Source: a virus
DNA length: 64,000 nt
Direction: 5' to 3' (one strand)
Virus record (IMG/VR): IMGVR_UViG_3300018080_000110
Location: 85,225-149,224 of that record
In this document: positions 1 to 64,000 of the stretch, piece after piece
Numbering within the stretch: position 1 is the stretch's first letter
How the letters are laid out: every line of letters begins with the position of its first letter
Made by a program: the position numbers and the translations under genes
The notes under the pieces: generated by a model
Databases searched by the model: none
Told to the model about the DNA's origin: nothing
The model's input: only the letters and a program-made list of their open reading frames with translations

Positions 1-1
1 A

Positions 2-646
2 GGAGGTATCGGAGGAAAGATCGTATTCGGCGATGGAGACGTGAATGCAGATCTAGTGGTCATCGGCATAGGTCCCGGAGAGACGGAGGACGTGGACGGG
101 ATGCCCTTTGTTGGCGAGAGCGGAAAGATCTTGGATGATTATCTAGATCTAGTCTCTCTATCCAGGGAAGAGCTATTTGTCATGAACATCGTGGCCTGCA
201 GGCCGTTTAGCAACTCCATCGACTTCCGCACCAAGAAGCCCAGAGAAGAGAATAGGGACCCGACCCCAAAGGAAAGAGAGACCTGCAGGCCGTTGTGGCA
301 AGAGGTTCTTTACACGATAGACCCATTACTCGTCGTGGCGATGGGTAAACCCGTAGTGTCGGAGGTAGCGGGAAAAGGAACCGCCGCCATGCGTGAAGTG
401 CAGGGAAGCGTGATGACCTGCACGATACCAGGCAAGGCGGTTCCTGTGACCTATCCCGTGATCCCCATGTACCACCCAGCTTTTCTTTCGCGAAGTGGAG
501 ACCACTACGATGGAGGACCTTGGCATCAGGCAAAAGTTGGTTGGAGGAGAGCGGTGTACTTCCTAGATCAACTTCGAAACATCTATCACGGGACCCCCAT
601 GCCAGATAGGGGGTTCAAAGAGAAAGATCTATTCCTTGGAGGATAA
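2..646 (+). CDS. Uracil-DNA glycosylase family 4 (5'-truncated by window edge)
   Basis: Frame is open from base 2 (GGKIVFGDGDVNADLVVIGIGPG). Motifs PFVGESG, NIVACRP, NRDP..E...C and YHPAFL are typical of family-4 UDG. Confidence 0.88.
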   Translation, partial: GGIGGKIVFGDGDVNADLVVIGIGPGETEDVDGMPFVGESGKILDDYLDLVSLSREELFVMNIVACRPFSNSIDFRTKKPREENRDPTPKERETCRPLWQEVLYTIDPLLVVAMGKPVVSEVAGKGTAAMREVQGSVMTCTIPGKAVPVTYPVIPMYHPAFLSRSGDHYDGGPWHQAKVGWRRAVYFLDQLRNIYHGTPMPDRGFKEKDLFLGG

Positions 647-648
647 CA

Positions 649-1104
649 GTGAGGAAAAAACGGAGAGCAAGAACAGCTGAGGCGGCAGTAGAGAGGTTTG
701 AGGAAGCGAGCAGTGAACTAAGAGCCTTCGCAGAAGACAACTTCGAGTTCATGGACGAGCTACGTAGGTTGATCGAAGACTACAACGCGTCACTCAAAGA
801 GGCTACGGCGGCTCTGAAGAATCAGTTGAAGAACTCTGACAGAGACCGCTTGGTCATCGGGAGGTTTGGAGCGATCAAGAAGCGGAAGGAGTTCTGGGAC
901 GGGATGGAACTAGCCGGGCTAATCCCCGCGAGGATAAGCGAACACTTCTTGAAAGAGAGAGTTTCGTACGAAGTGGACGTCAACAAGTTAGAGCAAATGA
1001 TCAGGCAGGGGGAAGTAGATCGAGACGAGGCGTTTAAGGCTTTCCACCGCCAAGACCCAACCTTGTCTTTGATGCCCGGCGCACCGAAGGAGCTAAAGCT
1101 ATGA
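649..1104 (+). CDS. Hypothetical phage protein (helical N-terminus, VDVNKLEQMIRQG C-terminal motif)
   Basis: 151 aa ORF tightly packed in the operon; no family recognised with confidence. Confidence 0.7.
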   Translation: MRKKRRARTAEAAVERFEEASSELRAFAEDNFEFMDELRRLIEDYNASLKEATAALKNQLKNSDRDRLVIGRFGAIKKRKEFWDGMELAGLIPARISEHFLKERVSYEVDVNKLEQMIRQGEVDRDEAFKAFHRQDPTLSLMPGAPKELKL

Positions 1105-1481
1105 CAAGGAAGCCGCCGACCAGAAAAAAGCGTAAGGCTCCGTCCAAAGGAAAGGCTCAAGTCAAGCAGTCCACCACAGTCAGGAGGGGGTCTTCCAAAG
1201 GACCTGTTGTCCACCACGAGGACAAGATCGAAGCGGTAGATGTCCCCGTTGAGCCTGGACCAGAGTCTGTGAGCGTCGGGTACGACATCAAGTACTGGGC
1301 CTCAGATGTCAACCACGGCATGACCATGGGAACTTCCGCCTACGTCAGGTTGAGCTGTGGAGAAACACTGAAAGACCTAGATCGCGCCAACGAGATAGCG
1401 GCGGACTTGGCCTACAGCTACATGGAGAAGAACGCGCGAGCTGTCCAACGAGACTTGGACAAGTTCTTTGACGGAGACTGA
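1101..1481 (+). CDS. Hypothetical protein with basic N-terminal tail
   Basis: ATGA overlap with the upstream stop and an AAGGAG RBS. Confidence 0.7.
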   Translation: MTRKPPTRKKRKAPSKGKAQVKQSTTVRRGSSKGPVVHHEDKIEAVDVPVEPGPESVSVGYDIKYWASDVNHGMTMGTSAYVRLSCGETLKDLDRANEIAADLAYSYMEKNARAVQRDLDKFFDGD

Positions 1482-1482
1482 C

Positions 1483-1815
1483 ATGGCGAAAAAGATTTCC
1501 GGTAGTCCCACATTCGACACACTACAGCTCATGAAGTTGTTGGTGACGCGTGGACCTAGGTCGGATGAAGTAGAAGCTACCATTGCGTACGTCAGCTCAC
1601 AGACTCATGAGATGTTTGGGTCTGTACAGCTGGCGCTAGGAAACCTCAGCAAGCAGAGCAAAGAATTGCTCTCGAACTTGTACTCGTCGATAGAGGAAGA
1701 CGCCGCCGTCGCCATCTTCGGCGAGAGCAAGGAAGAAAAAGAGAAGGAGGGTATTCACAATGTCAAGGAGCCCGAGGGGATTGTTGCAGCAGCAGAGGAA
1801 GCTGATCAAATTTGA
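1483..1815 (+). CDS. Hypothetical protein
   Basis: ATG at 1483 follows a GGAG RBS and abuts the upstream stop. Confidence 0.65.
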   Translation: MAKKISGSPTFDTLQLMKLLVTRGPRSDEVEATIAYVSSQTHEMFGSVQLALGNLSKQSKELLSNLYSSIEEDAAVAIFGESKEEKEKEGIHNVKEPEGIVAAAEEADQI

Positions 1816-2896
1816 TGACCTAGTAGATCGCATCCACCGTCTCCACGATCAAAACTTCGAGGACAAGGTCGTGGACTTAGAGAACATCAACGTTGTCTCG
1901 GACGGCAATAAGAGCAGACCGGGCGTTTTCTTGGACGTCCCAGAGATCGGAAAGTTGTCTTTGACCGATTGGTCCAAAAAGCAACTTGGCTCTACTCTCG
2001 GCATCAAGTTCGACAAATGGTTCGACCCAGCTGTCATCAGCGCGGAAGAGATTCAGCAAGAGATCCAGCGGAGGTTCTCCAGGACGCATGAGGCAAGGAA
2101 GGTCAGAGCCCGGAGATTCGAGAAAGACGCGCCCGGGACAAAGCACGCTGACGGATACATCCGCGCGTTTCTTTCGCCCACATACGCTCCTATCGACGAC
2201 GTTAGGATCTTCGACCGCATGAACAAGAGGTTCCGCGGCCACATGAGCGACGTCAATTTCATGCAGAACCATCTCGGTTCGGATTTCTTCAGCGACCGTT
2301 CCAGCCATTACACGATGGTTGGCGAGCCCGTTAACATGGGAGCTATCGATCGCAAGCACTCCGACCCAAAGGTACGACATATCTACGACATCGCTGAGAT
2401 GGGAGGGGCATTGCCTGATAGCGACTGGGTCTACCAGGGATTCCATTTCCGCAACAGCGAAGTCGGGTACACTGCTGTCACTATCGACGCCTCCACGTTT
2501 CGTCTTGTGTGTCTGAACGGGATGATCGTAAAGGTCAACGACGGTCGCTTGCTGTATCGTGTCCACCGCTCTATCGACGACGACTCTATCGATTCTCTTC
2601 TGGATGGGGCTTTTCGGAAGATGCCAGCGGCATGGGAGAGAACCAGGAAACAGATGCAAGCCCTGAGAGGTCATGTCCTGGATGACCCGCAGGCAGAGAT
2701 CACGAAGTACCTGCACAACCAGAAAGCCACGAAAACTTTTCAAGAGGCGGTACTGGAAGCGTTCGCCGAGGAGCCTTTGCCGAATCGATACGGGATCATG
2801 CAAGCTCTGTCCCGAGCCTCCCATCGGGAGACCGACATGGACAAGCGTGCCGAGATCGAAGAGATGGCGGGCAACTACATGGCGCGATACGCCTAA
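1760..2896 (+). CDS. DUF932/DUF945-like phage protein
   Basis: Motifs RAFLSPTYAPIDD and GFHFRNSEVG...FRLVCLNGMI; AAGGAGG RBS. Confidence 0.75.
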   Translation: MSRSPRGLLQQQRKLIKFDDLVDRIHRLHDQNFEDKVVDLENINVVSDGNKSRPGVFLDVPEIGKLSLTDWSKKQLGSTLGIKFDKWFDPAVISAEEIQQEIQRRFSRTHEARKVRARRFEKDAPGTKHADGYIRAFLSPTYAPIDDVRIFDRMNKRFRGHMSDVNFMQNHLGSDFFSDRSSHYTMVGEPVNMGAIDRKHSDPKVRHIYDIAEMGGALPDSDWVYQGFHFRNSEVGYTAVTIDASTFRLVCLNGMIVKVNDGRLLYRVHRSIDDDSIDSLLDGAFRKMPAAWERTRKQMQALRGHVLDDPQAEITKYLHNQKATKTFQEAVLEAFAEEPLPNRYGIMQALSRASHRETDMDKRAEIEEMAGNYMARYA

Positions 2897-2921
2897 CCCG
2901 CAGAGAGGTCAGGAGGTAAAC

Positions 2922-3230
2922 GTGGTGAACCCCAATCGGAGACCCAAGCAACTGAGCTTGGGTCAAGTAGCGAGCGACCTGAAGGCGCTAAGAGAAGGAC
3001 ACGACAGACTCAAAGCGACAGTCGGGAAGTTGAAGGACATTCTCCAGACGCAAGACAACTGGCACGCACACGTTAGCCGCTGGATCGGTAAAGAAGTTTG
3101 CGTTTGGAGCGACGAAAAGCTGTATCTCGGTAAGCTAAAGTGGACTGACAGATACAATCTGGGCCTAGAGCTAGAGGACAATTTGGTCATCTTCAACAAG
3201 GGCCACATTTCCAGACTTCACCTTGCTTAG
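2922..3230 (+). CDS. Coiled-coil plus Hfq/Sm-like domain protein
   Basis: AGGAGG at 2911 then GTG at 2922. The C-terminal GKEVCVW...LGKLKWTDRYNLGL...VIFNKGHIS parallels Hfq Sm1/Sm2 (G.I..FD.F.ILL...MVYKHAIS). Confidence 0.6.
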   Translation: MVNPNRRPKQLSLGQVASDLKALREGHDRLKATVGKLKDILQTQDNWHAHVSRWIGKEVCVWSDEKLYLGKLKWTDRYNLGLELEDNLVIFNKGHISRLHLA

Positions 3231-3241
3231 GGGGGGCTTTG

Positions 3242-4732
3242 ATGTCGCTGAACATCGAGTACCAACTCCTATCCAAGATCATCGAGACTGGGGATCTAAA
3301 GACGGCTATCGAGGAAGGTGTCACCGAGGATACTTTCGGGGTCGTCGAGGCCCGGACTGTTTTCTCGTACCTCATAGATTACTTCCACGCCACCAAAACG
3401 CGAGGGGTAGTCCCAGAGATAGAAATCGTCGAAGAGCACTTCCCTACCGTGGATTTCCTCAGCCCTCCTGAGAGGTCCACGGTCAGGTCTTTGTGCGTGG
3501 AGATGAAGAAACAGTGGTTGAGGGGCAAGCTCGAAGAGATTGTGATCCAAGCCGAGACCACCTACGATGACGAACCCAACAAAACGCTGGCTAGGCTGAT
3601 ACAGGATGCCAAGACGCTGCAGGAGACTTCAGAGGACAGCAGAGACTTAGTCTTATCGGATAGCACCGAATCAATGAAGAACGAGTACCTGATGATGCAG
3701 GAAGCTCAAGGCGTCGTCGGAGTACCGTGGCCAATGGGGTGGGGATACCACGACCAAGAAGGCCGACCTAAGATCTTGAAGAAGACCGGAAGGCAGCATC
3801 ATCCTCTTAACGAACAATCGGGTGGTATGCGCAAAGGGGATTTCATTCTGCTTTACGGTCGGCCGAAGTCTATGAAGACATGGTGCTTGGTAGACATGGT
3901 CGTCGAGTGCTACTACCACCTCAACCAACGCGTTCTGGTGTTCAGCAAAGAGATGACACCAGAACAGCTTCGTTGGCGGATAGTAGGCAGGATGCTCCAG
4001 GTAGACTACACCTCGCTGAAGGCTGGGAACCTTCCCGAAGACCAAAGGGAGGAGTTCTTCGATCTGCTGGATAACCTGAAAGCAGAAGAAGAGCGCCTCA
4101 TGAAACGTGGCCAGAACAGGTCCATGTTGATCACCACGGGGTGGAAGAGCGGTACGGTGCAAAGTGGGCTCCAGAGTCTGGAGACCAAGATCCAGGAGTT
4201 TGAGCCTGACATCGTCATGGCCGACTCTGTTTACTTGATGAAGGTCTTAAAGAACAAAGAAGGCGCTTTTTGGCAGGATATGGCAGAGATCGCCTACGGC
4301 TTACACGAGATGGCGGTAGAGTACCAGGTACCCATTGTTGCTACGTCCCAGGCCAATCGTTCTGGTGAACAGACCAAAGGATCTACTCTCGCAGAGATTG
4401 CGTACGGAGACACCTTCGGTCAAGCCTGCGACTACGCCATCCGCGTTATCAAGACAGAGGACGATGATGGCTCCGTCTACCTATCATTGATCTTCGCTGG
4501 GGCCAGAGAGATCAAGATCCCCGGATTCAGGCTTTCCGTAGAAGTCGCGCAGAAGTTTCAGCTGGACAAGATGTTCGAGTCCCAGCGACAAATCATGGCA
4601 CAGTTCAAAGCAGAGGAGGAAGCGATAGCAGAAGAAGAGGCTCGCGCAGCCAGAGAGAAAAACAGAGAGATGAAAGAGAAGAAGCGTCGACTGAGAGTTG
4701 AGGACAGAGACGAAGAACAGCAGGGAGAGTAA
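3242..4732 (+). CDS. dnaB: DnaB-like replicative helicase
   Basis: SF4 helicase motifs: Walker A GRPKSMKT, FSKEMT, Walker B VMADSVYL, and SQANR. Confidence 0.9.
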   Translation: MSLNIEYQLLSKIIETGDLKTAIEEGVTEDTFGVVEARTVFSYLIDYFHATKTRGVVPEIEIVEEHFPTVDFLSPPERSTVRSLCVEMKKQWLRGKLEEIVIQAETTYDDEPNKTLARLIQDAKTLQETSEDSRDLVLSDSTESMKNEYLMMQEAQGVVGVPWPMGWGYHDQEGRPKILKKTGRQHHPLNEQSGGMRKGDFILLYGRPKSMKTWCLVDMVVECYYHLNQRVLVFSKEMTPEQLRWRIVGRMLQVDYTSLKAGNLPEDQREEFFDLLDNLKAEEERLMKRGQNRSMLITTGWKSGTVQSGLQSLETKIQEFEPDIVMADSVYLMKVLKNKEGAFWQDMAEIAYGLHEMAVEYQVPIVATSQANRSGEQTKGSTLAEIAYGDTFGQACDYAIRVIKTEDDDGSVYLSLIFAGAREIKIPGFRLSVEVAQKFQLDKMFESQRQIMAQFKAEEEAIAEEEARAAREKNREMKEKKRRLRVEDRDEEQQGE

Positions 4733-4734
4733 CA

Positions 4735-5733
4735 GTGCGTGTCCAGCAAGTAGTGGAGTCGCTAGCAGATCAATATCTTAAATGGTGGAGGCCTACCAGC
4801 GATGGCAAAAACATCTACGGCGCGTGCCCATTCCATCACGAGTCTACAGAAGGCGCGTTCTACATGTCCACAGAGACGGGCATGTTCATCTGTCACGCCT
4901 GCCAAGTTAGAGGCAGCCTACCGACCTTCCTTAAAGAGATAGGAGCTCCTAGCCGCACGCGGCAAGTCGTGATGGACCAAGTAGGCACGGAGCTGCTGCG
5001 CAAAGAGAAACCAAATCTAGCTCGCAAAGACCCATTCAAGAAGCACATGGCACTGGAGGAGAGCCTCCTAGGGATCTTTGACTTTTGCCCAACCGTCTTA
5101 TTGAAGGCCGGTTTCTCCAAAGCCGTCCTCAAGAAGCACGAGGTGGGTTTTGATCGAGAGTCCATGAGGATCATATTCCCAATCCGTAGCCATCTTGGTG
5201 TGCTGATGGGTTTAGCGGGAAGAACAGTGGTAGATGAGCGGCCACGCTACAAGATCTACAAGGAGGGAGATCTAGCTAGATTCTCTCCCAGGTACCGCGG
5301 TTACGACTTCCACAAGAAGAACTTCCTTTGGAACTTCCACAACGTCTACCCGGAAGCTCTACGTGAAGAGCAAACTCCGATATGCGTTGTAGAAGGGTAC
5401 AAGGCTGCGCTCTGGTTGATCCAACATGGATTCACTAGCACTGTAGCCATCATGGGCTCGTACTTGTCTGAGATGCAGCGTGCTTTACTACAGCGACTGT
5501 CATCAGACATATTCGTGCTTTTGGACAATACCGACTCAGCTAGAAAAGGAGTGCTGGACGCAGGAAAAAGATTGAGAAGAGGAAACAGAGTATTGGTTTG
5601 TGAGTATCCGAGGTACTGCAGCGGCGGAGAACAGCCCGACGACTTGATGGAAGAAGAGCTGGCCGCTGTGTTTGAAGAAGCAGTGATCTTTAACAAATGG
5701 AGAAGGAAGTATGAGCGTTCACGATCCGTCTAA
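4735..5733 (+). CDS. dnaG: DnaG-like DNA primase (CHC2 zinc finger + TOPRIM)
   Basis: CPFH...CHAC zinc finger, IIFPI...GR...PRY, VVEGY and LLDN TOPRIM motifs. Confidence 0.9.
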   Translation: MRVQQVVESLADQYLKWWRPTSDGKNIYGACPFHHESTEGAFYMSTETGMFICHACQVRGSLPTFLKEIGAPSRTRQVVMDQVGTELLRKEKPNLARKDPFKKHMALEESLLGIFDFCPTVLLKAGFSKAVLKKHEVGFDRESMRIIFPIRSHLGVLMGLAGRTVVDERPRYKIYKEGDLARFSPRYRGYDFHKKNFLWNFHNVYPEALREEQTPICVVEGYKAALWLIQHGFTSTVAIMGSYLSEMQRALLQRLSSDIFVLLDNTDSARKGVLDAGKRLRRGNRVLVCEYPRYCSGGEQPDDLMEEELAAVFEEAVIFNKWRRKYERSRSV

Positions 5734-6847
5734 GCACCATAGGAACTTCGCGAGGGACCTGCGTCGGAAAGCAGTAGCTCGTAGTAACCGACAAGGTCGA
5801 AGCGGTAAGCCTATGACGGTCTTTCGTTGGCTGAATAGGTTCAAACCGCCGGTCAACGACACCACTTGGGTCAGGCTCATCCCGGGCATCTACAAAGGAT
5901 TCGACGGAGACGATGTACCCTACTTTGACTACGTCGAGCATTACAACGCCACCGTGAGAAGCGGCACCATCTGCTCCAGGGTCTGGAGAGAAGGACCCGA
6001 CGGTAGTATGGAAGGTAGTGGCAAGTGCATCCCCTGCCATGCCATCGAAGAAGAGGGGGCCGATAACATCAGTTGGAGAAGGCTATCGGCGTTCTTGCTT
6101 TTGCATCTCGACTGGTACTACTTGATCCCCGCCACTGACGAAAATGGTAACGTCCTGACTTACCGAAAGGATAGCAAAAAGCACAAAGCCGGTGACGTGA
6201 TCTACAACCGTATCCACGAAGCCGAAGCCTTCAAGGAGTACGGTAGAGCTACGATCAGACGTGAGAAGTACGAAAAGGTCTGGGGGAACTTGATGCATTG
6301 GTCCCTCGGAACCAACCACCTTCTGGTTCTCTCTTCCATGATTGACAGTCTTGAAGATGAGTGCCGATGCGGCGGTGAGATCGAAACCCTTCTGTGGGAG
6401 TGCCCCGGATGCGGTAATGAGGTCTTCGACCTCACCAGCGACGATCTCGATTACACTCGTGGCGAGATCAACCAGCTTGTCTCGAAGAAGTACGAGTGTC
6501 CGCATTGCTCCAAACTGGTGTTCCTCGCACCCGTGACAGAATGCAGCAAGTGCAAAAACCCGGACCCGCTACAGATCTGGGACGTCGATCTGTGCGTTGG
6601 CCGCGAAGGGGAGGGAACTAGCAGCCAACTGATCATCCGCAAGCACAAGCATGTGGAGATCGACAAGCGTTGTAGGGACTTGATCCCTGACAGGCCTTTG
6701 CTTCAGCGTGTCTTTGCCGGTGACTCCTTGGAGTACCAAGCTAAGAGGATGCGCCTCGACAATCCTTGGGCCGAGGACGCGGCACGAAGAAATGTAGAGG
6801 ACTACGACGGTGACGAGGGCGAAGTAGAAGACGATATCCCATTCTAG
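5711..6847 (+). CDS. Single-stranded DNA-binding protein (gp32-like) with Cys-rich insertion
   Basis: Lies between primase and polymerase; VRLIPG, H...C...C..C, and acidic C-terminus ending DDIPF (SSB tip). Confidence 0.7.
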   Translation: MSVHDPSKHHRNFARDLRRKAVARSNRQGRSGKPMTVFRWLNRFKPPVNDTTWVRLIPGIYKGFDGDDVPYFDYVEHYNATVRSGTICSRVWREGPDGSMEGSGKCIPCHAIEEEGADNISWRRLSAFLLLHLDWYYLIPATDENGNVLTYRKDSKKHKAGDVIYNRIHEAEAFKEYGRATIRREKYEKVWGNLMHWSLGTNHLLVLSSMIDSLEDECRCGGEIETLLWECPGCGNEVFDLTSDDLDYTRGEINQLVSKKYECPHCSKLVFLAPVTECSKCKNPDPLQIWDVDLCVGREGEGTSSQLIIRKHKHVEIDKRCRDLIPDRPLLQRVFAGDSLEYQAKRMRLDNPWAEDAARRNVEDYDGDEGEVEDDIPF

Positions 6848-6903
6848 GGAACAGGGGAGTGGGGGGATCGAAAACGGTCCTCCACCCCCCACCAGGAGGA
6901 AAT

Positions 6904-8322
6904 ATGTGGCACAAACTCCCAGTGCCTGAATGGATCGACGACGAAGAGCGCATGCTGAAGTTGTGCAAAGAGATCAAGGACATTGGGTTTGCCGGGCTAG
7001 ATACAGAAACCACAGGCAAAGACGACTGGATGAAGGACTACGTACTGTTCTGGTCTCTGTCCACGGGGTCTAACAACAGGTACTGCTTGTCTCGCAGAAT
7101 GCTAGAGATCTTTGACAAAGAGCTAGCAGGGGATCCATGCATCACCTGGTACATGACCAACGCGAACTTCGATCGTTGTATGTTGCTGAACAGCGGAGTT
7201 CGTCATTTAGCTGGTCCTGTACACTGCACACTTGTCATGGACTGGATGCACGATGAAAATCGAGCTGGTCGGCACGGCCTGAAAAAGACAGCTTTGGACC
7301 ATCTTGGTCTCAACATGAACGAGTTCAAGAGCGTCTTCAAGAAGAGGAAGGGTGAGACCTACCAAGACACTCTCTTACGCATGATGGCACAAGAGCCAGA
7401 CAAGGCAATCGACTACGCCAGCATGGACGCATGGGCCTCTCGGGAGTTGCACGGATACCTGAAGAAGAAGCTCGAGGAAGAGATAGCTTGTACCGGTATC
7501 CCTCTATGGGATCTATACGAGCGAATCGAAGTTCCGTACAGCACCACTCTTTTGCACAACATGCGAAACGGTATATTGCTAGATCAAGGGTGGTTACATC
7601 ATATACGCGTACCCATCACGGAAAAGATGGAGGAGTGCCTCTTCAAGTTCAACAAGATGGCCGGGTACGAGGTAAACCTTAATTCGCCGAAGCAACTGGT
7701 GGAGCTTTTTGTCGACAAACTCGGAAAGAAGCCCCTGAAGTGGACAAGTGGCGGGAAGAGCGGCAACAAGCAGCCCTCCGTGGACGTCAATGTCTTGCAG
7801 ACTTGGGCAGACGAAGGAGATCCCTACGCGAAGTTGCTGATGGAGTTCCGCAAGCTTGAGAAGGTTAGAGGGACTTACGTAGACGGAATGCTAGCCCGAG
7901 TGGGATCTGATCTCCGTATCCACCCAATCATCAACCAACACATCGCTGTCACCGGACGACTGACTAGCTCGAACCCAAACCTTCAAAACATCCCAAGACC
8001 AGATGAGGACATCTGGGGCTTGCGTGGTGCTTTCATGCCCGGCACTGGCTACACGCTAGTCGCCATCGATTATCGTCAATTGGAAATGCGACTTCTGGCT
8101 CACATGTCCGGCGACAAGAACATGCGAGAGGTGATCAGGAAAGGATGGGACATCCACGCAGGAACCGCAGCATTGATGTACGAAGTACCTTACGAAGAGA
8201 TCCAAGAAGCTAAGTTCCTCAAGGGGTGGCTCAGCGAAGAAAAAGTAGACAGTAGCAGGTGGCCAGATTGGATCTCTGAGTTCATTGGATACCGACAAGA
8301 CGCCAAGGCCATTGGATTCGGT
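6904..8322 (+). CDS. polA: DNA polymerase family A, exon 1 (3'-5' exonuclease and N-part of polymerase domain)
   Basis: AGGAGG RBS and ATG at 6904. ExoI LDTET, ExoIII YASMD, TGRLTSSNPNLQNIP, motif A DYRQLEMRLLAH, and motif B start RQDAKAIGFG. Confidence 0.92.
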
Positions 8323-8620
8323 CAACATAGAGGCCGAAGTAAAACTCGCTCAAAACGGGGAAACCTAAGTGCGAATGCATAAGGCAATCCCGTGCTGCGT
8401 TGCCAAACGTAGTGTATCGACTTGTGGTCATGATCACATGACCCTCAATACGCTTCCCATGTCCATTGGGTTGGGTAGTCATTTCCCGCAAAGCGTGTTG
8501 ATACGGCGAGCGAAGCCTGTAGTATTCGGAATGTCATTGTGCATGATTGCACAGCGAACCTGCCGAATAGTACAGGCTCGAAGGTATAGTCAGTGCCCTT
8601 GGAAACAAGGGAATAGCACG
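8323..8620 (+). mobile_element. Group I intron (298 nt, no homing endonuclease ORF, IA-like) in polA motif B
   Basis: Exon ends in U and the intron ends in G. P1 TTCGGT/GCCGAA has a U-G pair at the splice site. Also P3 TCGCTC/GAGCGA, P4 ACGGG/CCCGT, P7 GACT/AGTC, P7.1, P7.2, P8 and P9 CCCTTG-GAAA-CAAGGG. Removal restores AKAIGFG-INYG in frame. Confidence 0.93.
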
Positions 8621-9241
8621 ATCAATTACGGAGAAGGAATTCCAGCCTTGGCCGAAAAGCTCGGTATCTCCAAGAGAGAAGCAGCAGCCAGAAAAGAGAA
8701 GTACTTTGAGCCGTACCCGCTGGTACGAGAGTTCATCGAGGAAACACACGAAAGGTGCCGTAGAGAATTAGAGGTCTCTACGATCTTGGGTCGTAAACGG
8801 AGACTCAAAGAAGCTGACGCTGACTGGAAGGAAGGATTCTATAGCAGGCGGTATAAGAGGTGGGTCCCAGAACGTCCAGGGAAGTTAGCTGCTAGAGCTC
8901 TTCGACAAGCAGTGAATGCGATCATTCAGGGTTCAGCAGCAGAGGTAGCACGCCTAGCGCAGATCTTGTGTGAGCCCAAGGTCATGCGCGAGATTGGTTT
9001 GCATGACGAGTTGTCCCAACGTATCGAACAAGTCGGTGCGCGGCAGCTTCTTCAGGTTCACGACGAAGTCTTGTTCGAGGTACCGACAGAGAACTTGAAA
9101 GAGGGCATAGAGGTTTTGTCTCGTTCAATGGAAGCGCCGTTCAGATACGTTCCAGAACTTTTGGGGATCGACTTCGATGAACTATCGATCCCGCTTGATG
9201 TGGACGCTGGTTACGGCGAAGCTTGGTCGGAAGCACATTGA
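8621..9241 (+). CDS. polA: DNA polymerase family A, exon 2
   Basis: INYG..., GRKRRL, AVNAIIQGSAA and motif C LLQVHDEVLFE; spliced product is 679 aa. Confidence 0.92.
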   Translation: MNYGEGIPALAEKLGISKREAAARKEKYFEPYPLVREFIEETHERCRRELEVSTILGRKRRLKEADADWKEGFYSRRYKRWVPERPGKLAARALRQAVNAIIQGSAAEVARLAQILCEPKVMREIGLHDELSQRIEQVGARQLLQVHDEVLFEVPTENLKEGIEVLSRSMEAPFRYVPELLGIDFDELSIPLDVDAGYGEAWSEAH

Positions 9242-9303
9242 TGAACAAACGCGACAAACCGATTGTGCTGCGCATCATTCCATTTCTGTTGAGGAGGAAG
9301 AAA

Positions 9304-9465
9304 ATGGAGAAGTACGGAGTTGAAGTCGACAAAGAGAAAGTCGATGAACAGAAGAAGAAAGCTCCGGGCGAGAAAACTGCGGGAACGGACGATCCCAACG
9401 TGAACGTTCCCAAGGACCCCGATAAGGGAACAGAGCCTTTCGAGAAAAAACCGAAAGAGGACTGA
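9304..9465 (+). CDS. Small charged protein (MEKYGV...GTEPFE)
   Basis: GAGGAGG RBS before ATG 9304; stop abuts the recA start. Confidence 0.6.
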   Translation: MEKYGVEVDKEKVDEQKKKAPGEKTAGTDDPNVNVPKDPDKGTEPFEKKPKED

Positions 9466-9466
9466 C

Positions 9467-10834
9467 GTGCCCGCCAAAAAGAGTAAGAAGAAAACAGCGA
9501 AGAAGACAGGGAAGAAAACAGCGAAGAAGAAAGATAGCGAGAAGTGGGACAAGTTTCCGAAGCCCAACCCGAGAGACGTGCTCAGATCGATCAACATGCG
9601 TTTTGGAGACACGGGCCCCGTCATCAGAGAAGCTAGCGAAGCATGGGACGCATCAGATCTACGTCGGCCTAGTGGGATCCCGAGCCTAGATCTGGCGACA
9701 GGTGGAGGGCTCGTAGCGGGAAAGGTACATCAGTTTGATGGTCCAGAGTCGGTAGGTAAAAACTACATACTCTACCGCTACTTCGCTCAAGCGCAAAAGA
9801 ACTACGGTGACGATGCTTGCTTGTCGATGGCGTGTTTCGAAGCCTTCGTGGACAAGCATTTTGCGCAAATGTGCGGGTGCAAGATCGCAATGAGCGAATA
9901 CGACATCAGAGTCACGAACAGAGCAAGGGAAATCAGGGGAGAGCCCCCGCTGACACGAGCGGAGAAGAAAGAAGCTCTCTCTGTGCCGGGCGTCGGAACC
10001 TTCCACATCTTCGAAGGTCCCGCAGAAAACGTACTCGACGGAATCATCGAGGCCGTGTCATCCAACGTCTACCAGATCATCGGCATCGACTCTTGGGATT
10101 CCATGCTCACGGCTGCAGAAGACAGAGCCACAATGGACGAGGTACCACAGGTAGCCTCACCAGCCACCATTCAAACCAGGTGGGCCAAAAAGGTGTTGGA
10201 CGCCTTCAACGTGGTCTACCGCTGCCCACAATGCGGCTACAGCCCATTGGAGAAGAAGGTCACCAACTATTCGCAGATGAACTTCAATTGGATTTGTCCA
10301 AACTGCTCATGGAAGGGTCTGGACCCGGCGAACGAGATCAACGAGACCACGGTCTACTGCATCCGTCAAGTCCGCGCAAAGATCCAAATGAGTGGAGGGA
10401 AGATCTACGGGCGACCCTACAAGTCGGAAGGAGCCCACGCGCTACAGCACCTAAACCACATCCGTGTGAGTATGCACCCCGGGTCTTCTATCAAAGAAGG
10501 CAACGTAAAGATCGGCAAAGAGGTCAACTGGGAAGTGTCCAAGGCCAAGGCCGGAGCACGGGAAGGGTCAACTGGGTCTTTCACGCTGTACTTCGATCCG
10601 GTTGAAGTGGACGTGGCTAGGGACATGTTCTCCCAATGTGTCAAGCGCGGAGTTATCTGTTCCCTGCCTCAAGGGTGGTACGAGATCCCGGACATCGAAA
10701 TGGACGGGGAGGCACTGCGCGTCCACGGCAAGGAAAAGCTCATCAGAACTATCGAAGACAGTGAGGACTTGGTAGATGAGCTACGAGAGATTCTCTACAT
10801 CAAGGCAGGCCTCTCGCACGTGAGGTTCCAATGA
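9467..10834 (+). CDS. recA: RecA/UvsX-like recombinase with zinc-ribbon insertion
   Basis: PSGIPSLDLATGGG, Walker A GPESVGKN, Walker B IIGIDS, and RQVRAKI...GAHALQH...R. Confidence 0.88.
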   Translation: MPAKKSKKKTAKKTGKKTAKKKDSEKWDKFPKPNPRDVLRSINMRFGDTGPVIREASEAWDASDLRRPSGIPSLDLATGGGLVAGKVHQFDGPESVGKNYILYRYFAQAQKNYGDDACLSMACFEAFVDKHFAQMCGCKIAMSEYDIRVTNRAREIRGEPPLTRAEKKEALSVPGVGTFHIFEGPAENVLDGIIEAVSSNVYQIIGIDSWDSMLTAAEDRATMDEVPQVASPATIQTRWAKKVLDAFNVVYRCPQCGYSPLEKKVTNYSQMNFNWICPNCSWKGLDPANEINETTVYCIRQVRAKIQMSGGKIYGRPYKSEGAHALQHLNHIRVSMHPGSSIKEGNVKIGKEVNWEVSKAKAGAREGSTGSFTLYFDPVEVDVARDMFSQCVKRGVICSLPQGWYEIPDIEMDGEALRVHGKEKLIRTIEDSEDLVDELREILYIKAGLSHVRFQ

Positions 10835-11409
10835 AGCTGCAAATGAGAGTGGCCCCGCTAGGGTATGGAAAGAGGTGTCATGCCTGTAAAACTGTAGGGC
10901 AGATATCATCCTTCCAGCTTTGGCGGGGTAACTCTCTCGAAAAGAACATCCAGCTCTGTAACGACTGCCTCAATCAGGAAGTAACGGCTGATGTCACGTT
11001 GGGCCCAACAGAAAAAGCCCCAGATCCATTCAAGAGCAAACAAGCCCGTAAGCAGGTGAAGCAGTCCAGAAAGATGGAAGCTGCACTAGCAGAGAAAATG
11101 GGAGGGCGTGCTCAACCTGGATCTGGGTGCTCGCGCTTATCTGGGTTCAAGGGAGACATCAGGAAGATCGGCAGCTGGCGAGTGGAGCACAAGTACACCG
11201 ACGCCGCAAACGTCTGGTCATTGCGTCTATCGGACCTCGCCAAGATCACTGGATTAGCCATGGACGCCGACGAGTACCCAGCGCTAGTAATCGAGTATCG
11301 CAAAGCACGAGAGTCTTTCGCGATCATCCCGCTAACCCTTTTCCTGGAGATGGTCCATGAAGCTGAGGAACATTCAGCACCTCCACGAGGCAGACGAAAA
11401 AGACGTTAA
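10831..11409 (+). CDS. Hjc-like PD-(D/E)XK nuclease / Holliday junction resolvase with N-terminal zinc finger
   Basis: E...A...GGRAQPGSG...KGD...VEHK motif and CHAC...CNDC. Confidence 0.7.
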   Translation: MKLQMRVAPLGYGKRCHACKTVGQISSFQLWRGNSLEKNIQLCNDCLNQEVTADVTLGPTEKAPDPFKSKQARKQVKQSRKMEAALAEKMGGRAQPGSGCSRLSGFKGDIRKIGSWRVEHKYTDAANVWSLRLSDLAKITGLAMDADEYPALVIEYRKARESFAIIPLTLFLEMVHEAEEHSAPPRGRRKRR

Positions 11410-12199
11410 AGAGGCTCTAGGCCATATCCAGTTCATCCCCAAAATCGAATCATACCTCGAAGACTTGAATCTCGAGCAGCACCCAAAAAGGCTGGGAGTC
11501 TTCAGTGCCTCTGACTTGGGCAACAAGACCGGACGCTCGCTTTGTGGAAAGTACCCTATCGGGTGTGCGAGGTTGCTTTACTACCGTTACGTCGGAGTGG
11601 AACCACGAGACTCCATCCCTCCACGACTACGCAGAATCTTCGACACTGGGCACAAGATCCACGATCAGCTCCAAGGTTACTTGCACAAGGTGGCTTCCGA
11701 ATCTAAGCAAGAGTCCTTCGCGGACGAGGTCAAGTTCGACGAGACTAAGTCTCAGCTGGCTGACGAGTATGACATAGTGTCTACCGCTGATGGAGTTTGG
11801 GAGATAGAAGCTCCAGACATAGACCTCTGTTACGGTTTAGAGATCAAGTCGATGAACGGAGACTTGTTCAAGAAACTTAACGGCCCGGAGCGGTACCACG
11901 TTGTGCAAAGCCATGTATATATGGCGTGCCTCGATCTCCCATTCATGGTGATCCTTTACTACAACAAGAACGACTCCTCCATGGCTGAGTTTGTAGTCAG
12001 GTTCGAATACGACATCTGGCACGCCATCACGGAGAAGATCAACTACGTGCGAAAGTGCGCTGTGGAAGAAGAGGAACCGGAGCAAGAGATCGGATTTCAT
12101 TGCCGCACTTGCAGGTACTCGTACATCTGCAAACCACCTAAACCCCAAAAGAGGAACATTCGTATGGGGCGAAGGAGGTTCAGCTTGAGGGGAGAGTGA
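11357..12199 (+). CDS. Cas4-like PD-(D/E)XK exonuclease
   Basis: S...C.R, G..IH, ADG, LEIKS, Q...YM and C-terminal CRTC.Y...C cluster. Confidence 0.85.
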   Translation: MKLRNIQHLHEADEKDVKEALGHIQFIPKIESYLEDLNLEQHPKRLGVFSASDLGNKTGRSLCGKYPIGCARLLYYRYVGVEPRDSIPPRLRRIFDTGHKIHDQLQGYLHKVASESKQESFADEVKFDETKSQLADEYDIVSTADGVWEIEAPDIDLCYGLEIKSMNGDLFKKLNGPERYHVVQSHVYMACLDLPFMVILYYNKNDSSMAEFVVRFEYDIWHAITEKINYVRKCAVEEEEPEQEIGFHCRTCRYSYICKPPKPQKRNIRMGRRRFSLRGE

Positions 12200-12200
12200 G

Positions 12201-12896
12201 ATGCCTAAGGGCGCGACCAAACTCGTTGAGTCTCTCCAAATCGATTCCAGAGAAGGAGAAGAGGCCTACGACGTAGCTAGATCTGCACACGATGAGATGA
12301 TATCCCGCGGTATCCATCTTCCAGAGCGACCCGACTTTCCGTCGAAGCACAAGTTCATTGGAGAAGATGGATCTCCGGAGATACCGTTCGACATCCAAGA
12401 CCTGAACGAGAAAGAGCTAGGTCAGCTTTATCACATCGTCAACTCTTGGTACTCCTACGTGGTGGGCCAATGGGCTCTCGTAGAGAACCAGTACATTGTG
12501 GCTAAAGAACAATTCAAGCTAGTGGCGGCCAAAGTAAGGTTGGGCAAGCAAGGAAAAGTCCAAGACAAGACAGATCGACAAATTGCAGATCGACGTTTCG
12601 TCCTGGCCAATGCCAGAGCGATGGAGCTCAAGTGCTTGTTCAATCTACTCTCGAAAGTCAAGGACAAGTACGAGTCCGACATCAAGATGATTTCTCGTGG
12701 AATCACCTTGAGGGAGCAAAAGATCAAGACTGGAGCTAGAGCAGGAGCACTAGCGGCAAGAAAGATCAAGATCAGAAACGCCGAGGATCCACCGCACTAC
12801 ACAGAGATTGACGAGGAGCACGAAGATCAGCCGATACCCAGGGTTAGAAAGAAGCGCCCCCCTAGAAGACGCCCCCCGTCGAAAAAGTGGAAGTGA
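12201..12896 (+). CDS. Helical protein, possibly UvsY-like recombination mediator
   Basis: Long helical/coiled-coil region in a recombination gene cluster; function inferred from context only. Confidence 0.5.
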   Translation: MPKGATKLVESLQIDSREGEEAYDVARSAHDEMISRGIHLPERPDFPSKHKFIGEDGSPEIPFDIQDLNEKELGQLYHIVNSWYSYVVGQWALVENQYIVAKEQFKLVAAKVRLGKQGKVQDKTDRQIADRRFVLANARAMELKCLFNLLSKVKDKYESDIKMISRGITLREQKIKTGARAGALAARKIKIRNAEDPPHYTEIDEEHEDQPIPRVRKKRPPRRRPPSKKWK

Positions 12897-12898
12897 CG

Positions 12899-13363
12899 AT
12901 GGAGGAGTTCTACAAGCTGCAAGCCACTCTGGAAATGCCGCCCACCAGCAACAATATCTACATCTCCGTCGGCAAGAGGAGGCAGAAATCGAGCTTGGCC
13001 AGGGCTTGGCAGAATAGAGCGGTGAAAGAGATTACAAGACAATCAAACCTGACGATCCAGAGTGAGTTCGACCCCGAGCGCATGTATTGGTTGGACTTGA
13101 CTTTCTACTTCGATGTCGTGGTTAACAAAGGGTGGCACGAGTTCTACAAAAGAGGGGCCAAGAAGGGGCAGAGGAAAGCTGACAGTAAATGGAAGAAGAT
13201 CGATCTAGGGAACAGATTGAAGCTTCTCGAAGACACTGTGAAGATAGCTGCAGGTGTGGACGATAGCTCGACTTTTGTTCTGCACCTCATCAAGACTTGC
13301 GATCCGAAAAATCCTCGTGTAGAAGTATGCCTGTACTCTCTGCCGTCGGAAGATGAGCCATGA
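12899..13363 (+). CDS. rusA: RusA-like Holliday junction resolvase
   Basis: PPTSNNIY, DLGNRLKLLED, GVDDS and PRVEV. Confidence 0.8.
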   Translation: MEEFYKLQATLEMPPTSNNIYISVGKRRQKSSLARAWQNRAVKEITRQSNLTIQSEFDPERMYWLDLTFYFDVVVNKGWHEFYKRGAKKGQRKADSKWKKIDLGNRLKLLEDTVKIAAGVDDSSTFVLHLIKTCDPKNPRVEVCLYSLPSEDEP

Positions 13364-13848
13364 GCTACAAGCAGGAAATCGTCGAAGTACAACCAGACGA
13401 GGAGGCTCCGGACCCAGATCACAACGAAGGATTCTATTGCCACCTGGAACTGATCAAGAAGAAAGGTCGCCGTAAAAAGGCAGACCCGTACCAGTACAAG
13501 AAGACATACATCCCATGGACAGACATCAACAGCACTGAGTTGGTTCATCTCTCAACGTACGGGCTGGCCCCCGGAAGCAGAGAAGAGATGAGCAGATGGA
13601 ACGTTGTCTGCCGTGGTTTGCGTAGGCAGGAGCTGATTGGCATCATCCGAGGTGAGGTGGATGCAAAAGAGATGAGAGCCAATCCGGCACATGTGGCCCG
13701 GGACCGACTGTCTCACTTGATCTACAACTACTGGAAGTACATACATACGCAGATCAAATGCAACACGCTTTGCTGGGAGTGCCCGGACGCTAAAGCTTTC
13801 GAGTGCATGTTAGAGAACAAAGATATCCTACGTGCGGAGGACGCTTGA
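13360..13848 (+). CDS. Hypothetical protein with C-terminal Cys cluster
   Basis: ATGA coupling; C...CWECP.....C. Confidence 0.7.
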   Translation: MSYKQEIVEVQPDEEAPDPDHNEGFYCHLELIKKKGRRKKADPYQYKKTYIPWTDINSTELVHLSTYGLAPGSREEMSRWNVVCRGLRRQELIGIIRGEVDAKEMRANPAHVARDRLSHLIYNYWKYIHTQIKCNTLCWECPDAKAFECMLENKDILRAEDA

Positions 13849-14075
13849 TGCCCCCAGCCAAAAAGATTTGCATGTCTTGCGTGAGGCTAGGAAACTGTGC
13901 AGACGCTACTGTAGAAATGCTAAAGAACGATCGAGGCTGTGGATCTTGGTTCGCAGCTCATCCCAACGAAGTAGTTGCCCGACGTAAAGCGCTCTCGGTC
14001 GCGGGGACGCGAGCGCTCGAAGCCATGATTTCCAAATCCCCGCCCAAGAAAACCGCCACGGACTACAGGAGGTAA
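13848..14075 (+). CDS. Small Cys-rich protein
   Basis: TGATG coupling and GGAGG RBS; CMSC....C...C. Confidence 0.6.
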   Translation: MPPAKKICMSCVRLGNCADATVEMLKNDRGCGSWFAAHPNEVVARRKALSVAGTRALEAMISKSPPKKTATDYRR

Positions 14076-14078
14076 CCA

Positions 14079-14705
14079 ATGGCCAGTGAAGAAACTTTCA
14101 CAAGAGAAGAGATGCTCGACATGCCGCGTTTGCAGGTTCGTCGAAGATGTCGAGCACGCGGACTGAGTGCGGAAGACTGTGCCCAGATGAAGTTCGAAGA
14201 CATGGTTGACTGGCTCATAGAAGACGAGGGCGGCGGCAGTAACTCGAAAGCGAAGAAGGCGACGAAGAGGTCTTCCAAGAAAGCAACCAAGAAGACCGCC
14301 GCAAAGGAAACGAAGAAAGCTCCGGCAAGGACCACTCGTAAGAAGCGGGCGGCGAGATCTGAGCCGGAGGAAAGAGAGAAGCCGACCGGAGAAGTCGTCG
14401 GCGACGACCTCGTCAACGTCTTGCTCGAGAAGTTCGCTGATATGGACGAGAGGTTCCACGCTCTAGAGGAAAGGGTGGACTCCATCGGCGAATTCATGGA
14501 CAAGAACACGTCCAGCATCGTCGAGATCTTGAACGAAGTCCGCGCCGACACCTACGGTATCGCTCGCAGACAGCAACACCTCGGTAACTGGATGTTCGCT
14601 GAGGGAATCCTCCCCGAAGAAAGCGCCCCGGACGAGATGGATTTCGAGGCTCTGGAAGAGGCCATCGAGGAGGAATGCGGGGGAAACGAGGACGGCGACG
14701 AGTAA
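14079..14705 (+). CDS. Hypothetical protein: small helical N-domain, Lys/Ala-rich linker, coiled coil
   Basis: AGGAGG RBS and KKATKRSSKKATKK linker. Confidence 0.75.
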   Translation: MASEETFTREEMLDMPRLQVRRRCRARGLSAEDCAQMKFEDMVDWLIEDEGGGSNSKAKKATKRSSKKATKKTAAKETKKAPARTTRKKRAARSEPEEREKPTGEVVGDDLVNVLLEKFADMDERFHALEERVDSIGEFMDKNTSSIVEILNEVRADTYGIARRQQHLGNWMFAEGILPEESAPDEMDFEALEEAIEEECGGNEDGDE

Positions 14706-14893
14706 CAGCTCGTCGCGGAACCATACCACCTGATGGAGAACAGAAGCTCACCGTGACTGAAGAGGAGTTCTTCGAGATGTCTGTAGAAGAACTCCTCGAG
14801 CTTGCCGACCGCATAGGGGTCAGCCTGCAGGGAGCCCTATCGATCGAGCAAGCTCGCACCCGCCTATTGAACGACGCAACCTTCCTTCCATAA
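14675..14893 (+). CDS. Small protein, Rho N-terminal/HeH-like helical domain
   Basis: GAGGAGG RBS; EMSVEELLELADRIGV pattern. Confidence 0.55.
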   Translation: MRGKRGRRRVTARRGTIPPDGEQKLTVTEEEFFEMSVEELLELADRIGVSLQGALSIEQARTRLLNDATFLP

Positions 14894-14895
14894 GC

Positions 14896-14937
14896 GCCGC
14901 CCTTCGGGGCGGCCTCTCCCAATCTTCTCTCTTAGCT
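14896..14937 (+). terminator. Terminator of the replication operon
   Basis: GCCGCCC-TTCG-GGGCGGC hairpin right after the last stop, then a pyrimidine tract ending in TTAGCT. Confidence 0.75.
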
Positions 14938-14957
14938 GCAAAAAAGATCAAGATCGT

Positions 14958-14965
14958 GGGATAAG
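14958..14965 (+). promoter_or_regulatory. Putative phage promoter motif GGGATAAG
   Basis: The same GG(G/T)ATAAG motif precedes units at 60036, 61879 and 61827 (minus). Confidence 0.5.
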
Positions 14966-14970
14966 ACTTA

Positions 14971-15518
14971 TGGACAGGAAAAGGATAATCCTTTTCTTGT
15001 TGCGGCAAGCAGCTGCCTGTGCGGGTAGGAAGCTGCCTAGTACCGATTGATTGACAAGGCGCCGTGCGCACACACGGTAAAAAGCCCTGTCAATCAATCG
15101 GGAGCCGATGCAGGGATTGCCTCCTCCTCAGACGAAGGTCACCTAACGGTGGCAACGGAGGCAGCTCCTCACGCTATAGTGAGGTTGTCCGAGAGTTCCG
15201 GCGCGGACGTAAAAAACAGTCGGATGCATCGTCGCTGATTCCGCCCTCTAGGCGACGACTAGAGTAGAGAGGGTTTGCTGGCCTGGTCGACCGGCCAAAA
15301 GGTCGAACGTAGTTGACCCACGCTGCGACAAATACCTGGTACAGGGAAACCAGGAGAAGGTGGGCAGATCCCTAACCGGCGCAAGACGGGGATTGGAAGT
15401 GTCGCTCGCTGTCTTTCGGAGACGGAAGAAAAAGAGCTCTTGCAGAAGAGATCCGGATCTCTTCTTAGCTGTCACACGACTTGTGCGAGCAGTCCTTGTG
15501 CCGCAACGAGTGCGTCCA
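14971..15518 (+). ncRNA. Putative large structured ncRNA (~550 nt) with several pseudoknots
   Basis: Ends pair (TGGAC/GTCCA, CTTGTTGCGGCA/TGCCGCAACGAG, and a G-U-rich helix 15013-15025/15480-15492). Perfect 14-bp stem 15043-15056/15088-15101 and about five H-type pseudoknots. No credible ORF. Confidence 0.75.
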
Positions 15519-15612
15519 TTTCCTGACTCGTGGGGAGAAGATGCCTACTAGGAGGAGGATCGAATAGAGGAGCAGAAACTCTAGACCGCCGCAAACGCAA
15601 CAGCAGAGTCGA

Positions 15613-16161
15613 TCACTTGACGGCATACCCTACAGCTACCACAGTCGCAGCCGTTGTGACAATCCCTACAACGAGACCGAATGTCCACGAGCGGTACCAC
15701 TTCTTGGCCTTGTCTCGCTCCTTGCGAGCTCGGTCTCTCTGCTGCTCGAGGACTTTCACTCGACTCTTCTCGAGATCGAGCTGTGCTTTCAGGCGATCGG
15801 CCATGTACTTCTTCTCAATCTCTACTCGTTCAGTCGCCTTATGGCGCTCGAGCCAGCGAAGGCGACGGAGGCCTTGGATCTTGAGCCCCAACTGCAGCAC
15901 CTTGTTCTGGTCCAGGAGGACCGCGCTGTAGTCCAACCGGAAGGGCTTCTTCGCCCCCTTCTCGGTCACCAGGCTCCCAGCCTCGATCCCCAGGGACGGC
16001 CGGAACTTGAGGTCTGGAACCAGGATGCTCTCATCCGGCCCTGGACAACGCCAATTAGGGGCCTTCTTCGGGTTCGAGTAGTCCTGCTCCATACAAGGCT
16101 CTGACTGCGCCCAGGACGGGCCGCAGATTAGGAGGGTGAACAGCGCGACCATAGTCCTCAT
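15613..16161 (-). CDS. Exported coiled-coil protein with C-terminal TM helix (spanin-like)
   Basis: N-terminal signal peptide, coiled coil and C-terminal hydrophobic helix; near holin-like and i-spanin-like genes. Confidence 0.6.
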   Translation of the reverse strand: MRTMVALFTLLICGPSWAQSEPCMEQDYSNPKKAPNWRCPGPDESILVPDLKFRPSLGIEAGSLVTEKGAKKPFRLDYSAVLLDQNKVLQLGLKIQGLRRLRWLERHKATERVEIEKKYMADRLKAQLDLEKSRVKVLEQQRDRARKERDKAKKWYRSWTFGLVVGIVTTAATVVAVGYAVK

Positions 16162-17129
16162 CTCAGCTCCTGCACCCCTTCTCGTACGCCGTGCACCATG
16201 TCAGGCACCCAACCGAAGGTCGCCCCGGTACCCAGGCCAGTCAAGGCACCCCTGAGCATCTTCCCACGGCGAGCTCCGAGCAGGGCGCCGATCCCTAGAC
16301 CTGCTGCACCTCCTAGACCAGGGCCAGCTTTCCGTAGGAATCTCGTGACCTTGCCTGGCTCCTGCTCCTGGGCCTGGGCTATCTTGGACAGCTTTCTCTT
16401 GGATTTCACCAAGTTCCGCAATCGCTCCACAGAGACCCTAGAGATAGGCCCGAGGAACTTGGGGTCGTCGTAGTGCTTGAGGTAAGCCTCTTTGGCCTCC
16501 CTTTTACTCCGCACCCCTAAAATCACCTTGTCCTCGTCGTAGCCCTTGCCGTCATCCTTGCGTTGGTGGACCACGAAGGCATCGGGAGCCTCTTTGTCGG
16601 GGCCGACGAAAACATCAACGGGCTCTCCGTCGGCGCCCCTGGTGCCTACAAGGTATCCGTAGGGCATCCTCATCTTCGTGCGCCACTCATGGCCATTTGA
16701 GTCCTTGCCCTTCCTCACGCTGCCTTTGCGGTTCTCGATGGCGATCTGCAGGCCCTGGACGTTGTCGTGGCCTTGGAGCTTGTAGGCCAGCTTCGTAGCC
16801 ATCTCCTTCGACTTGGACTTGCGGGACAAGATCTTGTCCCATTGCTTTGGTGTCACGCCTTCTGGTGGAGGGGGCTCAGCTTCTTTGGTCATCGCGATCT
16901 TGTCCCGCACCCAAGGAAGCTTAGGGTACGAAGCTGTACGCCCCTCACGTTGCCCAACCGGGCCTATCTCAGTCCAGCTCGAGCCCTTTATCTTGCCGAT
17001 GTTGTGGACGCGCTTCAAGGTCGGGACGATCGAAGAGTTGGGCGTCGCGTAAAGGTCGTCAATGTCACCACCCAGCTGCCCTATCTTCTCCAGCTCGTCG
17101 AAGAATCTTTCTAGAGACTGTCGATCCAC
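16158..17129 (-). CDS. Inorganic pyrophosphatase (InPase, polyvalent-protein type) domain protein with FFDELEKI tag
   Basis: IAIENRKGSVR.G...W...M..PYGY..GT.GADG..VDVF.GP...YDEDKV; C-terminal Gly-rich hydrophobic segment. Confidence 0.8.
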   Translation of the reverse strand: MDRQSLERFFDELEKIGQLGGDIDDLYATPNSSIVPTLKRVHNIGKIKGSSWTEIGPVGQREGRTASYPKLPWVRDKIAMTKEAEPPPPEGVTPKQWDKILSRKSKSKEMATKLAYKLQGHDNVQGLQIAIENRKGSVRKGKDSNGHEWRTKMRMPYGYLVGTRGADGEPVDVFVGPDKEAPDAFVVHQRKDDGKGYDEDKVILGVRSKREAKEAYLKHYDDPKFLGPISRVSVERLRNLVKSKRKLSKIAQAQEQEPGKVTRFLRKAGPGLGGAAGLGIGALLGARRGKMLRGALTGLGTGATFGWVPDMVHGVREGVQELR

Positions 17130-17437
17130 GATGCCACCTCGTCTATGGGCTTCTTCTTGACTTCCTCAAACTCAGCCCGCTGCTCGTCGGTCATCGCCGC
17201 GAGCTTTTCCCCGTGCTTCTCCTCGAGCTCTTCTAACGCCTTTTCCTTGTTGTCTATGGCGTCGTTGGTGTCCTTGATAGCCTGGTCTGCGGCATCATTG
17301 GTCGTGGAAGAGTTCACATCGTCGGGAGGAGACTTGGTCCACCAGAGATACCATCCCAGTAGAGCGAGACAGATCCCTACAGGGAAGACGATCCACTTCC
17401 AGTTCTTCTTCAGCCACTCCCAAACCTTGACCATCAC
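17111..17437 (-). CDS. i-spanin-like membrane protein
   Basis: N-terminal TM helix followed by a charged coiled coil. Confidence 0.55.
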   Translation of the reverse strand: MMVKVWEWLKKNWKWIVFPVGICLALLGWYLWWTKSPPDDVNSSTTNDAADQAIKDTNDAIDNKEKALEELEEKHGEKLAAMTDEQRAEFEEVKKKPIDEVASWIDSL

Positions 17438-17442
17438 TTCTC

Positions 17443-17709
17443 CTACGCAGCCAGACGAAGAACACGCTTGAGCAAACCTGGCTTCGTTGCCTTCTTGGCC
17501 ACTCGACCCTGCATCGCGCGATGTCGAGCAACAGCAGGAGCCATCTGCTTCTTGACAGCTTGCTGCCTCTTCCAGTCGGCATGACCGATGGAGTAGGCCT
17601 CTGGGGTCATCCGCCCCGCGCCACGTTGGATGGCGGCCTCAAACTGCGGTGTAGATCTCGCGATCTTCTGTAGCTCGTCAAAGAACGCACTCCTCGTCCA
17701 GTCGTTCAT
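17443..17709 (-). CDS. Small basic protein with FFDELQKIA tag
   Basis: Tight packing; shares its N-terminal motif with other proteins in the window. Confidence 0.7.
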   Translation of the reverse strand: MNDWTRSAFFDELQKIARSTPQFEAAIQRGAGRMTPEAYSIGHADWKRQQAVKKQMAPAVARHRAMQGRVAKKATKPGLLKRVLRLAA

Positions 17710-17710
17710 C

Positions 17711-18064
17711 TTAAGACTCCTTCTCGGGGAACTTGACGCCCGCCTTCTCCAGGGCGCCTTTGACGATCTGGAAGACCTTGTCAGCTAGCCACCCAGCCAC
17801 TAGACCAAACATGATCTTGGTGGCTAGGGATGAGGTGGCCATCTCTGGTAGGGGCACACCGGGGATGAAACACAGACCTACAGAAAGTGGGTACGGCAGT
17901 ACGGGCTGTAGAGACTTCCATACACCATGATGTGCAAAACCCCCTACGATCTTCCCATCCTTCTTCTTGGTGCCGATTCTCTTGATCGTGCTTAGCACGA
18001 CAAACGTGCAGAACGAGATCAACACGATTTGCCAACCCAAGAACATGTCTACGATCTTATCCAT
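17711..18064 (-). CDS. Holin-like membrane protein
   Basis: 117 aa with about three hydrophobic segments and a charged C-terminus; GGGAG RBS. Confidence 0.55.
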   Translation of the reverse strand: MDKIVDMFLGWQIVLISFCTFVVLSTIKRIGTKKKDGKIVGGFAHHGVWKSLQPVLPYPLSVGLCFIPGVPLPEMATSSLATKIMFGLVAGWLADKVFQIVKGALEKAGVKFPEKES

Positions 18065-18090
18065 GGCGTACTCCCTAATCCTAATGAGTC

Positions 18091-21000
18091 TTAAACATTG
18101 TTCTTGTTCAATGGATCGTTGTCAGAGGCAGTCTCGTAAAGATGCCCACCCCCAACAATGAAGGTGGCTGCGCTTGTCATCACGTTCCCAATCACAGCTC
18201 CACCAGATCCAGACTGTACGGCAAAAGCGTGCCGGCCACAGTAATTCCCCATCACAACACACTCGTCTGCGTTAGTTCCGATAATGGAGTTGTATCCGCT
18301 AGCATCGTCTGCAGTCTCAGAATCTCCGCCGATCCAGTTTCCCATGACAATCGACGCGTCAGCGTTGATCATGTCGATGGCGTAAAATTGATCCGGGCCG
18401 GCAGTTCCGTTGTCCCCATGGAACTTCAGGAAGTTGTTGCAGCACGAACAGTTGGCGTTTAGCACAATGGCCTTGTAGTGCGCCAGCGTCGTCTTCCCGT
18501 CAACCAGGTCTTGGAAGATGTAGTTGCTGGAGACAACGATGTGCTCGACGGCGCAATTGATGATGGCCTGAACCGCGCTGCCGCCATCGTTGGACGAGCC
18601 GTAAGAGTCGACGAAAGAGTTCCCACTGATGACTCCGCTGCCCCCCATGTAGATGATGTTGGAAGCAGTGTCTGCACTAGGATCGTCCCCGCACTCGACG
18701 AACGAGTTGTTGGAGATGATCAATCCTTCATAGTCTGTAGCGAAGTTCTGCACGTAGAGCGTAGCAGAAGTGGACCCCTGACCCTTGCTGCCTCGGATCA
18801 CATTTCCATCTACCGTCACGCCATAGGGCAAAACACTGCCAGACTCAGCGATGTGGATCGCCCTCCCTAGCCAACGTGTCCCGTCACCGAAGGAGTTCGA
18901 GCTCACCGTAACTCCACCGAACCCGGCAATGTAGAGGCACGCGAAACCAGCAGCGCTGACACCGTCAAAGTGATTGCCGGAGAAAACGAAATGGTGGTCT
19001 GTAGAGACAGATCCCGAGTTGTGAAGGTACACGCCGTGCTCGTCAGCAGAACCGAAGTAGTTCCCGACAACACAAGACCCGTACAGCTTCTCCATGTAGA
19101 TCCAGGTGTCCGGTTCTACAGATCTGGAAAACAAGTTGGCCTCGACGCGACACTGTCCAGCCTCTGCGTGGATAGCGTAACCAGAGCCAGTGTGTCCTGC
19201 GATGAAGACATTGTTCTCGATCAAACAGAAGTCGTCTTCGGTGTCGGTTCCCTGGTAGTGGATGCAAGGCGTATCGTTAGGCGTGTAGTCCCAACTGTCG
19301 ATGTAGTTGTTCCTGATTACAGCCGAGACGACGCCTCCAGTAGGGAAGAGCGCAAAGTACTCTTCGATGTAGTAGGCAAAGTTGCCTTCCACGTATACTC
19401 CACGGATGTCATTGTCCGTCAGCAGAAAGCTCGTGCAGTTGTACACGTGGTTCTTGGAAATACGTGTCCACGAATTCTGATGGAGGGAAACGCTGAGCTC
19501 GAGGGAGAACGGAACCAATACCGCGTTGAACGTGTTCCCTCTGGCGACGAGCTTCATCGTCGTATTGGCACCGGACATCTCGTCGAAGCTGATGCCCTTA
19601 CCCGCAGTGAGGAAGTAGTTGTTCTCGAAGTTAAGAACAAACTCCCCAGACCCCGACGCGCGATAGGGAAGTACGCCGTCCGACGCGGTGTTGAGAATGA
19701 ATACGTTTCCGTGAAGATGCGAGTTGTGCCCGACCCGCACGGCGTTGGTCACGTTGGCGTCACCGATAAAGTAGCAGTCGTCAATCCAAAGACTGTCACC
19801 AACGTGGGTGATCAATCCGTCTGGGCGTGTCCCTCCCAAACCATTCGCGTCGATCACACACTTCTCAATGTGTGTGAACGTCCACTTGCCAGTGGTGAGA
19901 GAGTCTAGCAAACCGCCAACGTTGTGCCCCGAAAGCGTACCGCAGTTGCGGATGTGGATGTACCCTACGGCAGTGGAGTCCGCCAGAAACACCACCTTGT
20001 ACGAATCGGTGCCCGCTTGAGCGAAAAAGATGTTCTCGAATCTGCTGCTAGATCCCGGCCGGTAGAAACAACTGACCTGGTTGTCTGCTCCAGACATGGA
20101 AGCAGCCACCATCGTCAGGTTCTTGAACACTACTTGGTTGAGACCACAGTCGATCGCGGAAACAGTCTCGTCGTCGGTGGTGAAAATCTGGGACGTAGTC
20201 TGGTCGTCACCTTCGATGACGCAGCTACCGCGAATCACAAGCTGCGCAGCAGTCGCATCAACAGCCCCAATGATCCTGATCCTAGGAGGAGCCGTGGTCG
20301 GCGTGAGACCAACAGAACGTATGAGCGTGATGAAGTCTAGAGCTTCTTGAAGACGGTTGTTGGCAAAGTCGCAGTCACCGACACCAACAGTGACCACCAT
20401 GCCGTTTGTTCTGCCGTCGTGAAGACGACGCACGTCGTACTTTTGCACGAACGAGGCGCCGATCCAGTAGTAGTAATACAACGGGATGTGCGCCATCGTG
20501 AGTGAGGCAGATGCTACTTCCTCGATCAGACCAGTTCCGGTATTGATCGCTAACCAACTTTGCTGACTATCTGTCGCGTTCAACGAATCTGCAGCGACGA
20601 CGATACGGTCACCGTTGGGGGAGATGTAATACATCTCAGCCCAAGAGATCTCTCCCGTGGCGTCGGTGAAAGTGATGGAGGCGTTATTCAACAACCCCAT
20701 ACCCACGGCGCCGTTCAAAACTGCCGTCTTACTGTTGAGAGACGTCAGGACAGAAGTGTGATCTCCTCCCAGGGCAGAATCCCCATCATTCAGTGACAAG
20801 TACCCGCCGAGGTGAGTGTCCCTGAACTGAACCTCGTTGGAGGAAAGCAAATTGAGGTGTGCAGGAGAAGCCCCAGTAGCCTCGAGGGTGAGCGCCACCC
20901 CGCTAGCACCCCTAACGCGCTCCACTACATCCAAGAGGTTATTGTCGAGATCGAAGTTCCCTGTAGCCTTCCTGCTACCGTCTTTCAAGAAAGACCCAGC

Positions 21001-21648
21001 GTGGATCTCTCCAACAGATCGACAGAATCCGCGGAACCACGAGTCGCGAACATTTGTGTCTGTCGTGAGCTCGTCCAACGTAGCGGCCCGACCGAAAGCC
21101 AACCAGACAACGGTCCCGTCAGGAATGGTGTAGTTCGCGCCCAGCGCCCCCGTGACGGGATCTACCTTTCTGAAGGTAACGATAGGGTTGGTAGAGAACC
21201 CAGACCCGACCTGGCTGACGCTGAGAGCGTCTTTGATTTCCCGGACTACGATCTTGTCTCCGGTCGTTGGGTCGATCAGATCGTTGTACTTCTCATCCAG
21301 TACACTGATCAAAGAATCACGGACACTTTGATCTTCGGGGGTGTAGAATGTGTCTCCGCACCACACATCGGCAGAAAACGTGTACTCGTCGCCGTTTCCT
21401 CCCGCAGGAGTGAAAGTGACAAAGTCCGGGCGGGCGATCTGTTCCTCCATCCGCTCCTGGATGTACTCGTCGTTCTTACCGAGGGCATAGAGCCCTCTGT
21501 TGACCGCCGAAGAGAGACCGTCCTCTCCAAACTCTACTGCGCGACTTCCGGCTGCCCCGGGGGAGTCTGCGGCAACAACTTGAGGCGAGCCCGGGTAGAA
21601 GAGATCTCCCGCGCTACTGTCACCAAGAGGATGTGGAAGGTTGGACAT
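18091..21648 (-). CDS. Tailspike/fibre with right-handed beta-helix (pectin-lyase-like)
   Basis: The C-terminal half has many I.NN.F / V.GN repeats, preceded by a VTVG.GD.F..LQEAL motif. Confidence 0.8.
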   Translation of the reverse strand: MSNLPHPLGDSSAGDLFYPGSPQVVAADSPGAAGSRAVEFGEDGLSSAVNRGLYALGKNDEYIQERMEEQIARPDFVTFTPAGGNGDEYTFSADVWCGDTFYTPEDQSVRDSLISVLDEKYNDLIDPTTGDKIVVREIKDALSVSQVGSGFSTNPIVTFRKVDPVTGALGANYTIPDGTVVWLAFGRAATLDELTTDTNVRDSWFRGFCRSVGEIHAGSFLKDGSRKATGNFDLDNNLLDVVERVRGASGVALTLEATGASPAHLNLLSSNEVQFRDTHLGGYLSLNDGDSALGGDHTSVLTSLNSKTAVLNGAVGMGLLNNASITFTDATGEISWAEMYYISPNGDRIVVAADSLNATDSQQSWLAINTGTGLIEEVASASLTMAHIPLYYYYWIGASFVQKYDVRRLHDGRTNGMVVTVGVGDCDFANNRLQEALDFITLIRSVGLTPTTAPPRIRIIGAVDATAAQLVIRGSCVIEGDDQTTSQIFTTDDETVSAIDCGLNQVVFKNLTMVAASMSGADNQVSCFYRPGSSSRFENIFFAQAGTDSYKVVFLADSTAVGYIHIRNCGTLSGHNVGGLLDSLTTGKWTFTHIEKCVIDANGLGGTRPDGLITHVGDSLWIDDCYFIGDANVTNAVRVGHNSHLHGNVFILNTASDGVLPYRASGSGEFVLNFENNYFLTAGKGISFDEMSGANTTMKLVARGNTFNAVLVPFSLELSVSLHQNSWTRISKNHVYNCTSFLLTDNDIRGVYVEGNFAYYIEEYFALFPTGGVVSAVIRNNYIDSWDYTPNDTPCIHYQGTDTEDDFCLIENNVFIAGHTGSGYAIHAEAGQCRVEANLFSRSVEPDTWIYMEKLYGSCVVGNYFGSADEHGVYLHNSGSVSTDHHFVFSGNHFDGVSAAGFACLYIAGFGGVTVSSNSFGDGTRWLGRAIHIAESGSVLPYGVTVDGNVIRGSKGQGSTSATLYVQNFATDYEGLIISNNSFVECGDDPSADTASNIIYMGGSGVISGNSFVDSYGSSNDGGSAVQAIINCAVEHIVVSSNYIFQDLVDGKTTLAHYKAIVLNANCSCCNNFLKFHGDNGTAGPDQFYAIDMINADASIVMGNWIGGDSETADDASGYNSIIGTNADECVVMGNYCGRHAFAVQSGSGGAVIGNVMTSAATFIVGGGHLYETASDNDPLNKNNV

Positions 21649-21660
21649 CTGTCTCTCCTA

Positions 21661-22383
21661 TCAGAACCTAAGTTCCCACCGGATCTCGAGTGAGAAAGAA
21701 GTTGTTTTCGGGATCGCCTCGAAGGTGTTATAGGCCACCAACTGTTGTCTTCCGGCACCCACATAGCTAGGTGGGTTACCGGCGTCATAGACGTTAGCGG
21801 CTTCTGGATCTTGGGTAGCTATGAACAGACCGACTTCTGAAAGGGGGACCACTGAGTAGGAGGGAACGTTCGCCTCGTTAACGTCGGTGGTATCGAACAG
21901 GTGGTCAAACCGAACTGTGCGGCTGCTGTTCAGAAACGTGACGGGTGTGATCACTGGAGCGAGCCACGTGTAAGGGTTTGCATCCAAGTTGATCTTCACG
22001 GGACGCTCAAGGTGCGTTACCGTGAGGTCGTCATCTGATTGGGCGTTACCCGTATTACCGGGAACCCCAGATGGGTCTGCTGGAGGGTAGTCAGTACTGA
22101 GCGGTGACGCGTACGCTGAAGGATGCGTTTGGCTATCCCCGCCGATACCCACTCCCATGAATTTGATGAACTCTCTGTTGCCGGCGCTCTCAGCGTAGTG
22201 GTCGTCCAGAGCAGTATTCGGCGCCACTACACGAGCTAGATACTCTCGACCGAGATCTACCCAGATATTGTGAGAGTGTCGGCAATGACGAGGGACAATC
22301 TTCCCGCGTTCTCGCGCAGTGATTGTCACGTTAGCCGGGATCAAAAGCCCCTTTGGTTTTAGCGGGTAGTCTCGAAGTTTCAT
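21661..22383 (-). CDS. Baseplate/tail-collar type structural protein
   Basis: HNIWV..G, MGVGIG, LSEVGLF and AYNTF..I.KT..F.LEIRWELRF. Confidence 0.65.
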   Translation of the reverse strand: MKLRDYPLKPKGLLIPANVTITARERGKIVPRHCRHSHNIWVDLGREYLARVVAPNTALDDHYAESAGNREFIKFMGVGIGGDSQTHPSAYASPLSTDYPPADPSGVPGNTGNAQSDDDLTVTHLERPVKINLDANPYTWLAPVITPVTFLNSSRTVRFDHLFDTTDVNEANVPSYSVVPLSEVGLFIATQDPEAANVYDAGNPPSYVGAGRQQLVAYNTFEAIPKTTSFSLEIRWELRF

Positions 22384-22399
22384 TGCTTTCTCCGGAACC

Positions 22400-22428
22400 A
22401 GTCTATGATCTCTTCACCGCAAAGACAA
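22400..22428 (-). promoter_or_regulatory. sigma70-like promoter
   Basis: TTGTCT-17 nt-TAGACT in the intergenic gap before 22383. Confidence 0.4.
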
Positions 22429-22432
22429 GTGT

Positions 22433-25400
22433 CTACAATACCTTGCCACGCGTGTACCACCCAGCTGAATATGGAGTGTCGAACTGAATGGTCCCTACCG
22501 GCGTTCCGTACGGTCCTCCGCTGGGTGGAGGAGATCCCAAAGGCCCGGACAAAGGAACAACGTCACCCCCGCCACCATCGTCAAACGCCCAAAGCCAGTC
22601 AAAAGGAAAGACCCCTCCAGCCCAGTAGGCGCTCAAAATACCGGTGATCTCCATGTCTGGGCACAGAGCCTTCTTGTCGTAGAGGAACTCAGGTTTGGCA
22701 CTACCACCGTGCGGAACCCCGTCAAAAGCCCAGTTGTAGTTACCCGACTCGTCCGTGTCGTCAAACCTGTACGCTCCCCCAGACCCTTGGTCTGTGATCT
22801 GTTTGGCGCAAGCCGGATGGTCATACAGGTAAAGCGTGCCCAGCTTCTCCAGGATATCTGGATCTGTGACACTGATGGTGTCCCCGGGCACTCGTTTGAA
22901 GACGACCCACATAGGGAACGTGTAGCTAGGCTTGATCTTTTTGACGAAGTCTATGGCCAGAACCAAGTTCGCAATGCTGAACACGTCTATGTCAGCACGT
23001 ACCAAAAAGCGGAAAAACTTGTCCACTTCTAGGAACACACCCTGTCCGTGATACCCCAACCACCAATCCGGGTCGTTTATCCAATCCAGGAGCTCGACAC
23101 CTTGAGAGAGTGGTGAGAACTGATCTACGGTGTCTCCGACCTGGTACGGTTCCCCCGTGGAGGGATTGTCCGCGATCATCGAGACGCCGTCTTCCTCAAA
23201 GTTGGCATTTCGAGGGATGAAGTAAGACCGTACAACTGCGTCGTCCGCACTATCTTGGATCAACATGCGGATGTAGTTGGCGTTGTACGTCTCGTTGATA
23301 TCGGTGACTACTCCATCCACTTCAGCGAAGGGAAGGCCTAACAGGATTTGGATCCCTACCCTGACGCTCCACAATGACGGACCATTGAAGAAGGCGTACC
23401 ACAACCCTCTCACCGCGGATAGGTAGTCCAGATCGTCCGAGCTCTCCTCCATGTGCTCGATCAAGAACCCAATCGGCTTACCGTAGTTGTCCTCGATCAT
23501 CGGTTTATTGTCGAGGAACGTTTGCTCCGCCCACAAGATATCCGGTGGCGGGTCGTCGAAGCTGTACAAGTCTTCACGGAAATGTATCCCGCGCACGCCA
23601 TCACTGTTAGTGCTGATGGTGTAATCCCGATTCTCCGATAAGAACTCTGGAGGGTCTAGGATGATTTCTTGTAGCCGCGGAATGCGCTCTACCAACTCAT
23701 TCACTGGAATTGAGCTGACACGCTGCACACCGTGCAACGCGACATCGTACGAGGAGATGCTGCCTCCCGTGGCTTCGAACAACGGCCGCGCGTCGAATCC
23801 GATCTTTTTGTTTCTTACCCCGAGGACCTCGCACAGCACTTTGGTCGACGGGTCAGCGGCACTAGCCCTAACTTCCAAGATCAAGATGTCACCGACCGTG
23901 ACTAACCTATCAGTGAAATCGGAGTTCACGGCCTCTACGGTCGAACAAACTTCCCAAGACTTACCGATCCCTTCCGTCAAATCTTGGCTGGCCGTGAGTT
24001 GATCTGTGCCAGCCACCTTCTTTATCTCGTAACCCGCACCGTCAAAGGACAAGACGCTGTTCTTTGAAGCGAACGACGAGAAGTCCACCAGTGGGTCACT
24101 GGCCTTAAACGCGGTAAGCTGCGGATTGCTTGGATCGTGAACAGGATCGCTTTCCCCGTCCGTCCCACTGAGAGAGTTCTGGGTATCGTTCTCCGTGTCA
24201 AACCCCATCGTGCCATTAGCTGTACCGTCCTTGCTCACGACGAGCAGGCCGGAGTAGCTCAGTACCAGGTAGTCCACGCCTCCGCTGTTGACCAAAGAAG
24301 CAGTCTTCGAGTACGCAGCCTCCTCGCCTAGATCTAGATTGATCTTGTCTACTATCTCTTGCGCGGTCATCGCCCCCGAGAGGGTGACCGTCACTTCGTC
24401 CCCGCCATCCTTAGAGATCAACAAAGTTTCGTCGCTAGCGAACGTCTTCCCGCCGTCGATATCCTTCACGACAGTCCCCCGCACTATCGTAAGCGTGATG
24501 TCGTCTCTATCCTCTTGCGGCTCGGTGTACAACGTACGGTAGTCGAGCCACCGACGTTGAAACTGTCGCTGGATATCCACCAGGCTCTTAGCGTAGTCCA
24601 GCTGCCAAGCTGTCAACAAAATGTTGGAGGCGACTTGTGCGAACCCAGACCACATGGTCGTGATTGGATCTCGGTCATCGAAGAGGTTCCAGGCGTCGGA
24701 GAGGTAATCCCAGATGAAGTTCACATCGGGGACATAACCGAAAGCGACGTTACTGGGAGCGATGTTCGTCAGACCCTGCGCAGGCAGGCTGTCTAGACTC
24801 CCATCGTTCACGACCAGTTGTAGTCCGTACAGCCCCTCCACATCCGGAATGGCTGTGGGGGAAGGGGCGGTTGGGTCGTTGTAGAACGTGTCGGAGAAGT
24901 AGAGGTCCCAGGTTTGATCAGACAAATTGATCGGCAATGCGTCCAGTGTGACACGCAGCTTGTTGTTATCCCAACCTCCTCCTCGCTCGTACTTCCCGGT
25001 CGTCGCGTTGAGGGTCCAATCGGTGTCATCCACGATATACTGGCTATCGCCGACGACTAAAATGTCTCCTGGCTGTAAGCTGGGAGAGTTATCCACACTC
25101 CACGGCTCCCCCGTCTCTTCGAACCAAGCCGTGAAATCATCCCCGTCTAGATCGTCAACCGTGAAACCACCCGATCCACTTTGCCGATAGCTCGAGCCAT
25201 CGGGAGCAGCGAAAAGCGTCCATCGATAAGTGAGGGGTTCACCTTCCGGGTCGTAGCTCGCCGTACCATCCAACGCAATGATGGAGCCCAGAACCGCAGT
25301 TTGGTCTCTGCCTGTGTCCGCAATCGGTTTTTGGTTAGGCACAACGAGCTCAAGACAGTTGCACCGGAGCTCATCGAACTTGATCAAAGTCGTGCTGCCA

Positions 25401-26008
25401 GCGTTACCCAATATCTCGATCCTGGCGCTGTCTGGAGTGCCCGCCGGGGTAATTGGTGCGGCTGTGGTGTAACGAAGTTGGTGACCTGTGACGTCTACCT
25501 CGTCAGACTTCGTGACGTATAGATCCATCACGTTGTTTTCGCCGTCCACGACCATGCGCAGGGTGTAGTAGTCGTCACCCTCAAGAATGATGTTTTGGCT
25601 GCCCGCTATCGGCATAACGGTGTTACCGAAAGAGGAGACAATCGCCAGACCAGCCTGAGAGATCAAGATTCCCCCAGCATTGTCTTGCGCGTCAAACACA
25701 GCGATGAAGAAACGGCTTTGGGTCAAGTCGTCGAGATTGGTGGGCAACGACGTAGGCTTGAACGTAGTCTCGAAAGTGAACTTTTGCCCGATCGGCAAAG
25801 ACATCGTCAGAATCGTAGCGATGGAATCATCGCTCATGAGGACTAGGTCGTTGTTTCCGTCGAGCGTCAACCATGGAGAACCTCTACTAGCTGTCACATC
25901 AGACAGCAGGAGGATATTCCCCATCTGCGCTCCGCCGATATCCATACAGGGCCAATCGGCACTGACCGGCATGGAGACTGTGGTTGTGAACGAATAGGTA
26001 GCCATCAC
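22433..26008 (-). CDS. Large baseplate wedge-like protein with PKD/Ig domain
   Basis: PIADTGRDQ..LDGTASYDPEG.L.Y.W...GLY.LQLVVNDG PKD motif; C-terminal KKIKPSYT wedge-type motif. Confidence 0.7.
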   Translation of the reverse strand: MMATYSFTTTVSMPVSADWPCMDIGGAQMGNILLLSDVTASRGSPWLTLDGNNDLVLMSDDSIATILTMSLPIGQKFTFETTFKPTSLPTNLDDLTQSRFFIAVFDAQDNAGGILISQAGLAIVSSFGNTVMPIAGSQNIILEGDDYYTLRMVVDGENNVMDLYVTKSDEVDVTGHQLRYTTAAPITPAGTPDSARIEILGNAGSTTLIKFDELRCNCLELVVPNQKPIADTGRDQTAVLGSIIALDGTASYDPEGEPLTYRWTLFAAPDGSSYRQSGSGGFTVDDLDGDDFTAWFEETGEPWSVDNSPSLQPGDILVVGDSQYIVDDTDWTLNATTGKYERGGGWDNNKLRVTLDALPINLSDQTWDLYFSDTFYNDPTAPSPTAIPDVEGLYGLQLVVNDGSLDSLPAQGLTNIAPSNVAFGYVPDVNFIWDYLSDAWNLFDDRDPITTMWSGFAQVASNILLTAWQLDYAKSLVDIQRQFQRRWLDYRTLYTEPQEDRDDITLTIVRGTVVKDIDGGKTFASDETLLISKDGGDEVTVTLSGAMTAQEIVDKINLDLGEEAAYSKTASLVNSGGVDYLVLSYSGLLVVSKDGTANGTMGFDTENDTQNSLSGTDGESDPVHDPSNPQLTAFKASDPLVDFSSFASKNSVLSFDGAGYEIKKVAGTDQLTASQDLTEGIGKSWEVCSTVEAVNSDFTDRLVTVGDILILEVRASAADPSTKVLCEVLGVRNKKIGFDARPLFEATGGSISSYDVALHGVQRVSSIPVNELVERIPRLQEIILDPPEFLSENRDYTISTNSDGVRGIHFREDLYSFDDPPPDILWAEQTFLDNKPMIEDNYGKPIGFLIEHMEESSDDLDYLSAVRGLWYAFFNGPSLWSVRVGIQILLGLPFAEVDGVVTDINETYNANYIRMLIQDSADDAVVRSYFIPRNANFEEDGVSMIADNPSTGEPYQVGDTVDQFSPLSQGVELLDWINDPDWWLGYHGQGVFLEVDKFFRFLVRADIDVFSIANLVLAIDFVKKIKPSYTFPMWVVFKRVPGDTISVTDPDILEKLGTLYLYDHPACAKQITDQGSGGAYRFDDTDESGNYNWAFDGVPHGGSAKPEFLYDKKALCPDMEITGILSAYWAGGVFPFDWLWAFDDGGGGDVVPLSGPLGSPPPSGGPYGTPVGTIQFDTPYSAGWYTRGKVL

Positions 26009-27957
26009 AACCTCGTCGGGTTCCCGTCGGGATCTTGTCCGGTCACCCTAACGAAAACCGTAGTAGCTAAGTCGAAGTCCACCACGGGATCTATGACCAC
26101 TTTGTACCCACCAGCGACAGACGTCTTGGCAGAGGAAGGGCCATCAAACCCCGGCTTGAACTGGGGGCTGCCTCCTTCTTCGAAGGCCAATTCGAACCCT
26201 GCTCCCCTATCCACCTCAACAGTGAGTCCTGCATCTATGCTCTGCGCGTCAGTGACATTGACCTCTATCACTGCATCGACAGCTACGCCCGACTCTCCCG
26301 CAATCGGGTCCACGGGGGTTACCAGCGGGCCGAGATAGTCCACCACACGCCATGACCATGTCGTGGCGCCAAGATTGCCCTCGTTATCTTCCGCTGATAC
26401 TTCTACTGTAACCCACTCGTACTCGTCGTAGTCGGTAGTCTTGTCGATGACGACATCGAATCCGTTACTACCGTTAGCGGAGATCGAACTACCCACCCCA
26501 TCGAATCCAGTCTGGACTACACCGTTAATGATCGCGTCCACGCCTCCGATGGACATATTGATCGTACTCTGGACTACCCCCGTTCCCCCAACGTCATTGA
26601 CGGAAACTGACACGTTGGAGGTCTCTACGTTCCCCGTAGAGCTGGGAGCGGGAAGCTTGTTGGTGAATGTGGGCGCTGTGACGTCTTCTTCTGTTTCGAA
26701 GTAGTAGGACGTGTTCAGCGTATTAGCCGCTGCGCTCAAGTCCTTGGCAACTACGTCGATATCTATCTGTGTGTCGAAAGGAAAGTCTACGTCGGGGTTA
26801 AGGGTGTACTGATACCCATCCGCTACGACGGACTTAGATCCCGCGAAACCGGCGGCTGGAGCGTCTCCGGTCCACGCCACGGACCCCTCAATGGTGATGA
26901 CGGTCTCCGCGGGATCTACCCCGGACGGGTCCACGATTTCCAGAACCACGTTACTAGAGATCAACACTCCAGTATCCAGGTGGTCCGGCACCAAGTTCTG
27001 GAGCGTGGGTGCTTCGTAGTCCCTTACCGCAAATCCCCACACCAGTTGTGTGGCTGAATTTCCCTCATTATCGTCGCAGTCGACCCGTACAATCACGGAG
27101 TCAAGGGAACCGAAGTCAGAAGTTGGATCTATTACGACATCGTAGCCGTCAAAAGCGTTAGGGGTTATCGAGCTACTTCCCCCATCCCATCCAGTCTGAA
27201 ACGCCCCGTTGATGATTGCATCCACCTCTCCGCCGCCGTTGATCTCTATAGTGGCGTTGATCGTGGATGAGTCCACACCAGATCCACCAACATCTTTCGT
27301 GGAGAAAGATACGTTGGTTCCCTCGGCTACGTCTGTGCCTGTGGGGGACTGGGTGTCGATCGTGGGGTCGACGAGATCCTCAATGAAGAAGCTCCACGTC
27401 TCATTCCCCGAAGGATTGCCAGCCAAGTCGGAGCAGCTGGCTACCACCTCTACCTCATCGTACGAAGAGAAGCTTCCCGTCGGGTCGATGACCACATCAT
27501 AGCCGTCGAAAGCGTTAGCAGAGATAGAACTCCCCGGCCCGTCCCATCCCGCTTGGAACACACCGTTGATGATCGCGTCAGCAGCGCCGCCACCGTCGAT
27601 CTCTACAGTGGCATTGATCGTATCCTGGTCCACCCCCTGACCGTCTACGTCCTTCGTAGAGAACGAGATGTTTGTCGAGACAGAGTTCTCGGAAGAAGAA
27701 TCGGCAGGAAAGAGAGTGTCGATTATCGGCGGAGTGACATCTAAAAGTATGTCCCGCCAACCGTAGATACTCCCAGGCGTGACTTGCGGACCATCCGAAG
27801 CAAAGCCTTCAGGATTGGGGGCAGCTGCCCCACTTGCCCACTCCCCGGGGACATAATCTTGATCTGATGCGGTTCCTGTCGGGTTTGGTTCACTTACCCC
27901 GTCAACCCATTCCCCGGGGCTGTAATTCTGCGGACTAGCGAACCCGTCTCTAGACAT
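26005..27957 (-). CDS. Virion protein with tandem Ig-like (Big/SbsA-type) domains
   Basis: About five D..PP.I...P-initiated domains; repeated G.FQ.G.DG..SSI..N..DGYDVVIDP. Confidence 0.75.
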   Translation of the reverse strand: MSRDGFASPQNYSPGEWVDGVSEPNPTGTASDQDYVPGEWASGAAAPNPEGFASDGPQVTPGSIYGWRDILLDVTPPIIDTLFPADSSSENSVSTNISFSTKDVDGQGVDQDTINATVEIDGGGAADAIINGVFQAGWDGPGSSISANAFDGYDVVIDPTGSFSSYDEVEVVASCSDLAGNPSGNETWSFFIEDLVDPTIDTQSPTGTDVAEGTNVSFSTKDVGGSGVDSSTINATIEINGGGEVDAIINGAFQTGWDGGSSSITPNAFDGYDVVIDPTSDFGSLDSVIVRVDCDDNEGNSATQLVWGFAVRDYEAPTLQNLVPDHLDTGVLISSNVVLEIVDPSGVDPAETVITIEGSVAWTGDAPAAGFAGSKSVVADGYQYTLNPDVDFPFDTQIDIDVVAKDLSAAANTLNTSYYFETEEDVTAPTFTNKLPAPSSTGNVETSNVSVSVNDVGGTGVVQSTINMSIGGVDAIINGVVQTGFDGVGSSISANGSNGFDVVIDKTTDYDEYEWVTVEVSAEDNEGNLGATTWSWRVVDYLGPLVTPVDPIAGESGVAVDAVIEVNVTDAQSIDAGLTVEVDRGAGFELAFEEGGSPQFKPGFDGPSSAKTSVAGGYKVVIDPVVDFDLATTVFVRVTGQDPDGNPTRL

Positions 27958-27966
27958 GAATCAAAC

Positions 27967-29163
27967 CTACGGCGTGTACTGCACAGTGAACCCAGGCCAG
28001 GGGAGCAAGACTCCGTTCTGGAGATGGACCCTGTTCTTTGTGCCACCGTCGTGATCGATGGTCTGCATCTCGTTGAGATTGCCGCGAATGGACTCGTGAC
28101 CCTCCAAGCGCCCCAACAACTCGTAGAACTCACTGTTGTTCAAGTAGTCCATGATCAAGTGAGTCCCAGTCATCACGTCGTTGGCGCTCTTACGCGCGTT
28201 CGCCTCTCTACTGGTCCACACGGTGAACCCCTCGTCGTCGTCGCTGTAAGACCACTCGAGACACCGTACGTGGTGTTGGCCTTGGTCACTGTCCCTCCAA
28301 ACCTTCCCGTTCCCCCAATCAGTGCTATCTCCTTCTCGGTTGATCTGTTCCGCGGAAACCGTCACTGCTGTGTCAGGTCCCATGATGGCGCGTAGCTCGG
28401 AAGTTGAATGGGCTGGGTCAGTCTCCCAAGGTGTGATCTGAGCCGTAGTGACCAAAGAACTACCGCCGTTGGTGTTGAACTCCCATATGTTGAGATGAGT
28501 GCCCTCTGTATCTCCTTCGAGATACAGGTATCTGGTGTTGGCGTCTGCTGAGTTGTTGTCGTTGTAATAAGCCGGGCCGATGATCTCCCCAGAAGCCGTC
28601 CACACCCCATCCATGGAAACGGAGAACTCAAGCCAGTTATTGGTGCTCAGTTTGCACTCGATCTCCCAGGCGTCCGCATGGGGAGTGACCAAGCGCCACC
28701 AATCACCATTCGTGCTCGGGGTCTGGTAATCCTCCGACAAGATCCACCACGAGAGACCAGTAGCTGCTGTCGGGTACTCCGAAGCCGCGGTGCGGAAATC
28801 GATGCCGATGGTGTTCGCATCGGGGTTAGTGAGGATCCGATAGAATCCGCTATTCTCAGGATTCGAGGCATCTACCACCAGAGCCCACTTGTCTACCTCC
28901 CCACCTGCCGCGGAAAACGCACCCGTCTCGGTTAGGTTCTTGTTAGAACCAGAGAAAACGCCAGAAGTCCCGTTGCTCTCGTACGAAGTAGCGGGATCGT
29001 AAGATCCCGATGTGGCGTTCTCAAACTCGCTCGCTCCGCCGGGGGGCTTTGTGTACCCGAGGACATGGTAGAGGAAGAAACAAACGCACTTACTCCAGAA
29101 GTTCATCCCAGATCTACCAGGGGATTGCATGAAACGTGCTTCCCTGATCCAATGGCTAGCCAT
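27967..29163 (-). CDS. Putative virion protein (paralog of 29177-30412)
   Basis: Located in the structural operon; Trp/Gly/Ser-rich; shared motifs with its neighbour. Confidence 0.7.
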   Translation of the reverse strand: MASHWIREARFMQSPGRSGMNFWSKCVCFFLYHVLGYTKPPGGASEFENATSGSYDPATSYESNGTSGVFSGSNKNLTETGAFSAAGGEVDKWALVVDASNPENSGFYRILTNPDANTIGIDFRTAASEYPTAATGLSWWILSEDYQTPSTNGDWWRLVTPHADAWEIECKLSTNNWLEFSVSMDGVWTASGEIIGPAYYNDNNSADANTRYLYLEGDTEGTHLNIWEFNTNGGSSLVTTAQITPWETDPAHSTSELRAIMGPDTAVTVSAEQINREGDSTDWGNGKVWRDSDQGQHHVRCLEWSYSDDDEGFTVWTSREANARKSANDVMTGTHLIMDYLNNSEFYELLGRLEGHESIRGNLNEMQTIDHDGGTKNRVHLQNGVLLPWPGFTVQYTP

Positions 29164-29176
29164 CTGATCCTCCTAG

Positions 29177-30412
29177 CTACTTCTGCACGTGGATGGAGCT
29201 GCCGTTCCAGGTAGCTGCGAACCCACCGAACATATGCAAGTAGAAATCTGGAGCCGGGCCATCGCCGAACGCCATCAAGTTCTGATTGGCTTTGGAAGTC
29301 ATCCAGCAATCCTTAAACTCCCCCCGGTGCTCCATGTGCCCGGAGGTTCGACACTCCAGCTCTATCTCCACACGATACAAATACCGGCTCCAGCTACTCA
29401 TTCGTTGGGACCCAGTGCCCAAAACATGGTTGTTGACCCCCACCGGAATCGTCGGCACTTGCAAATAGTACGTCACTTCCGTGTCGTCAGAAGGAAGAGC
29501 CGACATACCGCGCCCACTGTCCTCAACCTGGCCACCATTTGCATAACCGAACATGTTCGGCCAAACATCTGGGTTTGCAGATCCAGCCCCACCGTAAACG
29601 ATCACCCCGGGGTTCGTATCCACAGAAGTGTCATCCACAGCGATCTCTCCCAGATAGATGAAGTTAGGTACGTTGTTCGTCTGATTCCAATAACAGATCA
29701 CAGCGTGATCATCTGTACCGAAAGCCCACACATACGTATCAACGACCGTGCTCGCTCCTGTAGTGGTGGGGTTCTTCTGCGATGTGTTGCGGGAATCATC
29801 CCACGCGTGCGAGGAGTTGTTCCAAGTTCCAAAAGGACCGATAGCTATAGAAGGAAACCCGGACCAAGCACCTCCAGTAGCCGTGGTAAGCAAACGGATG
29901 TCGAAGTTGGGCTCAGAGGGAGTGTGGGAATAGGCGGCCCTGACTACGGCGTACTTGCTTGGATCGGGGATGTACGTTGCGGAACCGTCCCACAAACGCC
30001 AACTGAAGGACTTGCCATCGGGCAAACCGTCCTCGTGCACCCCGCGCTTGATGTCGAGAACGAGAATATTCCCAGCCAGCACATCCAGAATGCGGTAGAT
30101 GCCATTCTTCTCTACCTCTGCGGCAGTCCCCGTGATCCCTGTGATGGTGATGTACTTCCCGCGGTCGTCGGTGTCCCAGTCGGTCTTGGAGCTACCAGAC
30201 ATGTCGATACGATCGGCGTTGGCAGTTGTGGCGCCGTCCCCCGATCCAGAAGCCTCGACATCAGTCCAGCTCGAGTCCGTTGGATCTTCATCCCGCAGGG
30301 TCCACCCCACGACTTGAGTCAACCACTCGACCAACCAGCGGGAGAACAAATGTCCTCCCCGGCCAGCAATCGAGGTGCTCAACAAGAGCCCATTCTGAAA
30401 CTTGTTGGCCAT
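29177..30412 (-). CDS. Putative virion protein (paralog of 27967-29163)
   Basis: GAGGA RBS; shared L..V.G(W/Y)T and NG.YRIL motifs. Confidence 0.7.
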   Translation of the reverse strand: MANKFQNGLLLSTSIAGRGGHLFSRWLVEWLTQVVGWTLRDEDPTDSSWTDVEASGSGDGATTANADRIDMSGSSKTDWDTDDRGKYITITGITGTAAEVEKNGIYRILDVLAGNILVLDIKRGVHEDGLPDGKSFSWRLWDGSATYIPDPSKYAVVRAAYSHTPSEPNFDIRLLTTATGGAWSGFPSIAIGPFGTWNNSSHAWDDSRNTSQKNPTTTGASTVVDTYVWAFGTDDHAVICYWNQTNNVPNFIYLGEIAVDDTSVDTNPGVIVYGGAGSANPDVWPNMFGYANGGQVEDSGRGMSALPSDDTEVTYYLQVPTIPVGVNNHVLGTGSQRMSSWSRYLYRVEIELECRTSGHMEHRGEFKDCWMTSKANQNLMAFGDGPAPDFYLHMFGGFAATWNGSSIHVQK

Positions 30413-30424
30413 GGCCTATCTCCT

Positions 30425-30682
30425 CTACTCGAAGCTAGATCCATAAACGCGGGCCCTGGCCGCGTTAGGACTCAGAGGACTCCCGTAGCACTCCTCATTG
30501 GTGAACGTCACTACAGCTTGTTCAGACTCCCTGAACACTGTTAACTCTGCCCCGCCATCTTCCTCATCTCCGGTCAAAGAAAGATCTCCGAGGCGATAGC
30601 GGTGTCCGCCGTCTGCCCAACTGCGGGGGAGCCAATAATTGATAGCGCTCAAGATGCGTCTTCTGCGCTCATGTTCCGTCAT
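30425..30682 (-). CDS. Hypothetical protein
   Basis: 85 aa ORF filling the gap. Confidence 0.5.
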   Translation of the reverse strand: MTEHERRRRILSAINYWLPRSWADGGHRYRLGDLSLTGDEEDGGAELTVFRESEQAVVTFTNEECYGSPLSPNAARARVYGSSFE

Positions 30683-30766
30683 GCTAAGTCACCCATTTTT
30701 GGAGGTTTCCAGCAAGTAGATCTTGGTCCACGATTCTACTCTCTGAGAGCAGGGACGGTCAAACTC

Positions 30767-30796
30767 TTGAGATAAGGTAATGCTGAGAGGTAGTAT
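30767..30796 (+). promoter_or_regulatory. sigma70-like promoter, leaderless geometry
   Basis: TTGAGA-18 nt-TAGTAT-6 nt-ATG(30803). Confidence 0.45.
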
Positions 30797-30802
30797 CAAG
30801 TT

Positions 30803-31117
30803 ATGGACCTCAAATTTCTCGATCCAGAAATTACCAGAAAACTGCTCGAAGGGCACGAGGACGTTGTGACGAAACGAGCAGAAGATCGAGAAAAGTTCTA
30901 CTCGGCACAAAGCTGCCCGCGCTGCGGAGGGAACTGTAGAAAGCTGGGCAACTATCACTCAATGTACCGGGGCGAGGACATCCTCCCGAAGTTCTACCTA
31001 GAATGCGTAGCTTGTGGTGAACAGTTCGATCCGCATTCCGGGATCGTGCTAAAGACAGGAAATGTGGGCCGAGCGGTAGAACCGGCTATTCCGATCGTAG
31101 GAGGGTCCGAAGACTAA
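30803..31117 (+). CDS. Zinc-ribbon protein, opposite strand inside the structural cluster
   Basis: CPRCGG...CVACG; fills the gap and its stop overlaps the convergent stop. Confidence 0.75.
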   Translation: MDLKFLDPEITRKLLEGHEDVVTKRAEDREKFYSAQSCPRCGGNCRKLGNYHSMYRGEDILPKFYLECVACGEQFDPHSGIVLKTGNVGRAVEPAIPIVGGSED

Positions 31118-34100
31118 GACGACGTCTGGCGCGTGATCGATAGCGCGTCAGGGATAAAAGTCGCCAGCCTCCCCCTACTGATCGCGTCCTCAGATCTATC
31201 GATCTGTATCGTCCTATCTACGTTGTGAACCACGCCAAGCAACGTGATCGGCATCTCTACTCTCTCAGCTCCTCTTCTGCGCGGGATGTTGCCGATTGCA
31301 GACGCCTCGAGAACCTCGTCCGGAAGTAACCCATCGATTAGGTCTTCTAGATCTGATTCGATGACACTTTCCTGAGACCCGCCCTGGTAGACGAGCTCGA
31401 ACTGCACGAAATGCGGCACCAGATGTCTGACCACAATACTGGCGCACAGCACCCTATCGAGTTCTGAAGAAGCGAAACGCTGAACCTCTTCCGTTAACTC
31501 AGATCTCTCGTAGTTCACCTGGATATTCTGTTGAGAGATCTGCGTCGTGTTTTCGGGAGAGTCGGTACTCCCGGGAGTCAAGACCCTCCTGCTGATGATC
31601 ATTGAAGGCTCTTCGTAGATAGAAAAGGTCAGGTCCTCGTCGTCGTTCGACAGCCGGTAACCATCTGACTTGTGGTTCTCCACCTCGAGCTGCAAGTCAG
31701 CCTCGATGTTGAATTCATCTCCAGCTCCGTAAGAAACCACCTCTATGTCAGCGTAGTACAGAGATCCTTCTGTGTTGTCTTGCATTTCCGTAGAGCTAAC
31801 TCGCTGGACACCTTTGCGATGAATCTTGAAATGTTGCGAAGGTCCCACATCCCCTGCAGCAAAACCACCCCACACATCCCCCGGGAGAAGCACAAGATCT
31901 TCCGGTTTCTTGATCGACAACCGCATGTGGTTTGATGTGGCTCCAGAGATGTAACCTGAGTCTTCGACGACGTATCTACCACGCGCGTTAGCGTGATTAT
32001 TCGTGACGGAGAGCCCGAGGATAGAGAGCGCAGTTCCGCCCTTCACATCGAACTCGATGTCGGCCTCTAGACGCAGGTATTTCTTGCTCGTTGAAGTATC
32101 GTCCTCTACGTAAGCGATGGTCTCGCCTAACTGGTTGTTGATTTCAGCTACCAGTCGATCTGGGCCATCTACCTCCGCCGAGAACGTCACTGTCTTGTCG
32201 GGACCGTTCTCGAGAGAGAAGAGCAAGGTCTTGGCAATGACGTAGTCCGGGTCTAGGGGTGCGTCATACTCTACGTCGCCTCCGGAAGTTTTGTCCCGAA
32301 TGTCGGCCGTCCCTTGCACCGGCTGATAAGTGATCTCTAGAATGTCGCCGGGGAGAACCTCCCGCAAAAGGAAGTCGATCTCTTCTGCACGAGAGTACTT
32401 ACCATCGCCGGACGGCGGGTCTTTCTCGCTTTCTACGAACGTATCCCCGCTCGAGGCGATATAGAGGTTGTCGGGCACAGACTCTTCTCCTGCAGGCAAG
32501 AGCGTGTGCTCGAGCGCAGGGTCTGGGAAGAAACGGAAGTAGGCCGACTGGTCACCGTATAGATCGTAAGAGAACTCCGTTCTTGGCTCCTCATCTTGTG
32601 CGATTTCTCCTAAGACAACATTGGGAGCGTGCTCCCCTGCAGCCGGAGGGTTGCCCGACTTGATCGCTGCCTTCCTGTAGTCTCCCCTCACCTCAAAAGA
32701 CGTTGGCTCAAGGAAGTAACAACGGAGCTTGCCGAAGGACCTAGATCCAATCCGTACTGTGGCTTTCTCATCGGGAAGAGGAAAGATCACCTTCCCGTCG
32801 TCCCCCACTCGGCACACTAGAAGTCTCTCTGCCTCGACTTCCTGCAAATACCAAAACTCGATGTTGTCCCCCGTAAGGACATAGACTGAGTCCCGCTCCT
32901 CCTCGATATCTAGAGTCGCATCAGTCCAATCCGAAACGGCAGACTCGCTAACGATTTGGCGATTGTCTTCCGCGAAGGAGGTCGACAGCCCCAAGAGAGT
33001 GTTGGCGGTACCAGAGGTGTCTACCACAATCCAGTTGTTGCGGGACCGTAGAGTGAGATAGCTCTCTCCCTGATCCGTGTCGCGTTGCCCAGCAATGCTG
33101 TAACCGACTCCGGCGTCAATCTGGTCCTTCACATCCTGTAGATCTGCCACAGCTGAGAAAGTGATGATGGACACCGCTCCGCCGTTGATGGAGATCTTGA
33201 TCGTGGTCCCGTTCAAAGCTCCCAGCGCACCAGAGAGATCTACGGTTCCGATAATGCCCAATCTGGCGTCGTTGATCTCTTTCTTCTTGCCGACGCCGAT
33301 ATTGGAAAAAGCAGAAGACTGAATGTCGACTGGATCTGCGTAAGGGATAACGTTACCCGTAGGCTGCTGGGAAGAATCCAATATATCCACGCTAGAGACC
33401 CTGAGCAACGGTGGACTCAGCCCGTCCCCCTTCTTGAACAGTTCCCAAGACTCACTGCTGGAGGTCTTCTTCAACTCAGTTCCCAGAACCAGCAACTTGT
33501 TACCAGTGCCGGTGATCTGGACGACACTGTAATCTCCCGCGTTGAGCGTGTTCCCTGTGATCCGGAGTGTGTCTCCCTCCTCCGTACCCAGCTGATCGAA
33601 GTCTACTTCTGCAACCGTGGACACCTGAGAGCTACCGAGTATGGTGACTAGGTCGCTCCCAGATCCACGAACAGTCTTGGGCTCAAGAAGATTTACATCT
33701 ATCTCGTCTACGATTTTGTACCGCTGACCAGTGACCGTGCTGCCAGGCTCCGGATCTACCTGAAGCCTTAGCGCGTTTCCTCCAGGAGCAACCTTTACGA
33801 TCTGGTACGCTCCTGCATTTCCTGCGTCGGTCTCGATGACTAAAGTCATCCCCACCCGGACTTTTTGACCCAGGAAATCGCTGGTCACAGCCAACGAAAG
33901 GTCCTCAACAATATCAGCTGGAAGTCCGGCCTTCTTGGTATCCAGATTCAGCCCCTCCATGAGGGGACTCTCGTCACTGACTGCCTCGATGACCAGCTCT
34001 TCCTCTTCCAGACCGGTGCCCCTCACGTAAAAGTCGGTGCAACCTCCGATGTGAACCTCGCCGTCGGAGATCTCGACAACCCCGCTCACACCATCAGGGC

Positions 34101-35298
34101 TCACTAGCCCACCAGGGATATCAGAGATCGTGATGACACTTTTCCTGACATAGAACTGCTGCGAGCTCAACCCGTCCGGCATGTCGGGATGGGGGACGGG
34201 ATCTACGGGTGGCAGTCCTGGATCCAGGGCTGCCCCGATCTTCAGAAACTCGTCAGAGATCACCTCCAAGACGGGGTAGTCCGCATTTTGCAGTGTGAGC
34301 ATGAAACCCTCAACTGGTCCCACAGCTCCCACAGAACTAGTGAAGGTGGCGGAGGGGCTGCCGAAGACATCCGTCACTCCGTCACCATCCCCGTCATCGG
34401 TCGTGTAGCCGTCCGTGCCGTAGACCACGATGGGCCCCAAGCCACCGCCCTTCAGAATGTCCCTCCCCATTTCTGTATCGTTGAACCCGACAACTTGCAG
34501 ATGCTGCAGGTCCCCGAATTGATCGAACAAACGAGCAATGGCTCCACGAGGTACAACCAAAGATCGCTCAGTCAAGCTATCTTCACCACGCTCGAGAAAG
34601 CTGAGTGTAGACTCTTCAGCAACGCCATCTCTGAACCGAGCAAGGTTGGTGATCTTTACCGCTGCTGGAACGTTAGCGATGCTGACGATTTCCCCTGTAC
34701 CTACGTTGTACTCATCTCCCTCAGTCTCTGCCTCGAAAGAAACGTCGAAGTAGAAAAGGTTGCCATCCTGGTTGAATAGCATGGCCTCGGCAGAGATCTC
34801 TTGTGTCGATGAGGGGACGAACTTCAACCCATCCGACGTCGAAGCCTCGTTCCCCAAAGAGATGGACACAGCTACTGGAGCGTTGAAGTACAACCTGCAT
34901 TGCCCAACAGATCTGCTTCCTCGAGTACGGCTCACAAAGAAGTTCCCCATCAGGGAATCTGCTTCCTCGGGGGACAAGAGGTCCTGATCGTTCAAGGACT
35001 TATTCTTGCGCAAGAACTCGACTTCACGGATGACTGGATCTAGCAAAGCCTCCATCGGCTTTATCAACAAGTCCGCTAAAGCCTCGCCTTCCTCAGAACT
35101 GAGGTTGGGGTACTCTTGCTGCAGCCGCGCACGGATGAATGTTGGGACATCCATCTCGAACGGGTCTGGGGTGAACCTACGCACTACGGGATCGATGATC
35201 TCTGTTTGTGCCGGAGAACCATCTTCCAGATCGATGTCTGGGTCGTAGGTGAGAAGTTTCTCTTCTAGGAATTCCTGGAGGTCTTCTGTTCCGGGCAT
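31114..35298 (-). CDS. Baseplate J/gp6-like wedge protein with large internal insertion
   Basis: N-terminal A...G.EYNV..GEI...ITN...F.DG..EE.....L.R baseplate-J pattern. Confidence 0.75.
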   Translation of the reverse strand: MPGTEDLQEFLEEKLLTYDPDIDLEDGSPAQTEIIDPVVRRFTPDPFEMDVPTFIRARLQQEYPNLSSEEGEALADLLIKPMEALLDPVIREVEFLRKNKSLNDQDLLSPEEADSLMGNFFVSRTRGSRSVGQCRLYFNAPVAVSISLGNEASTSDGLKFVPSSTQEISAEAMLFNQDGNLFYFDVSFEAETEGDEYNVGTGEIVSIANVPAAVKITNLARFRDGVAEESTLSFLERGEDSLTERSLVVPRGAIARLFDQFGDLQHLQVVGFNDTEMGRDILKGGGLGPIVVYGTDGYTTDDGDGDGVTDVFGSPSATFTSSVGAVGPVEGFMLTLQNADYPVLEVISDEFLKIGAALDPGLPPVDPVPHPDMPDGLSSQQFYVRKSVITISDIPGGLVSPDGVSGVVEISDGEVHIGGCTDFYVRGTGLEEEELVIEAVSDESPLMEGLNLDTKKAGLPADIVEDLSLAVTSDFLGQKVRVGMTLVIETDAGNAGAYQIVKVAPGGNALRLQVDPEPGSTVTGQRYKIVDEIDVNLLEPKTVRGSGSDLVTILGSSQVSTVAEVDFDQLGTEEGDTLRITGNTLNAGDYSVVQITGTGNKLLVLGTELKKTSSSESWELFKKGDGLSPPLLRVSSVDILDSSQQPTGNVIPYADPVDIQSSAFSNIGVGKKKEINDARLGIIGTVDLSGALGALNGTTIKISINGGAVSIITFSAVADLQDVKDQIDAGVGYSIAGQRDTDQGESYLTLRSRNNWIVVDTSGTANTLLGLSTSFAEDNRQIVSESAVSDWTDATLDIEEERDSVYVLTGDNIEFWYLQEVEAERLLVCRVGDDGKVIFPLPDEKATVRIGSRSFGKLRCYFLEPTSFEVRGDYRKAAIKSGNPPAAGEHAPNVVLGEIAQDEEPRTEFSYDLYGDQSAYFRFFPDPALEHTLLPAGEESVPDNLYIASSGDTFVESEKDPPSGDGKYSRAEEIDFLLREVLPGDILEITYQPVQGTADIRDKTSGGDVEYDAPLDPDYVIAKTLLFSLENGPDKTVTFSAEVDGPDRLVAEINNQLGETIAYVEDDTSTSKKYLRLEADIEFDVKGGTALSILGLSVTNNHANARGRYVVEDSGYISGATSNHMRLSIKKPEDLVLLPGDVWGGFAAGDVGPSQHFKIHRKGVQRVSSTEMQDNTEGSLYYADIEVVSYGAGDEFNIEADLQLEVENHKSDGYRLSNDDEDLTFSIYEEPSMIISRRVLTPGSTDSPENTTQISQQNIQVNYERSELTEEVQRFASSELDRVLCASIVVRHLVPHFVQFELVYQGGSQESVIESDLEDLIDGLLPDEVLEASAIGNIPRRRGAERVEMPITLLGVVHNVDRTIQIDRSEDAISRGRLATFIPDALSITRQTSS

Positions 35299-35299
35299 G

Positions 35300-35950
35300 T
35301 TACAACTCCAAACCTACGATCGCGCGTTGCCCCGATTGGGATGTTAGTTCCATCCGTGCGACGAGGGCTGTTTGCTGTACGTTGAATACGGCGCTGAGCA
35401 CCGACACAGATCCCAGTTTCTCGGCAGCGGTGAGGCGCGAGTTAGAGGCCTGCAACGAAATGATCTGGGACCTGGTTCTGCTGACGGCCGTGGTGAACGC
35501 CGCAGTAACTCCCCCAGCGTTAGACCGAGAAAACTCCGCACCGATCAATTTCTGGACCCCGCCTCCAGTCTTTGGGTACCAGGCATCGGTACCCGGAGAC
35601 CGAAGAAGATACATGACGAAGGACTGTATCAGCTTCTTCAGTCCGCTTACCTTCTGTGGGAAATTGGTGAGCTCAAACTTCATTTGGCTGCTGACGGTTT
35701 TCGTGAAATCGCTGCTCAGCACAGCGAGGGTGCGGATGATCGACTTCTCTTGGCTGTCTGGGACCTGCACAAGGATGCGGTTCTTGGAGACCACGACGAA
35801 AGAAGGTGCCTCCTCTTCGTTGATCTCCACCTTCACCGCATTGAGGAAATTGGGTCCCGTGACTTCCAGAGTGCGCGGCACGACCCCAGGAAGTTCCCCT
35901 ACATAGTCCACGTTCAGCACATCACGCAGATAAATGACCTGCAAGTCCAT
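35300..35950 (-). CDS. Baseplate gp25-like protein with N-terminal IPT/Ig domain
   Basis: V.G.NF..A..V.IN...F.VVS...I...VP, then VSGL.KL.Q....LL..PG..WYP..G. Confidence 0.6.
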   Translation of the reverse strand: MDLQVIYLRDVLNVDYVGELPGVVPRTLEVTGPNFLNAVKVEINEEEAPSFVVVSKNRILVQVPDSQEKSIIRTLAVLSSDFTKTVSSQMKFELTNFPQKVSGLKKLIQSFVMYLLRSPGTDAWYPKTGGGVQKLIGAEFSRSNAGGVTAAFTTAVSRTRSQIISLQASNSRLTAAEKLGSVSVLSAVFNVQQTALVARMELTSQSGQRAIVGLEL

Positions 35951-36321
35951 TATGACGGAACCTCCTCGTCACCAGCGACCGATGTGTTCACATTGCCACT
36001 TTCTCGATCTTCCGAACTCAAGCTGAAGGCGCTGGGAGGAAGCTTCTTTACTGTCCGTACCACCTCCGTGATCCCGTTGACGATCCTGTCTACGACGTCT
36101 TTCTTGTTGAGACGGATGTCAGTCTTGCCGTCGCTGCCCTCTATCTGATTGATCTGCTCCTGCATTAGCGTCTCTAGGTTCACCGTCGAGACACTATCTG
36201 TGAATTTCTCCCCTTGAACGAACGAGTAAGCGTCTCCAAGGATGTCTCGGACCTGAAGGTTCAGCTTCGTCTTCTTGACCTTGGGCGCGTTAGCTTTCTT
36301 TTTCGGGGACCTTGCCATCAC
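35950..36321 (-). CDS. Hypothetical protein
   Basis: Coupled to both neighbours. Confidence 0.65.
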   Translation of the reverse strand: MMARSPKKKANAPKVKKTKLNLQVRDILGDAYSFVQGEKFTDSVSTVNLETLMQEQINQIEGSDGKTDIRLNKKDVVDRIVNGITEVVRTVKKLPPSAFSLSSEDRESGNVNTSVAGDEEVPS

Positions 36322-39194
36322 AGAGACCTGTTCAAGAGATCTTCTTCCTCTTCCAAGTCTGGGACATCATCGATTTCCGTAACTCCGCTCTCGTCATCTT
36401 GGTCCGAGAAATCGAAGTTCGCGTCCGTATCTTCGAAGGAACTGATCAATCTATCGTCTACGTTTTCCTCGTCCAGTGTCCTCCCTTGAGGTACATCATT
36501 TTGCGCGATAGCCCGCATTTTCTCCAGTAAATTACCGCCATACGAAGAGGCATCCTTGGTCAACCCAAAGAACTCGGATATCTCTCCCAGGAGCAAGAGC
36601 TCATGAGCCCTGTCCATACCGCGCTCTTGCAGCATGTCCAGAATTGCGTCGATCCTCGGTACCGCAGATGTCGTAAAGTCCTCCAAAATGACCGATAGTT
36701 GATCGTACACATTGTAGAGGTTATTGGCCGCAGTTGTGGCGGTGCCCACTAACGCTGCTGATGGATTCTTGTTGACCAAAAGTGGGTTCAGCGTGCGCTC
36801 TAGCTCCAATATGTCTTCGGCATACTTCGACGTCTCAAGAACGGAAGAAAACCAATTGGACAGGGCGGAAGCAAAAGACGCGTAGGCTAAAGCCCCCCCG
36901 CTGTCGATCTGGTACAGATGGGAAACAAGATCGTTCACCACTTCAGGAGTGACTTCGATCTGGTACCCGTCATCTGTTACCGCGGTAACAGTATGTTGGG
37001 TCGCGTAGGTAGGCCCCTTCAGTGTCAGCACGTCCCCTACCGCCACATCCTCTCTACTAAAGCTCAAATCCTTGCCTGAGCTACGCACTTTCACCCCGGA
37101 AGTGCTGCCTCGAACAGTCCCCGGGGTAAGACCAATCTCCGAGTTCGCAGAAGCGGCGTTCACGGTCAGTGCAGAAGTTAGATCTAAAGTGTCAGAATTG
37201 ATGATCAAGCGATCTCGGTGTATCTCCCAATTCTGATTCTGAGACTCGTCCCCCGTGACTGCGGAAAACGGTCTGCCCACCGTGAGCTCATCGAACAAGC
37301 CGCCCAAGTTCACGGCCGTGATAGGGTACCAGCCGAAGTTGTCCCCATTGGCTACGCGCAACCTGTCGCTCGTAGAGATAGGAGCAGAAATAGTCCCAGA
37401 AGGCAGACGGAGCTTGTAGTCACTCCCGTCCAGTACAGCCACACCACCAGTCCCCGACTGCACGGTCTGTTCATCCCGCTCGGTAGACACACCACTCAAA
37501 GCAGAGATCTCACTATCCAAATCGTCAATGGTGACGTACGTTGATCGATCTTCTTGACCCTCGTAGAAGCCGAGTGCGATCACCGCTCCCTCTTGGGCGG
37601 AAGTGGACGAATCCACCAGCACGTGTGACCCCTCCCCGTAACTGAGAGAGGATACTTTCACGACAGTGATAGATCCAGATACAGTGACAACAGTTTCTGC
37701 AGAAGCGTCTATTGCCGCAGAGGCCCCAGCAATGTCTGCAGCAACCTGAGCTGCTGTCCGCGTAGATCCCGTCGTGAGAGCTGCTACAACTACGGTTGTG
37801 TCATCTACAACGAAACGAATGGAGTCGTTGGCGTCCTGACCCGATGCTTCTTGTTCATCTGTGAACCCTAATGCTGGGTTCAGTGTGGGGTTGGACCCGA
37901 GTACGATCGAATGCCTACCCACGGAATCGTACTCGATGTGTAGACTGCCCCCGACATCCGACGCTGTGGCTACGTCGTCAAAAGTTCCTGCAACCCCGTC
38001 AATGCGCGTTGCGGCATTGATCTCAGCAGCGACCTGAGACGCAGTCCTAGACCCAGATGTGAGAGAGGTCTGGTACCCAATACCGTCCACGTAAATGCGA
38101 AAAGAGTTATCTGGAGAAGCAGGCACCGTGTAAGGCCCTGACCCGGAGCTCGTCATCTCGGCCGTACTGGCCGCGTGTATGTCGTATGACTCGTCGATGG
38201 AACCGATAACTGAAGCAGGATCGTCTGGAGTCAGGGTGACCACCTGCTCCAATCCCTCGTTTACCTCTATCTTGATCTCGTTCGTAGACGGCGTAATGAG
38301 GTACGGAGCAGAAATAGTCGGAGACAAAGAAGCAGCCGTGGCTTCTGAAGCTGGGTAAGCCGCAGCCGCTCTATCAGACGAACTGGAGGAGGACGCCATC
38401 CTAGACTCACGTGGATCTGATATCGACGTGAGGTTAGTGATAACAGACTTACCGGCCTGGATCCTAAGGAAGGCGTCCCTCGTTATCTCGATCGCCCCGT
38501 CCCTTGTCTTTCCGTCAAACTCATCCTTGAGATCTCTGAGGTCTTTGCGGACTTTTTGTACCGAAGTCTGAATAGACAGGAGCGGAAGATTGGCGGATAG
38601 GAATTCGCTCATCGACTCTGTGAGCTTCTCTGCCTCTGAGACCACGGTGACGTGCAAGTCTCGGAGCTCGGCTATGTTCTCCTTGATCGACGATTGCGCT
38701 TTCTGCGGCGGGCGCACGATCTCGTAAGTCTCGGGAAACGACGACCCCGTCGCGCGACGAACATTTGGTGTCAGGGAGCCCGAGGTGAAATTGTCCAGCG
38801 ACCTGCTGTATCTGCTGAACGGTTGATCTGTGATCGCATTGTTGTTCTCGATGGTCCTCTCGACTTCGAGCAATGCAGCCGCAGCATCAGACAAGAGACT
38901 GGTCTGCGTCACCTCTTTGGTGTCCCTACCAACCTCGCCAATACCGTCGATGATGTCGTCCAGATACTCTATGGCCTGCTCGACGTCTTGATTGACGCGG
39001 TTGGCCGCCAGAGAGAGCAAGTAGAAGATGGCACTGGGGTTGAAGACAAGCGTGCTGGCCGCTATCTCTCGTACCTCGCCAAACGTGTAGTTTGTGTCCA
39101 GAGGACCGAGAGGAGTACGCTCGGTCTTCACCTCCTGGCGGACGAACTGGCTTACAGCGTCTTCCAGTTCTTCGTCAGTGAAGTTGGCCATCAA
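36318..39194 (-). CDS. Large structural protein (helical termini, beta-rich repeated core)
   Basis: 958 aa; repeated LT.G..RTA.QVAA.I module. Confidence 0.7.
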   Translation of the reverse strand: MMANFTDEELEDAVSQFVRQEVKTERTPLGPLDTNYTFGEVREIAASTLVFNPSAIFYLLSLAANRVNQDVEQAIEYLDDIIDGIGEVGRDTKEVTQTSLLSDAAAALLEVERTIENNNAITDQPFSRYSRSLDNFTSGSLTPNVRRATGSSFPETYEIVRPPQKAQSSIKENIAELRDLHVTVVSEAEKLTESMSEFLSANLPLLSIQTSVQKVRKDLRDLKDEFDGKTRDGAIEITRDAFLRIQAGKSVITNLTSISDPRESRMASSSSSSDRAAAAYPASEATAASLSPTISAPYLITPSTNEIKIEVNEGLEQVVTLTPDDPASVIGSIDESYDIHAASTAEMTSSGSGPYTVPASPDNSFRIYVDGIGYQTSLTSGSRTASQVAAEINAATRIDGVAGTFDDVATASDVGGSLHIEYDSVGRHSIVLGSNPTLNPALGFTDEQEASGQDANDSIRFVVDDTTVVVAALTTGSTRTAAQVAADIAGASAAIDASAETVVTVSGSITVVKVSSLSYGEGSHVLVDSSTSAQEGAVIALGFYEGQEDRSTYVTIDDLDSEISALSGVSTERDEQTVQSGTGGVAVLDGSDYKLRLPSGTISAPISTSDRLRVANGDNFGWYPITAVNLGGLFDELTVGRPFSAVTGDESQNQNWEIHRDRLIINSDTLDLTSALTVNAASANSEIGLTPGTVRGSTSGVKVRSSGKDLSFSREDVAVGDVLTLKGPTYATQHTVTAVTDDGYQIEVTPEVVNDLVSHLYQIDSGGALAYASFASALSNWFSSVLETSKYAEDILELERTLNPLLVNKNPSAALVGTATTAANNLYNVYDQLSVILEDFTTSAVPRIDAILDMLQERGMDRAHELLLLGEISEFFGLTKDASSYGGNLLEKMRAIAQNDVPQGRTLDEENVDDRLISSFEDTDANFDFSDQDDESGVTEIDDVPDLEEEEDLLNRSL

Positions 39195-39541
39195 ACTCTC
39201 CTAATGAGATCAAACTTGCGCACGTCCCGTGGCAGCAGAGCTAGAGTCTTTGTTCTGATCCTGTTTGGGTCTTGATCTAGAACTTCGCAGATGCTCTGGA
39301 AAGAAGTGAAGCGATCTAATGGGTGCATCTCCATTATTTCACGCTCGTCGAACATCCACTTGAATGCGTCCACAGCTGTACGCCTGTTGACCAACCTTTT
39401 GTCGTTTTTGTACAGAGCGATGTCAAAAGCAGCCCTGCGAATGACAGCTGCCAAAAGTACCTTGACTTGATTGTATTGCGGTCGCGACTCCCTCACGACT
39501 AGCACCGTTGGAACGTCGAACATGTCTGGAAATTTGATCAT
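39191..39541 (-). CDS. Small helical protein (LLAAVI..A...A..W.F...SF..ICE.L..DP..IR pattern)
   Basis: Coupled to neighbours; the motif resembles a widespread small phage/bacterial family of unknown function. Confidence 0.65.
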   Translation of the reverse strand: MIKFPDMFDVPTVLVVRESRPQYNQVKVLLAAVIRRAAFDIALYKNDKRLVNRRTAVDAFKWMFDEREIMEMHPLDRFTSFQSICEVLDQDPNRIRTKTLALLPRDVRKFDLIRRV

Positions 39542-40473
39542 TAGCTCACCGTGATAGAGAGAGGAGTGTACGTGATCCCCGCATCTGGGATTACCACGAT
39601 CGACTCGTCCCTTCTGCTCACGTCGAGCTGGGTCGATCCCGCTGCTAGTCCGGTGATAGAAATGGTGTCGGAGCCAACAGACACAGACGCTACATCAGAA
39701 TCTGCGGCCTCGTATTCGACGTCTTCTCCGGCTGCCCCGTCGAGAACACGTTGGTCTGACCCAACAACCGTCGGGGTGACCTCGACAGTCTCACCAACCG
39801 AGATAGAGACGGAAGTCGGAACAAACGTTACCTGCTCCACTACGGGGAAGAGAAGCTCCACCAGATTCTCAGAAGACGCATCCGGTACAACGACCTCCCT
39901 CTGGCAATCTTCCAGCGTCTCTACCTCAACTGAGTATTCTCCCCCCCTATAGAGGTCTATTTCCAGATATCCGTCCTCGTCTGTACGAGCATGGATATCC
40001 CCCCACATGACACTGTCTCCGTCTACGACAGCAGGCTTGAAACGGGGAGTGAAGATCACGTCCAGGTTCGGATAAGGAGACCCATCAGCCCGTTTGAAGA
40101 AACCGCTGGCGCGGCACAGACGTGGGTCTGTGGCCACAGGACGAGAGAAGGTCTCCCCCTTCACCGTGAAGTCATTCGTTCCGCTCGGAGAGGAGGCAGC
40201 AGGCGTCCACACTTCAATGAGCTGAGGTGACTTCGAGTCGTCCCCGAGACTGCCGTCAAACGCTACACCCACCTTCGACAAACGGATCTGGTACTCGTTA
40301 GGAGGATCGTCCCCATCTAGTGTGAAGTCCGCGATACCGTTGACATCGGTGTAGTCTTGGCTGATGAAGACTACTCCTGCAGCATCGAACACACGCACCA
40401 GTACTTGGTCGATGGGGTCCGCTGTAGGAGTCTGTTCGTCCTCTACGAATATCTGAACAGTTTCACTCGCCAT
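39541..40473 (-). CDS. Virion protein with Ig-like (Big_2) C-terminal domain
   Basis: V...PTSVSISVGET...V.Y...D..VASV....ITG..AG.T. Confidence 0.7.
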   Translation of the reverse strand: MASETVQIFVEDEQTPTADPIDQVLVRVFDAAGVVFISQDYTDVNGIADFTLDGDDPPNEYQIRLSKVGVAFDGSLGDDSKSPQLIEVWTPAASSPSGTNDFTVKGETFSRPVATDPRLCRASGFFKRADGSPYPNLDVIFTPRFKPAVVDGDSVMWGDIHARTDEDGYLEIDLYRGGEYSVEVETLEDCQREVVVPDASSENLVELLFPVVEQVTFVPTSVSISVGETVEVTPTVVGSDQRVLDGAAGEDVEYEAADSDVASVSVGSDTISITGLAAGSTQLDVSRRDESIVVIPDAGITYTPLSITVS

Positions 40474-40538
40474 CTTCGTGTCTCCAAGATGCGTTGAGCG
40501 CGGCGGACTCTACCGATCCTAGAGGAACACTGGGCGAA

Positions 40539-41492
40539 TTACGATCTCCTCGGGGCATAAGGCAAATCCGGCTGCTTGATCTCTAGTTGACCACCGACAA
40601 CCAGACTATCATCCAAAAGATCGAAGGTCGACCCAGTGTCAGGTACTCTGATTCGTCGAACAATTGAGGTACCCACGAATATTACATCCACCAGAGATCC
40701 CTTCACAAGTGTCGTCTCTGCGTACCCGGCTCCGTCAGTCTCGATCGTGATGGACTCCCCAAAGATCCCGTAGTCATCGGCCTTCACTTCATCAAAAACG
40801 TTGACGATGGTGATCTTTCTTTCAGCCAGAGCTACGCCGTCTAGTCCAGCAAGTAGCACCGTGCCCACAATGAGGTTGGAGGCGTCGATTACAGCCCCGG
40901 TATCTCCCTGGACCCAATCCGACCAATCACTGTAGATACCGTTTACTGTGTGCAGATAACGCGTCCGGTAGTAATAGCTCGACAACCCGCTACCGTCGTC
41001 GAACTCGTACTCCTCTACGCCAGCCTGCAGAGCTACATGCTCCGCCTCCCCATTGTCTTTGTCCCCAACCGTGAATCCGAGCTCCGTTAGAGCTGTTCCA
41101 CTGACGATTTCTAGGGTGTACTCCGTGCCGTCGTTGTCCGTCTCGAGCTTCAGCTGCCCTGTACCGTCGTCAGACGGCGTAGCGTCCAAACCGGCTAGGG
41201 TGAGAGCGTCTGCGATCTCGTTCACTACATCTGGAATCGCGACTGGATCTGGGGAAGTGAAGGTTACCGTAACAGAGGTTCCGTTGACCTTGAAAGTGAA
41301 GGTCTTGCCGTTGACGATGAAAGGACCTTCTTCGGTCCCTGTCAGCGCGGCCGGTTGAGCAGTCAACTCTGTCAGGTCCACTTCCGTAGTCGTAGGAGGA
41401 GCCGTGGTAGACCGCTGGACCTCGATTGCGTCGTAGAGCGACATGACATTCGCCAACTCTGCAACGTAGATTTTGATCTTGATGGTGGCCAC
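40539..41492 (-). CDS. Putative virion structural protein
   Basis: GAGGAG RBS; beta-rich with an FN3-like YYYR.R...YSDWS motif. Confidence 0.7.
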   Translation of the reverse strand: MATIKIKIYVAELANVMSLYDAIEVQRSTTAPPTTTEVDLTELTAQPAALTGTEEGPFIVNGKTFTFKVNGTSVTVTFTSPDPVAIPDVVNEIADALTLAGLDATPSDDGTGQLKLETDNDGTEYTLEIVSGTALTELGFTVGDKDNGEAEHVALQAGVEEYEFDDGSGLSSYYYRTRYLHTVNGIYSDWSDWVQGDTGAVIDASNLIVGTVLLAGLDGVALAERKITIVNVFDEVKADDYGIFGESITIETDGAGYAETTLVKGSLVDVIFVGTSIVRRIRVPDTGSTFDLLDDSLVVGGQLEIKQPDLPYAPRRS

Positions 41493-41494
41493 GG

Positions 41495-41677
41495 CTACTC
41501 CTCGTCAGCCTCAATGATCTTGGGCTTCAATGCACTCGGGTCGCTGGGAGCGATGACGTCTCTCACTTGCGGCTTCAGCTCCACGCGCTTGACGATTTCT
41601 GGCTTGTACGCAGGGATGACATCATCTTCTGGCCTGCGCCAGCAAATGAATCCATGCGTCACCAGGCTGATGCTCAT
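41495..41677 (-). CDS. Small hypothetical protein
   Basis: GGAG RBS; fills the gap exactly. Confidence 0.55.
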   Translation of the reverse strand: MSISLVTHGFICWRRPEDDVIPAYKPEIVKRVELKPQVRDVIAPSDPSALKPKIIEADEE

Positions 41678-41689
41678 AGCGTCTCCAAG

Positions 41690-44440
41690 TTAGGGGTTCA
41701 AGGTGACTCTGTACGTATCCGGCTTGCCGACGGCAGTGTACGAAGACTCCATGGTGTACGAGGCGATCAATCCCGTCGTGTAGTTGTCTCCATCAGTGGC
41801 TGCGTCGGCATTAGCCTTCGAATCGTAGATACGGATCCTAGCAGACGTCAGCTGATTATCCGCGTCTAATACCATGTTGTCGATAAAAGCGTTCTCGTGG
41901 TTCAGCCCCAAAACACGGAGCATTTTAGCCACCATATCGGTGGTATCAGCGAGAATATCCTCGATCGTCCCCGTATCTGTAGTGGGATCTGTTTGCGACC
42001 CGTCCAACGCCAAGCGGTAGCGGATCTGTTCCTTCTCCGCCGTTGTCCAGCCTCCCCCAGCAGATCCTCCTTGCCACGTACCAGCACCGTGAGCTGCAGT
42101 CAGAACCACGTCCACAGCGGTCGGCACAGCAGAAATCGCCGCATCCAAATTGTCCAAAAGGGCCGCTCTCACAGCGGTGTACCCCTGTGTATCCAAAGCA
42201 GACTGCACATCGGCTTGACTCAAATCGTTGAGCGCTCCAACTGCTGAGAGCACAGCTGAGATGGCAGCATCCAAATTGTCGAGGAGCGCAGCCCTCACTG
42301 AGCTGTACCCTTGGTTGTCCAGCGCTGTTTGGACATCGGCGACGCTCAGGTTGTTGAGAGATGAGATAGCTGCGTCCAAATTGTCGATCAAAGACGCGCG
42401 AACAGTTGTGTACCCTTGGTTGTCCAAAGCGGTCTGTACATCTGCAATGCTCAAATTGTTGAGCGACGAAATAGCCACGTCCAGGTTATCTAGATTCGAA
42501 GCGCGGACTGTGGTGTACCCTTGCGCAGTCAAAGCGGCTTGAACGTCCGATTGATCGACATCGTTGAGAGCAGCAATAGCAGCCTGAGTCGTGTTGTGCT
42601 CCGCAATCTGGTTGCTCTCATCGGCTGGGTCTACTGGTAGACGGGAATCCACAGCAGCCGTATCCGCTAAGATATCCTCGATGGTGCCTGTGTTCGTGGT
42701 TGGATCTGTTTGCACCCCATCCATAGCGAGGCGATAACGTATCTGCTCACGCTCAGCGGAGCTCCAATCAGTAGTCCCTCCACTTCCTGTTTCCCACGAA
42801 CCGCTACCGTGCGCCGCCGAGAGGACGGAATCCACAGCCGATGGAACAGCGGAAATAGCCCCATCCAGATTATCCAGAAGGGCGGCTCTCACAGTCGTGT
42901 AGCCTTGCGCGGTCATAGCTGCTTGGACGTCTGCCTGGCTCAAATCATTGAGAGCCCCGATAGCGGACAACACGGAAGAGATAGCCGCATCTAGATCGCT
43001 CAAGTTATCCAAGAGCGCCGCTCTTCCCGCCGTGTATCCTTGGTTCGTCAGAGCGGTCTGCACGTCCGCGATGCTCAAGTCATTGAGCGACGAAATGGCA
43101 GCATCCAAATTGTCCAAGTTCACTGCTCTACCAGCGGTGTAACCCTGATTCGTCAAGGCTGTCTGCACATCAGCGATGCTCAAATTGTTGAGGGCGGCGA
43201 TAGCAGCCTGAGTAGTATTGTGCTCTGCGATTTGATTCGATTCGTCTGCTGGGTCTGCCGGCAAACGAGCATCGATGGCGGCCGTCTCGATTGCGATCTG
43301 GTTATCCCTAGATCTGTCAGACGTGGTGTACCCGACCTCTGCAGAATCGGTAACCATACGGCTCATGTCCTTAACGAACGTCACGCCGCTTTCGTCGTAA
43401 GTGAAAGTGAATATCAACTGCTCGATCGCATGAGCGTTTGAGACCGTGTAGGACACTTCGTAACGACCGACTGAAAGCTTCGTCATTGTCGTAGAAGACA
43501 GATTAGCGCTGCGGTCGGTGCCAGACTGATTCGTGACCCCCACAGTGATCGTGTCCGTATCTGGGTCTTCCGGGTTCCCTGACGTGTCCTCCAGATTGAC
43601 GTGGATCTTGTAAACGATCGATCCCGCTGAAGGGATTTCAAACGGTGATGGGGCACTGGTACGGAACCTAGTCACCGCCGCGATATCCGCAATATCAGAT
43701 CGGACGTTGGAGATTGTATCGTCCAAATTATCCAGATTAGCGGCGCGTCCAGGAGTATACCCCTGAGACGTCATAGCTGCTTGCACATCAGCCTGAGAGA
43801 GGTCGTTCAGTGCCGCGATGGCAGCTTGCGTCGTGTTGTGCTCCGCAATCTGGTTGCTCTCGTCGGCTGGATCTGCCGGCAACCTACCATCAATTGCAGC
43901 CGTGTCCGTGAGAATCGCCCCCACGTCCGCTCCATTGAACGGGGTGGAGTCTGCAAGTATTGCGTCACGGACCTCATTAGCACCACTCGCAGCTACTGCA
44001 TCAGCATCCACGGCGTCTGCAACCAGGTCCATAGCGTCACCGGGCGCCGCCCTAGAGCTGATGTCTGCGTCGATGGAGTCCGCCCACAGACCGACTTGCA
44101 CAGCCCCAGTCTGCGGAACGTTTTTGGCATTGCCGCCGGTCTCCTTGATGAAGTAGTGGTAAGCGTCTCCAGCAGCTACAGCATTAGTGATCGACGAAGT
44201 GTCGAAGTCGTAGTAATAGACCCCGGGGGCGTTAGTGGCGTCCAGCTCTGACATCTGTTGGTCGATATCGGTGTGGCCTGACGCCTTGAAGGTATCGTCG
44301 TCGAAGTCATAGAAGTACCCGTCCGAGGCTCTCCAGATCAACAATTGCACTGTGGACAGGCCGGTAGTTGGGCTCGATGGATCTCCATCATGTAGCGGAG
44401 AAGTTTGAATGGTATCGGTGTCACCGGCCTGGAGGATCAC
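41690..44440 (-). CDS. Repeat-rich fibrous virion protein
   Basis: Eight LN.LS.ADVQ.A...QGY...RA..LDNL units plus larger duplicated blocks. Confidence 0.75.
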   Translation of the reverse strand: MILQAGDTDTIQTSPLHDGDPSSPTTGLSTVQLLIWRASDGYFYDFDDDTFKASGHTDIDQQMSELDATNAPGVYYYDFDTSSITNAVAAGDAYHYFIKETGGNAKNVPQTGAVQVGLWADSIDADISSRAAPGDAMDLVADAVDADAVAASGANEVRDAILADSTPFNGADVGAILTDTAAIDGRLPADPADESNQIAEHNTTQAAIAALNDLSQADVQAAMTSQGYTPGRAANLDNLDDTISNVRSDIADIAAVTRFRTSAPSPFEIPSAGSIVYKIHVNLEDTSGNPEDPDTDTITVGVTNQSGTDRSANLSSTTMTKLSVGRYEVSYTVSNAHAIEQLIFTFTYDESGVTFVKDMSRMVTDSAEVGYTTSDRSRDNQIAIETAAIDARLPADPADESNQIAEHNTTQAAIAALNNLSIADVQTALTNQGYTAGRAVNLDNLDAAISSLNDLSIADVQTALTNQGYTAGRAALLDNLSDLDAAISSVLSAIGALNDLSQADVQAAMTAQGYTTVRAALLDNLDGAISAVPSAVDSVLSAAHGSGSWETGSGGTTDWSSAEREQIRYRLAMDGVQTDPTTNTGTIEDILADTAAVDSRLPVDPADESNQIAEHNTTQAAIAALNDVDQSDVQAALTAQGYTTVRASNLDNLDVAISSLNNLSIADVQTALDNQGYTTVRASLIDNLDAAISSLNNLSVADVQTALDNQGYSSVRAALLDNLDAAISAVLSAVGALNDLSQADVQSALDTQGYTAVRAALLDNLDAAISAVPTAVDVVLTAAHGAGTWQGGSAGGGWTTAEKEQIRYRLALDGSQTDPTTDTGTIEDILADTTDMVAKMLRVLGLNHENAFIDNMVLDADNQLTSARIRIYDSKANADAATDGDNYTTGLIASYTMESSYTAVGKPDTYRVTLNP
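41940..43910 (-). repeat. Degenerate coding tandem repeats within the 916-aa protein
   Basis: Recurring DNA words such as gcatccaaattgtc, taccc(t)tggttgtcca and gtcgtgttgtgctccgcaatctggttgctctc. Confidence 0.8.
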
Positions 44441-44443
44441 AGC

Positions 44444-44953
44444 TTACTCCTCTTCCACCACTGAAGCATCCAACAGCAGCTTCATCTCTCCCGTATCAGG
44501 GTCTGGCACCATCTCGTTCGTCAGAAAGTCGTAGAGAGAACCGAAGATGGCCTCCGCGCAACACACTCCCTGTTCCGGGGTGTGGCCACAAAGTCGATCC
44601 AGACCGTCATATGGTTCTACTGTCCCTTCACAACCATCTTCCTGACAAGATCCGCCAGCTACGTTGTGCCAAGTTTCACACGTGTCGCAAATCCCTAGAG
44701 CACGCTCGGACGAACCAGGAGTCTGACCGAAAAAGACCTTCTGGGCATGCGGGTTCCTCCCTTCCTCGATACGGAAATGGATAGCCAGAGCTCCGCTTTC
44801 CGGCTCAGCGTATTGCACTGTGTCCGAGCAATACACGACAAAAATGTCCATCCACCTTGTGCCTAGAAATGGATTGTTCTCCATCTTCAAAGCCACGATC
44901 CTAGCCCTGGCAATCGCGACTGACTGCTTTGGTGTTGTTAATGAGGCATACAT
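44444..44953 (-). CDS. Hypothetical Cys-rich protein
   Basis: CDTC...C....C; overlaps the glycosyltransferase stop. Confidence 0.65.
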   Translation of the reverse strand: MYASLTTPKQSVAIARARIVALKMENNPFLGTRWMDIFVVYCSDTVQYAEPESGALAIHFRIEEGRNPHAQKVFFGQTPGSSERALGICDTCETWHNVAGGSCQEDGCEGTVEPYDGLDRLCGHTPEQGVCCAEAIFGSLYDFLTNEMVPDPDTGEMKLLLDASVVEEE

Positions 44954-46200
44954 GAATTCACCGCCTTATGGTAGACGCCTACGGTCCTTTCGGCAATTTC
45001 TGTCCAACCAAAATCACGAGCTCTCCTCAAACCCCGCGCTCTCAAGTCCGCTCGCGCTTTCTCAGGTCGGAGCTTGACTAACGCTGCATTGACGGCGTCT
45101 GAAGATCTGGCAGGAATGATCTCTGCGAACGTCTCGTCGTTTGATCGAACTATTTCCCCCAACCCGTCCTTGTCGGTGGCGATGAGGGGTGTGCCCATCG
45201 CCATCGCCTCTAACGCCACGATCCCAAATGGCTCATGCGTGCTAGGCATGATCACAGCATCGGCAAGCTCGTACATGTCCTTTAGATCTTGGTCCCTCTG
45301 AAATCCTATCCAGCGCACGCGCTCGGGAAACTGTCTCTCGGCTCGACGCAGCGCCTTCGTCACGTACCAGTCTTCAGCACCTGTGTCTGCATTGACTTCC
45401 CCCGCGATCACAATCTGCCAGTCAACGTCGCGGTCGTTTATGGCTTTGAGAAGGTACTCAATCCCTTTCATGGTCGCGATCCTACCAACAAAAAGGGCTA
45501 CGGGACGAAAAGTTTTGACCTGGTGTTTTTCCCTGGCCAGTTCTTTATTCCCGGCTCCCGGGTACCATTCCTCGAGACTTATCCCGTTGTAGATCATGTT
45601 GGGTTCCTTCCCCACAACGCTCAACGGATAGGTCTCCTTAGCGATACGAACATAAGCCTCTGAACAAAGGATCAATTCAGAGTTCTCGATCAAGAGCTTT
45701 CCTTCTTGGTTGTAGACCCATAGATCCATCTCGTCCCAAGTCTCCTCACCCTCCTGCTTCCAGCCCATCGGCCTGTCGTACACTCTCAAGGCTTTCATGC
45801 ACAGGTGCATGGTGGAGACAATCGGTATCTTCAACGCATCCCTAATGGTCTGCGCCACCTGAACCGAACTCCACTCATGAGCGTGGATAACGTCCCAACG
45901 ATGGCCTTCCGCAATCAATGCCAGCATCGTCCGCATCATCTGTAAGTCGCTCTGGAGAACAGACCTCAAACCAGGCATGGGGGGCTTTTGCGGTACCAGA
46001 TGAGCAAACCTGTGTTTGTTGTACCCGTCGTACTCCTTTGTCAACGGCCCGGGACCCATCGTCAATAGGTCTATCTTCACGTCGTCCCTTTGAGACATAT
46101 GCCTGTAGAGTTCTCGCACATGTCTCCCCATCCCACCAAGAAGCAGCTCGGGGTCCTCCGTACAAATTGCGAGAACTCTCAGCACATCGGACATGTCCAT
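44938..46200 (-). CDS. Glycosyltransferase family 4 (GT-B)
   Basis: GGMGRHV, DVIHAHEW, IYNGI, FVGR...KG and PS.HEPFGIVALEAMA.G.P. Confidence 0.93.
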   Translation of the reverse strand: MDMSDVLRVLAICTEDPELLLGGMGRHVRELYRHMSQRDDVKIDLLTMGPGPLTKEYDGYNKHRFAHLVPQKPPMPGLRSVLQSDLQMMRTMLALIAEGHRWDVIHAHEWSSVQVAQTIRDALKIPIVSTMHLCMKALRVYDRPMGWKQEGEETWDEMDLWVYNQEGKLLIENSELILCSEAYVRIAKETYPLSVVGKEPNMIYNGISLEEWYPGAGNKELAREKHQVKTFRPVALFVGRIATMKGIEYLLKAINDRDVDWQIVIAGEVNADTGAEDWYVTKALRRAERQFPERVRWIGFQRDQDLKDMYELADAVIMPSTHEPFGIVALEAMAMGTPLIATDKDGLGEIVRSNDETFAEIIPARSSDAVNAALVKLRPEKARADLRARGLRRARDFGWTEIAERTVGVYHKAVNSCMPH

Positions 46201-46370
46201 TTCCCTCCTTCAAACCTCCACCCACGGCTGCGATAGAAGTCGGCCCACCGTCCCTCGTTGTCGGTCAACTCATTATCGTCTTGGACAATGTTCCCTTCAT
46301 CGCGACCGCACACGCTGCAATGAACGTACTTATCGGAAGGTTTCCTGTTCCAATTCTTTGAGACCTTCAT
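46179..46370 (-). CDS. Small zinc-finger protein
   Basis: CSVC...GW.....W.CPMC. Confidence 0.6.
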   Translation of the reverse strand: MKVSKNWNRKPSDKYVHCSVCGRDEGNIVQDDNELTDNEGRWADFYRSRGWRFEGGKWTCPMC

Positions 46371-46894
46371 CCCAAAATCTGTACCTCTCCCACGGCGTAA
46401 AGCGTGTAGTACGAAGCTCCGTAGTTGGTGAACGACATGCGAAGCACGCGACTAGAAGGACCAGTTTGAGCTAAATAAGCGTCGGTTAGCGAAATGTAGG
46501 CCCCCGAACTGGTAAAGATCCTAGCCGATAGTTCGAGCGATGTACCTGGTTTGGTGTTGAACCCGAAGTACCCTCCACTCTGCCAAAACGTCGGCCCTCC
46601 ATGGCTGAAACCAGACGCGTCCAGATACGCTGTACGGGTTGCGATCCAATGGCCCCCGCCTTTCCCACCAAAGTCATTCGTCTGCCAGTTAGATCTCAAG
46701 ATCAACATTGCCACTTTGGCGTCGAATGGCACAGACACGTCCCACTCACCAGGACCTCCTGGAAGAGGGGGGATAGACTGCGACGTGTTAGAAATCGAAA
46801 TTGAGGAAGGACGAATGTGGTGTTGGTCTATCGATACACCTGTTGCAGATGCATGCTTCAGCACATGAACCAATGGATCTATAGTCTTAGTCAT
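46367..46894 (-). CDS. Small virion-type protein, paralog 3 of 3
   Basis: ATGA coupling at 46894; DQHH motif; LTDAYL...LRMSFTN. Confidence 0.65.
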   Translation of the reverse strand: MTKTIDPLVHVLKHASATGVSIDQHHIRPSSISISNTSQSIPPLPGGPGEWDVSVPFDAKVAMLILRSNWQTNDFGGKGGGHWIATRTAYLDASGFSHGGPTFWQSGGYFGFNTKPGTSLELSARIFTSSGAYISLTDAYLAQTGPSSRVLRMSFTNYGASYYTLYAVGEVQILG

Positions 46895-47367
46895 TTCGCT
46901 GTCACGAGGCCCCACGCCCTAAGCGTCCTACTAGAAGGGTACGTATTGCGAAACACCAAAACTGTCTCATCGCCGTCAAGGTAGATATCCTTGAGGAGAC
47001 AACCAGTACCGAAGATCGAATCGGATAAGTAAGAGTCCCCGTGCAAGCGCGAGAATGAAGCGACGTAGGTGTAAACCCCGCTACCAGAAGAAGATCTCGA
47101 CGTACTCTCACCAGAAGTTTGATGCCCGCAAGCCCAAACACCTTGACTTCCTGCTCCGATGATCGACGACGGTCCCTTTAGCACCACCTCAGTCACTAAA
47201 TGGTCGTCACGAGTCCAAGTAATCCGGTGCTCGTGATCTCCGGGGGCGATGGACATGCCATTGATCTGCACGCGATCGTGCTCCACCTCTGGGTGGTGAT
47301 CGTGGGGTTGAATCCCTACAAAGAGATCGTGCTCGGTTATCCCGTCTGGTTGCTTACCTACCGTCAT
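46891..47367 (-). CDS. Small virion-type protein, paralog 2 of 3
   Basis: ATGA coupling at 47367; HDHH motif; LKDIYL...LVFRN. Confidence 0.65.
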   Translation of the reverse strand: MTVGKQPDGITEHDLFVGIQPHDHHPEVEHDRVQINGMSIAPGDHEHRITWTRDDHLVTEVVLKGPSSIIGAGSQGVWACGHQTSGESTSRSSSGSGVYTYVASFSRLHGDSYLSDSIFGTGCLLKDIYLDGDETVLVFRNTYPSSRTLRAWGLVTAK

Positions 47368-47861
47368 TCCAGAATCGCCGCTCCCTTCATCCACACAGTG
47401 GCACTCCCTCCGTACCGATTCTTCATCACGAAGCGGAGGGTGCTCCCTGTGATATAGCAGTCCTGTACTGCGATCCATCTATTCGACGAAGAAGTGTTGT
47501 TGTCAAACACGTAATCCGTCAAGATCGAATCGCCCGCACCTTTCGCCCAAGTTCCACCGTACTGCCTCCCTCCAGCATCACGAGCGCAGTTTCCGGCACC
47601 GTCACTAGATGATGTGGTGGCCTGGACGTAGCCACCTTCTTTGGCTGGGCCCGAAAAAATAGCTACTTTAGGACCGTGAATCAGAATACGAGCTATTTGG
47701 TAATCAGAACGGGGAAGGGTTACGTCAACGTTGGCTGTCGACCCTGGAGGGATGGATGTGGAAGTATCGTTGATCTCTACGTACGTTGGCGCCGCATGAT
47801 GATCGTGCAGACCAGCATCAGGGGGATGGATCAACCCATCGGTGCCACGTGTGATGGTCAC
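47364..47861 (-). CDS. Small virion-type protein, paralog 1 of 3
   Basis: HDHH motif; VQDCYI...LRFVMKN. Confidence 0.65.
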   Translation of the reverse strand: MTITRGTDGLIHPPDAGLHDHHAAPTYVEINDTSTSIPPGSTANVDVTLPRSDYQIARILIHGPKVAIFSGPAKEGGYVQATTSSSDGAGNCARDAGGRQYGGTWAKGAGDSILTDYVFDNNTSSSNRWIAVQDCYITGSTLRFVMKNRYGGSATVWMKGAAILE

Positions 47862-48100
47862 TATCCGACCTCACCGCAGACCTTCTCGAATTCGGCAGTA
47901 TCCAAGCGGAGAAGAGGGCACTTCACACGCAGGCGCTCGATGAGCCGTTGCAGCTCCTCGATGCGGGTACCGTGTTGATGATACCCTTCTACTACGAGAG
48001 CTGCGTTGGCGGCAGCTTGCCGCAACACAGGCTCCATAGCAGCCACGTCCTTTTTGACTGTCCTGATCTCCTTCAAGAGGAGGTCTAACTTCTTCTCCAC
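47861..48100 (-). CDS. Small coiled-coil protein
   Basis: GGAGG RBS; coupled. Confidence 0.6.
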   Translation of the reverse strand: MEKKLDLLLKEIRTVKKDVAAMEPVLRQAAANAALVVEGYHQHGTRIEELQRLIERLRVKCPLLRLDTAEFEKVCGEVG

Positions 48101-48101
48101 G

Positions 48102-48491
48102 TCACCCCTCCTCCGAACCCAACATGGAAGGAGTGATCGCGGGGAATCTATCCCCCGTCTCCCGTCTGTTCTCTTGGGCTCTGATACTAGCTGCCGCAGC
48201 CTTCTTGCGCACGCGGGTTGCGAAGTTGATGACGTGCGTCGTGTTGCTGTCAGCCAACCTCTGGACCGCAGAAGCCCGCTTACCCTTATCTTCTGCGTCC
48301 AACTCCCGCATCAGAGACAGCACTTCACGAAGCTGCGGTTCTGTGATGAGGTTTAGTCCCACAAGAAGACGACCGTACCTCTCCTCCTCAGTGGACTGTG
48401 TGAGATCTTCCGTGGCCTCTTCCAGTTGCCTGCGGGAGATGAAGCCCATCTGAACAATGAGATCTCCAAGCGTCAGACCAGACTTGGTCAT
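48102..48491 (-). CDS. Standalone MshEN (T2SSE_N)-like domain protein
   Basis: Tandem motifs TLGDLIVQMGFISRRQLEEA and RYGRLLVGLNLITEPQLREVL match RLGxxLxxxGxIxxxQLxxAL. Confidence 0.7.
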   Translation of the reverse strand: MTKSGLTLGDLIVQMGFISRRQLEEATEDLTQSTEEERYGRLLVGLNLITEPQLREVLSLMRELDAEDKGKRASAVQRLADSNTTHVINFATRVRKKAAAASIRAQENRRETGDRFPAITPSMLGSEEG

Positions 48492-48784
48492 CGGTTTCTC
48501 CTGTCCGTCAAGATGTTGAGAGTTGCCACTACGTGGTCCAACGTTTTGTCGTTCTCCCGCAGCACACCCGCCACTTCCGTAGAAGCTCTTGTCTGCTTCT
48601 CCGACATCTCGATGACTTTATCGTAGAGCTCGTCCTTGCTCTCTCTGTCCTTGTCACGCAGAGATCTCTCACTTTGAAGAGCTCTCAAAGACCAGATGTA
48701 TAGCGCAATGAAGATTACCGCCAAGACATACCCACCACCTAGCGTGAGATACGATTTCAAGACTGGGCTGATCAAAGCATCCAT
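48488..48784 (-). CDS. Holin-like single-TM protein with coiled-coil tail
   Basis: N-terminal GGGYVLAVIFIALYIW TM followed by a charged helix (BhlA-like architecture). Confidence 0.55.
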   Translation of the reverse strand: MDALISPVLKSYLTLGGGYVLAVIFIALYIWSLRALQSERSLRDKDRESKDELYDKVIEMSEKQTRASTEVAGVLRENDKTLDHVVATLNILTDRRNR

Positions 48785-48801
48785 AGAAGACCCCTCGTGG
48801 C

Positions 48802-49089
48802 TTACTCCAATTCGTAAGCCAACCGATGCTTGCCAACGATCTTTGCGCTATTCAGTCGCCCGCCCAGCCTGTCCCCCAACTTGGACATCAACACCGCCTT
48901 GGCTCTCGCCACCTCCATAAGCCTCTTCTGCGCCTCCCTCAACTGGATTGCTGCTAGCTTCTCTTCTGCGGCAGCTAGACGTTCTTTTGTGAGAACGATC
49001 TCTATCGAAGTTGCCTCTTCATGAGTTAGCTCTACGATCCCTGACTTGTTAGATCCCCCGGCCGGGACCTTCTCTGCCTCCGCTTGCAT
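48802..49089 (-). CDS. Small coiled-coil protein
   Basis: TAATG coupling; GGAGG RBS. Confidence 0.6.
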   Translation of the reverse strand: MQAEAEKVPAGGSNKSGIVELTHEEATSIEIVLTKERLAAAEEKLAAIQLREAQKRLMEVARAKAVLMSKLGDRLGGRLNSAKIVGKHRLAYELE

Positions 49090-49316
49090 TACCCCTCCAG
49101 AAACTGGCTGATACTGTCAGCCAACAGCTTCTTCGAGTCAGTGACGCCTTGGTTGGCCACTTTGCCGGCGCCTGTTCTGTTCTTGATCACAGACTTCATG
49201 AACTTCACATCTGCGTCCAATTGCTCTTTCTTCTTGTTGCCGTACTTCTTCACGGCGTCCTCGAGAGCGTCGAGACGCTTGTCCCGCTCTGTCTTTCTCA
49301 GTTCTTCGGTAGCCAT
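49089..49316 (-). CDS. Small helical protein
   Basis: Coupled to the sigma factor stop. Confidence 0.6.
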   Translation of the reverse strand: MATEELRKTERDKRLDALEDAVKKYGNKKKEQLDADVKFMKSVIKNRTGAGKVANQGVTDSKKLLADSISQFLEG

Positions 49317-50119
49317 CACGACCCCTCATAAGATTTCCACTTGGCCGCAATGGAACCTTTCAAACGCGATATCTTTGGCGCACTCATTTTGAGCCTTTTC
49401 GCTATGTCTCCTGTACCAAGACGAGGCTTGCCGGCTACACCATGAACGTACTCAAACACCGCTCGTTCGTCATTAGAGAGATCGTACGGCAGCAAATTCA
49501 TGATCTCTTTCGTGCGCGACATCTGAAAAGACGTGGGGTCTTTGTCTCCGAACTGCCCCACCGGATGGGACCTACGCAGTTCAGTACGTAACATCTCTAC
49601 CTGGTTTTTGGGTATTTTCGCGTAGTCCGAGATCTCCAACACAGTCGGAGACCGCCCAAGACGTTGACGAAGAGTATCTTCCGCCGTTTGGAACTGAGTG
49701 ATGTGCTTCAGTCGCTTCTCCCCAATCCTGGCAGGGTTCTGGTAGGTGTTGATGAACCTGTTGGCCTTCATCAACCTGTAGTTGATCCAGGTCGACATCT
49801 TACCCTTGTTCGGATCGAACGTGTCCAGAGCGCCAAGCAGCTGATTACGGAACTCGGACTGGATAGCACTTGGAGGAATGTCCCGTACCCGATGCTGAAA
49901 GATCTTCATTCGGTTGTTGACCAATGGCTGCAGAGACTGAACTAACGGTCTGAGATGCTCTGGCCTCTTACCGCTCGTCTGCCACTGCTGCCACATCTGG
50001 AGCTCTTTTCGCGCACGATCGGTGAGGGGTTTGCGCTTTCCCTGCGCAAACCCGTCCTTTTCAAGGTCTTGCTCCCCATAGCCGAGGGACTCGAGCGCGT
50101 CATCGAGCGGGTTCGACAT
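49316..50119 (-). CDS. Phage-encoded sigma70-family sigma factor
   Basis: Region 2 ALDTFDPNKG.MSTW, region 3 LRQRLGRSPT..EI, and region 4 HTH DIAKRL.MS..KISRLK. Confidence 0.88.
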   Translation of the reverse strand: MSNPLDDALESLGYGEQDLEKDGFAQGKRKPLTDRARKELQMWQQWQTSGKRPEHLRPLVQSLQPLVNNRMKIFQHRVRDIPPSAIQSEFRNQLLGALDTFDPNKGKMSTWINYRLMKANRFINTYQNPARIGEKRLKHITQFQTAEDTLRQRLGRSPTVLEISDYAKIPKNQVEMLRTELRRSHPVGQFGDKDPTSFQMSRTKEIMNLLPYDLSNDERAVFEYVHGVAGKPRLGTGDIAKRLKMSAPKISRLKGSIAAKWKSYEGS

Positions 50120-50512
50120 CTACTGCTCCAAGATCTGCCGCATCTCGTCAGCAAACGCACTCAGCTTCACTTCACTGGTTTTCTCTGCTACCGCCTTAGA
50201 TCCATCAGCGCTCGGCTTCGAGTAAGAGCTCAACAAGGCACGCAGATCTGACTGAGTCTGCTTTTTTGCGGTGCCGAACTCAGAAAACGCATCAGAGAGA
50301 TAGTCCTGCTTCCCCTCTTTACTCGCCTTCTCCACGCCCTTGCTGGACGAAGCCTCCTCGCCACGCGTTCCCTGCCCAGGGCCCTTGTCGGGCTGAAGAA
50401 GCTCTGGGACATCGTCGGACTGCTTTCCCTTGACAACCTTGCCGTCATCATCTCCGGTCTGGTACGCAATCTTCGCCATAGCGCGAATGAAGTCTTCCCT
50501 ACTGTGAAACAT
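50120..50512 (-). CDS. Hypothetical protein with AFADEMRQI / AMAKIA motifs
   Basis: GGAG RBS; coupled. Confidence 0.65.
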   Translation of the reverse strand: MFHSREDFIRAMAKIAYQTGDDDGKVVKGKQSDDVPELLQPDKGPGQGTRGEEASSSKGVEKASKEGKQDYLSDAFSEFGTAKKQTQSDLRALLSSYSKPSADGSKAVAEKTSEVKLSAFADEMRQILEQ

Positions 50513-50816
50513 GACCTTCTCCTGTGCGGGAATGAGCAGCTCCTCTACTCATTTTAACCCGTTCTAGCTCGTCGAAGAAGCCTGACAGCATAGCCGTTTT
50601 ACGATACTCTTTGGTGGGCTTATACATCTTTGCCTTGGCCGTTGCTACGCCTTCGCGCGTGCGGAAACCCTTTGGACTTTTGCCCACTTTGTGCGCTTGC
50701 TGCGTAGCGATGGCGAACGATGTGCCCTCTTCCATGTCAGGATTCTTCTTGCGAAGCTTCTTCGCCCGCATGTAGATCCATTTGCCCCCAGGTCCATAAC
50801 TTCCTCGTCCAGGCAT
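50499..50816 (-). CDS. Small basic protein with GFFDELERV motif
   Basis: TAATG coupling; KKNPDM....FAIAT.Q motif. Confidence 0.7.
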   Translation of the reverse strand: MPGRGSYGPGGKWIYMRAKKLRKKNPDMEEGTSFAIATQQAHKVGKSPKGFRTREGVATAKAKMYKPTKEYRKTAMLSGFFDELERVKMSRGAAHSRTGEGHVSQ

Positions 50817-51310
50817 TAGCGCTCTCCCTGCCGTAAGATCTCTTTGGCCACAGACTTACGCTTGTTCTTCTCTGCCCAATCTCGTAATCCCTGACTGGCC
50901 AAACCTGCTAGAGCTCCTACAGTACCAAAAGCCTTCGCCGTTCGTTTTCCTCCGTACACACCGCCCAAAAGAGCTGCAGGGACAGCAGCTTTAGCAGCCG
51001 AAGATGCGTAAGGCTGCGCCTTGACGAATCCCCGCATTACTCTCTCCTTGGTATCCTCACTGGATGCAGTCTTGCCTACGGAGGCACCCTCATCTTCCTC
51101 TCCTACTAACTGGGCAGACTCAGGTTGCTCTAGATCTGGGTCTTGAGCTGTCTGTTCCGGTTCGGTGATGTCCGGGGAGCTCTTGCTCAAAAGGTTGTGC
51201 GCTCTGATGGGGCGCGTTCCTCGACGAGCCTGAAGATGATTCGCCATCCTGTAAGAGGTGCCGATCTTTTCCAACTCGTCGTAAAAACCTTCTAGAATAG
51301 AGAGTTGCAT
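50816..51310 (-). CDS. Protein with GFYDELEKIG tag and Gly/Ala hydrophobic C-terminus
   Basis: Starts 6 nt after a -10-like box. Confidence 0.7.
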   Translation of the reverse strand: MQLSILEGFYDELEKIGTSYRMANHLQARRGTRPIRAHNLLSKSSPDITEPEQTAQDPDLEQPESAQLVGEEDEGASVGKTASSEDTKERVMRGFVKAQPYASSAAKAAVPAALLGGVYGGKRTAKAFGTVGALAGLASQGLRDWAEKNKRKSVAKEILRQGER

Positions 51311-51316
51311 GACCTA

Positions 51317-51346
51317 GTTATACCCTTTCCAAGCGTCCTCTGACAA
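51317..51346 (-). promoter_or_regulatory. sigma70-like promoter, leaderless geometry
   Basis: TTGTCA-18 nt-TATAAC-6 nt-ATG(51310). Confidence 0.5.
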
Positions 51347-51350
51347 GAGA

Positions 51351-54300
51351 TCAACCGATCAGACCTCTAGATCCCGTCAACTCTCCGACATAGTCGCGAA
51401 CTGCAGCGCGTCTACGCTTTCTGACATCGAGTTTAGCCGCCACCTTGCGCTTACTTTTGCTTAACCCCAAGACACGCTTCACCGTAGGGCTGACCAACCC
51501 AAAGAGATCTTCTACGTCCCCGAAAGCGCGGCTATGGAACCCCTCCTTACCTGACACCTCGTAACCCACTTTCGTGACGTAACGGGACACATACCGATAC
51601 CCATAAACAGCAGGACGTGGGGTGACGGGCGCTACACTGACTTGGGGTTCCCCTGGGATGCTTTGATCACGGAATTTGTTCAGGTCAAAGGTGTCCTCTA
51701 TAGCCTTGCGCTTGAGGTACTTTTTCTTGACAACTTTCTTGACCTTCTTTTCCGTCCTCTTGATCTCTAGATCGCTCCCGCCAAGGATGTCCACCATGGT
51801 CGCCACAGGGCGCCAGGTGTAGGCGCGAAGAAAGTCTCCCACGTCAAGGTTGTTCACTTTCACGAAACTGTACGAACGTATCAAGAAATCAACCGAGTTC
51901 TCGATCGTCCTCTCTTGCTCCTGAAGCAGAACGGCGTTCTGGTTCTTCGCCGTTTCCGCTTTAGCTGCCGCTCTAGCGTCGGTCCGTTTCGCTTGAGCTG
52001 ACTTCCTTCCTCTGCTAGAAGCCTTACCCGTCTCTTCTGCTTGAAGACCAGACACATCATCCTGACCAACAAAGAAACGGTGCCCCTCGTTAAAATCTGA
52101 CGTGGGGGCTATATTGAAACCTCCAATATCAGTCAGAGCGCCAATACCGAAAAGTTGATCGTAGGTCTCTGATACTTTCGGGGGAGCCCACCCGTCCCAA
52201 ATCCAAGGAGGCCGAATAGCTTCCTCGATAGGTAGATCGATCTTGTCCCTCTTGTATCGAGTGTGGCTTTCTGTAACCTCATAGGCGCGAAAACGATACT
52301 TGTCCACATTCGTGGTCTGGGTGTTCTCTCCGATCACCGCAGCTGTGTTCTGGTACGCAGCATTGATGTAGTCGAAGGAACCCACCCTTACTTTGTTCGC
52401 GTCCTTCTCACCCCATACCTTCAGGTAGCTGTTCCTGTTTCGATTGGTGACATCCTTGACCCGTGTGATCCTTCCACCGCGTATCCCCCTCTTACCTACC
52501 TTGGGTGGATTGGCTGGAGTCGCCGCAACGACACTCTTGCTAGATCCACTTCCAGTAGCTTTGGTCACAGTAGCTTTGTCTACACCGAGGAACTCAGTAC
52601 TCTCCCTGTGGACACGTGAATGGGTGAAGTTGTAGGAAGACCTTCCTCCCTCTTGAGAGATGGAGTGCATCAAAGTAGCGCACGTGCCTAGATACTGAGG
52701 GCCGACAAGTTCTTTGAGAATCTCACTCCGTGTGAGCGAGCCAGATAACCCGAGCTCTACTACTTGGTCTTCTGGGTTCAGTGCAGAAATATCTAGGGCA
52801 CTCTCGTCCATGTACTTGTCGATGATCAATGTCGGGAAGCCGGGGACAAACATAGGATTGAACCTTCCAGTTACCTCCATCCCCCGAGACTCAAACCGGT
52901 ACTTGAAATACTGGAAGTTCACCGCTCGTTGAGCGTACCCGACCTTGGCTCCTGCCTTGCGAACTTTTCCCGATCTCATTGCAAACAAGTTAGCTTCACT
53001 AAGGTTCTCAAACATCGGGATGATGCCTGTGTACAACTCGTGATCCATGATCAATCTTGCGAAGCGACGACTGGACAGCTTGACCCCTCTTCTCACGTCC
53101 TCTACGTTCGGGGCGTAGTAGCGTCCGTTGAATAGGGCGTCGTTACCCAGAATCTCGTTATGCGTTTGGAGCTCGAGCCTGCTGACCTCCCGTAGATATT
53201 GCCGGGCGAAGCTGAACGTCTCGTAATGCTCTGGGAAGAGCACGTTGCATCTGGGAGGCGCGGTGTACCAAACATCTGGGCGGAAGATCTGGTTGTTCAC
53301 CCGTGATACAAGAGATACTTCCACCGACCGATTCCGACCAAACTTCACCCCCAGTATCCGCGAAAGGACAGAGATCGCCTCAGAGTATCTGCTGTTGATC
53401 CCCTTGTAATTTCGATCCAGGGTCCCCATCCTTCTTTTGACGACGGGACTTTCCGGGTCTGCATTAAGAATTTCCCTTGTAAAGTAGGAAAGAGATCTAA
53501 TCTCTACAGATAGCTGACGGAGCAAGGACAGGTTCTTCTGCGCCTTCTTCGGTCCCTGCGCCATACCCTGAGCCCAGAGCTGCTGGACCGAATTGTGGAA
53601 AGCGCTCCACGAATTGAGATACACGCGGGCAGCCTCCCGCACCAAAGAGAACGTGGCCCCGCTACCCCTAGAATTCTTCCAGGTGGTCAAGTTCTGCTGC
53701 GCCTCGCGTGCGAGATTTCGACAAAGTTCTGCCTTGGCGGCGAAACCGCGGTACTTGCTTGTCTTCTTGAGCCCCACAGAATATCGCCTGCGCTCCTTCC
53801 TCGTGCTCGAAGGGATGAACTTGGCCACCGGGCAGGGATAGACCTCGTGGAAGATGAACCCAAAACAGATCTTGACGAGCCCCCGAAAGGATACGAGTTT
53901 ACCGAGACTCCCCGTAGATCGATTCATCCACATGTTGAACGCCTTGCGTGCGAACAAACGTGCCGTGCTTGTGTCAGCCTCTGCGGCCGTGATTTGTTGA
54001 AGGACCTTTACCCGAAGCTCGGCTATGGATGTGAAGTCGTTGGCTCCCCTAAATGAGTTACGGCCATAGTAGCTACCACCTATGGCTTCTAGCATCCGTA
54101 CTACACCGGCTAGCAGACCGCGCAACTTGGGGAAGTTCACAGATCTCCCGTTCAGGAGACGGCTGATAGTCCCCGTACCGTGACCGAGCGGGCTGGTGAA
54201 GAAGTTGGAGTTGGCGCCGATGAAAGCTGCTTTCCGACGACCGCCGAAAAGAGATCCACCGAAGTTGTACTGGAACGTGGTGTCCCAATAGTTGCTGAAA

Positions 54301-54644
54301 TCGGCGCACTCCAAAACCACTGCGCGAGACCCGTACTGCTTCTGAAACTTGATTGTCACTAGCTCACCCATGAAGAGGAGCTTGTAACGAGAGTTCAAGA
54401 AGTCTACCGCCTCGTCACCACCCAGTACCTCATGATCTACTGCGGCGTTCCCTGCCTGGACATAGTCGTAGAAAAAAAGGTGGACCACTGTTCGGGGAAG
54501 AAGATCTAAGACTTTGTCTGTCGCAATGATCTGGATGCTGGCGCTAGCAGGAGTATTGGCAGTCATCTGAATAGACGCAGCCACCACGGGAACTTCTACT
54601 CCCTCGAGGAACAAACGTAGATGAAGATATTGCCCTTGAGCCAT
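51351..54644 (-). CDS. Baseplate hub-like (gpD/gp27-type) tail protein
   Basis: N-terminal LFLEGVEVPV..ASI...ASIQ, LLF.GE...V.L.C.D; C-terminal GRFNP..VPG.P; position downstream of the tape measure gene. Confidence 0.6.
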   Translation of the reverse strand: MAQGQYLHLRLFLEGVEVPVVAASIQMTANTPASASIQIIATDKVLDLLPRTVVHLFFYDYVQAGNAAVDHEVLGGDEAVDFLNSRYKLLFMGELVTIKFQKQYGSRAVVLECADFSNYWDTTFQYNFGGSLFGGRRKAAFIGANSNFFTSPLGHGTGTISRLLNGRSVNFPKLRGLLAGVVRMLEAIGGSYYGRNSFRGANDFTSIAELRVKVLQQITAAEADTSTARLFARKAFNMWMNRSTGSLGKLVSFRGLVKICFGFIFHEVYPCPVAKFIPSSTRKERRRYSVGLKKTSKYRGFAAKAELCRNLAREAQQNLTTWKNSRGSGATFSLVREAARVYLNSWSAFHNSVQQLWAQGMAQGPKKAQKNLSLLRQLSVEIRSLSYFTREILNADPESPVVKRRMGTLDRNYKGINSRYSEAISVLSRILGVKFGRNRSVEVSLVSRVNNQIFRPDVWYTAPPRCNVLFPEHYETFSFARQYLREVSRLELQTHNEILGNDALFNGRYYAPNVEDVRRGVKLSSRRFARLIMDHELYTGIIPMFENLSEANLFAMRSGKVRKAGAKVGYAQRAVNFQYFKYRFESRGMEVTGRFNPMFVPGFPTLIIDKYMDESALDISALNPEDQVVELGLSGSLTRSEILKELVGPQYLGTCATLMHSISQEGGRSSYNFTHSRVHRESTEFLGVDKATVTKATGSGSSKSVVAATPANPPKVGKRGIRGGRITRVKDVTNRNRNSYLKVWGEKDANKVRVGSFDYINAAYQNTAAVIGENTQTTNVDKYRFRAYEVTESHTRYKRDKIDLPIEEAIRPPWIWDGWAPPKVSETYDQLFGIGALTDIGGFNIAPTSDFNEGHRFFVGQDDVSGLQAEETGKASSRGRKSAQAKRTDARAAAKAETAKNQNAVLLQEQERTIENSVDFLIRSYSFVKVNNLDVGDFLRAYTWRPVATMVDILGGSDLEIKRTEKKVKKVVKKKYLKRKAIEDTFDLNKFRDQSIPGEPQVSVAPVTPRPAVYGYRYVSRYVTKVGYEVSGKEGFHSRAFGDVEDLFGLVSPTVKRVLGLSKSKRKVAAKLDVRKRRRAAVRDYVGELTGSRGLIG

Positions 54645-54648
54645 GAGA

Positions 54649-56076
54649 TCACGGGATGAAAGGCGTTCTTACTACGCCCGCAGAACCCAAGATGGTAGAT
54701 CCAGCTGCCCCGGGCAGCGATTTCAAGAGGTCGTACAGTTGTGCACTCTTGTTGACAATCGCTCCCGTCCCGTGAAGTGCGATCCCTGCTGCGAAGTCTA
54801 CTTCGTCGGCAGTCTTAGTGATCGTATGCGTGAACTCTGCTCTCCAGTTCTGCATCTTACTGGGCTGGGAGACATCGACTCCCATCTTCGCAAGCTCCGC
54901 ACGTAGCTTCTGCTCCATACTCGGCCCGTCAGGAACCTCGTTGTCTACAACTTGCCCTTCCATCACACCGATAGGAGTCGTGGCTCCACCGCCACCAATG
55001 TACTCGTCTGTGTTGTCGGTGATCTTACTGCGGATGGGGTACTTGCGCTCTGGGTACGTACCAGGAAAAGTGGCCTTGTTGGCGTATGTCGCGCTCCCAC
55101 TGTACACCTCTGCCCCAGCGATGCCTTGCGGCACGACAGTCCTGCGGCCGTAGAAGTAGGTCTTGACGTTGTCCAGGAACCTGTTGACCTTCACGTCGAA
55201 CTGACCGAGTCCGCGGAAGATGGCTCCTTGAATAGCAGCCTTGCTGTCTACATCAGTAACTTGAGCTCTCTCGATCGCTTGCCGGACTGCGAACGTGGTG
55301 CTTAAAGCCTCGCGTTTGGCCCGCTCCTTGTCCTGTGTGTCCCGTAGCTTCTTGACCGCTTGATCGAAGAACTCAGTCTGTCGCAGATCCTTCGCGGGTA
55401 TGTTCACATTGGCCGATACCGGGTACTCACTCGAGCTCGAAAGCAACCCAATGTAAGTATGAGCCGTGACGAACACCGTGAACTGAAAAGGAACGTGATA
55501 AGGGAAATCTGCGCTGTGCGAAGCTTGCGCGTTTAGCACATATCCCTCTACGATCTGGTCGTCAAAGTAGAAGTAGATCCGAGCATCAAGCTCAACTAGT
55601 TTCGTGCCCCGCAAATACGTCTCGTAGTTCTTCCAGAACTCGTTCTTCCAGTTGAAGTCCAACGTGTTCATCAAAAGACCCTGAACCTGCATCAACCGCG
55701 GCTTCTCGCCGTAGAAGAACACGTAGGGCTCGCCGAATGTCTCGACGATCTGTTGCTTCTCTTCTCGTGCGTCTACGATCTGCTGAGCGATGAAATTGGA
55801 GTAGTTGAATGTTCCGCCTTCTGGCGGGACTTCGCGAAGCTCCTCTGCCTTACCTCGAATGCCTTGGCTGCGCGACGTGACGATAGATCCAGAGTCCACG
55901 AGAGGGATCTCCCTACCGTCAGATCGAATCACCTTGATGACAGCGTAAGTGTCTTCTTTGATCTCTATGCCGCGTAGAGGACGACGTACACCGAGGAAAT
56001 CTAGCGCCTTTCTCTCAGCAATGAGATCTAGGTTGCGCTTGAAGCCGTCGGTTCGCATCTCGATGTAGGTAGCCAT
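54649..56076 (-). CDS. Tail tube initiator/gpU-like protein
   Basis: EKQQIVETFG..YVFF.GE.PR...V.G.L and FQF..FV; lies between the tape measure and hub genes. Confidence 0.55.
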   Translation of the reverse strand: MATYIEMRTDGFKRNLDLIAERKALDFLGVRRPLRGIEIKEDTYAVIKVIRSDGREIPLVDSGSIVTSRSQGIRGKAEELREVPPEGGTFNYSNFIAQQIVDAREEKQQIVETFGEPYVFFYGEKPRLMQVQGLLMNTLDFNWKNEFWKNYETYLRGTKLVELDARIYFYFDDQIVEGYVLNAQASHSADFPYHVPFQFTVFVTAHTYIGLLSSSSEYPVSANVNIPAKDLRQTEFFDQAVKKLRDTQDKERAKREALSTTFAVRQAIERAQVTDVDSKAAIQGAIFRGLGQFDVKVNRFLDNVKTYFYGRRTVVPQGIAGAEVYSGSATYANKATFPGTYPERKYPIRSKITDNTDEYIGGGGATTPIGVMEGQVVDNEVPDGPSMEQKLRAELAKMGVDVSQPSKMQNWRAEFTHTITKTADEVDFAAGIALHGTGAIVNKSAQLYDLLKSLPGAAGSTILGSAGVVRTPFIP

Positions 56077-56084
56077 CGATTCTC

Positions 56085-56327
56085 CTAGATCTGAATGTTG
56101 ACCTTGATCAGATCGTCCTTGATCTGACGACTGGTCTCCTCCACTTTGAAGCCTTCCCCCGTAAGAACATCGTAGAGCTTCGCGCGAACCAGCTTCAAGT
56201 ATGGGTCTTCCACAGCCAGGGAGTCACGTACAATCACCGTTCGCATTGTCCCGTCCGCGACGGGGATGCGAAAGAAGACCTCGCTTCTGACCGCGTACTT
56301 GTTCGTTCCTGCTTTAGGCTTAGGCAT
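56085..56327 (-). CDS. Small hypothetical protein
   Basis: TAATG coupling to the tape measure gene. Confidence 0.6.
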   Translation of the reverse strand: MPKPKAGTNKYAVRSEVFFRIPVADGTMRTVIVRDSLAVEDPYLKLVRAKLYDVLTGEGFKVEETSRQIKDDLIKVNIQI

Positions 56328-59300
56328 TAGCCGCTCTTCTTGCCTTTCTTTGGTATTTTCTCGTCCCTCGATATCGCACCGAGATACTCAACAACCTGGT
56401 TTAGCTTTACGGTCTGTGTCTTGAGCTCAGTGACCATCTTCCCTTCCTTGGGATCGATACCCGCCGCAGAAAGATCCTGTGGATCTAAACCGGCTCTCTT
56501 AGCCACCTGGACGCTATAGCTCTTCACTGCCCCGCTAACAGCTCTCTTGACGCCGATGCGGGTTTGCTCGCCCACTGTCAACCCCCCACGCATTTCACCG
56601 ACCATACGGTCGATATCCTCTTCCTCATAACCTCTAGCCTTGAGCCGCTCTCGTATCATACTTGTATCGGTGCCACGGATAAGACCCGTGGTCACTTTCC
56701 GTAACTCTTTTTGACTTAAACCCGAGATGCCGAGCTGAGCCAGCCTTCGATGGATTCCTGTTTTAGCTTTGCGGGATATCTTCTCACCCTCCTCGATGTC
56801 CCTACTGATACCAAAATCCTGAGCCTCCTCCTTCACCCTAGAAGCCCCCGACAAAACCAAACCGATGTCAGTTCCGGACAAACCCTTCTCCTGAAGAATA
56901 GCGCTCATTCGACGAGCCTTCTCAGGATCGTCGGCTGCTGCTTGAGCAAGACGTGACAACCTATTCAGCTGAGCACTTGGAGTCAGTCCCCCCGTACTCA
57001 TGGCCTCCGTGAACGCTTGTGTCAAACTAGTGTCTCCGCCACCAGCAGTGCGGATTAGATCTATGCCTTCTCCCAGCGTCTTTCTAAAACGTACCTTTCT
57101 TCTACGAAGGGTATCGTCGACGGCTTGGCGGTCCTTCATCCATGCACTAGCGCCCAGCTTACCCATCAAGTCGGCTATGACCTCAGCCTGGGGGTTATTT
57201 GGATCTTGCATGCGGATAGCCACGTCACGCATCCTCTCTGAAGTGCTTCCATCCCTACTCACTTCACGCAGTAGACCTCTTGCTTGATCTTCGAGCCGCT
57301 TCGCCTTATCAGGATCTCCCTTCCCGGTAGTCTTCATGTCCTGGCGTATTGCCCGCGCACGAGCGAAGAGGAGCATAGCCCTCTTACCCCGAGAGTCTTT
57401 CTTCAACTCCTCAATACCTCGTTCAGGAACCTCTTCTCCACCCAGCATGATGTCCCGAGCGCTCAGCAACTTTCCGGCTAGCTCTTCTGTGGCGCCCTCC
57501 TCGTATTTTTCGATCGCCTCCCTTCGAGCCTGCCCTCCAGAAGGCAATCCTTCCAAACCAGTGAAGCCAGTAAATTCACCCCGAGCCTTCCCTTGCATCG
57601 CCATGAGACGAGCAGTGGCTTTCCTACCACTAAGACCCGCGAACAGTTGTTGGGCCTGCCCTCCCGCACGACCTTGTTGGATCCTCTGAATGACTTGAGT
57701 CGCGTACTGCTCTTGTTCTTCTTGCCCGAGAGCCCCCATCCCCATCCGTCCTCGGAGATTCAAAACTTCTGCTCCGCGCAAATACTTCTGCACCTGCTGC
57801 GCTCCCGCTCCTCCCAGAGCTTCCCTCATCTGCTCAGTCCCACCGAATCCAAGAGCCCTAGCTTCCCCCACTCCGACCATCCCGCGCGAAGCTCTTCCAA
57901 GAGCTTCCCTCTCCCGAATATCCGCCAAACTAAATTGGCGACCGCGCCCAAAAATACGCTGCCCAGCCCAACCAGCAGCCCCACCAACCGCGGCGCCCAC
58001 AGCTCCGAACAACCCCATGCCGATAGTTGCCCCGCGAGAAGCCCAACTTCTGCTACCCGACACCGGTCGGAATCCGAGCCGCATCATCTGAGCAGAACCC
58101 GCTTGCCCCACGTACCCACCCTTAATTTGACCGAGCTCCCGGTCCATGATGTCTCTCGGACCAAACCCAGCAGACAAGTAGTCTCTGTTCCCGGTCTCCG
58201 CTGACCGGACCATCGCCCTGACGGCCTCCGCAGAAATGCCCCTCTCGCGTCCCCCCGTGCCCAGCAATCGGTCGGAGAAGCGCTGCCAAGTTCTTCCCAC
58301 CTGGTAAGAGAAATCAGCTCCTGCCTCACGTAGAGGGCCGTCAATGTTCTGTCTCCACCACTGCCCTATCCGCCGCTTGAAACCCTCGTAGGTGTTCGCC
58401 ATCTGCTCTTCGCGTTGCCTCCCCTGAGCATCGATGGAGGCCTCAGAACGAGCAGCCTGAATCTGCATCATTCGGGGCATTTCGCGGGCCAGCTTGGCCA
58501 CGATGTCAGCCTGTCGGCGATTGCCACCCATAAAACGTTGAATGATTCTACGGGTTACTAGGCGGTCTCTAGCTCCCCCTCCCCACAACCGGCTCCCTGT
58601 CAGACTCCGGACGATGCCCAAAGCTGCCTGCGGACCCTGAGCCGCCAGCTTTCCCCGGAGCTCCCCCTCGTTTCCTACGAACTGATAAGCCCGTCTTCCC
58701 GAGACGTTACGCCGAGCAGAACGGCCTATCTCGCCGACACTCATTCCGCCAGCCATAAACCGTTGTAGTTTGGCGGGATCTAGGCCGGTACCTTCGCGGT
58801 CCATCATCGAGGCTAAAGCCCACCGCCCAACCCTCGAGCGAGCGAACCGCGCGGTAGCCCCAGCTAGCATTGTCCCGAGGTTTTGAGCTCCCTCAGCACC
58901 AGTACCGAACCCGGCCTCTCCTAACGTCCTCGAGCTCACCACGTTGCCAAACAACGCCGCCCCACCCATCATCTGCGCTCGGGCCATCATCTGAGAACCC
59001 TGCTGCCCCGTCCCACCAATCCTCCTGGCCATCTGGGCTCCCATGCCCATCACAGCTTGGGATTGCTGTGCACTCATCCCCGTATTGGCCTGCACTTGCC
59101 TTACTTGTGCGGCGTGCCTCGTGATGTCCTGCGGTGTCCAAAAACCTTGCTGGCGAGCCTGCTGGAAGAACGGCAATGCCTCAGAGAGCGTCGTGTTGAA
59201 CGTCTTGGCGATCTCCGTCAGCGTGTCCTTCATCTTCGTGAACCGCTGACGAAACTCCCGCGCGTCCTGTACGCCCCGAAAGACTCCCATCTGAGCTCCC

Positions 59301-59968
59301 CGACCCATGATCCCTAGGAGCTCACTCGGAGTCGACATCATGTCCTTGCTGCCCATCGTCTGAAGCATTTGGCCGACTTGCCGTTGCTCCACTTGTCCGA
59401 AACCGTACCCCGTTCGCGATTCGGGATTCGTAAAGCGGAAAGTGTTCTGCAACATCGATCCAACTTGATTTTGGAACTGTGCCCCCTGTGCCATCTGACC
59501 AACCGCGTAGCTCCCCGCATGATAGAGACCTAACGCAGGAAGAGCACCTAAAGCCCCCATGCCGATCCCGCGGGCGATGCCGCCAAGACCGCCTCTGGCT
59601 ACCATGCCCAGATTGGACCCAATACCTGCCCCCGATCGCCAACCTACACCACGCGCAAACCCGCCCATCGCACCGGAAAAGGGGTCTAACATCCTGCCGA
59701 CAGTGCCGCCCATCATCATCCCCGCACCGGCTACGATCGGCGCACCATAACTCGCTGCAGCATTCATCATCCCCGGGGCAGCTGCTACACCTTGATTAAA
59801 CTCCTGCGCCCCAGGAGACATCATCGGGCCATAGGGGTTGGCGTAAGTAGGAGCCACTCCCATCGCTTGACCCATCGGAGAAATCTGTTGGGCGTACGTG
59901 GCTGTGTTACCGAACATGGCCTGCTGGCCAGCGATCATTTGGTTGATCTGGTGACTGGTAACGGGCAT
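56327..59968 (-). CDS. Tape measure protein
   Basis: 1213 aa, Gly/Ala/Met/Arg-rich helical sequence with Gly-rich hydrophobic stretches; upstream of hub/baseplate genes. Confidence 0.75.
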   Translation of the reverse strand: MPVTSHQINQMIAGQQAMFGNTATYAQQISPMGQAMGVAPTYANPYGPMMSPGAQEFNQGVAAAPGMMNAAASYGAPIVAGAGMMMGGTVGRMLDPFSGAMGGFARGVGWRSGAGIGSNLGMVARGGLGGIARGIGMGALGALPALGLYHAGSYAVGQMAQGAQFQNQVGSMLQNTFRFTNPESRTGYGFGQVEQRQVGQMLQTMGSKDMMSTPSELLGIMGRGAQMGVFRGVQDAREFRQRFTKMKDTLTEIAKTFNTTLSEALPFFQQARQQGFWTPQDITRHAAQVRQVQANTGMSAQQSQAVMGMGAQMARRIGGTGQQGSQMMARAQMMGGAALFGNVVSSRTLGEAGFGTGAEGAQNLGTMLAGATARFARSRVGRWALASMMDREGTGLDPAKLQRFMAGGMSVGEIGRSARRNVSGRRAYQFVGNEGELRGKLAAQGPQAALGIVRSLTGSRLWGGGARDRLVTRRIIQRFMGGNRRQADIVAKLAREMPRMMQIQAARSEASIDAQGRQREEQMANTYEGFKRRIGQWWRQNIDGPLREAGADFSYQVGRTWQRFSDRLLGTGGRERGISAEAVRAMVRSAETGNRDYLSAGFGPRDIMDRELGQIKGGYVGQAGSAQMMRLGFRPVSGSRSWASRGATIGMGLFGAVGAAVGGAAGWAGQRIFGRGRQFSLADIREREALGRASRGMVGVGEARALGFGGTEQMREALGGAGAQQVQKYLRGAEVLNLRGRMGMGALGQEEQEQYATQVIQRIQQGRAGGQAQQLFAGLSGRKATARLMAMQGKARGEFTGFTGLEGLPSGGQARREAIEKYEEGATEELAGKLLSARDIMLGGEEVPERGIEELKKDSRGKRAMLLFARARAIRQDMKTTGKGDPDKAKRLEDQARGLLREVSRDGSTSERMRDVAIRMQDPNNPQAEVIADLMGKLGASAWMKDRQAVDDTLRRRKVRFRKTLGEGIDLIRTAGGGDTSLTQAFTEAMSTGGLTPSAQLNRLSRLAQAAADDPEKARRMSAILQEKGLSGTDIGLVLSGASRVKEEAQDFGISRDIEEGEKISRKAKTGIHRRLAQLGISGLSQKELRKVTTGLIRGTDTSMIRERLKARGYEEEDIDRMVGEMRGGLTVGEQTRIGVKRAVSGAVKSYSVQVAKRAGLDPQDLSAAGIDPKEGKMVTELKTQTVKLNQVVEYLGAISRDEKIPKKGKKSG

Positions 59969-60035
59969 TCGGAGATCTCCTACAGTGCGGCTAGACTAGC
60001 CTATCAAAAAGCCCGCAAACACTCCACTATCGGAG

Positions 60036-60043
60036 GGTATAAG
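60036..60043 (+). promoter_or_regulatory. Putative phage promoter motif GGTATAAG
   Basis: Lies 26 nt before ATG 60070, which has an AAAGGAGG RBS. Confidence 0.5.
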
Positions 60044-60069
60044 ATCTTTGGTGAGAAAGGAGGAATTAT

Positions 60070-60456
60070 ATGATCGTTGAGGGTCTCGTCCTTCTCGGGA
60101 TCGCGGCCTCCTTGCTGGCGCCGGCGGCGAAATCCGTCGCCGTCGGAAAGGCGGCGGAGAAGGTCGTGGACAGGATGGTGTCCACGACCAAGTTCCGCCT
60201 GGAGGACGGAACAGTCCTCCAGGTCGAACTCTGCGATCTCGGAACTGAGGAAATAGCGTTCCTCAGTCTCGGAGATCACGAAGTAGTCGTGACCAAGTCG
60301 GAGAAGGACTTTTCCGACTTGGTCATGCTGACTCAGCTGTACGCCCACCTTGGAGCGCCGGTCCCGCCCGAGGTGGGGGCGCAGCTGGCAAAGATCTGGC
60401 AGTCCCGCCTCAAGGAGATCTCTTGTTCGCCGTCCAGGCGAACAAAGAGACTCTGA
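60070..60456 (+). CDS. Hypothetical protein with hydrophobic N-terminus
   Basis: Strong RBS, own promoter motif and terminator. Confidence 0.7.
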   Translation: MIVEGLVLLGIAASLLAPAAKSVAVGKAAEKVVDRMVSTTKFRLEDGTVLQVELCDLGTEEIAFLSLGDHEVVVTKSEKDFSDLVMLTQLYAHLGAPVPPEVGAQLAKIWQSRLKEISCSPSRRTKRL

Positions 60457-60460
60457 CGGC

Positions 60461-60496
60461 AGGGAGGGGGCGTGAAAAAACGCTCCCTTTTTAGCT
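60461..60496 (+). terminator. Rho-independent terminator ending TTAGCT
   Basis: GGGGGCGT/ACGCTCCC stem followed by TTTTTAGCT. Confidence 0.65.
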
Positions 60497-60815
60497 ATAA
60501 GGTCTATGTTCAGCAATGGACGATCGCACGACGATCAACGAAGTCCCGCTGAGCCTGGGTGGTCAGGAGAATTCGGGCAACTGGATTCCAAGATCGACAT
60601 CCCGAGTGTCGGGGTGTTCAGTACCGGCAGCCCCTGCATATCAGGGACGTAAGTATCCGAGTCAGGTGCACCCCAACATGACACTCAAATTTTTACCTAG
60701 GTTGCAAAAAGGGGGGACGTGAGCGCCGCCCGCCAGTGTTTTCTTAGCGGGTACCCTCGACCGTACGTCAGCGTTGGGCAGCAGTGAGCCGGCGCAGCGT
60801 TATCGTACCACGAGA

Positions 60816-61076
60816 TCAATCGAAGCAGCACGAGCCAACAGATCTTTTGAGCTCTTCCAATTCCAAGCGTTGCAGAGGAGGGCACTCGTGTTGCCACATG
60901 TCCTCGTAACACCGGCACGCTTCCTCATTGCACACCAATGCCCGCCAAGGGTCTCCGCCCAACTTCCATTGTGCCTCACACACTACATCTGTGCAGAAAG
61001 CCTCATCCCAAGTTGGATCTACGTCCTGACCTCCGCATGAGGCCAAAACCAACAATGCCGCTACCAGTAACTTCAT
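60816..61076 (-). CDS. Small Cys-rich lipoprotein
   Basis: MKLLVAALLVLASC lipobox signal. Confidence 0.65.
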   Translation of the reverse strand: MKLLVAALLVLASCGGQDVDPTWDEAFCTDVVCEAQWKLGGDPWRALVCNEEACRCYEDMWQHECPPLQRLELEELKRSVGSCCFD

Positions 61077-61527
61077 GGGGCGGTAGCATTACAGGATGAC
61101 GGTCAGGAGATCAAGTAAAAGATCTCCTTACTCGATCGAGTGACCGAGCTAAAGAGAGGAAGAAGGCCTAACTATGCTGCGAGACCATCCGCGTTTTGCG
61201 ATCTAGTTTGATCTCTTTTACGAGAATCCTTATCCCCGTGCAGCAAAGCCTTCGTGCAAGAACGGCACAGATGCTTGCTGGGGTCGCCGTGGAGATGAGC
61301 CAACCCAGGAACCGCGCGGCCACAGCAGTGTACACAACGTAACATGACGGGCCTCCTTTTTACGACCCGCATGTTCTGCAGGCCGTCAGAAGATCGACGT
61401 AGGCTTCGAGGAACGGAACACACCCCACGGGTCATCCCTGAATGTCACTCGAATAACGCTCGTCGATCTCATGGTTCTTCTGTCAGTGTGACCACTTGTT
61501 CAAAAATGTCAACAGTGTACGTGTCTC

Positions 61528-61564
61528 AGCTAAAAAAGGCCGCGCTGAGGAGTACCGCGCGGCC
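61528..61564 (-). terminator. Rho-independent terminator ending TTAGCT
   Basis: GGCCGCGC/GCGCGGCC stem then TTTTTTAGCT on the minus strand, downstream of 61588. Confidence 0.75.
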
Positions 61565-61587
61565 CACTGACACGATCCAGGAGGAGA

Positions 61588-61800
61588 TCATGTCACGATC
61601 TTGTACCCCAAGTACTCCCGAAGGATTTGCTGTTCTACGGAAGATAAGGGCTCCATTCCTTGACCCATCATCCAGTTCTCGAATGCGCGAATCTCGGCCC
61701 CCAGACTGTCAGCTGCTTTAACAGGCTCTTTCTCCGCCAACCTTCGGAAACCTTCTTTGTCGAGACTCATCACAATCTCGATTGTCTCCTTGTTTGCCAT
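61588..61800 (-). CDS. Small hypothetical protein
   Basis: AAGGAG RBS, GGGATAAG motif upstream and terminator downstream. Confidence 0.7.
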   Translation of the reverse strand: MANKETIEIVMSLDKEGFRRLAEKEPVKAADSLGAEIRAFENWMMGQGMEPLSSVEQQILREYLGYKIVT

Positions 61801-61826
61801 AGCTATGTTGCTCCTTCTCCGCTCGC

Positions 61827-61886
61827 CTTATCCCGTCTAACAGAAACTTTTTGCTTACGCAAGTATCCGTCGTCGATCGGTATAAG
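61827..61886. promoter_or_regulatory. Divergent pair of ATAAG promoter motifs
   Basis: GGGATAAG on minus (61827-61834) and GGTATAAG on plus (61879-61886). Confidence 0.5.
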
Positions 61887-61938
61887 AGCAACAGTGCACT
61901 GAGGCGGCAGTTAGCCGCCATTGATTCAGGAGGAAACG

Positions 61939-62301
61939 ATGTTCATCGTGAAGCAGTCAGGAGAGCACCTAGTTCAAGCAAGAGATTTCATGGAAGCTGT
62001 CAAAAAGGCTAAAGAGAAGATGGCAGTGTCCTTCTCAAACGGGGACCCCTTGTACTTTGAAGTCTGGGATACCTTCGGTCAAGACTTCTACGTTCTGGAA
62101 GAAGACGGTGTAGGGAAAGTGGAGCAGCTCGTCCACTTCACAGTGACAGAAAGATTGGAGCTGGTGAAGAAGATGAAAGAGCGGGCTTCGGAGAATAAGA
62201 GCGAGCTAGACCGCCTCTGCGAGCTTGCCGCTCTACAGGTGCGAGACAAACGCTCTTATGATAGCTGGGTGCGCAAGGATGCCGAAAATGTTGACAGCTG
62301 A
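61939..62301 (+). CDS. Hypothetical protein
   Basis: AGGAGG RBS then ATG 61939. Confidence 0.7.
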   Translation: MFIVKQSGEHLVQARDFMEAVKKAKEKMAVSFSNGDPLYFEVWDTFGQDFYVLEEDGVGKVEQLVHFTVTERLELVKKMKERASENKSELDRLCELAALQVRDKRSYDSWVRKDAENVDS

Positions 62302-62980
62302 TCTAGTGGAACAGCTGGAATCCGCAAGAGAGGAGTGCGGAGACGATAAGTTCTTCGGCGTTCGATCTGGGAAGAATGAGTTCTTCGTCTGCAATTGGTC
62401 CTTTGGTCTGAGATTCCTCGACGAGGAAGTGCTGAATGGGCGGCATGTGACGCTTTTGGAGGATGAGGCAGACCGCATCTGTGCTTTGAGCGAAACCAAA
62501 CGAGACATCATCCGACATATCTACCGCAGGTCCTGGATGGACATCTTGATCGGTACAGGTATCTACCAGGATGCTGAGCTCGTTCAACTGAAAGAAGACG
62601 AGTCAAAAATCTTCAAGTCGCACGGTCTCCGTGTCCTACCTTTTGAGACTGATACACTGCGACGCTACTACGTGCGTGAGCCCTACTTCGATATCGTCGA
62701 GGGGCTGCTCGACGAAGTCTATCCAGTCATCTTCCGTCCGATCAATAACCCAACCTATCCTGACGATTACCGCCCCATGCTGGTACAGGACAAGAACGGC
62801 GACGTTAGAGGACTCCTAGGGACTGTTACGGAAGAGAACATGTGGAACCCAATAGATCTCACGAAGGAGTATCAGCAACACGTGGAGACAGCCTTGGAGG
62901 ATATCCTCGATGCAGACCTTCCTGCCAGATCCAGGTTTCGCGCAGTCAGCCAAGATACTAGATCTCCGTCGTCTGGGTAA
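62288..62980 (+). CDS. Hypothetical protein
   Basis: AAGGA RBS; overlaps both neighbours. Confidence 0.65.
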   Translation: MLTADLVEQLESAREECGDDKFFGVRSGKNEFFVCNWSFGLRFLDEEVLNGRHVTLLEDEADRICALSETKRDIIRHIYRRSWMDILIGTGIYQDAELVQLKEDESKIFKSHGLRVLPFETDTLRRYYVREPYFDIVEGLLDEVYPVIFRPINNPTYPDDYRPMLVQDKNGDVRGLLGTVTEENMWNPIDLTKEYQQHVETALEDILDADLPARSRFRAVSQDTRSPSSG

Positions 62981-63377
62981 ACAACGCCTAGAATCTCGGC
63001 AGATACTCAAGACACTACAAGAAGGAGGAAAATGGGAGAGACACCCGGCCGTCTTGATGTGGGAAGGATACGAACTCGCGTTGACCTATTACGGTAACGT
63101 CATGATCGCCGAATGGATCTTGCGCGGCTGCAGGAACACTATGCCTCTAATACTCGTGGAAGAGCACCCACACGACATACCGATGCCGCCGTGGTTGGGG
63201 TTCCCACCTTTCCATGACTCACACTGCTCCAACCTATTACGGAAGAACCCCGAGTTCTACGAAGACAAACTGCCGCGTCTAGTAGAACCGGGTCTTCCAT
63301 ACTACTGGCCCACAAAGGAGGATTCGTGGAGAAGAGCAAAAAACTGGGAGAAGAGAAAGCCTCCCCCGAAGCACTAG
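62910..63377 (+). CDS. Pyrimidine dimer DNA glycosylase / DenV-like (MSMEG_6728 family)
   Basis: MQTFLP...SA..LD.RRLGKQR.E..QI, HPAV.MW.G, PPWLG...H.SH.SNLLRK and Y.WP. Confidence 0.88.
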   Translation: MQTFLPDPGFAQSAKILDLRRLGKQRLESRQILKTLQEGGKWERHPAVLMWEGYELALTYYGNVMIAEWILRGCRNTMPLILVEEHPHDIPMPPWLGFPPFHDSHCSNLLRKNPEFYEDKLPRLVEPGLPYYWPTKEDSWRRAKNWEKRKPPPKH

Positions 63378-63601
63378 AGCAAATGAGGGACAGCCCGTAC
63401 AATCACAAAGACACTAAGTGGGCTGCCTACCAAAATCTGGCCTTAGACAGCTACAACTGCGGGCATCTCCAGTTTTTGGCAGTAGGCCCGAGCAACACCT
63501 TCAAAGAGAAACCAGCTCAATACCCAGATACCGAACATGGTCTCGGATGGCGTTATCGCTTCGTGGGCTGGGTCGATCTAGAGACGGGAGAAGTTAAATG
63601 A
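63326..63601 (+). CDS. Hypothetical protein
   Basis: AAGGAGG RBS then GTG. Confidence 0.65.
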   Translation: MEKSKKLGEEKASPEALEQMRDSPYNHKDTKWAAYQNLALDSYNCGHLQFLAVGPSNTFKEKPAQYPDTEHGLGWRYRFVGWVDLETGEVK

Positions 63602-63831
63602 ACTGTCAGAGATGCAGAAGAGTGAAAATCGTTATCGAGATAGATTGCGACGACGCAGCTCTGCATGACGACTTCGAGACCGAGTTTCCTCGCCTCCTCA
63701 ACGCCATCCCGCAAAAGATCTTCAACCAGCTCGAGCGGAGCGGGCGTTGCATCTGCGAAGCCCTGGAGTCAGACGACAAGCTACTGGATATCAACGGCAA
63801 CACCGTTGGAAGGATCAAGGTGTTCAGATGA
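63598..63831 (+). CDS. Hypothetical protein
   Basis: ATGA coupling; LLDINGNTVG motif. Confidence 0.6.
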   Translation: MNCQRCRRVKIVIEIDCDDAALHDDFETEFPRLLNAIPQKIFNQLERSGRCICEALESDDKLLDINGNTVGRIKVFR

Positions 63832-64000
63832 TCAGGGAGGAAGAGCTCTCGAAAGATCGCATCTCCGGTACCAATTCCGCAGAAGCAGAGGAGCTAAAGT
63901 GGTGGGTTCTCCACTACATCGATCAAAAGAAGCTGGTCACAGCTGATGATATCTACAAGGACAGCGAATGTGGGGACATCGCCATGTACCTCGCCCTGCA
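63828..64000 (+). CDS. Hypothetical protein (3'-truncated by window edge)
   Basis: ATGA coupling; frame open to the end (MIREEELSKDRISG...). Confidence 0.55.
   Translation, partial: MIREEELSKDRISGTNSAEAEELKWWVLHYIDQKKLVTADDIYKDSECGDIAMYLAL

Follow-up and report, generated by a model that had tools for sequence, protein, structure and literature searches.

A probable new family of structured phage RNA carried in a variable slot between converging operons

What is encoded in the stretch that separates the end of a replication operon (14893, plus strand) from the end of a convergent minus-strand gene (15613) in a large tailed phage? The stretch lies in a window of 64 kb, which is the whole of the DNA analysed here and forms the final part of a 149-kb virus record (~85% complete), with genes for helicase, primase, DNA polymerase, recombinase, resolvases and baseplate. 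The phage genome also encodes its own fused RNA polymerase, a sigma-like factor (the sigma-like gene lies at window 49316–50119) and a Pth2-like gene; a fused beta/beta-prime RNA polymerase of 2,081 aa was read at G000 C1 66538–72783 (L188 9541–15783, minus strand). An initial annotation had interpreted the stretch as a novel structured RNA of ~550 nt with closed ends and a chain of pseudoknots, placed between the replication terminator and the convergent virion region. This first interpretation was partly supported: the feature is real, its location is borne out by the flanking ORFs and all the motifs quoted for it were found in place, with boundaries and some helices that differ. We are fairly confident that the stretch is an RNA gene, and it probably represents a real, new family of structured phage RNA, with three members, among the known large ornate phage RNAs. 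Large RNAs with intricate folds are rare in bacteria and phages, and the structures of the few known classes were unexpected; if our reading is true, a clade of large, uncultured phages that encode their own RNA polymerase would add another such family.

A variable slot between converging operons

The left flank of the slot is a small ORF of 72 aa (14675–14893, plus strand), the last of the replication/recombination operon, and the right flank is an ORF of 182 aa (15613–16161, minus strand), the final gene of the convergent virion/lysis region. A terminator-like hairpin followed by a pyrimidine tract and TTAGCT (14896–14937, plus strand), where the relatives are alike, putatively closes the replication operon. 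Searches with the flanking proteins retrieved overlapping sets of 11, 7, 32, 6 and 21 loci, giving 29 distinct slots read end to end (partial ones excluded; L121 hardly differs from L135). Eleven of these were empty, 16 held protein genes and two, L007 and L112, held an RNA related to that of the window; a tRNA-Met was also present in the slot of L196 and in the partial slot of L193. The stretch is an optional, variable cassette, and most related phages are without the RNA. A replication origin, named as an alternative at the outset, is disfavoured because 11 of the 29 related slots are empty. No second copy of the RNA was found within its own genome, and the flanking gene had no match among GTDB contigs.

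A second small non-coding cassette, unrelated to the RNA and provided with its own promoter-like motif, was observed in the slot of L196 (15699–15790) and L198 (15492–15556), where its closing stem begins GGTGAGGAT. In L193, ~230 hairpin-rich, apparently non-coding bases (15470–15700) lie 3' of the tRNA-Met, and structured-looking leaders of 90–150 nt occur between the promoter-like motif and the cassette genes in L104 (~4830–4940, minus strand), in L101 (~4830–4915, minus strand) and in the slot of L137.

Predicted start, end and fold of the RNA

A promoter-like motif (GATC ... TG-n-GATAAG) precedes the RNA at 14952–14965 on the plus strand. In its general form, GATC...(G/T)G(G/T)ATAAG, the motif had eight genomic matches, compared with 1.06 in 50 shuffles, most copies showing by eye a ribosome-binding-like tract on their 3' side. 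The seventh base after the hexamer is a G in all five structured cassettes examined, this RNA included, thus leading to a predicted start at G14972. As for the other end, cassettes of the slot close with a hairpin, pyrimidines and TTAGC, a pattern matched at 15444–15470 (plus strand) by a perfect palindromic hairpin of 22 nt plus TTAGCT, which is the likely 3' end and a possible site of copy-to-copy pairing. The palindrome may also be nothing more than a terminator; a near-identical terminator-type hairpin was found 3' of a protein gene in L118/L119. These signals suggest, as the main form, an RNA of ~500 nt transcribed from the plus strand between G14972 and ~15470.

Two reading frames were considered and rejected, namely a leaderless ORF, whose ATG at 14970 lies before the predicted start, and an internal GTG frame of 63 aa at 15360, which has a purine tract and does not stay in frame in L007. 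A 1-nt indel puts the conserved block in different reading frames in the window and in L007, which argues against coding.

The 133 nt at 15480–15612, with CGA repeated at the borders, were read as an insertion, because L108 and L136 pass directly from the terminator tail to the stop of the convergent gene, and L116 almost so. This sequence, absent from the relatives, holds a 3' arm complementary to 14971–15027, which both L007 and L112 lack, and a minus-strand hairpin with a pyrimidine tail (15578–15609). Its description as a pure inverted duplication was unsupported, the identity-only alignment being matched by 36 of 500 shuffles; with G-U pairs admitted, 6 of 500 shuffles were as good on the plus strand and 19 of 500 on the minus strand. 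An eight-codon mini-frame after a purine tract (15541–15567, plus strand), also inside the insertion, was not seen in the relatives.

The closed ends of the initial annotation consisted of long-range helices, mostly reaching into this insertion. Two of them stood as drawn, with 5/5 pairs in 14971–14975/15514–15518 and 12/12 pairs, one of them G-U, in 14996–15007/15499–15510. The helix 15013–15025/15480–15492 kept 12 of 13 pairs (five G-U) and left one position unpaired, while 15025–15034/15435–15443 gave 6 of 9 pairs ungapped and requires a bulge. The arms are indeed more complementary than expected by chance (−52.2 kcal/mol, as good in 4 of 500 shuffles on the plus strand and in 15 of 500 on the minus strand), and an interrupted duplex of ~40 bp can form between them. 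On the contrary, the closing helices had pair probabilities of 0.00–0.16, cost 2.3–5.7 kcal/mol with respect to the minimum and need read-through into the insertion. They compete with a 13-bp 5' hairpin (14973–15001, plus strand; z −5.75, pair probability 0.67–0.90) which is also folded by L007 and L112. Closed ends are doubtful, since the likelier 3' end is at ~15470 and a local 5' hairpin is probable, as in both relatives. The closed form is a possible read-through variant: transcription continuing into the insertion would yield a longer RNA, in which the 3' arm would displace the 5' hairpin.

Within the main form, and always on the plus strand, a hairpin at 15009–15036 may expose the loop UGUGCG (15018–15023), complementary to the loop CGCACA (15067–15072) of the apical hairpin on a 14-bp stem with an A-rich bulge (15043–15101; pair probability 0.98–1.0). 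The register of this candidate kissing pair, recognised by eye, had a probability of ≤0.15, and an equivalent motif pair is present in L112 and L007. It is followed by a multibranch domain (15107–15230) predicted to include two hairpins and pseudoknot 1 (15186–15224, A-rich loop 3), similar in geometry to a knot of L007 (15546–15585). In pseudoknot 2 (15230–15264) loop 3 measures 2 nt, which is sterically tight, so that junction pairs may open; pseudoknot 3 (15279–15306) is a compact H-type and pseudoknot 4 (15308–15364) has a hairpin inserted in loop 3. Pseudoknot 5 as initially drawn (15367–15404) conflicts with a helix between GCAAGA (15381–15386) and TCTTGC (15438–15443); stem 1 of the knot had a probability of 0.00 in nested folding, which cannot score knots, and the rival helix 0.01–0.43. 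In the form GCAAGR/YCTTGC this helix is strong in L007 (0.82–0.99) and reaches 0.01 in L112. The conserved 3' module (15372–15471) is composed of GTGTCGCT, a GNRA hairpin (15413–15428) that recurs in L007, an A-rich linker, YCTTGCA and the terminal hairpin. A CTGTCT-TTCG-AGACGG hairpin, proposed earlier, turned out to be out of register (0.00 vs 0.99 for the GNRA hairpin).

The chain of pseudoknots was above chance. When non-overlapping H-type pseudoknots were counted under fixed geometric rules, six were found at 14970–15470 on the plus strand against 1.8 ± 1.1 in 60 dinucleotide shuffles, none of which reached six; among the six are one other knot, at 15034–15095, and knot 5 with a different second stem. 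The minus strand gave four, equalled by 6 of 60 shuffles, and a stricter knot score gave three on each strand. Out of 1,986 windows of 300 nt covering both strands of the genome, the sole one with five knots was the RNA region.

Nested folding was equally strong on the plus and the minus strand (z −6.7 for each), so that folding energy does not decide the strand. This symmetry, and a position at the meeting point of converging transcription, where the GC skew also switches sign, would suit an element acting as DNA or in cis, such as an origin, a cruciform, an insulator between the converging operons or a long 3' UTR. We consider such an element quite improbable, given that knots are commoner on the plus strand (five vs two in 15150–15449), the GNRA loops are read on that strand, the cassette has a dedicated promoter-like motif and is missing from the empty slots, and L007 and L112 have no plus-strand gene downstream.

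Related RNAs and the conserved 3' module

As judged from sequence comparison, the RNAs of the window (~500 nt), L007 (~330 nt) and L112 (~270 nt) are related via the conserved 3' module. With the terminator left out, L007 matched the 3' module of the window with a score of 44, the best of 300 shuffles reaching 25; L007 and L112 matched each other in their middle parts (38 vs 27 in shuffles), and the direct match between the window and L112 was weak, being equalled by 7 of 300 shuffles. A model trained on L007 and L112 alone found 15372–15471 on the plus strand with 35.6 bits (E 3.5e-8), the next best match having 10.5 bits. No homologue was detectable for the first 400 nt (14970–15370), holding four of the five knots; against the two relatives, shuffles did as well in 257 and 32 cases out of 300.

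In L007 and L112, a hairpin plus a loop-loop (kissing) pair of 6 bp had 30 of 30 cells paired and three double changes in 15 pairs, a compensatory one falling in the kissing pair, whereas slid controls gave 23–62% paired and no double change. The homologue collection returned two relatives, and the covariation between these two sequences, the window not being part of the alignment, did not exceed shuffles (58 of 500 as good). In both relatives the kissing loop sits on the terminal hairpin; the corresponding hairpin in the window lacks this loop and is a perfect palindrome.

Pattern scans of viral contigs, a pattern scan of a genome collection and model searches found no further members. The viral-contig scans (87, 39, 2 and 29 stretches) each returned only the L007 contig as a true relative. 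Three look-alikes, L260, L262 and L269, were set aside, the two with listed frames lying within a long open frame, and L201, the sole pattern match in the genome collection, falls inside an open frame of 415 aa. Model searches of whole records, run on sets of 19 and 23 related viral records, each matched a single record, the training sequence itself, and BLAST against GenBank phages and plasmids gave two short chance matches and no real match. A plain DNA search with L112 as query was uninformative, as it missed even the L007 genome.

Could the cassette be a decayed or mosaic one, that is, an L007-type RNA whose 5' part was swapped for unrelated structured sequence, with loss of the joint function? 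The rarity of the element, the 5' 400 nt with no homologue and the lost kissing loop of the terminal hairpin would agree with it, but knots are denser in the unique part than anywhere else in the genome and its long stems are near-perfect, features that decay would not yield; we assign this explanation a low probability.

Comparison with known RNAs and a tentative model

No Rfam family matched the window or six related loci at the gathering score, and at E up to 10 the window, L007 and L112 gave chance-level matches only, none to a ribozyme or intron model, in a scan that also missed an intron-like insert in the DNA polymerase gene of this genome. The families suggested by the initial annotation (tmRNA, ROOL, GOLLD, OLE and RNase P) were all without a match, as were the Rfam models of SRP, 6S, group I/II introns and small ribozymes. 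Together with the promoter-like and terminator-like signals and the RNAs found at this place in L007 and L112, this supports the claim of an undescribed structured phage RNA on the plus strand. No description of the RNA appeared in the portions of the literature surveyed, mostly other than full text, including PMC12990946 and PMC10383478. According to the available parts of PMC10690425, that study screened IMG/VR intergenic regions and required at least three unique matches; the RNA was not found in six of its supplementary files, and others (files 1, 2 and 4) could list it.

An Hfq-like protein had been envisaged as partner, and no Hfq or Sm/LSm match was obtained in the genome (~85% complete). 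A ribozyme had been envisaged too. If the RNA were one, or the remnant of a mobile catalytic RNA, the 3' module would be its core and the long imperfect 5'/3' duplex a processing stalk. Dense tertiary-type structure, the duplex that the arms might form and the mobile introns present in the clade are in line with this proposal. On the contrary, no ribozyme motif was recognised, no similarity was found between the RNA and the genome's own intron, no reverse transcriptase was found in the genome (~85% complete; the control matched in 4 of 14), and the 3' arm is absent in both relatives, all of which makes a catalytic RNA rather improbable.

The serial pseudoknots, possibly within a long closing helix, recall tmRNA, and a true tmRNA in a related phage and the Pth2-like gene of this genome would accord with a highly diverged derivative of tmRNA or RNase P. 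Such a derivative is nonetheless very improbable. The absence of tRNA-like ends, already noticed in the initial annotation, was confirmed by ARAGORN, which found 0 genes in the window and detected the control tmRNA in G009; the three plus-strand frames of the RNA hold no tag-like reading frame, and its score of 24 against the relative's tmRNA is below the shuffle maximum of 31. That tmRNA, used as control in the Rfam scan, scored 116.5 bits.

ROOL is described, in the accessible parts of PMC5737381 and PMC12286853, as an accessory phage RNA of 581 nt on average, pseudoknotted, poorly conserved in sequence and provided with kissing loops. In the same parts of PMC12286853, ROOL and GOLLD are accessory phage RNAs, often near tRNAs, whose cages are stabilised by A-minor contacts and kissing loops; the 3' part of GOLLD is conserved and its 5' part variable. 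The window RNA resembles ROOL in being a large, pseudoknotted accessory phage RNA with little sequence conservation and with candidate kissing loops, and differs from it in matching no Rfam model at E up to 10. The predicted fold also looks unlike that of ROOL, a conserved six-junction, three-knot structure of ~580 nt with members tighter in size; here the three sequences, of 270–500 nt, give no consensus and the predicted knots are serial local H-type ones, mostly non-shared. ROOL and GOLLD often adjoin tRNA genes in phages; the window holds no tRNA and the tRNA cluster of the genome is ~90 kb off, and the slot takes a tRNA-Met in L193 and L196. The likeness to GOLLD lies in the conserved 3' and variable 5' regions, the phage context and the tRNA-Met in the slot of two relatives, but the window RNA is much shorter, has no Rfam match and conserves a 3' module of only ~100 nt. 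It failed the model tests for both ROOL and GOLLD and is not classed as a member of either.

The main rival explanation is a decoy, in which a string of pseudoknots of 27–57 nt would bait host RNA-binding defence nucleases, e.g., type III toxin-antitoxin toxins. Type III antitoxin arrays (toxI, cptI, tenpI) likewise consist of consecutive small pseudoknots of similar size before a terminator, and three of the five knots (35–39 nt) fit the toxI repeat size of 31–62 nt given in the accessible part of PMC3401426. The slot takes accessory cassettes, and unlike knots could bait several targets. The knots of the window are not, however, sequence repeats: no tandem repeat beyond one 9-nt unit and no antitoxin-type repeat of 31–62 nt was found in the RNA. 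The gene following its terminator is convergent, with no toxin gene there, and a ToxN profile search gave no match, its control likewise being without match. The relatives, in addition, have in common the 3' module and not the knots, L112 with at most one weak pseudoknot. A decoy appears, on balance, unlikely.

We favour, tentatively and with somewhat less than even confidence, an accessory modular RNA of a new family that would fold into a knotted body and self-assemble as a protein-free scaffold, by analogy with ROOL and GOLLD. The confidence falls from that in an RNA gene to that in the whole reading because the assembly step is added. The optional cassette would be transcribed from its own promoter-like signal into a non-coding RNA of ~500 nt, whose pseudoknots and kissing loops would make up a compact body. 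A fold in which the 3' module is conserved and the 5' modules vary is a weaker prediction than the transcript itself. Copies of the RNA might then pair with each other in the ROOL/GOLLD manner through the loop-loop pair and the palindromic terminal hairpin, a step that is speculative. A possible but doubtful extension is a new class with a protein-free, self-assembled particle unrelated to ROOL/GOLLD, built from the shared ~100-nt 3' module and phage-specific pseudoknot modules differing in number by phage, with a mobile kissing code, kept yet shifted between hairpins, and a 3' extension acting as an open/closed switch. The three natural sizes (~270, 330 and 500 nt) provide a minimal-core series for probing and cryo-EM, and could show whether cage-like self-assembly is widespread among accessory phage RNAs.

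Other features were observed in this genome and its relatives. An insert of ~295 nt at window ~8322–8617 (plus strand) splits the DNA polymerase gene; it presumably has group I intron-like motifs and had no Rfam intron match at E up to 10. L008 and L010 carry an equivalent insert that encloses an HNH-like frame, not present in the window copy, and L001 has an in-frame intein-like insertion (7600–8750) at a different site of the gene. Seven tRNA genes lie beside the Pth2-like gene at G000 C1 8400–9750 (L185), several with acceptor stems that appear weak or mismatched by eye. The true tmRNA of the related phage G009 (L246 5191–5569, minus strand), detected by both tools, has the tag ANDNHFVEEIRAAA and lies in a tRNA island of 42 genes.
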